From positions 1-64,000 of the forward strand of contig CAXHJY010001022.1 of assembly GCA_964016885.1 (NCBI GenBank): a DNA stretch of 64,000 bases, in the 5' to 3' direction. The translations under genes and the position numbers were made by a program. Numbering within the stretch: position 1 is the first letter of the stretch; each line of letters opens with the position of its first letter. This DNA is from Eledone cirrhosa (Eukaryota). Of the stretch, positions 1-64,000 are shown in pieces. The notes under the pieces were generated by a model, which was not told where the DNA came from, ran no database searches, and was given only the letters and a program-made list of their open reading frames with translations.

Positions 1-21448: not shown

Positions 21449-21539
21449 AAATTAAATGAAGGGTGTCATGTCGGCGACATGCGCCATATCCACTGTAGAA
21501 TATGCTCCAAAGATTCCAATGAATAGATCCGAGCATTTT

Positions 21540-22222
21540 ATATCAACTAGAAATTGATTGACATATATATATATATAAAATAAAAATAATTTGTAAAAGT
21601 GTGTAACAATATATTATCACTACATTATTGATAACTATGTGTAAGCACACATAGCTAGTTAGGTAACTAATTAAAGTTTAACTAGAACTTCAAACATAGA
21701 TACCTTATAAATTTATTATTCTTCCATGTATATATTTCATTAAAGAAATATATTTCACCATTAATTGATCGGTAAACCACAATAGACAAATCCCGGATTG
21801 TTTAGTTGAAAGGAGTCGGCTGCTATTTCCAGTTGTCGATAACCTTATTGACGCCACTGGGTGAAGCTGGCACGATGTGTGTATTTAAAAAAAATACAGC
21901 ACGTGCTACCAGTCATTCGTAGATTTGAATTTGGTGTGTAAACACAGATAGTTGAATTTTCTCCCTTGTTGAAACTTCGGTTTGGCACTGTGGTTTACCG
22001 ATCGCTTAATGGTGAAATATATTTCTTTATATGAACTAGAAATTGATTGACATATATATATACAAGAAATATTAATCAATTTATAAGGTATCTATTTTTG
22101 AAGTTCTAGTTAAACTTTAATTAGTTACCTACCCAGCTATGTGTGCTTTCCACAATTTTACAAATTATTCCGTGATTGTTTCATATGTTTATTTTAGATA
22201 TATATGTCACTCAAATTCTAGT

Positions 22223-22228
<6 letters not shown>
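21540..22228. mobile_element. Foldback/MITE-like element with long imperfect TIRs
   Basis: Termini atatcaactagaa...ttctagttgatat; inverted blocks ~21645-21715/~22078-22147 and ~21742-21790/~21980-22028; no ORF. Confidence 0.65.
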
Positions 22229-22277
<49 letters not shown>

Positions 22278-22281
<4 letters not shown>

Positions 22282-22990
22282 GGTTAGAAGGTTCACCACT
22301 GGATAGAATTGGTCATTCCGTATGGTCAATCTTGATGTAATAATATGGAGAGTACTCAACGTAAAGCAGCTCAACCGTCTTCGTTTGTATAGTTGGTGAT
22401 GTGAGAACGGAGTTAATTATTATAATAAAATAACAGGAGGCTGGACTTGTGTACATCCTTGAAAGGTTTATTATACTATGAACATTTCAATGACCGGGTT
22501 CCGTATGAATCCGGTGATATCATCAGGTATTCGAAATATAATAGATGAATGTAACTGATAAAATCCATGGGACTGAAAATCATAGACCCGAGGACGACCG
22601 ACCATCTAGCATCTTCCACTTCATCCGGTCGCCCTCAAGTGCTGGCTATTCGGTCTACTTAAGGCTATCTGGTGAGGGGGAAAAAGCATATAATGTGCTG
22701 TCAACCTCCCGGTCAAAGAGAAAACAGAGACAGAGAGAAAGAAGAAGAAAAGTCAGCGTTAATGTCATGCTACAATCAGGCTAGGAATTGCCGCGAAATA
22801 TGTTATTCTAAAGAACCTATATCTTAACAGAGGTATATATAATAACAGAGGTATATATAGTGGGTGTCTGCATGGTATAATGTGTGAACAGAACATTGGA
22901 ACATAACATTTTTGTTTAGATTCATAGGATGAAATTTAAAAAGAATTAAATTAAAGACTGTAATTATAAATTTAAAAAAGTTAGAAAATT
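22278..22990 (-). mobile_element. PLE pLTR remnant
   Basis: Contains an HHR; 3' end abuts (TA)n; upstream boundary approximate. Confidence 0.55.
22473..22530 (-). ncRNA. Type I hammerhead ribozyme
   Basis: atac CTGATGA tatc accgg attc atacg gaac ccggt catt GAAA tgttca TA gtat. Confidence 0.75.
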
Positions 22991-23038
22991 AAAAATTAAA
23001 CAGTTTATATATATATACATATAGTATTATAATATATA

Positions 23039-23072
<34 letters not shown>

Positions 23073-23189
23073 AAGAGATATGAGAGAAAGGGAGAGAGGG
23101 AGGGTGATAGATAGATAGAGAGAGAGACCGCATAATTCGTAACCAATTCTATTCACATCCATTACATACATTTGCTTTGATGCAAAGAG

Positions 23190-23322
23190 ATACGGCCTTT
23201 TCCACTATGAGTTCAAATCCCGCCGAGGTTAACTTTGCCTTTCATCCTTACGGGGTCGATAAAATAAAGTACCAGTAATACACTGGGTAATTGCTGGCTT
23301 TGTACCAAAAGTAGAAACAATT
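23190..23322 (+). mobile_element. tRNA-derived SINE, 5'-truncated
   Basis: B box gagttcaaatcc and gcctttcatccttacggggtcgataaaat core shared with 25632-25820. Confidence 0.85.
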
Positions 23323-23574
23323 ATGTATGCAAGAAATAATATAGACATTTATAATTATATACACATATGCACATACACGAAAAAAAAAATATATATATAA
23401 CCAAATGTTAAACAAGATTCATTGATTATTCAATGCATATAGTTTTACAATAGATTAAAAACACTCAACAGTTAGTTTTCTGGAGTTATTAATACTATTC
23501 AAAATATTAATAAATGCCAAGACTGTAATTGAACAATCAGCACAGTTGAGGTATGTCATACATCAATGTATGTA

Positions 23575-23635
23575 TTTTATCTGATGAGGACATACTGAAA
23601 AAAAACACAGTGCCTCCGAAATATATATAATAAAA
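23575..23635 (+). ncRNA. Type I hammerhead ribozyme (related to family G pLTR)
   Basis: ttttat CTGATGA gga cat actg...cagt gcc tcc GAAA tatata TA ataaaa; flanks resemble 43800-43955. Confidence 0.8.
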
Positions 23636-23684
23636 CATATATTTTGATTTGATTACGTGAATGTCTCTATTTATTAATATTTTG

Positions 23685-23776
<92 letters not shown>

Positions 23777-24071
23777 GTATGTATATATGTATATATGTAA
23801 TAGAATGAAACGAAATTTCATTTCTCATTCTTAGTACGGCACTTACTTAAATGTAAGTATGTATGTATACGTACATACATATATGTATACAGACGTACAG
23901 TAGTCTGTATGTATATATATACATGCTACTGTACGTCTGTATACATATATGTATGTACGTATACATACTTACATTTAAGTAAGTGCCGTACTAAGAGTGA
24001 GAAATGAAATTTCGTTTCATTCTATTCCATTTATCGTCTTCGGTGCGCCTGGTCGACTGATCTCACTCGAT

Positions 24072-24120
24072 ATGCAAATTAGGCTGCTCAGCCGTTAATT
24101 TTCATAAGGAGAGTATATAC
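24072..24120 (+). promoter_or_regulatory. Octamer + PSE-like box + TATA-like (repeated per unit)
   Basis: ATGCAAAT 24072-24079; TAATTTTCATA 24096-24106; gtatatac ~24113-24120. Confidence 0.5.
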
Positions 24121-24153
24121 TTTCGGACGTTCAACCATCTGGCAGAAAGGTAT

Positions 24154-24196
24154 ACGGTGCTGACGATAGCTAATAAGCTTGAAACTAGTACATCGT
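24154..24196 (+). ncRNA. Type I hammerhead (S1 unit 1, intact)
   Basis: acggtg CTGACGA t agct aata agct t GAAA ctag TA catcgt. Confidence 0.88.
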
Positions 24197-25037
24197 TCCT
24201 GTGTCAGTGTTGAACAAAAAGGTGACGTGGTTGCCTAAATACTGTACGGCGTTATTCAGGCTGCTTGTTTGTTTACAAACGAACAAACCGAGCATTATAA
24301 TAAATGTTCGGTAGACTGATACGTGCATATATATATGTGTACCTGTATGTATATATATACATGCTACTGTACGTCTGTATACATATATGTATGTACGTAT
24401 ACATACATACTTACATTTAAGTAAGTGCCGTACTAAGAGTGAGAATTGAAATTTAGTTTTATTCTATTCCATTCATCGTTTTAGGTGCGCCTGGCCGACT
24501 GAACTCACTCGATATGCAAATTAGGCTGCTCAGCCGTTAATTGTCATAAGGAAAGTATATACTTTCGGACGTTCAACCATCTGGCAGAAAGGTATACGGT
24601 GCTGGCGATAGCTAATAAGCTTGAATATTGAACATCGTTCCTGTGTCAGTGTTGAACAAAAAGGTGACGTGGTTGACTAAACACTATACGGCGTAATTAA
24701 GGCTGTTTGTTTCTTTACAAACGAACAAACCGAGCATTATAATAAAAGTTTCGTAAACTGATACGTGCATATATATATGTGTGCTTGTATGTATATATAT
24801 ACATGCTACTGAACGTCTGTATACATATATGTATGTACGTATACATACATACTTACATTTAAGTAAGTGCCGTAATAAGAGTGAGAAATGAAATTTCGTT
24901 TCATTCTATTCCATTCATCGTTTTAGGTGCGCCTGGCCAGCTGAACTCACTCGATATGCAAATTAGGCTGCTGAGCCGTTAATTTTCATAAGGAAAGTAT
25001 ATACTTTCGGAAGTTCAACCATCTGGCAGAAATGTAT

Positions 25038-25080
25038 ACGGTGCTGACGATAGCTAATAAGCTTGAAACTAGTACATCGT
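25038..25080 (+). ncRNA. Type I hammerhead (S1 unit 3, intact)
   Basis: Same as unit 1; units 2, 4 and 5 (24596, 25480, 26122) carry core or stem mutations. Confidence 0.85.
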
Positions 25081-25631
25081 TCCTGTGTCAGTGTTGAACA
25101 AAAAGGTGACGTAGTTGCCTAAACACTGTACGGCGTAATTCAGGCTGTTTGTTTGTTTACAAACGAACAAACCGAGCAATATAATAAAATTTCGGTAAAC
25201 TGATACGTGCATATATATATGTGTGCCTGTATGTATATATATACATGCTACTGTACGTCTGTATACATATATGTATGTACGTATACATACATACTTACAT
25301 TTAAGTAAGTGCCGTACTAAGAGTGAGAAATGAAATTTCGTTTCATTCTATTCCATTTATCGTTTTCGGTGCGCCTGGCCGACTGAACTCACTCGATATA
25401 CAAATTAGGCTGCTCAGCCGTTAATTTTCATCAGGAAAGTATATACTTTCGGACGTTTAACCATCTGGCAGAAAGGTATAAGTTGCTGACGATAGCTAAT
25501 AAGCTTAAAACTAGTACATCGTTCCTGTGTCAGTGTTGAACAAAAAGGTGACGTGGTTGACTAAACACTGTACGGCGTAATTCAGGCTGTTTGTTTACAA
25601 ACGAACAAACCGAGCATTATAATAAATGTTC

Positions 25632-25820
25632 AAGGGCGGTGGATTGGCAGTATCGGTAGAGGGTCGGACGCCATGCTTTGACGCATAGAGTTACGGCCCT
25701 TGCCATTCTGAGTTCAAATCCCGCCGAGGTTAACTTTGCCTTTCATCCTTACGGGGTCGATAAAATAAAGTACCAGTAATACACTGGGTAATTTCTGGCC
25801 TTGTGCCAAACGTAGAAACA
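25632..25820 (+). mobile_element. Full-length tRNA-derived SINE with 16 bp TSD
   Basis: A box tggcagtatcgg; B box gagttcaaatcc; TSD attataataaatgttc at 25616-25631 and 25821-25836; central domain resembles the Meta-type/octopus SINE core (from memory). Confidence 0.92.
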
Positions 25821-26405
25821 ATTATAATAAATGTTCGGTAAACTGATACGTGCATATATATATGTGTGCCTGTATGTATATATATACATGCTACTGTACG
25901 TTTGTATACATATATGTATGTACGTATACATACATACTTACATTTAAGTAAGTGCCGTAATAAGAGTGAGAAATGAAATTTCGTTTCATTCTATTCCATT
26001 TATCGTTTCGGTGCATCTGGCCGACTGAACTCACTCGATATGCAAATTAGGCTGCTCAGCCGTTAATTTTCATAAGGAGAGTATATACTTTCGGACGTTC
26101 AACCATCTGGCAGAAAGGTATATGCTGCTGACGATAGCTAATAAGCTTGAAACTAATACATCGTTCCTGTGTCAGTGTTGAACAAAAAGGTGTCGTGGTT
26201 GCCTAAACACTGTACGGCGTAATTCAGGCTGTTTGTTTGTTTACAAACGAACAAACCGGGCATTATAATAAATGTTCGGTAAACTGATACGTGCATATAT
26301 ATATGTGTGCCTGTATGTATATATATACATGCTACTGTACATCTGTATACATATGTGTATTTACGTATACATACATACTTACATTTATGTATATATATTT
26401 ATGTA

Positions 26406-26451
<46 letters not shown>

Positions 26452-26517
26452 TATATGTATATATGTATATATATATGTATATATGTATATATATATATAT
26501 GTATATATATATGTTTA

Positions 26518-26565
<48 letters not shown>

Positions 26566-26597
26566 CATATATACATATACACATATATATATATATA

Positions 26598-28846
26598 AAG
26601 ATTAAAATACTGGAGCGTGTTGGAGTTAAACACCCTCTTCGTATTATAGAAATGACAGTAAAAGGTATAGCTCAATGTAATTAAACAGAGCCGACGAATT
26701 ATGAAAGTAAAACAAAAGAGCCTTCAATACATCAAAAGTCTTTATTAGCCAACAATGTTACGTCCTATTAAGGACTCATCAGGGCAATTAAAACAACAAG
26801 AAGTATTATCGGCCAATACAAGCCGGAAACTCCGAAGAACATGGAGTGTACATACACTAAAGTATTGCAAGATTATGTGTAAAAGTATATAATAAAAAAA
26901 TATATAATAAAAATCACTAAGGAGGTGTATAACATTTAGAACCATATTACAAATATAGTCCAAAGCAAAAAAAAACTAGAGCTAAACAAAGGTGGATATA
27001 TAGAGCGGGACTTATATATAATACTATATAATATAATATAATATACTTGTAACAATATTAAAATTACAATAAAAATTAAAAGGTACAATATACATATGTA
27101 TATATGTACGCACACGTACGCACATATACACATACATCAATACACATATCCATCTTCAACATCACAAATTAAACCTTATTAAGAGTTTAAATATAAATAA
27201 GCATGATAGGAATAAAAATAATAATAATAATAATAATACGTATATCTAATATACATGAGGTAATAATGTGATATAATTATAAGTAGCACATATAATATAT
27301 AATATAATAAACTATACAATTATATACTATATAATATAATATAATAGATAATCACCGGTTAATTTACACAAACAATATAGATGTCACAATAATACTATAA
27401 AAATAATATAATAACATATATAATATATAATATATAATGGCATGCAAGTTAACATATCAATTCATATAGAGTTACAGAGTAGGTGAGAAAAAATATAAAT
27501 TGTACAATACCCAAAATTATGATGGTACAAAAATATAAACATCTTACATGATATATAAAGTTTAACATATCATAATGGTACTTATAATCAACGGTAAGTA
27601 ATAAGGATCGATAGTACAATAACAAATACAATATAAAATAATTAACATAATATAATATATAAATACTTATAATTACAAGGTTGGTAAACAGACATATATG
27701 TGGATGAGTGAGTAAGGGCCAGACAGTAAATAGAATGCACAGTAGTATTAATAAATAAATAAATAAATAAATAAATATAATCAACCGGAAATTAAAAAAA
27801 CAAAAACAAAAGTATATACTTAGGTCTCACATGCAGTTAAGTAAAAACTACGGAAACAACCCCGTTAAATGACTCGAAAACCCTATTTTATAAATTAATA
27901 TTAAAAATATTTAAAATATCTAATAAGGCAATACAATATTAGCATTGGTTTAAGTAATCAAAATTTATAGACGTTAATATTTCACTACAAATATATATAT
28001 AAAGGAATGAAATTTTCTACTATCATTTACATAACGATATCTAAAAAACTGACTTAAGCAGAATTATGGTAGGCTAATAGGGACAAAAAAAAGAAGTGTA
28101 TGGAGGATGCAAAGAAGCATAAAATCGTAGTCAATGTACTATATTAAATAATAGAAAGGAGCGTAAAAGAGGGGGGGGTTAAATATAATCATAATCTATT
28201 TGAAGGGGTTGACAATAACATTATGTGCGCATGGGGGAGGGAGGAGGGTGAAGGGGGGGGGGGGGGGGGGGAGGGCTATCCAAAGAAGAATCCAAATAAA
28301 ATAAAATAAAATGAAATGAAATAAAATAAAATAATGTAAAATATATAATCAGATATATACTCGTAAGGTGTTAATAGTGAAAATTTGATGCGTAAGAAGA
28401 TAGATATGGTATAGTAGCCAAAAGATTATGAGAGCTAGAATAAAGAGTTGTCAAAAACCAATGATAATAATGATGATAATGATGGTGGTAAACAAAAAAG
28501 AACCTAAACTAAAAAATAAGTAATGGAATATATCAGCTAATGGATACAATTTATACTACTAGAACCTATAGGTTTATAATAAAAGTAAGAATTAGAAATA
28601 GCGTGGGGGCAAGGAGAGAATATCTCAGACTGTCTATTAAGTAAGGATTCGCTAGAGAAAATTATAGAGTGTGTCTCGAGGATACAGAGATTACAAAATT
28701 TAGTATGTGTAGAAAGGTTATTAGAGCGTGCTACTAAACGCCAATTAAGGCTATATGGTATATTAGCCCCCTTAAGTTTAAGAATTCTACTTCAGTAGCA
28801 CACTATATCTGGGATATTAAGGGGGCTAATATACCATATAGCCTTA
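26598..28846 (-). mobile_element. 5'-truncated copy of PLE family E (EN C-terminus, 3'UTR, HHR at 26744-26788 with GAAA>GTAA) and short 5' inversion
   Basis: Reverse complement of ~48390-50490; 28795-28846 is an inverted piece. Confidence 0.9.
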
Positions 28847-28953
28847 AACCGTACGTTCAAATTTCGGTGAAATTGCTACACTTATAGATGAAGGTCCGGC
28901 GGAACCATCGGTCAAATAAATTTTCAAATAAGTTCTTGTTTTCGATTATGTCA

Positions 28954-30086
28954 TCTATATATATAAAACTGTGGTTGTCTGTCTGTCTACTAAAACCTTC
29001 GGCACACATCTCCTCTTAAACCGTACGTTCAAATTTCGGTGAAATTGCTACACTTATAGATGAAGGTCCAGCGGAACCATCGGTCAAACAAATTTTCAAA
29101 TCGACCCACGCCAAGTGTAAAAATCGAATTTGTAATGTATTGATTTTTCAGTTCAAATGTATAAATAGAGATGAGAGACGAGTTATTTCCCTTTTATGGC
29201 GTCATTTGCTTATCTATTTATGTTACGTATAAACGACGCGGTGGACCGAGAAGAACAATTTCATGCAAAGAGAAGACCAAGTTTATGGTGTAAATGGAGT
29301 CGTTAGCCTAATATTCTATTTAAAATAACCGAATGATTTCCAGCCCCGGAGTTTAAGAATGATGTAAATAAAATTGTAAACGAAAATGACAGGTTATTAA
29401 AATAGTTGTTTCTACTTTTGGCACAAGGCCAGCAATTAATCAGTACATTACTGGTACTTTATTTTATCGACCCCGTAAGGATGAAAGGTAAAGTTAACCT
29501 CGACGGGATTTTAACTTTGCCTTAACATAGTAAAAGTAAATAGTGAAGTTTTAGGCCAGTACATACGTATGCACCGACGAACATACACATACTTATACAT
29601 ACGCACACACAAATACATACACACACATACACGTGCGCGTGCGCGCGTGTGTGTAAACCTTATGCATTTCTACAGTATTTTCACCAAACTTAAGACATAG
29701 GTTACTCATGTACTCCGGATGGTCATGGACACTTTCATTTTTCCAGATATTGATTATAGGGCCTCCCGGCAGATAACACCCTTTAACCACTTCCTTGGAG
29801 TCGACTGAAGCACTGCAGTGCAATGCAAAAAAAACGTCATAACTTCTGGAGTTCGCAACCGATTTTCACAAAACTTGACACATGGGATACGTTTGTTCTA
29901 CAGATGGATGTGAACTCTCAGAATTGGCACATATTGAGTAGGGGACCCCTGAGGGCAGGAACCCCCTTTTGGAAAAAGTCGATGAGTTTATAAAAGTATA
30001 GTTTTCGAAGCAGCAGTGAAGTATTGACATAAATGGTATACATAACTGCTATTTAATACCCGAGCAACGCCGGGTACCTCTGCTTG
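28954..30086 (+). mobile_element. Non-autonomous Helitron
   Basis: 5' A|TCTATATATATAAAA followed by (gtct)n; 3' hairpin acccgagc-aac-gccgggt then CTTG|T (CTAG variant). Confidence 0.75.
29405..29515 (-). mobile_element. SINE fragment nested in the Helitron
   Basis: Reverse complement of the SINE 3' half. Confidence 0.85.
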
Positions 30087-30087
30087 T

Positions 30088-30361
30088 ATAGTATATCATT
30101 GTATACTTTATTATATTATATATTATATGTGCTACTTATAATTATATCATATTATTACCTCATGTATATTAGATATACATATTATTATTATTATTATTTG
30201 TATTCCTATCATGCTTATTTATATTTAAACTCTTAATAAGGTTTAATTTGTGGTGTTGAAGATGGATATGTGTATTGATGTATGTGTATATGTGTGTACG
30301 TGTTCGGACATATATACATATGTATATTGTACCTTTTAATTTTTGTTGTAATTTTAATATT
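30088..30361 (+). mobile_element. PLE family E 3'UTR fragment
   Basis: Reverse complement of ~27055-27335. Confidence 0.85.
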
Positions 30362-30749
30362 GGAAGTTCACCGAAACATATATACAATGGCAAGCACACG
30401 TATTCGAAGTCTGTCGGAAAAAAATATGTTGTCTTATCTAATACTTACTGGCATTACGGACACAGATTAGTGCAGAGTAGAGCTTAATGTATTCATGTAC
30501 ATTTGCAGTGTTTATGCTAGTGTCTGTCAGACAAACTTTGTGTGATTTGCTGTTGTATTTTCATTTCAATATCCGTTGTATTTTCATTCAGGCCGATACT
30601 GCCGGCGTGATTACTGGCTACTTGAATAATGCAATGACTAGAAATTGTGTGCTGGCGTACGTGTCCGGTCAGGAAGCGAATGCAGATCGTCAATATCCTA
30701 AAAAGCATATCATAAGCGGATACACAATCTGCTGATCTTTCTCCTTCAC

Positions 30750-31320
30750 GTACTGAATTGTTTTTCGTTATTAATATACGGAAAACGGCTACCGATTAAC
30801 GAAGAATACTACCTGGATATCACCCGGCGTCTTCGCAATGATTTTCGATACGAGAGAACGTATTCAAAACTCTCAAAATTGGTAGCTGTATCCAGATGAA
30901 ATGCTGACTAGTTAGTTATAGCTCATCTAAAGTTTCCTCATTTGTCTGGTACCATATTTTCTAGCACACGCCATTCTGACTTTTTTAACTGCAAAGAAGG
31001 CAACGTTGACTGCGGCGGCAGCTGGAGCCATTCCTGAAAGGTGCTACGGTCGTGGTTTCAACGGTGGAAATATTTCAGGACTAAATTCGTGAAGGCAAAA
31101 TTAACATTGATCAAAAGAATTATCCAGGAGCCGCAAACAATACATATGAATTTCCACAGCCTATGGCCGAAAAGGTTATCAACAAAACTTGAATGATACT
31201 CTGTCATTTAATGAGTAAAAATGATACTCAAAGATACCATGTGTGCCTTCGTCTCCATATGCAGCTGGCCGGCTTTGCCACGTAATGTATGATTTATTAT
31301 AAGTACATTTAATTTTATAC
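30750..31320 (+). pseudogene. Possible highly decayed mariner transposase remnant
   Basis: Manual translation INEEYYLDITRRLRNDFR...QNW*LYPDE...VPSSPYA resembles mariner VNxEYYxxVLRRLR...WxLHHDN...PxPPYSPD. Confidence 0.4.
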
Positions 31321-31602
31321 ACCTAAGAATTGTCTTCTTAATTTTCATCTTAATATTTTAAAGCTAGTGTTTGTCTAGTTTACCACACGTTGTGACTCCG
31401 GAGTGTACAGAAATTCCGCAGGTATTTAGTTTGATTATTTCGGCAGCATTTGACAACGTAGTTTTGTATTTGTTGCGAATAGTATACATATATATATGTA
31501 TACATATGTATATATATAAGTTATTCCGGGTTCAATCGGAGGTAACCACAGTAAGTAAGGTACTCAATACATAGCAGAGTATAAATGTGTTAATATAGAT
31601 GA

Positions 31603-31651
31603 GATTCTACAGGACTAGAACGGTTTCATTCTTTAGAAATCATCAGGAATC
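31603..31651 (-). ncRNA. Type I hammerhead in a short PLE pLTR remnant (~31520-31870)
   Basis: gattc CTGATGA t ttct aa agaa t GAAA ccgttctagtcctg TA gaatc. Confidence 0.7.
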
Positions 31652-32074
31652 TGGCTGTCCAAAACAAATGTGGTATTTATATCTTTTCTGGTGGTAGGAG
31701 AGGGTGGGGAGTGGAATTGGTGGAGGTAATGGGTTGAAAGAAAGGGGAAATTCTTTAAAAGCTAATTCTTTAAAGCTCTACTTAGAGTGAGAAATGCCAA
31801 GAGAATGTTTTAAACCAGTTCAAATATTGGGTGCTTTTCATTATTGTCATGTTTCTCTTAAGCTATATTTCAGGCGTCAACAAACAACTTCACATACACA
31901 CACACATATATATATACATATATATATAAATATACACATATACAAACATATACAAACACATCTACACATATACACCTGTTACATAAATACATAAATACAC
32001 ATACACAAATATACATAAATATATATATATATATATATATTATTATTATGTAATAAACAACATAAGGCAATTAT

Positions 32075-32132
32075 TCTATTTACCAGTGGTTTCTTAAAAG
32101 CAAAAGGTTTTGCTTTCAATCCTCAGAATGAA
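32075..32132 (-). ncRNA. Type I hammerhead (family F, inverted copy)
   Basis: Reverse complement of 34998-35055. Confidence 0.8.
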
Positions 32133-32412
32133 AAATCCTGGTTTGTTTATTGAATTTGGATTCTAAAAACAAAAATGCAATCTATATAAAAGTGAGGCTG
32201 GAAAAGGGAGAAGGAAAGAAAAATAAAATAAAACTACACATGCAAACACACACACAAAAAAACACAAAAGCATACTTACACACACATACACATATACAAT
32301 TATATAAATGTACGCATACATATATACATATACACACATATATATATAAAACGTACACCTACACACACATACACATATATACACACATATACACATACAT
32401 ACATTCATACAT

Positions 32413-32451
<39 letters not shown>

Positions 32452-32479
32452 TACACACACACATATAAATATATGTACA

Positions 32480-32531
<52 letters not shown>

Positions 32532-32685
32532 CACACATACACACACACACACATGTGTGTGTACAAGCATACACATACACAAACATAGCCATACATACAC
32601 ACATATATATACACATACATGCATTCACACAAACATACAACGTACATACATACACATACATGAATGCACTCCTCTACATATTCAT

Positions 32686-33135
32686 GAATGCCAATTGCAG
32701 GGTAAATGTAACACAAAATCTGTCGTTTATGAGGCTAAGATAACGCCAGTTATCATCAACCAGCCAGCCAGGAGTGAGCGATATGTTGGTATGACCCAGG
32801 ACAGGTTTAAAACCAGATTTTACTCACATGTCGCTTCTTTTAAGCACTCTGATAAACGAACATCAACGGCCCTCGCAAGTAAGGTATGGGATCTCAAGGA
32901 TAGTAATATCCCGTACTCTATTGATTGGTCTATATTAGAACATTCGAGGGAGTACCAAAGGGGCACAAAGAATTGTTCTTTGTGCACCACAGAAAAGTAT
33001 AGGATTTTGCTAAACTTGAGAGCCACTTCCGCTTGCCTTAACTCAAAGACTGAGATCTTCAGATGCTGTCCTCATCTGAAATCGCATCTGATCTGTAACT
33101 GGATTAACACTCCTATGAGAAATCAACCGCCTTGA
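32686..33135 (+). pseudogene. PLE GIY-YIG endonuclease domain, uninterrupted but 5'-truncated
   Basis: CQLQGKC, VVYEAKI, RYVGMTQDRFKTRFYSH, CSLCTTEK, LNSKTEIFRCCPH. Confidence 0.92.
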
Positions 33136-33339
33136 ACTCCTTCTCTGCTCTTTACTTTTGCTACGGTTTTTATTTTGCTGACTCTACCTCTGTACTCTTG
33201 TATATTTAAAAAAAAATGTTCTCCCTTACCTCCCCTTATATTTTACCTTCTCTTATGCCCCCCCCCCATATATTCTTTTTGTTTTGCCCTTCACATACCT
33301 ATGTGTATGTGTATGTATTTTTGTGTGTATATATATATG

Positions 33340-33371
<32 letters not shown>

Positions 33372-33373
33372 TT

Positions 33374-33421
<48 letters not shown>

Positions 33422-33656
33422 CGTGTGTGTATGTATATAATTGTATATTTGTATGTGTATATGTATGTATATGAAGATTGAACTTTTTTGCTTTTAAGAA
33501 ACCTCTGGTGAATGTGTTACTTTATTACTTTACTACTATATATACGTTTATGTAAGGTTCATTTGTCTTATCTAATACTGAGCTTTACACATACACACAT
33601 GTATATGTGTGTGTGTATGTGTATGCATGTGTGTATGTGTACGTGTATGTGTGTAT

Positions 33657-33690
<34 letters not shown>

Positions 33691-34021
33691 GTGTATATAT
33701 ATATGTATGTATGTATATGTGTGCGTGTGTATTTATTTATTTTTATGTATGGGAGTGTGTGTGTGTGTTTGTATTTGGTTGTGCGTGCGTTTGATATATA
33801 CATATTTGCATGTGTATAATTGTTTAGCTATGTATGTATATGTGTGTTTACGTATATATATGTGTGTGTGTGTGTGTGCGTTTATATTTCTATATTTTTG
33901 TATGTATATATATATATATATGTAGGAAGGATCGACTTTGTTGTCAAATCGGACCGAGGGAACAATGTTTTCGTTGGTCTTTCCTATTGCTAATACTATC
34001 TATCGGTCGCAACTCCAGGTA

Positions 34022-34140
34022 GAAGGAGCAACGTGAAATAAAGTGTCTTGCTCAAGGACATAACGCATCGCCTGGTCCAGGAATCGAACTCACAACCTTA
34101 CGATTGCGAATACAATTCTCTAACCACTCAGCCACACGCC

Positions 34141-34144
<4 letters not shown>
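34022..34144 (-). mobile_element. tRNA-derived SINE (CORE-like)
   Basis: Minus strand: A box tggctgagtgg, B box gagttcgattcc, then tgtccttgagcaagacact. Confidence 0.8.
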
Positions 34145-34180
<36 letters not shown>

Positions 34181-34614
34181 TGTGTGTATATAATTACATA
34201 TAGATGTGTGTGTTTATATTATATACGTGTGCGTGTTTGTGTATGTATGTGTATGTACGTGTTTATGTATTTGTATATGTATATTTATGTGTGAGAGTGT
34301 GTGTATGTGTTTACTATTTCGTATGTATGTATATGTGCTTTCGTGTGTATTACTTACCACGCGTGTCTGTCCTGTTAGCTGGGGCATGTCTCGGTGTCAA
34401 ACATTTTTTAATATATATATATATATTTATATATTTTTTTCTTATATTTATTTGCGTGTGTGAATATGTAGAGGAGTGCATTCATGTATGTGTATGTATG
34501 TACGTTGTATGTTTGTGTGAATGTATGTATGTGTATATATATATGTGTGTGTGTGTATGGCTATGTTTGTGTATGTGTATGCTTGTACACACACGTGTGT
34601 GTGTGTGTATGTGT

Positions 34615-34664
<50 letters not shown>

Positions 34665-34997
34665 GTACATATATTTATATGTGTGTGTGTATGTGTGTGT
34701 ATGTGTGTGTGTGTGTATGTATGAATGTGTGTATGTGTATATGTGTGTATATATGTGTATGTGTGTGTAGGTGTACGTTTTATATATATATATGTGTATA
34801 TGTATATATGTATGCGTACATTTATATAATTGTATATATGTATGTGTGTGTAAGTATGCTTTTGTGTTTTTTTGTGTGTGTGTTTGCATGTGTAGTTTTA
34901 TTTTATTTTTCCTTTCCTTCTCCCTTTTCCAGCCTCACTTTCATATAGATTGCATTTTTGTTTTTAGAATCCAAATTCAATAAACAAACCAGGATTT

Positions 34998-35055
34998 TTC
35001 ATTCTGAGGATTGAAAGCAAAACCTTTTGCTTTTAAGAAACCACTGGTAAATGGA
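34998..35055 (+). ncRNA. Type I hammerhead (family F)
   Basis: ttcatt CTGAGGA ttgaaagcaaaa cc ttttgcttttaa GAAA cca c tgg TA aatgga. Confidence 0.88.
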
Positions 35056-35152
35056 ATAATTGCCTTATGTTGTTTATTACATAATAATAATAATTAAGCT
35101 CTGTCGCCTACATAGAGCACTCTTTTTTCCTGGACTTTTCCGATGGAATTAC

Positions 35153-35232
<80 letters not shown>

Positions 35233-35503
35233 TACACATACATACACATATATGCACATATATGTGTGTATACATATATATATATACACAAACACATATA
35301 TACATATATATATTAATAAGAGGAATTCCAACTTTGTCTGATTTACTCGTTTTATTTACAATCCTTTAAAATATATAATGGTATTATAATGAAATAGTAT
35401 GATAGAATATTAAATTCTAAGTGTTAATTGAACAAGTACTTTCATGCTTTCGCAATTTTCAGGTTCATAATATGTGGTGACAGTCAAGTTTGCAATTTTC
35501 AAC

Positions 35504-35624
<121 letters not shown>

Positions 35625-35663
35625 CATATATACATATATACATATACACATATATACATAAAT

Positions 35664-35710
<47 letters not shown>

Positions 35711-36199
35711 CATACATACACATACATACATACATACACACATACATACATACACATAGATGTATACATATATAAATATGTATATATATATATATATATA
35801 TATGGTGTCTGCCAACTCGTTTTCGAGTACGGCCACTACTTTATATCCATGTAGGAGAACCCCTACCGATGCGCTGAACGAGTGTGACTTTTTAGTCCAG
35901 CCAGCGACTTGAAAACTCTGGTACAAACACTACATTCGTGACAATTACTGACACATAGTGCTGGGCCCATGGTACCATGTGATGACAAGTGCAGAGAGAT
36001 CTCCAGATATAAAGCAATGCCTGTGCCGTGAAGCGTTTATAGTGAGCAAAGGCACTGCACAAAGCCAGTCCCACTCTCTTAACCAGGATTATATTTACAA
36101 AAAAGAACAAGTCAACATCATTGGATACCATCAGGGTTGCAGGTGTTATATCAGAGTTTTCCTTCTCCTACACATACATATACATACACATACACATAC

Positions 36200-36230
<31 letters not shown>

Positions 36231-36231
36231 C

Positions 36232-36336
<105 letters not shown>

Positions 36337-36878
36337 CACATACACACATATACACATATACATATATATATATATATGTTATACACATATACACATATAT
36401 ATAAATATATGTGTATATATATATATATATAAATATATGTATATATATATATACATATATATACATATATATATATATACATATATATATTCATATATAT
36501 ATATATATATACACATATATATATACACACACATATACACATATACATACATATATATGTTATACACATATACACATATATATAAATATATTATTTTCCC
36601 GAGAAAACATCTATGTGTGTCATCAAGCGATGCGCACATATGGTTATTTTTTTTATATCCAATTGAGTTCTAGCACGTGGCATGAATTCTTATCAGAATT
36701 GATTGACCTGCGCACGTATTGATTTTTGGCGGTAATCTCCTTCCTCCTATTTTCGAGACAGTGTGAAATTATCTTTAGAACTGCTGGACTAACAACCTAG
36801 CAGCTCCCTCAAGCACTGATGGTGATTATCGCTAAATATTGATGTTTATTTGGTTATCAATATTAATATTATTGGGCA

Positions 36879-37001
36879 CCCACTGAAGAATTATAAGAGC
36901 CCACTTGAATAAGTATATGTTGATCTTATACAACCTTCTACATAAATTGGTATAATTTCACTTAATTTGTAGAAATCTTATAGTGAAACGAGTCGTCTGG
37001 G
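36879..37001 (+). ncRNA. Type I hammerhead with ~95 nt branched domain II
   Basis: ccca CTGAAGA attataaga...tcttatagt GAAA cga g tcg TC tggg. Confidence 0.8.
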
Positions 37002-37676
37002 AAGAGATATACTTGATATATCTCATATGAAATGATACAGCCAATTTTCCACACAATACAATTAGTTAGCACCCCGAACGTTTAATTATGAGTATACTCA
37101 GGTATTACCTAATGTTTGTTGAGTGGGTTGTAATTTGGCCGGAGTATCGCTATTAGCTTTCTCCGATTATATATTTATATATTTACTCTTGGAGCAACAG
37201 ATATGAACTTTCCCGATATAAGGTATGACACTCTTTGTTTATTTTTTATATGAATATTGAGTGTTTGTTCTTGTATCTCATTCTGTTATTTTGCCGGAGA
37301 AAATATCTATGTATGTCATCAAGCGATGCGCACATATGGTTTTCTTTTCATATCCAATTGAGTTATAACACGAGGCTTGAATTCTTTTCAGAATTTATTG
37401 ACCTGCGCATGTATTGTTTTTTGGCGGTAATCTGCTTCCTCCTATTTTCGAGACAGTGTGAGATTTTCTTTAGAACTGCTGAACTAACAACCTAGCAGCT
37501 CCCTCAAGCAGTGATGGTGATTATCGCTAAATATTGATGTTGATTTGGTTATCAATATTAATATTATTGGGCACCCACTGAAGAATTATAAGAGCTCACT
37601 TGAATAAGTATTTGTTGATCTTATACAAGCTTTTACATAAATTGGTATAATTTCACTTAATTTGTAGAAATCTTAT

Positions 37677-38030
37677 CATCATTCATCATTCATCGACTAC
37701 TGTCGAGATGATGGATCTTACTCTCATGCCCCAGAATTCCCTGTTCCCCATCGCCGCCCCCAGGTCCTGTCTACTGATTCCCGTATCCCTAGAGATAACG
37801 TCAGGAATGACAGCTTCCTACTCCTAATCAAGCTGGAGTCACGCTACCCAGCAAAATACTTGATCGACACCGGCATTGCTGACGACATCGCATTGTTCAG
37901 TCGGTCACTGGAAAATGCTGAGAGTCTTTTGAAGTCATTAGAGCAAGCGTCCAACTGTGTTGGACTGTACCTCAACGAATCCAAGACTGAGTATGTGAAC
38001 AGATGCGCAAACAGCCCAAACTACCCCATC
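37677..38030. mobile_element. RTE-like LINE fragment with 5' inversion and 11 bp TSD
   Basis: TSD agaaatcttat (37666-37676, 38031-38041); + strand ADDIALFS...VGLYLNESKTEY; - strand C-terminus DTGISRQDLGAAMGNREFW with (gatgaat)n tail. Confidence 0.85.
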
Positions 38031-38231
38031 AGAAATCTTATAGTGAAACGAGTCGTCTGGGAAGAGATATACTGGATATATCTCATATGAAATGATACAG
38101 CCAATTTTCCACACAATACAATTAGTTAGCACCCTGAACGTTTAATTAGAAATATACTCAGGTATTTCCTAATGTTTGTTGAGTGAGTTAGAATTTGGCG
38201 AGAGTATCGTTATTAGCTTTCTCCGCTTATG

Positions 38232-38358
<127 letters not shown>

Positions 38359-39334
38359 AAATACATACATATAAAGAAGTAGAGAGAAAGAGAAAATGAG
38401 GCCAAGAAGAGAACATGGGTGTATGTATTGAGTCCTGTCGAGGCATATATATGTTACTTATTCATTTCACTTGGAATACTTTCTCTTTCACTACGAAAAA
38501 TTAATTAACTATCTCGAATAACTGTTCATTCTTGATTTATACGGGTGATTTGTCGATATAGTACTCATTGGCTTAGCCATAATCAATTGCTTTGAAAAGC
38601 TTACCTACGATATACGCCTATATTAAGTGCGAATTTTGCCGGAAAGTTAACGAAATCTATAAATAAGGTATTATCGATAAACATCGCGTTATAGGGATAT
38701 TTTAGCGGAAGCCTTACTGTTACTATTCCTTAGACGATTATCAATATGAATTGATTGACCGACAATATTCGTGAAATACGTACTAATACGCTAGTAGCTT
38801 ATGATATATTTGACACAAGAATTTTGAAGACGGTAAATGAACCAGGAGCGGCACTATCGGAGCGCTCTCACTTGGCTGATAAAAGAGTGCTTCTAAAATT
38901 CATATATATACATATATATATGAATTTTAGAAGCACTCTTTTATTCACCACATTGTAGTCTCTATCAACCAAGTGAGAGCGCTCCAATAGTGCCGCTCCT
39001 GGTCTTTTAACCGTCTTCAAAATGACTAACGCACACTATGTCAGAACAACATGACCCCTCATTAATTACAGTCGACAAACTTTTGCTTTGTATGTAAATG
39101 AGTTTCGTCAGCCGATGTCCATGCCATAAATCCTATGACCGTTTAACATATTTTCTTCTTAGCATCTAAGGAGGTAGCCTCTCTAATAGCGGTTAAAAAT
39201 CAGTAACGGTCCCTTCAGAGTGCTCTCGCATTGTTGGTGTTGAATTAATCACTGCTTCTAAACTTCTCATAGAGATGACTATAAAATGTTTATTTACATG
39301 ACCACTTCTGGTATGATTCAACATACAATCCCAG

Positions 39335-39383
<49 letters not shown>

Positions 39384-39434
39384 AAGTAATTGAGTTAATT
39401 ACTATAATTTTCTTATCTTACGTCTTATATATAC

Positions 39435-39473
<39 letters not shown>

Positions 39474-39482
<9 letters not shown>

Positions 39483-40043
39483 CGTGAGATAAGAAAATTA
39501 TAGTAATTAACTCAATTACTTAAATTTCACTCCAACTAATTAGTTTCTCAGAGGAGATATACATAGTCTCCAAATGGAGACCATGGAGAATCCTTTCTTC
39601 ATCAGGGAGTCATTCTCAGCTAAGATTCCTGGCGATGCGTGGACACAGGGATCGTATACAAAAATAATTCAGTGGATGGAAAAAAGCTAGCGCGGACTAA
39701 ATTCGAAGCCATTGAAAATTTCACTGCCTTCCTGGTCAGTGGCAAATTCAAAAGAATCAATCACGTGACATTGAGGTTATTCAGTGAGGAGTGGGTGTTA
39801 AACAAACAGTAGCTAAATTGAATACTATGAACCATAGTAGTAATTTAGGCAAATTTGTGCACAACAAAATAATTTGGAGATAATTATAAAGAATTAGTAT
39901 ATCTACCAACATATTTATACAGATGTATACTTACGCTAGCAAATATATAAGTTTTGTCTTAGTAACTTTGTGGTTCCATACAAAGAAATGTAGAACAATT
40001 ATATAAAAGACGTAAAATAAGGAAATTATAGTAATTAACTCAC
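39474..40043 (-). mobile_element. Non-coding ~530 bp HHR unit with ~40 bp terminal redundancy
   Basis: ~39474-39514 recurs at ~40003-40043; HHR inside; TA flanks. Confidence 0.65.
39529..39610 (-). ncRNA. Type I hammerhead with extended domain II
   Basis: actcc CTGATGA aga...catggtctcca tt tggagactatg...tct ga GAAA ctaattag TT ggagt. Confidence 0.78.
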
Positions 40044-40246
40044 ATATATATATATATATATGGAGAAGAAGTTTATGAAACGGAAATGCGGGTATAAAGA
40101 ATTTATTAGGTAACAATTGTTTCCATAGTGTATGGGTTACCTATACCTCGCTATTTGAATAATATAAAAATATTATCATAAACCGAAGGTAGACTGCAAG
40201 CAGACACACCATGTCGTTAGTAACATTGGAATACAAATTTACTAAT

Positions 40247-40363
<117 letters not shown>

Positions 40364-40529
40364 ATACATAGGGAGGTTCATATTATTATAATATTGCCAG
40401 AAAAAATAGCAGAACACAGTCATGGTTTGGTTTGCGTTTCGCTTCTGTATCTTTTATATAGTTAATTTATTTGGCAATCATTGTTGATCATAGATCGACC
40501 AACGGTTAAAAATACAGATATCAATATAT

Positions 40530-42570
40530 ATATATACAACCCGTATGGGATTGAAAGAACAAAATATAACGACTTAATTTTAAAGGAATTGCGGAAAAAT
40601 TATAAAAAGGCCCCAAGTGATGTTTTATTGGATATTAATAATGATGCATTTGAAATTATCACCATATCTTGGAATAGAGCGGAAAACCGAACCTTTCATA
40701 CCAAAGCAACCACGGATAAATTTTAAAGACCATAAAAGAAATTTCGAGGAGGACCTGCCAGTTAGACTTATAGCACCTTCAAAATCAGATCTTGGAATAA
40801 TTAGTAAAATTACAATAGAGAGGATTTTACCAACTCTTAAATTTAGGTCATGGCTAAACCAATCGAAAGGCACTAGTGAAGTCATAGATCGGTTCACTAG
40901 TGAAAATAAAAATAATTATAAGTTCATTGAAATGGACATAACTAGTTATTATTCCTCGATAACACCTAATCTGTTAAATAAGGCGTTATCATATGTATAT
41001 AAACATACTGACTTATCTAGTGATGAGATACATATTATATTAACAGGGCGAACTTTGATTCACTTTAATAATTGTTTTTACGTTAGGCACAAGGCCAGCA
41101 AATACCCAGTGCATTACTGGTACTTTATTTTATCGACACCGTAAGGATGAAAGGCAAAGTTAACCTCGGCGGGATTTGAACTCAGAATGGCAAGGGCCGT
41201 AATAATGATCTTTGGAGTAGATCAGATAGACAGAAGATTGTTGACATTACTATGGGTTCGTCTGATTCGGCGCAAGTTACCGATATTGTGGGAATTTTCA
41301 TCCTTAACCTGATAAATAGAAAACTGCCGGAGATTACCGGAGGTTTTTATAGAGATGGCATACTATTTATTTTAGAAAAACATAATAATAGCGAATTAAA
41401 AACTGTAAAGAAAGTAATTATAGAATTTTTTTTAAATTACGTCCTGAAATTAGAAGTAGAAAATAATAATAAAATAGTTAATTTTTTAGACGTTACTCTT
41501 AATTTGAACTCAGGCCTTTATTATCCCTTCCATAAACTCAATGAGAATTTAAATTATGTTAGTTTTTATTTTATTCATCCTAAAAGAGTTAAGAATGCAA
41601 TTGTCAACAGTGTACAGCACCGAATGTCCAGGCTATCTGCTAATAGATCCATATTTAATAGTAAGGCTGTATATTATAATGAAGCGTCACATAAAGCTGG
41701 ATATAACAATAATATTGAGTATATAGAAAAAAATAATGAAAATAATATTAATTATAATTACACTAATCATAATAAAAACGAATATAAAAACAACTTGCGG
41801 AATAAATGGGGGGAAAAAATAAGAAATAGGTATGCTCCGCCAGCATCTTTAGCTATTAAAACACAGGTAGCACACTTATTTTTTAAGCTTTGGATAAATG
41901 CTTCCCTACGTCACATAAATATTACTCTATTTTCAACAGACACACAGTTAAACTTTCTCATTCAAGAACTATGAATATTGCTCAAAATATAGCATAAATA
42001 AATAATAAAATTCTTAACTTGAACCGACATATAATTAGCAATAATAACAATAATAATAACAATACATTAGTTAATGGGAATAACAATAATAGTTTAAATA
42101 CTAATAATAGTAGAACACCTGTAAATAATAATGTGAATAGTTTAAGGTCTGGAAATTACATTGAGAAGAAATGTAATTGTAGAAAGCAGTCCGAATGTTC
42201 TTTACGAAATAATTGCGTTGACAAGAATATAGTATATAAATGTACCATTAAGACAAAAAATAGTATATATAACTATATTGGTGCCACTTCATATAAATTT
42301 AAGGAACGGCAGTATAATCACAGACAGTCTTTTATTAAACCAGATAAGAAATGTTCAACTTCACTTTCGCAATTAATATGGTCTTTAAGGGACAATAATA
42401 TTAAATATTCCATCTCTTGGACCAAATTGAAGAATGCTACTGTTTCGCAAATTTTGCAATGTTTGTAATTTCGGTCTCCACTGAAAATTACAAGTTATGA
42501 CAATTTAATCAACAAAAAAATGAATTATTCAGTAGTTGTCACCATAACATTGGTAAAACTTTCCAAGCAT
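40530..42570 (+). pseudogene. PLE RT-GIY-YIG pol remnant interrupted by a SINE
   Basis: FKDHK, FIEMDI, MGSSDSAQ, GFYRDG, NFLDVTLNL, CNCRKQSECSLRNNC, NYIGAT. Confidence 0.92.
41072..41200 (-). mobile_element. SINE inserted in the family G RT
   Basis: Same SINE family; taataat on both sides; removal restores IHFNNDLWSR. Confidence 0.88.
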
Positions 42571-43952
42571 TGTACAAGTTTCGAAAAAAATATTGACAAT
42601 TAATAATTTAATATATATATACATGTTTTTGCCTTATTGTGGTAATAATGTATTGTTAGTTATATGTATTAGAATTATTTTATTAAAAGTCTCGTTATCT
42701 TATTTTTTTATTAGGACAGTTCAATATCTAACTAGACATTTTTTATGATATTTGCAATAGATTATTTATGGTGTTCGAGATATCGCGGAATGTGTGAGTA
42801 GAGATATGTTATAAATGTTTGTACATGGTGAATGAGTTATCTTCCTTTTGTTTACATTGTCCGTAAAATGTTCTTCCTTTGGTCTAGCTTGCTGAATATT
42901 GGTTTTGAAATATGTAGATTAATAATATACAGACTATCATTAAAATGAAACTATATAAATAAGTAAATACAGAAGTAAATATAGCCTTTCAGTAAATTAA
43001 TGAAATTAACTTTCGTGAGTAAATGTAACTGCAGTTTAATCCTAGAAATTAAATGAAAATTAAAGAATAGTGAAGATTTTATGAAGAGAATATCATAATT
43101 AAATAATTTGAGTAATATATGATCTAAATATATTATATGTTTTGATGGTGATTTATGTATGGTATTAGATGTTAATACATATGTAATAATTATTCAAATA
43201 CGCTTTAACGATTAATTCTTTTAAAGTTGTAACAAAATATTTATAGAATATCTTACCTTAAAATTAAAAATAATACTGTATAATGAGTTAAATTAAATTA
43301 TATAAATGTTTAATTAAATTATATATGTGATTGCTATAGAAAATAATCTATACTGATTAATTTTGATATGATATAAGTATAATTAGCTAATGCATAATCA
43401 AATACTAAAGATATACAATTGTTTAGTTGAATTGATTGGATATCCTATTTGATCCAGTATTTGAAAACAACGGATTTTTCTATATTCCCCTCTATTTGAT
43501 GTTTCCTTTATTTTCTTTATTTTCGTTACCCCCCTCTGTTCCCTTTACTTTACTTTCCTTACACCTTCCCTCTTGTGTCGTTATTCCTCTTTCCTTTTTA
43601 TATATTTCTTTTACTCATTAATCTTTTTATTTTTTATTATTTTATTAATTTATCTATTTATGTATGTATTTATTTATTTTTTCTTAACTTTCCTCTTCTT
43701 TACACCCTCTCTCATATCACTAATTTTCTCTACGTCCTTTTCTTCTTTAAGTTTATCATATTATTTGTGGTATATACACGTTGAGATTTTATGTAATAAA
43801 TCACTGCCAATACTGGAATTGTATAATCAAGACCGTAGCGGTATGTCATATATCAAATCATATATTTTATCTGATGAAAACGTACTGAAAAAACAACACA
43901 AATATATATAATAAAGCATATAATTTGAATATCGTTCATTGTAAATATTTTG

Positions 43953-43987
<35 letters not shown>

Positions 43988-44028
43988 GAAAATAAAACAA
44001 AGAAGCCTTCAATACATCAAAAGTCTTT

Positions 44029-44073
44029 ATTAGCCAACAATGTTTCGTCCTATTAAGGACTCATCAGGGCAAT
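44029..44073 (-). ncRNA. Type I hammerhead (family E, inverted copy)
   Basis: Reverse complement of 45706-45750. Confidence 0.85.
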
Positions 44074-45705
44074 CAAAACCACAAGAAGTACTATCGGCCA
44101 ATACAAGCCGAAAACTCCGAAGAATATGGAGTGTACATACACTAAAGTATTGGAAGATTATGGGTAAAAATATATAATAAAAATCACTAAGGAGGTGGAT
44201 AACATTTTGAACCATATTACAAATATAGTCCAAAGCAAAAAAACTAAAGGTGGTTATATAGAGCAGGAATTATAGTACTATATATAATACAATATAATAT
44301 AATATAATATACTTGTAACAATATTAAAATTAAAATTAAAAGGCACAATATACATATGTATATATGTACGCACAAGTACGCACGTATACATATACATCAA
44401 TACACATTTCCATCATTAACAGCACAAATTAAACCTTATTAAGAGTTTAAATATAAATAAGCATAATAGGAATAAAAATAATAATAATACATATATCTAA
44501 TATACAGTATAACATGAAGTAATGAAATGATTAAAAGTAAAACATATAATATATAATAAACTATATAATTATATAATATATAATATAATATAATAGATAA
44601 TCTCCGATTAATTTACACAAACAATATAGATGTCACAATAATACTATAATAATAATATAATAACATATAATATATAATGGCATGTAAGTTAACAAATCAA
44701 TTCATGTAGAGTTACAGAGTAGAGCAGAAAAAAATATATATTGTACAATACCCAAAATTATGATGGTACAAAAATATAAACATCTTACATGATATATAAA
44801 ATTTAACATATCATAATGGTACATAAAATCATCGGTAAGTAATAAGGATCAATAGTACAATAACAACTTCAATATGAAATAAAATAATGAACATAATATA
44901 ATATATAATTACTTATAATTAAAAGGTTGGTAAACAGACACATATGTGAATGAGTGAATAAGGGCCAGACAGAAAATACTATGCACAGTAGTATTAATAA
45001 ATAAATAAATAAAATCAAACGGAAATTAAAAAACAAAAACAAAAGTATTTACTTAGGTCTCACATGCAGTTAAGTAAAAACTTAGGAAAAAACCCAGATA
45101 AATGACTAGAAAACCCTATTTGATAAATTAATATTGAAAATATTTAATATACCTAATAAGGCAATACAATATTAGCTATGGTTTAAGTAATAAAAATTCC
45201 TAAACATTAATATTTCACTATAAATATATATATAAAGGAATGAAATATTCTACTATCATTTACATGTTATACTGTATATTAGATATACGTATTATTATTA
45301 TTTTTATTCCTATTATGCTTATTTATATTTAAACTCTTAATAAGGTTTAATTTGTGCTGTTAATGATGGAAATGTGTATTGATGTATATGTATATGTGCG
45401 TACGTGTGCGTACATATATACATATGTATATTGTGCCTTTTAATTTTAATTTTAATATTGTTACAAATATATTATATTATATTATATTGTATTATATATA
45501 GTACTATAATTCCCGCTCTATATAACCACCTTTAGTTTTTTTGCTTTGGACTATATTTGTAATATGGTTCAAAATGTTATCCACCTCCTTAGTGATTTTT
45601 ATTATATATTTTTACCCATAATCTTCCAATACTTTAGTGTGTGTACACTCCATATTCTTCGGAGTTTTCGGCTTGTATTGGCTGATAGTACTTCTTGTGG
45701 TTTTG

Positions 45706-45750
45706 ATTGCCCTGATGAGTCCTTAATAGGACGAAACATTGTTGGCTAAT
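45706..45750 (+). ncRNA. Minimal type I hammerhead (family E)
   Basis: attgcc CTGATGA gtcc ttaata ggac GAAA c att g TT ggc taat. Confidence 0.9.
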
Positions 45751-45967
45751 AAAGACTTTTGATATATTGAAGGCTTCTTTGTTTTATTTTCATAATTCTT
45801 CGGCTCTGTTTAATTACATTGAGCTATACCTTTTACTGTCATTTCTATAATACGAAGAGGGTGTTTAACTCCAACACGCTCCAGTATTTTAATCCTTGTC
45901 ACTGCTCCCGATTGGTTGAGCTTCCGCCTATATACTGGTGTTTTTGCCTTTATATATATCTGACAGT

Positions 45968-48629
45968 ATGCTAACAAAGAGTTACCTGCCTTTATCTCTG
46001 AAGAATATTCCCACCCCCTCTAAGAATACTTACGAAAAACCATTGATTGCTAGTGGTAACTCCTTCGTAAAAAGGATTAGATGGCGTGCTTTCCACTATG
46101 ATATTAATAGGAATAGGAAGGACCCCAGGAATAGAACAAATTTTAATAACTATGGCTTCAAAACTTATATGAGCCCACCACATAATGTTCTATTAGATAA
46201 TTGTGAAAGTGACTTACTCTCTCTTGTCAAAAATATTAAGTATAGGCCAAATAATAGACATAGAAATTATAATAAATTTGATAACTTCCAGTCTAGACTT
46301 AAAAATATTGTTAAGGGTTTTAGTGCGAATAAGTCTATTATTGTCCCGGCGGATAAGACTAAGAATCTATACTCTATGGATTACAGTGCTTACCGTGACT
46401 TTCTTTATAAGGAGCTGCATAGAAATTATAAAAAGACTACGCTAGATAATTTGAACCATATCAATTGTGAGGGTCTTAAAATAGTCTCGGACCTCGGGCT
46501 TGATAAGTACACCCAGCCATATTACCCTAGAGAACCGAGATTCACTATTAAGGATCATAAGGTAGACTTCATTAGTAACCCCTCTGTTAGACTCATCTGT
46601 CCTTCTAAGTCCGATATAGCCATAATCAGTAAAAAAATCCTTGACCTTATTATACCAGATGTTAGGGATAAAGTTAATTTTAACCTATGGGGGAACACTA
46701 AGGAAGTTATACATTGGTTCTCTGGGATTAATAAACTTGAATCTAATAAGTTTATCCAGTTCGATATTGATGTCTACTACACATCGATTTCACCCATCCT
46801 CCTCAATAAAGCCTTAATGTTGGCCATGACAGTGTCCAGCCTTACACGATCACAGGTAGATATTATACTAGCAGCCCGTAGAACTATTATTAATTTTGAG
46901 GACACATCTTGGACCCGTAAAAACACGCCCAACAATTTCTACGTTACAATGGGTTCGAGTGATTCGGGCCAGGTAACTGATCTTGTTGGGTTGTTCCTCC
47001 TAAATGAACTATATGTTACCTTTCCGCACTTTAATGGCGGACTATATCGTGATGATGCATTGTTCGTAATTAACTCTAGCACCAACAATGTAGAACATAA
47101 TAAGAAGAAGCTTTATAAGTTTATTTAAAAGCTATAACCTTTCGATCACGATAGATAGAAACGATAGAGCGGTCAACTTTTTAGATGTGACTTTGGACTT
47201 GGTCACTAATAGTTTTAAACCCTTCTATAAGCCTAATGAAATACTTTCTTATGTTAGTCCGAATTCTAACCACCCCAAATCTATCATAAGCTCTATAATT
47301 AAGAGTGTATCTAATAGGATTTCCACACTCTCTAAGGACGTAGGAATATTTAATGAACATGCGGAGTACTATAATAATTCCCTAGCTAATTCCGGTTACT
47401 CTAGTAAAATACATAATAATAATAGTAACCTTAGAAATTCTCCGCTTACTTATAATAATAATAACATAATATCCCATAACATGGCCATGAATGGGAGTAG
47501 GAAGCATAATAATCGTAGAAATTACATAGGTGTATCTGAACCCATCCATAAGTTAACCCACCGGACTCGTAATAGGGAATCAAGTCGAACCCTCTGAGCG
47601 CTCACTCATTGGTGATGATTTTGCTAGATCTAATTCTAATAATGTTGTTTCTACTGATCCTATTATTGGCCCTAATCCTTTTGATAGGATTCCAGACAGC
47701 AGCAGATCTACTAGAGGTAGAAACATTAAGAGATATAATGGAATTTTGGCTGATTCTAATAATGCGGTTTTAACTAATCCTTGTAATAACCCTATCTTAA
47801 TAATGGGATATTAGATAATGGTAGAGTCGGAAAGGATAAAAATAGAAGGAGACTAAATACTTATTTTAACCCGCCATATAATCAGGAAGTATTAACTAAT
47901 ATCCCTAGGTCTTTCTTTTCTATCTTAGAGAAACATTTCACCCCTTCTCATAAATACCATAGTATTTTTAATAAAAATGTTATTAAACTTTCATTCTCTA
48001 CCACCCCTAATATTAGTTCTCATTTAGCTAGCACTAACAATAGGAAAATTAGGGATGGATACTCCTCTCTACATACTACTAGTCTGAACAGATCTGGAAA
48101 TGCCTTACCACCAGAGCAGACCTTATCTAATAGTAATCCTACGTTTAATGCATCACTACTTCAGCCAATCAATAGCACCCGGAAGTGTAACTGTAGAGTG
48201 AGTGCTAACTGCCCTTTAAACGGTAACTGCCTCTCTAAGAACATCGTCTATGCTTGCGTAGTTATAACTAATTCCTCTAATAGAACTTATATAGGCTCTA
48301 CATCTAACACTAGGTTTAATTCTCATATCTCTAATTTCAAACATGTTAAGTTTAAGAATTCTATTTCTTTAGCACCCTATATCTGGGATCTTAAGGGGGC
48401 TAATATACCATATAGCCTTAATTGGCGTTTAGATGCACGCTCTAATAACCTTTCTACACATACTAAATTGTGTAATCTCTGTATCCTCGAGACACACTCT
48501 ATAATGTTCTCTAGTGAATCCTTACTTAATAGAAAGTCTGAGATATTCTCTTCTTGCCCCCACGCTATTTCTAATTCTTACTTATATTATAAAACTAAAG
48601 GTTCTAGTAGTGTAAATTGTATCCATTAG
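45968..48629 (+). pseudogene. PLE RT-GIY-YIG pol with several frameshifts
   Basis: SLKNIPTP, ADKT, KDHK, FIQFDI, GLYRDDAL, NFLDVTLDL, SNHP, YFNPPY, CNCR...CPLNGNC, TYIGST, CNLC, LNRKSE, CPH. Confidence 0.95.
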
Positions 48630-50299
48630 CTGATATATTCCATTACTTATTTTTTTTAGTTTAGGTTCTTTTTGTTTACCACCATTATTATCATCATTAT
48701 TATCATTGGTTTTTGACAACTTTTTATTCTAGCTCTCATAATCTTTTGGCTACTATACCATATCTATCTTCTTACACATTAAATTTTCACTATTAACACC
48801 TTATGAGTATATATCTGATTATATATTTGATATTATTTTATTTTATTTCATTTTATTTTATTTTATTTGGATTCTTCTTTGGGTAACCCCTCTCCTCCCC
48901 CCCCCCATGCACACATAAACTTATTGCCAACCCCTTCAGATATATTATGATTATATTTAATCTCCCCCTCTTTTATGCTCCTTTCTATTATATAATACAG
49001 TATATTGATTATGATTTTAAGCTCCTTTGTATCCTGGATACATTTCTTTTTTTCTGTCCCTATTAGCCTACCATAATTCTGCTTAAGTCAGTTTTTTAGA
49101 TATCGTTATGTAAATGATAGTAGAATATTTCATTCCTTTATATATATATTTATAGTGAAATATTAATGTTTAGGAATTTTTATTACTTAAACCATAGCTA
49201 ATATTGTATTGCCTTATTAGGTATATTAAATATTTTCAATATTAATTTATCAAATAGGGTTTTCTAGTCATTTATCTGGGGTTTTTCCTAAGTTTTTACT
49301 TAACTGCATGTGAGACCTAAGTAAATACTTTTGTTTTTGTTTTTTAATTTCCGGTTGATTTTATTTATTTATTTATTAATACTACTGTGCATAGTATTTT
49401 CTGTCTGGCCCTTATTCACTCATTCACATATGTGTCTGTTTACCAACCTTGTAATTATAAGTAATTATATATTATATTATGTTCATTATTTTATTTTATA
49501 TTGAAGTTGTTATTGTACTATTGATCCTTATTACTTACCGATGATTTTATGTACCATTATGATATGTTAAATTTTATATATCATGTAAGATGTTTATATT
49601 TTTGTACCATCATAATTTTGGGTATTGTACAATATATATTTTTTTCTGCTCTACTCTGTAACTCTACATGAATTGATTTGTTAACTTACATGCCATTATA
49701 TATTATATGTTATTATATTATTATTATAGTATTATTGTGACATCTATATTGTTTGTGTAAATTAATCGGAGATTATCTATTATATTATATTATATATTAT
49801 ATAATTATATAGTTTATTATATATTATATGTTTTACTTTTAATCATTTCATTACTTCATGTTATACTGTATATTAGATATATGTATTATTATTATTTTTA
49901 TTCCTATTATGCTTATTTATATTTAAACTCTTAATAAGGTTTAATTTGTGCTGGTAATGATGGAAATGTGTATTGATGTATATGTATACGTGCGTACTTG
50001 TGCGTACATATATACATATGTATATTGTGCCTTTTAATTTTAATTTTAATATTGTTACAAGTATATTATATTATATTATATTGTATTATATATAGTACTA
50101 TAATTCCTGCTCTATATAACCACCTTTAGTTTTTTTGCTTTGGACTATATTTGTAATATGGTTCAAAATGTTATCCACCTCCTTAGTGATTTTTATTATA
50201 TATTTTTACCCATAATCTTCCAATACTTTAGTGTATGTACACTCCATATTCTTCGGAGTTTTCGGCTTGTATTGGCCGATAGTACTTCTTGTGGTTTTG

Positions 50300-50344
50300 A
50301 TTGCCCTGATGAGTCCTTAATAGGACGAAACATTGTTGGCTAAT
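50300..50344 (+). ncRNA. Minimal type I hammerhead (family E, 3' copy)
   Basis: Identical to 45706-45750. Confidence 0.9.
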
Positions 50345-50487
50345 AAAGACTTTTGATGTATTGAAGGCTTCTTTGTTTTATTTTCATAATTCTTCGGCTC
50401 TGTTTAATTACATTGAGCTATACCTTTTACTGTCATTTTTATAAAACGAAGAGGGTGTTTAACTCCAACACGCTCCAGTATTTTAAT

Positions 50488-50526
<39 letters not shown>

Positions 50527-50531
<5 letters not shown>

Positions 50532-53500
50532 CAAATAGAAACTATATTTATAAAACCATATTTATTTCATTATACATATTTCAAGGATACCAAGTTAAAC
50601 CATGGTATGCCTTCATCAGACAAAATACAATATATACCAGTTTTATAAATAAACATTGACGTACCCTTTCAAAATGTGACCGTTACTTTTGGAAGACATC
50701 AGGATAGTGGTTTGTTTATTTTAGTAAGTTGTAGTGTTAAGGATAAGTAAAATGACGGAGAGCGAGAGAGAAACGTGGAGAAAAGAAAGGGAGAGATAAA
50801 TAAAGAAAAAGAGGAAAGAAAAAAAAGAAAAAAGAAAAAAAGAAAAAAGAAAAAAGAAAAAAAAAGAAAACAGAGGAAAACAACAGAGATATATCAAACC
50901 ACCAGACAGAGAGAAAAAACTCAAGAGAGAGAATATAGAGATAGAGAGAGGGGGAGAGAACGAAAACCTTAAGTCATGTCATATTAAGTTGAGTCAACAA
51001 TTGAGATGAAATGAATAAATAAAATTAGAAATATTAATATTCATGAATGGAATATACATATATAATATGAGAAATTAATCATTGTTTAATTATGATTAGA
51101 TATTTAGTTTAAAATTTGAGATCAATATATTAAAAATTGGAATTTAAACATCACAAAATATATATATTGCTAGAGAAATTATCTATCGTATAGCACGTAC
51201 ATATAGGCAAAGATACATAAATATATTTATACACACACACTCATAAAATACACATTATATCTACTCCCGCATATAATATATATATACAAAGCATAAGTGA
51301 TTGTTTTATTACTGCTATACATTCCTTGTGTTATTAAATAAAAATTCTTAGTATATATATAAATATATAGGATTAACTTTCATGCATTTATGGCTGTTAA
51401 ATTATGCATATATGCAATCAAAACTGCATGGGTAAGCATGTACATGTACATGTACACAATTCTTAGCTATACATATATAAATATGTGTGTGCATCTTCAC
51501 CCAATTGGTAGACACGCGTCACTCATGCATATATACAGATAGACATATAATCATAAAAAAGCATATAACACATGTATATGTATGTTAATACACATATATA
51601 GATACATAGTCGTATAGAGATAAGTATACATCAATATATTACATAGTACAATTGAGTATATAAAATACAAAATGATTATATTTTGGAAATATAATTATAT
51701 CAATATAACTTAAAATTCTACAAATATCAACATATTAAAATATTTTAAAATATTATAGAATATTTTAAGTTAAAATAATATGTTTAATAGATTTAGTGTA
51801 GAAATTTATCTTACGTATATTTTAATGAAGATATTGAAAAGATAAACTTTTGAAAATTATGAGAAGCTATAAGAATAAAAACCAACCTAATAAAGGTTAC
51901 ACAAATTTGTTAGGTGGTTTATATGAAGGGCTTTACCTATCACTTCCCATTTTAAAGTGTATGGTATGTTACTTGATTTTAATGAGTGTATGTATGTCGA
52001 TAGTGAGGTTACGTTGGTAAGTTTAGGGTTTCTGATCGAATGAAGGTGTGAATTATATCTGGACTTAAAGCTATTCGATGTTGAGCCTATATATACTTTC
52101 GAGATGTGATTAGCGGTTACAGTACCGGAGTAGATTTTGTCTTTATTTAGGCAGTTCTTATTTAATGGGGATATCTTGTTAGGCCTACAATTACAATTGT
52201 TTTGGTAACTAGTATACTGGTTAAGCGGGTATGCATTTGAGTTGTTGTTTCTGTTTCTACTTCTAGTATTATGATTATCGTGAGTATTATTATTATTGGT
52301 ATTATTAGTGTGACTTGCTGTATGGTCTTGTACTGTGTTATTGTTCAGGTTATTTATATGCTAAACATTATTACTTTGGTGTAATTTGAAGTACTTTTTA
52401 ATCTTTCTCTTGTTGGTGCTGGCTATATGTCTGCTATGTTAGGTGTGGTGGAGTAGGATAATTGTGTTTTTGTTAAATAGGTTGTTGTATTTATGGTTAG
52501 TGGGAAGTTTTTCTCTAGAGTAGAGAGGAAAGTTATGTTTGTCGATACATTTAAGTTGAACGGGGGGTTAAACAACGTGCTACTTCTTCTATTCTTCTTA
52601 TCGGTGTTATTCATACTACTGTTTAGTGTGGTGTTAGGTTCCTTCTTATCAATATTTTCCTTTCTGTGGTGTTTCTTATGATTATTTTCTGTGGTGTGAT
52701 TTAACTTTTTTATGGTGACTTTTATATAGGAGTCAGGATTTTCAAAACGATGATCATATTTACTTTTATTCATGGCAATGTTGTGTGAAATTATATTAGG
52801 TTATCTATGGGTGGTTGACGATTTAGGTTTAAATTTAATTTTAACTCTATGCCCAGAACGGGCTAAGGCTTCATTATAGTATTGGGAGGTACTATTAAAT
52901 GTATTCTCGTTGTAAGAAAGGCTAGAGATTCTATTAGATACCCCTTTAATGATTGAGGTCAGTACATGTTTAAAGTGGGTAGAGTTGGTATTAACATAGA
53001 ACAGTTTTTGATTAGATTTATGATAAGATGTGTATTGTTTAGAGTCTAATTAGTGAGTGACGTCCAGGAAGCTAACATTGTTGGTGTTTTTATCTAAAGT
53101 GATACCTAAGTTATAGTTTTGAAATATTTTATGTAATTGTTTTATAGTTCTTTCTATATTGAACTTTTTATACTCTAAGAAAAACGGTGCGTCGTCTCGG
53201 TAGAGGCCACCGTTGAGGTAAGGTAGGTTCTTGTGTATTTCATTTAAGAGAAATAGACCGACATATCGGTTACCTGTGCCGAGTCACGAGATCCCATGGT
53301 GATATCGAAGTTGTTGGGTGTATTCTTGCGGGTCCATAGTTGGTGTTCAAATTTAATTATTGTTTTCCTGGCCGCAAGGATTATATCTACCTGGAATCTA
53401 GTGAGTTCACTATTGTTCATGGCCATTATTAATGGTTTATTTAGGAGGATAGGTGAATTAGAGGTTTAGTAGAAGTGTATATCAAATTGGATGAATTTCT

Positions 53501-54240
53501 TCTTATTATTTTCATTAATACCATTAAACCATTCAATTACTTCACTAGTGTTTCCTCAGAGGTCAAAATGAATTGTTTGTTTAATTTGGGGGATTAATTT
53601 ATCTAAATATTTTTTACTAATAATACCAATATCGGATCTGGATGGGCAAATAAGTCTAATTGTGGGGTTGGTATTGAGTCATCCTTATGGTCTTTCAGAG
53701 AGGATCGGGGGGGGGGATTAGGGTGTACGGTTGAGTATATCTCTCTAGTCCTAATTTACATATTAAACTACGGGCTTCAATATTTATGTCATCCAGGTTT
53801 TTATGAGATGTTTTTTTGTAGTTCCTGTAAAGTTCTTTATATATAAATTCTCTATATGTATCGTAATCTAGGCTATATATGTGTTTAGTTATATCAGCTA
53901 GTACTGAGAATATTAAAGTTGTTTTATGGTGGAATTTAGGTTATTTAAGAAGTCGTTCATCTTATTGTTGTATTTCTTGTACTTAATCCTTTTAACAAGT
54001 GACACAAGGTCGTTTTCAAAAGTGTCCAGTAAGATATTGTGTGCAGGGTTTTATATATATTGAAGCCGTATGTTTCAAACGAAGGTGCATCTTGTTTCTT
54101 TCACAGCGCGGTTCCTATCATAGTGGAATGCCTTCCATCTAACTCTTTTAATAACAGAGTTGACACTATTAATCAGTAGTTTTCGTATGTATCCCTAGAT
54201 GGGATAGGTATTCACTCTAACCTTAGCCTACTAAATAGGA
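50527..54240 (-). mobile_element. Old degenerate Naiad-type PLE (family H)
   Basis: Minus-strand IPIPS (~54200), FDITMGSRDSAQ, GLYRDD (~53200), FNPPFN, CNCRPNK, VYIGSTSNSFKSRY (~52090); HHR at the 3' end. Confidence 0.88.
50565..50625 (-). ncRNA. Type I hammerhead (family H)
   Basis: ttttgt CTGATGA aggcatacca...tggtatcct t GAAA tatgta TA atgaaa. Confidence 0.8.
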
Positions 54241-54680
54241 AATCAAAGATCTTCTACACGTGTCCACATTACCATACATTCTCGTTCCACTACTTCAAAC
54301 CTAGTAACTAATAATAATAATAATAAAAATAAACATAAAGACCAATGTCGGAGATAACACAAGACCACCACCTTTTAATTTATCTAACTAGACCTTCATT
54401 TATTCAACTAGACTTTCATTTATTCAACTAGACCGTCAGGAATATAGGACTACACCTTAATTAAAAGACCACACTGAGCTACATACAGTCATTAAACCCC
54501 TGTTTGATTTCTACCTTACACAATTAAAAGATTTAAATAATATAGACACTCTAATAAACTCTCAATATACAACACGAACAAAATAGCTGAGAACTGTGGA
54601 TATAACTCCAATTACCCCAGTATATATTATGCAACTCACTATCCTGTCATAAAAAAACTTCAACTATATATGTATGTATG

Positions 54681-54776
<96 letters not shown>

Positions 54777-55892
54777 AGTGCTAAAGCTACAGACGGATTC
54801 TGCATTCGTTAGCTTGGCCGTGTTCTAAAGCTTCGTTAATGCTGTACTAAAATTTATATATATATATATATATAGGTGTATGTATATACATGTGTGTGTG
54901 TGTATATATATATGTATATATATATGCACACTCACACATATGTATATACCTTATATTATATATACATATACTAACTATGTAAAAACTATCTATTTGTAAT
55001 AAACTAAATAAACAAAAGTGTTTAACCCCCTCCACACACATTTAAAAGACAACAATTGTATAACCAATAATATTTTATATTATATATACTATATAAAGAT
55101 TAATTTATAACACTACTACAATATTAAAACAACCCTTAATTTATCAACAACCTCAATTACATCCCTTTGTTATTAACTCCCTTTACAACTTCTTGTGTAA
55201 ACTTATAAAAATGAGCAGCATAACAGTATACCAACAGCTTAATAACGGTTAATACAAGCGCTAGAAAAGATAATTTGTAGATATAAAAAGGCATAAAATA
55301 ATATACCTAAAATAACAACGTGGCAAGTAATTTACATTTAACAAACAAACACCTATTGAATATAAACGACTGAAAATAATCCCATGGTTTAATAGCTGTG
55401 AGTAACAAATAACATATACACATACATACGAACTATAACACAACATGTAACTGACAATCACATACCCAACTATATCACGTGCTTTGCATTACACCTTACA
55501 TAACAAATACCTACATTATCACTACACGCCTCTCTAACAAATTGCACACTATCTTAAACATTTATAACAATTATAACATGCTTTAACACCCCAAACCAAA
55601 TATGTTCATTTCAACTTTATTATTGACACCTGTCTTGACTCCTGCACTGTACACCAATTTTCCTTGCTTATGAATGTTTTGCCTGTGTTTCTTATGCTTG
55701 TGATTTTTGGTTTCTGATTTTTATTTATACCTATTACACTTCCAAGCAGTGCTGCCTGTAATTGTGTTCTATCAAGTAGAACATCTTTTTAACTCCTGAT
55801 TCTCCACATGATGCCTTTGACACTAATAAGAATAATGTACCCTAAATGTTCTAAATGACTAGGATTTTAGTTACATGTTTCGACATTTCTTA

Positions 55893-55939
55893 TGCTGCGA
55901 TGAAACCAGACTTCCCTCTGGAAGAAACAATTGTCAGCA
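55893..55939 (+). ncRNA. Degenerate hammerhead motif
   Basis: tgct GCGATGA aa ccaga cttccc tctgg aa GAAA caattg TC agca; C3 and U4 mutated. Confidence 0.55.
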
Positions 55940-55980
55940 AATGAATGTTCTAAACTAACATATGATCGTTTTAACACTTA

Positions 55981-56010
<30 letters not shown>

Positions 56011-56016
<6 letters not shown>

Positions 56017-56107
56017 ATTATTATTATGTAATAAACAACATAAGGCAATTATTCCATTTACCAGTGGTTTCTTAAAAGCAAAAGGTTTTGCTTTCAATCC
56101 TCAGAAT
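56011..56107 (-). mobile_element. Isolated family F HHR/pLTR end
   Basis: Near-identical to ~32040-32129. Confidence 0.85.
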
Positions 56108-56570
56108 CTGTTTTTGTCTTTTAAGGACCATATGAGTTCTGAGAGAGCAGTGTTGGTTCTTTTAAGTTTGTATATGAATGATGATTATAGAGACGAGCTT
56201 TAAAAGAGGTGGAAGTGGAGCCAAAATAGGTGAAGGAATTGGTGCTAGTTATAATTTTACATTCATAAATTAAGTTTTTATCGAGACAATGGTTGTTGAG
56301 AGGACATTTATTTTTAATGCGGCAGTTGCAATTAGAGAGATTATTAATGAGTGACCTAGTGTTATCTATAGAAGGAATTGGATTGGAGAAGTTGTTTGCG
56401 ATAGGAATAATAGGAATAATAGTTTCTTGATTTAGAGTTGGATTATGAACATTTAGCGAAGTTGTGTTTGACGTTGTATTTGGGTTTACAGAAGTTAGCC
56501 TAGGGTTTACAATGACGTCAGGAGTACTATTACTGTTATTATGAAATTCAATATTATGAAATTCAATGTT
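56108..56570 (-). pseudogene. PLE linker and GIY-YIG fragment
   Basis: CNCRIKNKCPLNNHCLDKNLIYEC...TYFGSTSTSFKARLYNH. Confidence 0.88.
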
Positions 56571-57537
56571 TTTCTCCCCATCAACGAACTCATTATTAAT
56601 ACATATTAACTCTTTATTCGCATATATTATCAATTCCTTCAATATACAAACTTTAACTCCACATTATTTTTCTCAAATCCTTCTACACACAAACCTTAAT
56701 AATTTTTCTCTTCGTTAATTTTGAAATTGCCACAATATCTTATCAACATACATTTCTTTTTTTTGACGTTAGAATATTCATCCACAATTATTATTTTTTC
56801 TCTCTATCTTCATACATAAATTCCCTTCGTTAATTTTCAAATTCCTTTAATTTATACATTATCTTCCAACGGTTCCCAACCTCTCTATGTAAAACTATAT
56901 ATCTTTTTCTCAGTTATAAAAACTATCTCTTTCCCTCTATCACCCATCTCTCCCTCTCCACCTTCACTCTCATCTCCTCCCCCTTTTTTCATCCTTTCCA
57001 CCCCCCCTCCCTAAATAAAATATTTTTTCCTCGCACATATCCTCCCTTCGTTAATTTTCAAAATTTTTTTTTTTAAATTTTTAATTGATACATTATCTTC
57101 CAACGGTTTTCAACCTCTCTATGTAAAACAATATATCTCCTCTCAGTTATAAAAACTATCTCTTTCTCTCTATCACCCATCTCTCCCTCTCATCTCCTTC
57201 CCTTTTTCATCCTTTCCACCCCCCCTCTCTAAATAAAATATTTTTCACAATATCACACATCAATCTAAAACCACTTTTCATATGTTGATTTAAAACTGCA
57301 CTATCCACAAGTGTTTTTTAGCCTTCATATCATGTTCTCTTGTTTTATCTGATGAAAACACAAATATTATTGCATGATGATGTTTGTTTTTGAAATGCGC
57401 ATAATAAAATACATGGAACTCCTTTAACCATCTTTTGAACTTATATTATGTATACTCCAGTCCTACAAACTGTAGAGTGCTTCTTATCCGATATCTGCAT
57501 TGCTTTATTGTACTACAATAAAACTCACCTCCTACAT
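56571..57537 (+). mobile_element. PLE family D pLTR with internal ~220 bp duplication
   Basis: ~56823-57025 repeats at ~57044-57246; 3' part matches 1095-1421. Confidence 0.75.
57343..57409 (+). ncRNA. Type I hammerhead (family D)
   Basis: ttttat CTGATGA aaaca...tgttttt GAAA tgcgca TA ataaaa. Confidence 0.82.
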
Positions 57538-60338
<2,801 letters not shown>

Positions 60339-60567
60339 TTAAACAATTAAGTTAAAAATGTACATCTACATATGCATACTGAAATACTAGTGTGTATATG
60401 AATACAAACACGTATACATATGTAGGTGTACCAAGTCTTTCACTGGTCGCTTTACAGTGAGCGGCCCAGCTATTCTGTATGTAAACACACAGACAAACCG
60501 GTTTTTAGAGTCACACTGGTTTTTCGGGGGAACACCTTCCCCCTATTCTCCAGAAAGCCAGACAAGG

Positions 60568-60612
60568 AATATTGACCTAGTTTCGTTGTTGTTACAACTC
60601 ATCAGCAATGTT
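60568..60612 (-). ncRNA. Type I hammerhead (S2, inverted)
   Basis: Reverse complement of the S2 HHR. Confidence 0.75.
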
Positions 60613-60691
60613 TACCTATCTACCGGCCTTTCTGGAGAATTGTAAAAGCACATATCGTTATATGCTTTTTCTATGAAAATTAGTAGTGGGC

Positions 60692-60747
<56 letters not shown>

Positions 60748-61035
60748 AAATAACGAAACGAAATTAAATTTCGTTTCGTTTGTAACTCACTTTTGTATGA
60801 CTGACGCTTAAACAATTAAGTTAAAAATGTACATCTACATATGCATACTGAAATACTAGTGTGTATATGAATACACACACGTATACATATGTAGGTGTAC
60901 CAAGTCTTTCACTGGTCGCTTTACAGTGAGCGGCCCAGCTATTCTGTATGTAAACACACGGACAAACCGGTTTTTAGAGTCACACTGGTTTTTCGGGGGA
61001 CACCTTCCCCCTATTCACCAGAAAGCCAGACAAGG

Positions 61036-61080
61036 AATATTGAACTAGTTTCGTTGTTGTTACAACTCATCAGCAATATT
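61036..61080 (-). ncRNA. Type I hammerhead (S2, inverted)
   Basis: Reverse complement of the S2 HHR. Confidence 0.85.
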
Positions 61081-61403
61081 TACCTATCTACCGGCCTTTC
61101 TGGAGAATTGTAAAAGCACATATCGTTATATGCTTTTTCTATGAAAATTAGTAGTGGGCAGACTAATTTGCATAGAGTGTGAGTACGCACCGGTTCAGCG
61201 GAGACGATAAAAAACAAATAACATAATAATGTGTGTATTCATATACACACTAGTATTTCAGTATGCATATGTAGATGTACATTTTTAACTTAATTGTTTA
61301 AGCGTCAGTCATACAAAAGTGAGTTACAAACGAAACGAAATTTAATTTCGTTTCGTTATTTGTTTTTTATCGTCTCCGCTGAACCGGTGCGTACTCACAC
61401 TCT

Positions 61404-61450
61404 ATGCAAATTAGTCTGCCCACTACTAATTTTCATAGAAAAAGCATATA
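61404..61450 (+). promoter_or_regulatory. Octamer + PSE-like box (repeated per S2 unit)
   Basis: ATGCAAAT 61404-61411; TAATTTTCATA 61427-61437; aaagcatata. Confidence 0.5.
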
Positions 61451-61496
61451 ACGATATGTACTTTTACAATTCTCCAGAAAGGCCGGTAGATAGGTA

Positions 61497-61541
61497 AATA
61501 TTGCTGATGAGTTGTAACAACAACGAAACTAGGTCAATATT
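61497..61541 (+). ncRNA. Type I hammerhead (S2, ctaggtc variant)
   Basis: aatattg CTGATGA gttgt aaca acaac GAAA ctaggt caatatt. Confidence 0.8.
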
Positions 61542-61965
61542 CCTTGTCTGGCTTTCTGGAGAATAGGGGGAAGGTGTTCCCCCGAAAAACCAGTGTGACT
61601 CTAAAAACCGGTTTGTCTGTGTGTTTACATACAGAATAGCTGGGCCGCTCACTGTAAAGCGACCAGTGAAAGACTTGGTACACCTACATATGTATACGTG
61701 TGTGTATTCATATACACACTAGTATTTCAGTATGCATATGTAGATGTACATTTTTAACTTAATTGTTTAAGCGTCAGTCATACAAAAGTGAGTTACAAAC
61801 GAAACGAAATTTAATTTCGTTTCGTTATTTGTTTTTTATCGTCTCCGCTGAACCGGTGCGTACTCACATTCTATGCAAATTAGTCTGCCCACTACTAATT
61901 TTCATAGAAAAAGCATATAACGATGTGTGCTTTTACAATTCTCCAGAAAGGCCGGTAGATAGGTA

Positions 61966-62010
61966 AATATTGCTGATGAGTTGTAACAACAACGAAACTA
62001 GTTCAATATT
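61966..62010 (+). ncRNA. Type I hammerhead (S2)
   Basis: aatattg CTGATGA gttgt aaca acaac GAAA ctag TT caatatt. Confidence 0.88.
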
Positions 62011-62434
62011 CCTTGTCTGGCTTTCTGGTGAATAGGGGGAAGGTGTTCCCCCGAAAAACCAGTGTGACTCTAAAAACCGGTTTGTCTGTGTGTTTACATA
62101 CAGAATAGCTGGGCCGCTCACTGTAAAGCGACCAGTGAAAGACTTGGTACACCTACATATGTATACGTGTGTGTATTCATATACACACTAGTATTTCAGT
62201 ATGCATATGTAGATGTACATTTTTAACTTAATTGTTTAAGCGTCAGTCATACAAAAGTGAGTTACAAACGAAACGAAATTTAATTTCGTTTCGTTATTTG
62301 TTTTTTATCGTCTCCGCTGAACCGGTGCATACTCACATTCTATTCAAATTAGTCTGCCCACTACTAATTTTCATAGAAAAAGCATATAACGATATGTGCT
62401 TTTACAATTCTCCAGAAAGGCCGGTAGATAGGTA

Positions 62435-62479
62435 AATATTGCTGATGAGTTGTAACAACAACGAAACTAGTTCAATATT
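62435..62479 (+). ncRNA. Type I hammerhead (S2)
   Basis: Same motif as 61966-62010. Confidence 0.88.
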
Positions 62480-62903
62480 CCTTGTCTGGCTTTCTGGAGA
62501 ATAGGGCTAAGGTGTTCCCCCGAAAAAACAGTGTGACTCTAAAAACCGGTTTGTCTGTGTGTTTACATACAGAATAGCTGGGCCGCTCACTGTAAAGCGA
62601 CCAGTGAAAGACTTGGTACACCTACATATGTATACGTGTGTGTATTCATATACACACTAGTATTTCAGTATGCATATGTAGATGTACATTTTTAACTTAA
62701 TTGTTTAAGCGTCAGTCATACAAAAGTGAGTTACAAACGAAACGAAATTTAATTTCGTTTCGTTATTTGTTTTTTATCGTCTCCGCTGAACCGGTGCGTA
62801 CTCACACTCTATGCAAATTAGTCTGCCCACTACTAATTTTCATAGAAAAAGCATATAACGATATGTGCTTTTACAATTCTCCAGAAAGGCCGGTAGATAG
62901 GTA

Positions 62904-62948
62904 AATATTGCTGATGAGTTGTAACAACAACGAAACTAGTTCAATATT
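62904..62948 (+). ncRNA. Type I hammerhead (S2)
   Basis: Same motif as 61966-62010. Confidence 0.88.
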
Positions 62949-63372
62949 CCTTGTCTGGCTTTCTGGAGAATAGGGGGAAGGTGTTCCCCCGAAAAACCAA
63001 TGTGACTCTAAAAACCGGTTTGTCTGTGTGTTTACATACAGAATAGCTGGGCCGCTCACTGTAAAGCGACCAGTGAAAGACTTGGTACACCTACATATGT
63101 ATACGTGTGTGTATTCATATACACACTAGTATTTCAGTATGCATATGTAGATGTACATTTTTAACTTAATTGTTTAAGCGTCAGTCATACAAAAGTGAGT
63201 TACAAACGAAACGAAATTTAATTTCGTTTCGTTATTTGTTTTTTATCGTCTCCGCTGAACCGGTGCGTACTCACACTCTATGCAAATTAGTCTGCCCACT
63301 ACTGATTTTCATAGAAAAAGCATATAACGATATGTGCTTTTACAATTCTCCAGAAAGGCCGGTAGATAGGTA

Positions 63373-63417
63373 AATATTGCTGATGAGTTGTAACAACAAC
63401 GAAACTAGTTCAATATT
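63373..63417 (+). ncRNA. Type I hammerhead (S2)
   Basis: Same motif as 61966-62010. Confidence 0.88.
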
Positions 63418-63634
63418 CCTTGTCTGGCTTTCTGGAGAATAGGGGGAAGGTGTTCCCCCGAAAAACCAGTGTGACTCTAAAAACCGGTTTGTCTGTGTGT
63501 TTACATACAGAATAGCTGGGCCGCTCACTGTAAAGCGACCAGTGAAAGACTTGGTACACCTACATATGTATACGTGTGTGTATTCATATACACACTAGTA
63601 TTTCAGTATGCATATGTAGATGTACATTTTTAAC

Positions 63635-63689
<55 letters not shown>

Positions 63690-63716
63690 ATTATATATAA
63701 ATATATATATATATAT

Positions 63717-64000
63717 GGGTATGACATTAAACTACATCCAGTGGCAAGGCTCCAGTTCGGGAGTTCAGGGGATGTGGGGAATGTGGAGTCACCCCTTAGT
63801 TGTCATGACTCCCAGGTCTGCCCTGGCCCGGGGTGGTAGTACCTGTTAGGGCTCCGTTTATGGGTTAAATAACTACCTTATTCGAGTGGCGCCGGTAAGG
63901 TATTGTCAGCCATCGAAAAGAAATATGGAGAGTCGATCTAACAGCACTAGGGTTAGAGCCCCTAATTATACTGTCAAGGACCAGCCTGGTCGTTATGACT
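63717..64000 (+). mobile_element. Probable cephalopod SINE-type interspersed repeat (truncated by window end)
   Basis: tatgacattaaactacatcc...ggggaatgtggagt...actcccaggtc...gtggtagtacctgttaggg resembles an abundant octopus repeat (from memory, not verified). Confidence 0.45.

Follow-up and report, generated by a model that had tools for sequence, protein, structure and literature searches.

Background

Retrozymes are an established class of small, hammerhead-bearing retroelements; Penelope-like elements (PLEs) were proposed as partners of those found in animals (PMC7229834). More recently, Li et al. 2026 (10.64898/2026.07.22.740005) linked retrozymes to pLTRs; neither 'promoter' nor 'octamer' occurs in the accessible text of that paper. 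A review of 2020 named two gaps in the understanding of animal retrozymes, the promoter from which they are transcribed and a motif that would point to the partner transposon (PMC7761336). An snRNA-type promoter in a hammerhead satellite is likewise already known, from the newt. The PLEs themselves leave a recognizable arrangement in the genome, in which 5' truncation is combined with an inverted copy and a one-sided tail; as described in the accessible text, the tails measure 30-40 bp and stand on one end only, and the families of the Hydra clade insert in (TA)n, as does Naiad (Craig et al. 2021, bioRxiv 2021.04.23.441226).

Here we examine two families of tandem repeats, S1 and S2, in a 64,000-nucleotide stretch of the Eledone cirrhosa genome (assembly GCA_964016885.1, contig CAXHJY010001022.1, positions 1 to 64,000; hereafter the window). 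A preliminary description had proposed that the two families conserve only a set of promoter-like boxes and a covarying hammerhead fold, and that long-term selection on both marks an old replicating RNA lineage rather than neutral satellite DNA. Our results identify a superfamily of non-LTR retrozymes with a likely captured U6-type promoter, a DNA-templated retroelement that resembles newt satellite 2. S1 and S2 are probably two families of this tandem, hammerhead-bearing superfamily that are self-transcribed, predicted to be self-cleaving and likely copied by a PLE RT.

Results and discussion

S1 and S2 are homologous tandem arrays between AT repeats

The S1 insertion (23795..26386, plus strand) begins with an inverted, 5'-truncated piece on the minus strand (23795-23926), the tail end of which lies at the left (TA)n, and continues with about 5.2 forward units of 442 bp. 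The tandem runs over 23905-25631, resumes to 26386 after an inserted SINE and stops against the (TA)n on the right, with unit offset 347. The stretch singled out in the preliminary description is located in the first S1 unit. The S2 insertion (60742..63640, plus strand) is built likewise, of an inverted piece (60742-61222), whose tail end meets the (AT)n of 60696-60741, and 5.1 forward units of 469 bp (61230-63640) that end at offset 360 at (AT)n; a second truncated, inverted S2 piece occupies 60339-60695. A further insertion of the S1 subfamily (9098..9927, plus strand, limits read by eye) has a box at 9560, an intact hammerhead at 9648 and an inverted 5' piece, and sits inside (AT)n. The SINE-like insert that interrupts S1 is 189 bp long (25632-25820), is flanked by a 16-bp target duplication (25616-25631/25821-25836) and contains a B-box-like motif. 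Other inverted-repeat arrangements between (AT)n runs are present in the window at 21540-22230 and 44282-45497/48824-50091.

Over the region first described, S1 and S2 align with z=16.7 against 500 dinucleotide shuffles, and over the promoter segment with z=10.8. Between TATA and core the value falls to z=0.1, so that the sequence has been replaced there while the fold was kept, and the remainder of the unit gives z=7.1, a figure possibly inflated by its TA-richness. The two families are thus homologous end to end, with one replaced stretch in which pairing persists. The word 'only' in the original claim has to be given up, since the remainder aligns too and the same series of hairpins is common to both monomers. 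The general character of the units is that of non-LTR retrozymes. Against a unit size of 150-450 bp, S1 (442 bp) falls inside and S2 (469 bp) slightly over, which we count as agreement; GC is about 0.38 in 2-kb bins, under the 50% typical of non-LTR retrozymes; among ORFs of at least 120 aa, the arrays show just a TA-repeat frame at the end of S1, as suits units with no ORF; and monomers are self-paired, as in retrozymes, with z of -5.1 to -10.4 (three monomers, 60 shuffles).

A superfamily of high copy number

Searched with S1 and S2, the 2.996-Gb genome returned 2,260 and 1,060 candidates, respectively, and the 40 that were scored in each case were 97-100% identical. A whole-genome pattern of box, TATA and core produced 26,856 matches (not de-duplicated) and its reversed counterpart 0. 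A variant of the pattern (1,811 matches vs 0 in the control) revealed families S3-S6, and a pattern with U6 spacing (1,146 overlapping matches vs 84) revealed S7 and S8, which look older, keep the U6 spacing and have a hammerhead-like core downstream; in S7, a run of T5-T8 follows soon after the core. Sites of S1/S2-type elements in the genome number in the tens of thousands. The patterns demanded box and TATA, together with the core for S3-S6, so that retention of these parts is partly built in, and we draw evidence from those features alone that the patterns left free.

The members of S7 (loci L248, L249, L259, L263, L269 and L273), S8 (L274) and S4 (L122, L147, L211, L212 and L216) are diverged, mostly solitary relatives; in S7 and S4 a T-run comes shortly after the hammerhead-like core, as it does in short Pol III genes. 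Copies of S5 recur every 50-60 kb on one strand (at least eight in G000:C1:143343558-143791155), probably within a large segmental repeat. The long S2 arrays (L119-L121) include one of about 30 units, which diverge by 0.6-1%, and 14 units belonging to a subfamily that is 10% distant from the others sampled.

The promoter box is that of the host U6 genes

The boxes listed at the outset are present in the first S1 unit: aatttcgtttc (24008-24018), tttatcgt (24030-24037), tatgcaaattag (24071-24082), taattttcata (24096-24106) and tgtttaca (24270-24277), together with a CA at +17/18, CTGACGA (24160-24166) and GAAA (24181-24184). A further box, given as 'actcac', has the letters 'tctcac' in this unit. 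As to their being promoter-like throughout, the description fits the U6-type box and TATA; two of the others signal the 3' tail, and one serves as partner in a hairpin.

The box TATGCAAATTAG (24071..24082, plus strand) matches the element found at -76 to -78 of the host U6, U6atac and RNase MRP genes. The host U6 genes read ATG(C/G)WAATKAG at -76 to -78, with TATA at -30. Combined with TATA, ATGCAAAT(T/G)AG matches the host U6, U6atac and RNase MRP promoters in five of five cases and those of U1/U2/U5 in none of 13. With at most one mismatch, the box stands at -76 to -78 in all four distinct U6/U6atac promoters examined and at -77 in RNase MRP, against a background of 3 in 144,176 positions. 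The 12 U6 loci sampled represent three distinct upstream types, and in five of the tandem copies a SINE has entered the promoter; of six U6atac loci, one has the box and the others look like promoterless copies. The 13 distinct U1, U2 and U5 promoters are without it and carry YCAGT at -55 to -58. The 'octamer' of the preliminary description is therefore the host Pol III type-3 box, and it is likely that the U6-type promoter of the superfamily was captured from the host.

Host snRNA promoters fall into two classes, which should be useful for guide-RNA expression in E. cirrhosa. U6, U6atac and MRP have ATGCWAATKAG at -77 and TATA at -30 (L061-L064, L151, L247); U1, U2 and U5 (L073-L075, L157-L167, L187-L193) have AATTA near -90, YCAGT near -57 and TATA near -30; a C/T-CCTCCCT-like motif lies near -260 in both. 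The SINE-like element of window positions 25632-25820 is also found, reversed, between TATA and start in five of ten tandem U6 copies (L067, L068, L070-L072).

In the first S1 unit, the box is followed by TCAG at +16 (24088..24091), which only in S1 and S5 looks like the YCAGT of the U1/U2/U5 promoters, by TATA at +42 (24114..24120; +43 in S2, S3 and S5), inside a hairpin in each family, and by C|AG about 30 nt after TATA (24143..24145), the putative transcription start. All lie on the plus strand, and the corresponding box and TATA of S2 unit 2 are at 61872-61883 and 61916. CA occupies +17/18 in 104 of 109 distinct units. A start at the G of +77, the U6 distance from the box, was considered and dropped, as S3 has no G there and C|AG tracks TATA. 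The box and TATA of the elements are probably active as a promoter.

The sequence taattttcata (TAATTTTCATA, 24096..24106, plus strand) is not a PSE, that label having been misassigned. It is a near reverse complement of the box and supplies the 3' arm of a hairpin with it, it differs between families, and the host snRNA promoters examined do not contain it. The box/partner pairs read AAATTA-TAATTT in S1 and S2, AAATGAG-CTCATTT in S3 and TTAGTAT-ATACTAA in S7. Predicted energies of this hairpin are -4.2 to -11.9 kcal/mol in ten element copies vs -0.9 to -3.2 in five host genes, and the effect reaches p<=0.02 in 5/10 and 0/5 of these, respectively.

The presence of both box and TATA within hairpins, and a box-TATA spacing unlike that of U6, are also what one might expect of a retrozyme with no promoter of its own, read through from its neighbours, in which the box persists as an RNA hairpin, a protein site or a relic of U6 capture. 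This is the field's model, retrozymes being seemingly promoterless according to the accessible text of the review (PMC7761336). We nevertheless regard it as improbable: pairing alone would let both strands of the hairpin drift, yet the box is fixed while only its partner changes; the distances among box, CA, TATA and C|AG are constant across families that can no longer be aligned in between; and among the host genes examined the box is peculiar to those of Pol III type 3. The proposed selection on a DNA promoter is borne out further by the tail-gathered S2 copies, in which subfamily-diagnostic sites are fewer in the promoter block (1/50) than in the body (30/180; Fisher p=0.004).

The features that bear on the choice of polymerase point in both directions. 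The box-to-TATA distance is 42-43 nt in S1, S2, S3 and S5 vs 46-48 in U6, or 4-5 nt shorter, which sets these four families apart from all the Pol III promoters examined; it is about 47 nt, the U6 spacing, in S7 and S8. In Drosophila, the spacing of Pol II promoters falls short of that of U6 by 4 bp, yet sequence decides the polymerase (PMC4227766, accessible part). A matrix of the Pol II PSE fits best at +16 in 35/36 S1 and 7/10 S5 units and does not fit in S2, S3 or S4; this, along with a CCA at +16 in S7 in the company of U6 spacing, weakened YCA at +16 as proof of a Pol II PSE. Newt satellite 2 is said to combine an octamer with a PSE. S2 contains T5 and T6 runs, which copies read through; runs of this kind would stop Pol III. 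Spacing and T-runs together lean S1 and S2 toward Pol II, which appears somewhat likelier than Pol III, and for the elements in general we would put Pol II at slightly better than even.

A hammerhead fold maintained through replacement of its helices

The type I hammerhead of the first S1 unit (24154..24196, plus strand) comprises stem I (24154-24159/24191-24196), the core (24160-24166), stem II (24167-24180), GAAA (24181-24184) and a palindromic stem III, ACTAGT (24184-24189), with a predicted cut after A24190. In S2 unit 2, stem I lies at 61966-61972/62004-62010 and the core at 61973-61979, and the predicted cut follows T62003. The helices are those first reported: stem I acggtg/catcgt in S1 and aatattg/caatatt in S2, stem II agct/agct and gttgt/acaac and, in S1, the outer stem gttcaac/gttgaac and ACUAGU. 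The outer stem extends stem I over 24129..24215 (plus strand), GTTCAAC (24129-24135) pairing with GTTGAAC (24209-24215) outside additional inner helices. Its 5' arm is upstream of the putative start, so the extended stem could form solely in read-through RNA. The tgtttaca box is held in a hairpin (24266..24287, plus strand), and a hairpin occupies the same place in S2.

Each tandem unit carries a hammerhead of type I, as in retrozymes. For stem III, the reported sequence is right and a stable helix is not, ACUAGU being a palindrome with a 2-nt loop. It is self-complementary in 92/109 units, through four palindromes in different families (ACUAGU, AUGCAU, ACAUGU and ACAGCUGU). A short palindromic helix III requires a dimer in hammerheads (PMC4209133, accessible part), and we predict that those of S1 and S2 cleave as dimers; against this, just one of nine retrozyme dimers from Xenopus was cleaved in vitro, according to the accessible text (Li et al. 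2026, 10.64898/2026.07.22.740005). In the window, core, stem I and stem III are intact together in 2/5 units of the S1 array, not adjacent, and in 4/5 forward units of the S2 array. Two consecutive complete hammerheads, the mark of an 'active' element in Li 2026, are thus found in S2, with four in a row, and not in the window's S1 array. Counting against activity, the first stem II pair is U.U in S1 and A.A in S5 instead of G-C. Rfam returned no hammerhead at gathering score in the whole window, nor at E<=5 in the S1 array; its miRNA matches were rejected as TA-rich hairpins below cut-offs. Two X1 contigs that end at 24189 and 24191, beside the predicted cut, were not counted, as contigs end at forks and both come from a single study.

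The covariation that the preliminary description expected was found. An alignment of S1 and S5 was built from 12 of 17 representatives, after removal of one truncated, one chimeric-looking, one duplicate and two S3-like copies. In it, 91.6% of cells are paired (22-41% with slid partners as a control), 8/26 pairs have changed on both sides, and the covariation score is reached by 0/500 shuffles, a measure inflated by the relatedness of the sequences. Because of this inflation, the arms of six families, lined up by the core, were also exchanged: with its own arms a family pairs at 8.5/9 positions and with foreign ones at 5.2, a total reached by 1/720 permutations, with the stem I register picked for best pairing, which favours own arms somewhat. 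An all-family MAFFT alignment misregistered stem I and was left out of the counts. Helices have been replaced while pairing was kept, and the box has stayed fixed while its partner changed; together these observations argue for selection on DNA sequence and RNA pairing at once, as originally suggested.

Insertions with the anatomy of Penelope-like elements

Two of the supposed promoter boxes belong to the 3' end of the element. The aatttcgtttc motif lies in a tail hairpin, AATGAAA-TTTCG-TTTCATT (24003..24021, plus strand), between two fixed 3' ends, and TTTAT|CGT (24030..24037, plus strand) marks the longer of these, joined to (AT)n at insertion ends. In S1, the fixed ends fall at unit offsets ~347 and 400-404; in S2, they fall at 360-365 and 430-436. 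The tail so defined measures 57-70 nt, more than the 30-40 bp of PLEs, and stands on one end only. The S2 tail joined to (AT)5 gave 1,178 forward matches vs 0 in the control (overlaps inflate the reverse count). The tail-anchored set consists of the 57 distinct places that occur in the first 100 matches listed, two of these places looking like a duplicated segment; as the search demanded this junction, tail conservation and AT first ends are partly built in. At 33/57 of these loci an inverted piece adjoins the truncated 5' end, and 30/33 such pieces end at offset 360-365, mostly running into AT repeats. These second ends were unselected, and they point to (TA)n as the target. In S1, a hand count found an opposite-strand piece in 25/30 loci. 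Fixed 3' ends, variable 5' truncation and an adjoining inverted copy make up the PLE type of insertion.

The tail-anchored S2 copies have a median length of 598 nt, and five exceed 2.5 kb; 44/57 run past the cut site and 36/57 reach the box. A template longer than a linear monomer, whether a circle or an uncut multimer, is implied by these lengths, a circle having roughly even odds. The same copies bear on a quite unlikely alternative, a true Pol III gene of the U6 type, in which a short linear RNA from start to T-run is copied in the manner of a SINE and arrays are built later in DNA. Several features would suit such a gene: the box is exclusive to Pol III genes, a T-rich run precedes the next box by 35-45 nt in each family, S7 joins U6 spacing to a T5-T8 run soon after the core, and, in S2, five copies with lengths of 287-308 nt terminate close to the cut. 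Copies of such an RNA would lack the promoter, yet 36/57 reach the box; copy ends show no significant pile-up at the start (2/52) or at the cut (4/52, 1.9 expected, p=0.12); and the outer stem requires sequence upstream of the start.

In only 15/28 loci was the distance between forward and inverted pieces smaller than that to the nearest other locus, with 12 private variants shared between the pieces and 62 unshared. Divergence within and between loci was uninformative for top-identity loci (S1 3.0 vs 2.5%, S2 0.65 vs 0.74%). Loci taken in genome order are homogeneous (L240, 0.13% within vs 1.6% to the nearest; L121, 0.84 vs 9.7%), several of the 'within' values resting on short misaligned overlaps. 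Homogeneous arrays are compatible with a circle, a homogeneous multimer or local duplication.

The window also contains PLEs, whose frames carry the DKT and CxCX5C marks of the Hydra clade; their repeats stop with a T-rich stretch against (AT)n, and a hammerhead lies a short way before it. With Pfam, the PLE RTs were missed and GIY-YIG scored just under cut-off. The insertion anatomy leads us to regard spread of S1 and S2 by a PLE enzyme as very probable, and a Hydra-clade partner as reasonably likely. One Hydra-type PLE lies in partial tandem on the minus strand (17090-21384), with a truncated GIY-YIG piece, a repeat bearing a long-stem-II hammerhead, an RT frame (20101-18335), a GIY-YIG frame (18345-17746) and a second repeat ending at (AT)n. 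Decayed PLE frames occur at 14195-14914, 40584-42468, 45920-48629, 51887-52800 and 56121-56663. Hammerhead-like motifs without the box lie at 1192, 22526, 50619 and about 56100 on the minus strand and 35004 and 57349 on the plus strand, mostly 45-150 nt before (AT)n, and are probably ends of other PLE families.

Given this anatomy, the units could themselves be terminal repeats (pLTRs) of an unsampled autonomous PLE, left behind by 5' truncation. PLE coding pieces were found in 14/346 loci and, according to the accessible text of Li et al. 2026, 24/57 families of Xenopus retrozymes resemble pLTRs. A search of six hammerhead-bearing window stretches for a unit-like PLE terminal repeat gave short low-complexity matches only. 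We judge this origin very improbable: 36/57 tail-anchored copies continue upstream into another unit, an array of about 30 units exists, and the PLE repeat of the window differs in its hammerhead and lacks the box.

That the elements are not neutral satellite DNA is supported. As to the notion of an old replicating RNA lineage, our results do not demonstrate RNA-to-RNA replication; the element is of a known kind, the non-LTR retrozyme, copied into DNA with Penelope-like anatomy. A strong form of the idea, a viroid-like RNA replicated from RNA to RNA and rarely copied into DNA, could draw on the highly self-paired monomer (z -5 to -10), on a promoter hidden in hairpins and on the claim of such replication for a plant retrozyme, as far as the accessible source goes. 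It strikes us as most implausible, with hammerheads in one polarity of the unit only, a conserved DNA promoter and recent copies that are 97-99% alike.

A model for transcription and spread

A retrozyme with its own promoter, as we prefer to view S1 and S2, may propagate as follows. The box and TATA would set off transcription some 47-59 nt ahead of the hammerhead cut, and from there the polymerase would continue across the next unit. Two hammerheads, pairing via the palindromic stem III, are predicted to excise a unit-length RNA that holds the promoter, and the long stem I would keep both RNA ends together for a host ligase. A Penelope-like RT with a GIY-YIG nuclease, likely of the Hydra clade, could then prime at two fixed points 57-70 nt apart and copy more than one unit into (AT)n, a step for which the anatomy is seen and the enzyme presumed. 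The product would consist of forward and inverted 5'-truncated pieces, and each new copy would regain both promoter and ribozyme.

A more speculative history, which we advance tentatively, is that a circular-RNA retroelement captured a host U6 promoter, folded it into hairpins so that the RNA carries it along and, by bringing box and TATA about half a helical turn closer together, traded Pol III for Pol II. The closer spacing might have allowed T-runs to be read through and rolling-circle copying by a Hydra PLE enzyme. On this tentative scheme, S7 and S8, with U6 spacing and a T-run after the core, would represent the state before the switch, and S1, S2, S3 and S5, with short spacing and tens of thousands of sites, the state after it.

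Comparison with known systems

In the accessible literature that was searched, we found no report of a U6-type promoter in a retrozyme, nor of these families, and PMC10886601, PMC13652810 and PMC2837043, searched by term, yielded nothing on this point. Schistosome Sm-alpha and Dolichopoda pDo500 (PMC2220036, PMC2837043) are, like S1 and S2, hammerhead satellites under structural constraint; the promoter of Sm-alpha is an internal Pol III promoter, whereas that of S1 and S2 is of the upstream U6 type and comes to lie inside a unit by tandem order. Newt satellite 2 (Coats et al. 1994, as cited in PMC2220036) is likewise a satellite with a hammerhead, and its snRNA-type promoter, reported as Pol II, is internal as well; it belongs to another phylum, the box of S1 and S2 is of the host Pol III class, and the likeness is one of description only.

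With Hydra-clade PLEs and non-autonomous elements of Chlamys such as MRC1 (bioRxiv 2021.04.23.441226; Cervera 2014, PMC4209133), as far as their accessible text describes them, S1 and S2 have in common 5' truncation, partial tandems, an adjacent inverted copy, a tail on one end, (TA)n targets and a hammerhead near the 3' end. Unlike PLEs, they have no ORF, their tail measures 57-70 nt, their sequence does not match that of the window's PLE repeats, and their stem II is short and canonical where minimal PLE hammerheads have a long one.

S1 and S2 have the sequence features of the metazoan non-LTR retrozymes (Cervera and de la Pena 2020, PMC7229834; PMC7761336; Li et al. 2026), which, in the accessible text, share with S1 and S2 the type I hammerhead, short AT-rich tandem units, a weak palindromic stem III, a self-paired monomer and co-occurrence with PLEs. 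At 442-469 bp, the units of S1 and S2, known here from DNA alone, are at or above the 150-450 bp of those elements. Metazoan retrozymes seem devoid of a promoter, and of any motif that would indicate a partner (PMC7761336), in contrast to the U6-type box and the PLE-type insertion with a fixed tail of S1 and S2. To both of these gaps the E. cirrhosa genome offers a concrete answer: the box can be matched to snRNA genes of the host itself, and the insertion, by its two fixed 3' ends, points to Penelope-like enzymes. Its families, at least seven in number, form a natural series in which the choice of polymerase could be tested, and a substrate of 450 nt could be used to build a PLE retrotransposition assay.

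Follow-up and report, generated by a model that had tools for sequence, protein, structure and literature searches.

An ageing 442-bp retrozyme array between TA tracts of Eledone cirrhosa, probably copied by a Hydra-clade PLE

We analysed a stretch of 64,000 nucleotides from Eledone cirrhosa, which we refer to as the window. The subject of this report is S1, a tandem array with a period of 442 bp as reported by TRF, 5.1 units and a unit GC of 0.38 (Table 1). The window also holds a smaller insertion of the same family, which we call the 9-kb copy, and an array of a second family, S2. S1 opens with an inverted 5' arm that differs from the unit consensus at 1 of its 104 positions, and it is flanked by TA tracts on both sides, inside which a TSD is unreadable. 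A first-pass annotation of this DNA had described a 442-bp tandem array with a type I hammerhead ribozyme (HHR) in every unit, an inverted 5' arm and TA flanks, and we found all of these in place. Units 0 to 4 contain no stop-to-stop frame of 100 aa or more, and the right end is overlapped by TA-repeat frames only. The open-frame scan of S1 found no RT plus GIY-YIG ORF, which is the mark of an autonomous PLE, and S1 is not an autonomous PLE. TA tracts of several kb also lie at 1–12128 and 57536–60338, and the window resembles a nested-insertion hotspot with no evident host gene.

Table 1. Features of the S1 array and of related elements in the window
Feature	Position	Strand	Remarks
Younger S1-family insertion (9-kb copy)	9097..9926	+	inverted arm 9097 to ~9283, ~1.3 sense units, long TA tracts on both sides
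Near-complete Hydra-motif PLE	17087..21378	-	RT and GIY-YIG frames; 3' end joined to (TA)n
3' end of unrelated PLE-type element	23506..23690	+	own HHR 23581-23629; runs into left TA tract
Left (TA)n/(TATG)n tract	23689..23799	.	probable target site
Inverted 5' arm of S1	23800..23903	-	unit positions +178 to +278 past HHR cut; 'long' terminus
Partial unit 0	23905..24027	+	starts at base of internal TA hairpin (+157)
Unit 1	24028..24469	+	HHR intact
Promoter-like block, unit 1	24071..24119	+	octamer 24072-24079 to TATA-like word 24113-24120; recurs in each unit
Type I HHR, unit 1	24154..24196	+	predicted cut after GUA at 24190
Unit 2	24470..24911	+	HHR 24596-24638, core and cut site broken
Unit 3	24912..25353	+	HHR 25038-25080, core intact, 1 distal helix I pair lost
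Unit 4	25354..25996	+	octamer mutated; HHR 25480-25522, AAAA core, cut-site strand intact; hosts SINE
SINE TSD, left copy, 16 bp	25616..25631	+	
SINE-like insert, 189 bp	25632..25820	+	dispersed repeat
SINE TSD, right copy	25821..25836	+	
Unit 5 (391 bp)	25997..26387	+	HHR 26122-26164, ACUAAU; 'short' terminus (+229) in predicted hairpin loop
Right (TA)n tract	26388..26597	.	followed by a Hydra-motif PLE family copy's 3' end, inverted
Degraded coding PLE, Hydra-clade motifs	43983..50491	+	TA, inverted 5' copy, TA
S2 array, 469-bp unit	60339..63640	+	homologous family; two inverted arms, TA flanks
Extra HHR-like motifs	1138-1192, 22477-22526, 23581-23629, 35004-35049		
Extra HHR-like motifs	39534-39605, 45712-45746, 50571-50619, 57349-57403		

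In the S1 HHR, helix I has 6 bp, helix II has 4 bp and is preceded by a U.U, and helix III is a single base pair capped by the palindrome ACUAGU. Cleavage is predicted at 24190, 24632, 25074, 25516 and 26158 in units 1 to 5. The core CUGACGA...GAAA-CUAG-UA is intact in units 1 and 3, although unit 3 has one broken distal pair in helix I. In unit 2 the core reads CUGGCGA, and helix III and the cut site together carry four changes; AAAA is found in unit 4 and ACUAAU in unit 5, both of which also have a weakened helix I. The first-pass reading of two intact and three mutated units, with these defects, is thus accurate. Units 4 and 5 are altered at the same two positions of helix I, to different bases (25481–25483, 26123–26125). 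The cut-site changes of unit 2 (24624–24634) produce, as judged by eye, an 11-base match to the S2 cut-site region on its reverse strand, which may be due to chance or to a template switch.

Our HHR descriptor matched two of the five S1 sites (units 1 and 3), the 9-kb copy and five S2 sites, and when the window was shuffled 30 times by dinucleotide blocks it gave 0 short-helix-III matches every time. Rfam gave 0 matches at gathering score in the window, hammerheads included. Rfam also gave 136 weak matches over the S1 array, which we discarded as noise because most were to generic models of microRNA hairpins and none was to a hammerhead family. When folded, helix I continues into further stems, with z of -2.5 for unit 1 and -1.0 to -1.2 for units 4 and 5. 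The combination of the U.U at the base of helix II with a 1-bp helix III predicts weak cleavage, and the 1-bp helix III means that a double-hammerhead form would be needed for cutting. From counts of helix pairing, S1 is predicted to be cleavable at units 1, 3 and 4, in unit 4 with the help of a partner's core, which would yield pieces of 884 and 442 nt, and not at unit 2. Two consecutive units with a complete HHR, the definition of an 'active' retrozyme in a 2026 preprint (bioRxiv 10.64898/2026.07.22.740005), occur in S2 and not in the S1 array; the same text reports that one of nine tested Xenopus retrozyme dimers cleaved. We also considered whether mutations are enriched in the S1 HHRs (11 substitutions in 215 cells vs 50 in 1940 elsewhere, P=0.047), and we dropped this as unsupported after counting clustered changes as events (6 vs 44, P=0.63).

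Each unit also has a promoter-like block, which on the strength of its motifs we treat as a candidate snRNA-type promoter only. The first-pass annotation had placed an octamer, a PSE-like box, a TATA-like word and an HHR in every unit. For the octamer this is correct in units 1, 2, 3 and 5, where it is exact, and incorrect in unit 4, which reads ATACAAAT; the 'PSE-like' box is putative. A promoter of the snRNA type would have an octamer and a PSE, and for Pol III a TATA box as well. A predicted hairpin is centred on the TATA-like word, and the conserved words of the block pair with one another in predicted hairpins, in S1 and S2 alike. On the sense strand each unit has a T run, from T4 in S1 to T6 in S2, and such runs would be expected to stop Pol III before the next HHR. 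The runs therefore argue against Pol III read-through and disfavour a Pol III type-3 reading, and we consider Pol II the more workable one. In having a block of this type S1 would be like newt satellite 2, for which an snRNA-type Pol II promoter is reported (PMC2220036, citing Coats 1994), and a compact H1 promoter has octamer, PSE and TATA inside 84 bp (PMC11340601). A 2020 review states that retrozymes seem to be without promoters and that no motif betrays the helper (PMC7761336).

The proposal that a SINE with a TSD had landed in unit 4 holds up for a SINE-like insert: the 16-bp TSD is perfect and three relatives of the insert, at 92–95%, lie elsewhere in the window. ARAGORN found no tRNA, and A and B boxes, judged by eye against their consensus, are putative. 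The SINE and the AT-microsatellite landscape appear octopus-like.

The 9-kb copy is 87% identical to the S1 array, and its HHR core and promoter-like block are intact, with one complete HHR predicted to cut at 9678. We consider this copy young because its own duplicated parts differ at only 2 of 166 and 1 of 187 positions, or about 1%. It has an 8-bp duplication at its inversion junction and sits in a TA repeat of about 5 kb. Compared with the S1 consensus, two spacers are changed at 20 of 124 positions, the promoter-like block at 0 of 49 (P=0.001) and the HHR region at 7 of 95 (P=0.06); the TA-rich stem region is likewise conserved, with 2 changes in 125. The presence of this dispersed, TA-flanked copy excludes the case that the first-pass annotation had set against its own reading, namely that the family occurs only in big homogenised arrays.

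S1 and S2 can be aligned over their whole length, with 280 of 484 aligned columns identical (58%) and a score of 125, while shuffled sequences gave a mean of -44 and a maximum of 4. They are colinear homologues, in agreement with the first-pass view that they belong to the same class. The predicted circular fold of S2 repeats the hairpin series of S1, and 22 of 116 predicted pairs are changed on both sides between the two families, including three of the four helix II pairs and three of the six proximal helix I pairs. This count is from a five-sequence alignment that represents three lineages, which is few, and it points to selection on the RNA structure.

We located the ends of the three insertions relative to the HHR cut. 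S1 ends at +229 on the right and at +278 on the inverted left side, the 9-kb copy at +226 and +214, and S2 at +230, +236 and about +299–305, where TA microhomology of a few bases limits the precision of the termini and the S2 ends are mapped approximately. Once placed on the S1/S2 alignment, the ends fall into two clusters, five short ends at a small hairpin and two long ends just past the hairpin that follows. All seven termini are near two homologous sites 50–70 nt apart and none is at the HHR cut, for which random placement gives a P of about 1e-5 to 5e-5, in a post hoc test with non-independent ends from three insertions in one 64-kb window. Three of the five short ends fall in the loop of a predicted hairpin common to both families, and the +214 end of the 9-kb copy is 12 nt off. 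The tails are 49–75 nt long in S1 and S2, the S1 left end being about 49 nt beyond the right end, and a long end is absent from the 9-kb copy. The starts of the S1 and S2 sense arrays are no more than one aligned column apart and lie where the internal hairpin has its base, and the sense part of the 9-kb copy starts elsewhere. In all three insertions there is an inverted, 5'-truncated copy beside a partial tandem. An inverted 5' copy and a tail of 30–40 bp are described as PLE features, and almost all Hydra-clade PLE families are described as inserting into (TA)n (PMC8557442).

PLE fragments crowd the window, and several carry an HHR of their own at 44–61 nt from a TA tract. Outside S1 and S2 there are at least eight more type I HHR-like motifs (Table 1), most of which have a TA tract no more than about 200 nt downstream, and these apparently belong to several PLE families. 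Counted from the cut of its own HHR, the degraded PLE at 43983–50491 has an inverted 5' copy that ends at +51 and a right terminus at +152; these termini are 101 nt apart, more than the published tail length. With its inverted arm, its tail and a neighbouring PLE of the same layout, S1 does have the PLE-like insertion architecture that had been proposed for it at first pass. The near-complete PLE at 17087–21378 has pLTRs that are 99% identical and contain an HHR, and we take it to exemplify the class of candidate helpers. Helix II of its HHR contains an 85-nt insert, and the RT and endonuclease parts of this PLE are in different frames. Small palindromes lie on or near TA tracts at 21375–21470, 28745–28847, 38821–39023 and 39379–39526.

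Of the motifs given for the Hydra clade in PMC8557442, RW[K/R] and DKT are present in two of the four RT-side PLE frames that we scanned in the window, and CxCx5C in four of the six EN-side frames. Pfam, run on seven frames, returned only GIY-YIG (below cut-off) and an unrelated RVT_1 fragment, with no match for the PLE RT frames. A protein search found 798 relatives, the best at 42% identity; among the 120 listed, 119 are unnamed and one is a 'hypothetical protein', so the clade call rests on the motifs. There is a weak RVT_1 match at 37668–38090, which is probably a LINE remnant. S1 shows no similarity to the PLE pseudo-LTRs in the window beyond weak TA/CA-rich low-complexity matches, and the helper is therefore inferred from architecture and target only. 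Since the TA flanks of S1 are common to the adjacent PLE ends, S1 perhaps neither made nor chose them.

We believe that S1 is likely a non-autonomous non-LTR retrozyme copied by a (TA)n-targeting Hydra-clade PLE via internal initiation. The array would be transcribed into a multimer, probably by Pol II from the internal octamer-containing promoter, and the S1 HHRs could cut the multimer into 442-nt monomers, which may be circularised. The RT/GIY-YIG protein of a Hydra-clade PLE would nick a (TA)n tract and copy either a circle or an uncut linear multimer, with reverse transcription starting inside the S1 RNA and away from the HHR-cut end. The two start sites, at +214 to +236 and about +278 to +305, would flank the hairpin pair. 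If synthesis were primed from both strands of the target, or if fold-back occurred at the internal TA hairpin, the outcome would be a sense tandem and a shorter inverted 5' arm, and the end of that arm would differ from the right end by the tail. After insertion, the S1 array would have gained substitutions, unit exchanges and the SINE. A reaction of this kind is reported for a Poseidon PLE (PMC11167929), in which reverse transcription starts internally at two adjacent stem-loop sites whose spacing gives the tail, AT-rich targets are preferred and both nicked strands are extended. An internal start on both strands of AT-rich DNA accounts for the S1 layout. HHR cleavage is reported as dispensable in that system: HHR mutants still inserted, and uncut RNA was the main substrate.

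Pairwise divergence between units is 4.4–7.2% in S1 vs 0.5–1.7% in S2, which supports the claim of the first-pass annotation that S1 is older than S2. It had also called S1 decaying, which is true of this array and not of the family, since internal divergence is just about 1% in the 9-kb copy, whose HHR core and promoter-like block are intact. Rolling-circle copying in its pure form lacks support, because the units have variants in common beyond chance. We observed six shared derived variants among the S1 units where an independent-decay model expects 1.8 (P=0.006), and the patterns of sharing conflict with one another (units 2+3, 2+4, 1+5). For S2 with its arms, there are three shared variants vs 0.13 expected (P=2e-4). 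S2 unit 1 (61533) and the outer inverted arm (near 60576) carry the same HHR-breaking change at the cut site, and the inner arm has a different variant in common with unit 2. A single circle copied five times and then decaying is thus insufficient, and the data call either for conversion after insertion or for a multimeric template that was heterogeneous or linear.

It is quite possible, if somewhat short of an even call, that one 442-nt circRNA was copied about five times, with units identical at insertion that later changed and underwent some conversion. Copies of more than a unit cross the cut site in all three insertions (for example, about 1.3 units in the 9-kb copy and 485 nt in the S2 inner arm), the circular monomers are predicted to fold stably (z of -4.2 and -5.4 for S1 and -10 for S2), and circRNAs are known for mussel, coral and axolotl retrozymes (PMC7229834). 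However, the shared variants exceed a star model, including the HHR-breaking change of S2 unit 1 and the outer arm, and rescue by conversion has to be added.

Alternatively, the PLE enzyme may have copied an uncut linear read-through multimer of an older array, so that differences and dead HHRs were partly inherited; we regard this as possible but rather doubtful. In that case the 5% divergence would overstate the age of the S1 insertion. Such a template would explain variants common to several units beyond expectation in both S1 and S2, and it agrees with the use of uncut RNA and the insertion of HHR mutants in the Poseidon system (PMC11167929). The arm and unit 0 also stay close to the consensus, departing from it over about 230 bp by a single substitution and a 4-bp deletion, but their divergence is not clearly under that of the matching region of the other units (11 changes in about 580 cells). 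The excess of HHR substitutions by base would fit as well, although it is gone when events are counted, and the S2 inner arm has just one of unit 2's three variants.

We think it unlikely that a short PLE-mediated insertion, like the 9-kb copy, grew to five units locally by unequal exchange in the manner of ordinary satellites. This route is proposed in bioRxiv 10.64898/2026.07.22.740005, and three of the six shared variants link the adjacent units 2 and 3, but the sharing is conflicting and none of the unit pairs stands out as much closer than the others.

It is very improbable that the inverted arms were made without a PLE, by a DNA-level element (a MITE or a Helitron-borne satellite) or by fold-back rearrangement at fragile TA tracts: the palindromes around TA tracts in the window and the internal TA palindrome at the S1 inversion centre would fit this, but the arms vary in length (104, 187, 358 and 485 bp) and lack the symmetry of fixed terminal inverted repeats, an asymmetry on which we rejected the MITE and Helitron readings, the outer ends avoid the part of the unit that is most like TA and coincide in families only 58% identical, and the compensatory changes suggest selection on RNA.

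From its sequence S1 fits the known class of non-LTR retrozymes, with a short unit, GC below 50%, a type I HHR, no coding capacity and dispersed copies; units of this class are reported as about 150–450 bp with GC <50% (PMC7229834; PMC4209133). Like S1, metazoan non-LTR retrozymes are described as non-coding tandems with a type I HHR that co-occur with PLEs and have dispersed copies from monomer to multimer (PMC7229834; bioRxiv 10.64898/2026.07.22.740005), and the preprint argues that retrozymes are non-autonomous PLE derivatives. The portions of these two texts that we used, supplements aside, do not describe the inverted 5' arms, tail termini and (TA)n targeting of S1, nor do they name a helper clade. 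The preprint reports pLTR homology for 24 of 57 Xenopus families, whereas S1 has none to the PLEs in the window. Among the matches listed in our literature search, no paper deals with tail or inverted-arm termini of retrozymes or with a cephalopod retrozyme family, though supplements of the main papers may differ; hammerhead matches are reported for giant squid (PMC6962438).

In the axolotl HHR_Amex1, helix III is 1 bp long and capped by a palindromic tetraloop, in HHR_Amex2 a U.U stands at the base of helix II, and both are reported to work better as dimers (PMC7229834). By description, the S1 HHR joins the two weak features. Hydra-clade PLEs have the (TA)n target, an HHR and a partial tandem with inverted 5' copy and tail in common with S1, which differs from them in lacking RT and endonuclease, in having no detectable pLTR similarity and in a tail longer than 30–40 bp (PMC8557442). 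The same paper describes Chlamys MRC1, which like S1 is a non-coding PLE parasite with multicopy head-to-tail insertions. The non-autonomous Chlamys elements are unlike S1 in being algal and in generally having a helper-like 3' end, and a canonical HHR is given as undetected in most Chlamys.

We conclude that the S1 array is ageing and represents a new family of an established class, the retrozymes, whose reliance on PLEs had already been proposed on grounds of co-occurrence and phylogeny. The value of S1 lies in its termini, which together with those of the 9-kb copy and S2 point to a specific helper and specific start sites. The locus adds a physical prediction of the copying clade, of start sites (about +226–236 and +278–305) and of a stop site, which in two of the three insertions is the base of the internal hairpin. 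Tentatively, and at barely less than an even call, we read the S1 array as the footprint of retrozyme mobilisation by a Hydra-clade PLE in its full form, with two hairpin-bounded starts, insertion into (TA)n, recognition of RNA structure and an snRNA-type promoter of its own. A non-coding RNA of 442–469 nt with mapped starts would be a compact substrate for the poorly understood PLE reaction, and with three insertions of unlike age the choice between a circular and a linear template becomes approachable from genomes alone.

Follow-up and report, generated by a model that had tools for sequence, protein, structure and literature searches.

A hammerhead-bearing tandem repeat of Eledone cirrhosa with a host type-3 promoter box and Penelope-type insertions: a likely self-transcribing retrozyme

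How a repeat that encodes no protein could be transcribed, copied, and dispersed is the question raised by a tandem array in a 64,000-nucleotide stretch of Eledone cirrhosa DNA (assembly GCA_964016885.1, contig CAXHJY010001022.1, positions 1 to 64,000; here called the window). Metazoan non-LTR retrozymes have been described from coral, mussel, and axolotl (Cervera and de la Pena 2020, PMC7229834), and Penelope-like element (PLE) helpers and rolling-circle copying have been proposed for them (PMC7229834; PMC7761336). The repeat analyzed here, S2, is a non-LTR retrozyme, a known class whose existence, rings, and PLE link are already published. It is a young, protein-free mobile repeat with thousands of copies, and the array in the window is one insertion. 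We favor, with a probability of roughly 0.6, a reading in which S2 drives its own transcription, its RNA is predicted to self-cleave to 469-nt monomers likely closed into rings, and a PLE of the Neptune or Hydra clade likely inserts S2 into (TA)n.

The S2 array and its hammerhead ribozyme

A preliminary description of this DNA had reported a tandem array of near-identical units with an inverted block in (TA)n. The array is real: Tandem Repeats Finder gave a period of 469, 5.1 copies, and 98% matches over 61230-63640, and BLAST placed minus-strand copies at 60339-61222. The inverted block is present but is not a single piece, comprising a short arm, (TA)23, and then one 5'-truncated unit. The layout in window positions is as follows.

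57536..60338, no strand: (TA)n target, left flank
60339..60695, minus: extra 5'-truncated S2 unit (positions 114-469+6), without the box
60696..60741, no strand: (TA)23, separating the short arm from the extra unit
60742..61222, minus: short inverted arm, unit positions 60-469 plus a 72-nt tail; its 3' end is fixed site E2
61223..61229, no strand: 7-nt filler at the head-to-head junction between the two 5'-truncated arms
61230..63640, plus: long arm, a 66-nt partial unit and then five full 469-bp units; its 3' end, fixed site E1 (unit position 469), runs into (TA)n
62703..62774, plus: E1-E2 interval of 72 nt, containing a perfect 13-bp hairpin (62735-62763) and closing with a T6 run
63641..63716, no strand: (TA)n target, right flank

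Private variant 300G of the array is present in the extra unit as well; variants 238G and 265T are common to only two of the seven units. No stop-free frame of 150 aa was found in 60356-63640, and arms were made of units alone in 41 loci. Fold prediction made the whole unit up of hairpins (−157 kcal/mol, z −9.9, with none of 100 shuffles equally stable; −160 as a circle).

Each of the seven units contains a hammerhead core, as detailed below for one example unit.

61504, 61973, 62442, 62911, 63380 (plus) and 61073, 60605 (minus): hammerhead cores, CTGATGA...GAAA
62904..62948, plus: type I hammerhead of the example unit, stem I 62904-62910/62942-62948
62911-62917, 62918-62931, and 62932-62935, plus: CUGAUGA, stem II, and GAAA, respectively
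Stem III, plus: palindromic ACUAGU, with a predicted cut after 62941 (GUU)
62877..62970, plus: extended stem closed by ttctccagaaag/ctttctggagaa

The palindromic stem III attributed earlier to every unit is, together with the following T, intact (ACTAGT-T) in five of seven, and the other two read ACTAGG-T; both sides of the closing pair are likewise exact in five of seven. An Rfam search returned no match at gathering level, the HH9 match (E 2.4e-8, 38.6 bits) lying below the 52-bit gathering score. The 31-nt ribozyme has 5,197 exact copies in the genome (reversed-pattern control, 0). Among 12 S1/S2 copies (S1 being a sister family, described below), 7 of 16 ribozyme pairs changed on both sides, a covariation score reached by 0/500 shuffles and driven mostly by two families; controls with slid pairing dropped to 30-46% paired. 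These cores, the covariation, and the missing 150-aa frame bear out the earlier identification of a non-coding tandem hammerhead repeat, i.e., a retrozyme. The sequence across the cut site was free of indels in 93/93 distinct contexts. The predicted dimer hammerhead fold was −31.6 kcal/mol versus 2 × −14.1 for two single ones, and the predicted stem III pairing probability in the monomer circle was 0.

A box shared with host type-3 Pol III promoters

Upstream of the ribozyme lies a candidate promoter, with the box and a TATA-like word 101 and 57 nt upstream of the core, respectively.

62810..62821, plus: TATGCAAATTAG box of the example unit, an exact match to the host type-3 element found at −77 to −80
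61403, 61872, 62341 (mutated), 63279 (plus) and 61174 (minus): starts of the other TATGCAAATTAG boxes
62833..62844, plus: CTAATTTTCATA, an inverted box copy with one mismatch that pairs with the box in the RNA fold
62854..62859, plus: TATAAC, a TATA-like word 44 nt past the start of the box (47-49 in host genes)
62883..62890, plus: predicted start region (TATA+30 to box+80), from host-gene spacing
63157..63161, plus: first T5 run past the predicted start, a possible Pol III stop about 275 nt downstream

The two boxes of the preliminary description are largely present: ATGCAAAT is exact in five of seven units (that at 62342 reads ATTCAAAT, and the unit at 60339-60695 is truncated within the box), and TAATTTTCATA is exact in six of seven, the 23 nt between them being counted from start to start. 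The reading of the TAATT box as a Drosophila-type PSEA (given there as TAATTCYCAA) did not survive. TAATT(T/C)(T/C)CA was absent from the 500 nt upstream of all 20 U1, U2, and U6 loci; the best TAATTTTCATA matches in 15 host promoters had two to four mismatches at scattered positions; and TAATTTTCATA is itself an inverted version of the box. An snRNA-class signature is nonetheless present, of the type-3 kind and not the U1/U2-type octamer plus PSE. The box lies at −77 to −80 in 7/7 host U6, U6atac, MRP, and tRNA-Sec promoters, a profile that leaves out, as likely pseudogenes, box-less hits (5/6 for U6atac and two weak ones for tRNA-Sec) and two box-less U6 copies with replaced upstream DNA. 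The host consensus, TATG(C/G)(A/T)AAT(T/G)AG at 77-80 nt upstream of the start, is exact in S1 to S4. The S2 box scored 19.6 bits, as high as in 0/1000 shuffles (S1-S4: 0-1/1000), and scores were at most 7.5 in eight U1/U2 promoters. The box was not found at host U1, U2, or RNase P promoters, and upstream of coding-PLE hammerheads it had at least four mismatches in 8/8 cases. By eye, the eight U1/U2 promoters share AATTA at about −91, TCAGT at about −57, and TATA at about −33; S2 has two TCAGT words, neither with a TATA 24 nt downstream (also by eye).

The same arrangement recurs in sister families. S1 (23786..26385, plus; 442 bp, 66% identical to S2; a further insertion lies at about 9100-9930) shares with S2 the box, the TATA-like word, the hammerhead, and the layout in two arms. 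The box, at 12 nt, is the longest run identical between S1 and S2, which agree in 280 of 426 alignment columns. The box-then-hammerhead pattern had 565 genomic matches (control, 0), including two further families, S3 and S4, found via the box search. A putative fifth family was rejected, being a single match without the repeat anatomy. The word CAGAAAGG, common to S1 and S2 at box+72, was rejected as a conserved start because it is not homologous in the alignment.

The most serious alternative is a retrozyme without a working promoter, whose RNA would come from read-through of neighboring genes and whose box would be kept as an RNA hairpin or would be the inactive remnant of a captured U6-type promoter. 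Metazoan retrozymes seem promoter-less in the published model (PMC7761336). The hairpins predicted throughout the unit would suit this alternative as well, and since the RNA fold joins the box to its inverted copy, structure may account for part of the box's conservation. Spacing also speaks for it: box-to-TATA distances of 43 (S1), 44 (S2), and 46 (S4) compare with 47-49 in all seven host genes, a shortfall put at 3-6 bp. Against the host form G-TATA(T/A)A, S1 is host-type, TATAAC of S2 is weaker, and S3 has none clear. Finally, host Pol III genes end at T5-T10 (T4 for tRNA-Sec), so the intervening T5 of S2 should mostly halt Pol III before a unit is complete; this run is broken in a 467-bp S2 subfamily. 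On the other side, S1 and S2, though 66% alike overall, agree at 12/12 positions of the box, whose partner strand is variable (TAATATGCATA in an S1 subfamily), and the hammerhead stems show compensatory changes; S4 retains the box without a clear partner strand; and the word is the one that marks all seven host type-3 promoters, followed by a TATA-like word. We regard a promoter-less S2 as less likely and retain the reading in which the box would act as a promoter. Selection against T-runs in the predicted transcribed parts was rejected (1 seen versus 2.7 expected, P 0.19).

The S2 unit is covered by contigs from four sequencing runs of unrecorded kind. At 61882, G replaces A in 168/212 of the depth in run X1 versus 1.6% in X2, and X5 also shows G. 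This change, at a UAG in the box hairpin, would fit RNA editing if X1 were RNA, but with X5 showing it too it was set aside.

Insertions, their template, and the helper

Genomic copies were taken from 798 candidates, of which 40 were scored; the loci are the best matches to the window unit and so a sample biased toward young copies. Within it, S2 copies were 98-99% identical and lay on many chromosomes. Both orientations were present in 26 of 33 main-subfamily loci. Of 28 loci with two ends, 27 had one E1 and one E2 end (24 by script, with three more and the one exception, L092 with two E1 ends, added by eye), E2 lying 72 nt beyond E1. TA-type sequence stood at 59 of 73 end calls, nine of the 73 being internal false calls or duplicates. 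Together with the two-armed loci, this upholds the earlier claim of Penelope-type insertion into (TA)n with an inverted arm. An 11-bp target duplication was seen in one case (L135). The 5' break points fell twice at the start and three times at the cut site among 52 (2.3 expected); clustering of these breaks was rejected (Rayleigh P about 0.06, with no cluster at the start or cut site). The idea that Pol III terminators set the S2 ends was also rejected, S1 ending at matching places without T-runs. The E1-E2 interval, with its hairpin, is a candidate handle for the reverse transcriptase.

Variant sharing was counted in the 33 main-subfamily loci, eight loci of other subfamilies having been dropped beforehand. 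Variants were shared within a locus in 102 of 671 chances versus 57 of 22,502 between loci. Across opposite arms, sharing was 50/221, and label shuffles reached at most 10/102 in 200 tries. In 8 of 33 loci, a variant absent from the remaining 32 was present in each piece that covered it, on both arms. Private mutations throughout both arms of single insertions point to a template of one monomer, likely circular, as judged from the copies, and agree with the rolling-circle-like copying proposed earlier. Fixed variants could also be explained by a homogeneous source array or by conversion between arms.

A template without a ring, namely linear multimers transcribed from homogeneous donor arrays, would equally yield exact junctions and random 5' breaks, and an array of 12-13 identical units does exist (L119). 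The eight loci with private variants fixed in both arms argue against it, as does the one-unit bottleneck that donor arrays would themselves require, and rings have been shown for three other animal retrozymes (PMC7229834). We consider such linear copying improbable and continue with the ring.

Two coding PLEs lie in the window.

17090..21400, minus: Hydra-clade PLE A; RT 18335-20101, GIY-YIG 17746-18345 in another frame
43984..50490, plus: Hydra-clade PLE B, with broken frames and a canonical hammerhead at 50306

PLE A has a partial tandem copy 98.9% alike; PLE B has an inverted arm 99.6% alike, and its two 3' ends lie in (TA)n, separated by about 100 nt. Both window elements have an RT and then a C-terminal GIY-YIG, with RWK/RWR and ADKT motifs and CxCx5C linkers (CNCHLPERC, CNCRVSANC, and CNCRKQSEC among the neighboring coding PLEs), and by these motifs they are of the Hydra clade. 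The PLE A clade is a candidate helper. The two-armed anatomy also occurs in coding Neptune-type and Hydra elements of the genome, whose long-ORF PLEs are mostly Neptune-type.

Naiad elements had been named as the mobilizers. They form the same tandem, inverted, and tailed structures and prefer (TA)n, and octopus Naiad families have been listed. The marks of a Naiad (N-terminal GIY-YIG, DKA, no canonical hammerhead) were not found in the neighboring coding PLEs, which carry Hydra marks instead; 30 of the 30 top GIY-YIG matches stop just past the nuclease, and long-ORF loci have the RT upstream of it; and cephalopod Naiads have been termed remnants. No Naiad protein was seen with a Pfam model that may miss Naiad nucleases. 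A Naiad helper is thus quite doubtful, and a Neptune- or Hydra-clade helper is preferred. Sequence comparison pointed to no helper family: beyond TA-rich noise, S2 showed no similarity to the window PLEs or to the 3' ends in 49 PLE loci, which are few beside the 10,596 GIY-YIG candidates.

Dispersal as a satellite at the DNA level, with the ribozyme as passenger and spread by unequal crossing-over, by DNA circles, or by a Helitron-type rolling circle, is highly improbable: the fixed E1/E2 ends, head-to-head 5'-truncated arms, (TA)n, and target duplication match PLE insertions, and the ribozyme covaries. Such processes may account for later growth of some arrays, for which a higher-order duplication inside a long array (L099/L100) speaks.

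A proposed cycle and its relation to known systems

We suggest the following cycle. First, the box would recruit the host type-3 snRNA machinery, and RNA would start about 25 nt upstream of the core, which we think somewhat likelier to be true than not. With the promoter upstream of its own start, a transcript would have to continue into the next unit to include it, hence the need for tandem copies. Such read-through must pass T5, T5-6, T4, and T4, so full-length RNA would require either leaky Pol III or the loading of Pol II on this promoter (about 60:40). Second, with one or two pairs in stem III and a palindrome, multimers are predicted to cut as double hammerheads after GUU, while a lone monomer would cut poorly and survive. 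Third, by analogy with the coral, mussel, and axolotl retrozymes, a host ligase may close the monomer. Fourth, to judge from the copies, both nicked (TA)n strands probably prime on one ring, at E1 and at E2, flanking the 13-bp hairpin; each cDNA would run 0.4 to 13 turns, and the two would join head to head. The RT and GIY-YIG nuclease of a Neptune- or Hydra-clade PLE would carry out this insertion. Fifth, some arrays may later grow by unequal exchange.

More tentatively, and with rather less confidence, at least four retrozyme families could have captured a host upstream U6-type promoter and carried it in an RNA ring, the sole form that would let an upstream promoter survive reverse transcription; the Penelope enzyme would prime twice, 72 nt apart round the hairpin, and thousands of insertions would record the origin of Penelope arms and tails. 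On this reading, short Pol III products that stop at the first T5 could in addition provide, in trans, the other half of a double hammerhead.

Schistosome Sm-alpha and Sj-alpha repeats have an internal promoter of the tRNA type. As proposed for S2, they place a Pol III promoter ahead of a hammerhead, and cleavage leaves the promoter 3'-terminal on the monomer, which makes tandems necessary (Ferbeyre 1998, via PMC6765202 and PMC2220036); they are described there as SINE-like, whereas S2 has an upstream U6-type box and two-armed PLE-type insertions. Newt satellite 2 (Coats, Zhang, and Epstein 1994, via PMC2220036 and PMC6765202) is a hammerhead repeat with an internal snRNA-type promoter, as S2 may be, reported there as Pol II, while the S2 box marks Pol III type-3 genes and not U1/U2. 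S2 resembles the metazoan retrozymes of PMC7229834 in its non-coding tandems with a type I hammerhead in every unit, its copy number in the thousands, its strong RNA self-pairing (predicted for S2), and its weak palindromic stem III, as in axolotl HHR_Amex1; it differs in unit length (469 versus 170-400 nt) and in being known from sequence, RNA and cleavage having been shown for them. According to PMC7761336, metazoan retrozymes seem to lack a promoter or a helper-pointing motif; S2 has the host type-3 box and the PLE two-end rule. Vertebrate retrozymes (Li, Clavereau, and Pollet 2026, 10.64898/2026.07.22.740005) are regarded as non-autonomous PLE partners, as S2 is here (units of 51-972 bp). 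Their PLE link is pLTR homology, of which no S2 counterpart was found in the window or the 49 PLE loci compared, and their arrays are ascribed to local amplification, whereas S2 arrays appear laid down at insertion; in vitro cleavage was seen for only one of their nine dimers, which counsels caution about S2. Hydra, Neptune, and Naiad PLEs share with S2 partial tandems, an inverted 5'-truncated copy, a one-end tail, and (TA)n, and Chlamys has non-autonomous head-to-tail forms such as MRC1 (Craig et al. 2021, PMC8557442); S2 differs in having no ORF or detected 3' similarity to a coding family and a tail of 72 nt versus 30-40. The literature searched, which lay outside subscription papers, Repbase, and Dfam, contained neither a description of the S2 family nor a retrozyme with a type-3 promoter. 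The idea is nonetheless less new than first supposed, as mussel retrozymes, promoter-bearing hammerhead repeats of newt and schistosome, and a PLE origin were already in print.

The high expression of animal retrozymes despite their alleged lack of a promoter is a question that S2 makes testable on a 469-nt substrate, its host-type box predicting both a start site and a silencing mutation. The unexplained inverted arms and one-sided tails of PLE integration are a second such question, to which S2 brings a strict rule for the two ends, a hairpin as candidate handle, and genomic signs of a template one unit long. The host type-3 promoter consensus obtained here is useful for guide-RNA expression in this animal.

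The S2 array and its ribozyme

S2, a 469-bp hammerhead repeat family, forms one array in the window, with copies in both orientations:

61230-63640: S2 long arm, 5.1 head-to-tail 469-bp copies, 98% alike
60339-61222, minus strand: S2 copies upstream of the long arm

The array is bordered by (TA)n, and its left block consists of a short arm (60742-61222), (TA)23, and an extra 5'-truncated unit. Seven hammerhead cores were found, and no real ORF overlaps the S2 units in the window. The preliminary description of seven near-identical noncoding units with an inverted block in (TA)n was correct as to the array, the cores, and the setting, but exact motifs are fewer: the octamer is intact in five of the seven units, TAATTTTCATA in six, and the stem III palindrome in five. 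The extra truncated unit (60339-60695) carries the private variant of the array and is separated from the short arm by 46 bp of TA, which takes the place of unit positions 76-113; it may be a product of the same event or of a local hop.

S2 carries a type I hammerhead motif with stem I AAUAUUG/CAAUAUU, then CUGAUGA, a 5-bp stem II, GAAA, and ACUAGU; self-cleavage is predicted 3' of GUU, at position 62941. The Rfam model HH9 matched it with an E value of 2.4e-8, at a score under the HH9 gathering score. Among 12 copies taken from S2 and the 442-bp sister family S1, 7 of 16 pairs were altered on both sides, and none of the shuffles attained the covariation score; the result mostly reflects one family split rather than twelve events. 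Stem III is absent from the predicted monomer circle and forms between two copies, with a gain over two monomers of 3.4 kcal/mol in the predicted fold. Dimers of axolotl retrozymes with a similar stem III are reported to be cut far better than monomers (PMC7229834), and in one survey only one of nine frog retrozyme dimers was cut (10.64898/2026.07.22.740005).

Insertion anatomy and the template

Exact copies of the S2 ribozyme numbered 5,197 in the genome (control, 0), and the unit had 798 candidate genomic loci, 40 of which were scored, at 98-99% identity and spread over many chromosomes. Identification of S2 as a hammerhead retrozyme was thus borne out by tandem, ORF-free hammerhead units and thousands of exact ribozyme copies; with all features examinable from sequence present, S2 is a metazoan non-LTR retrozyme (class as in PMC7229834).

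Insertion anatomy was examined at 41 nonredundant S2 loci. The insertions are arms built of whole and 5'-truncated units, with both orientations present in 26 of the 33 main-subfamily loci. Two sites account for their 3' ends: E1 (unit position 469, +0-6) and E2 (70-76 nt beyond). Two true ends were scored at 28 of the 41 loci (the remaining 13 had one or no scored end), and 27 of these 28 paired one E1 with one E2; the exception, L092, has two E1 ends. TA-type sequence was present at 59 of 73 end calls (9 of the 73 were internal false calls or duplicates), and L135, outside a TA run, has a target duplication of 11 bp. The published anatomy of Penelope-like elements (PLEs) combines partial tandems with a 5'-truncated copy in inverted orientation and, at one end, a tail (PMC8557442). 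S2 insertions resemble them in all three respects, and coding elements of the same genome show the same anatomy. The array-flank survey therefore supports the initial reading of (TA)n plus an inverted block as a PLE-type insertion.

A 467-bp S2 subfamily (L092, L104, L114, L119, and L120) differs by ~27 diagnostic changes, one of which breaks the first T5 and none of which lies in the box (a 12-nt word of the unit), the TATA, or the ribozyme core. The L119 array has 12 full units, all identical.

After 8 loci of other subfamilies were left out, variants were analyzed in 154 pieces from 33 loci (226 variant calls), a sample biased toward young copies. Of 671 chances within loci, variants were shared in 102; for opposite arms the figure was 50 of 221, and for different loci it was 57 of 22,502. 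Shuffling the labels 200 times gave a maximum of 10. At eight loci, a private variant was present in every covering piece of both arms and absent from all other sampled loci. The window array is one of these eight, with 300G in 7/7 pieces. The cut site was free of indels in 93 of 93 contexts, a result that speaks against imprecise switching from one linear monomer to another. The arms' 5' breaks did not cluster at the start or the cut site. From these sequence patterns, we infer that S2 insertions would arise by two primings on one ring. With lower probability, a homogeneous donor array or conversion between arms could also account for the fixed variants.

The box and host promoters

Host snRNA genes were retrieved by Rfam family and yielded seven distinct type-3 promoters (three U6, U6atac, MRP, and two tRNA-Sec). 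All seven carry TATG(C/G)(A/T)AAT(T/G)AG (-77 to -80) together with G-TATA(T/A)A (-30/-31). This box is missing from eight U1/U2 promoters and RNase P, which have in common AATTA, TCAGT, and TATA. The two host classes can be summarized as AATTA (-91), TCAGT (-57), and TATA (-33) for U1/U2 and TATGCAAATTAG (-78) and TATA (-30) for type 3, TATA being present in both (L031-L033 and L063-L068; L051-L053, L073, and L079-L081; upstream 105 nt). The RNase P RNA gene (L188:1381-1500, G000:C24:12936134) has the U1/U2-type TCAGT and TATA without the type-3 box, which suggests snRNA-type transcription by Pol II in Eledone cirrhosa. U6atac pseudogenes (L075:1380-1500) lie directly 3' of (TA)n runs, which resembles retroposition into these same targets.

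The S2 box is the exact type-3 consensus (19.6 bits, exceeding all 1000 shuffles). S1 and S2 are 66% alike, and their longest stretch of identity is this box. A box-then-hammerhead pattern skipping the majority S1 and S2 copies had 565 genomic matches (control, 0); among the 100 matches listed were two further two-armed families, S3 and S4, chosen by possession of the box. The box was absent before the hammerheads of coding PLEs (8/8). The proposed snRNA-type promoter signature is supported by the match of the box to type-3 genes (7/7), the box being absent from the eight U1/U2 promoters. The reading of TAATTTTCATA as a PSEA-like host promoter word was rejected: apart from one change, it is the box in reverse complement, its sequence is variable in an S1 subfamily, and it has no counterpart in the host snRNA promoters examined.

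Three observations count against promoter function. Spacing from box to TATA-like sequence is 43-46 in S1, S2, and S4 versus 47-49 in host genes, and the first T5 in S2 lies ~275 nt past the predicted start (T5-6, T4, and T4 follow), whereas host Pol III genes end at T5-T10. Nor was the depletion of T runs significant. Pol II loading is reported as possible at type-3 promoters (PMC11340601), and Pol II on the candidate promoter of S2 could give full-length RNA. At window position 61882, an A-to-G excess (UAG inside the box hairpin; runs X1 and X5 relative to X2, run kinds not recorded) may be editing or a variant locus.

S1 (window 23786-26385 and ~9100-9930) is two-armed, with the box and a host-type G-TATATA; its hammerhead is predicted to cut after GUA, and a U-U forms the base of its stem II. 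One S1 array is broken by a SINE-like piece (~25630-25820). S3 and S4 lie at L087:1360-1730, L115, L117, and L118; in S4, stem III is stable, with 3 bp, and several copies resembling the octamer precede the box.

Candidate helpers and known retrozymes

Coding elements in the window have RT followed by GIY-YIG, with RWK/RWR, ADKT, and CxCx5C, and by these motifs they are assigned to the Hydra clade of PLEs, a family of which is recorded from an octopus (PMC8557442). In the genome at large, 19 long-frame loci encoded mostly Neptune-type proteins (with a CX4CxxC linker and DKG, in frames of 938 and 1096 aa), along with a single Penelope-type family and a single Hydra fragment, all clade names being assigned by motifs rather than by a tree. 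Neptune-type and Hydra elements of this genome are both young, two-armed, and located in (TA)n. S2 showed no resemblance to the ends of the sampled Neptune-type, Hydra, and other PLE loci. We tentatively consider Neptune a possible helper of S2, and Hydra equally so. Naiad, the helper first proposed, is improbable: Naiads are described as nuclease first, with DKA and without a canonical hammerhead, and are termed remnants in cephalopods (PMC8557442); the window elements carry Hydra marks and have GIY-YIG at the C terminus, and the best 30 genomic GIY-YIG hits all have a stop 3' of the nuclease. Some other element is very improbable.

Young Neptune-type families are represented by L168, L170, L171, and L183, with frames as long as 1096 aa. 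The L183 insertion is palindromic and 3.3 kb long, its arms are 99.7% alike, and its two ends lie ~50 nt apart. In the hammerhead of Hydra element A (window 17200-17260 and 20330-20430, minus strand), stem II is branched and, at ~90 nt, unusually long. Three related copies cover the 3' portion of Hydra element B (26598-28500, 43984-45245, and 48629-50490); they are 87-99% alike, and two of them are inverted.

The retrozyme class, its proposed PLE partnership, and promoter-bearing hammerhead repeats are known already. Metazoan non-LTR retrozymes are reported from a mussel, with a PLE partnership proposed (PMC7229834) and argued in a 2026 preprint (10.64898/2026.07.22.740005). In the literature searched, we found no two-end rule, no evidence of a one-unit template, and no retrozyme with an upstream U6-type box. 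According to a review, the metazoan class seems to have no promoter (PMC7761336). Hammerhead repeats of newt and schistosomes are cited as having their own promoters, of the Pol II snRNA type and Pol III, respectively (PMC2220036, PMC6765202); in S2, the promoter candidate is instead the upstream U6-type box.
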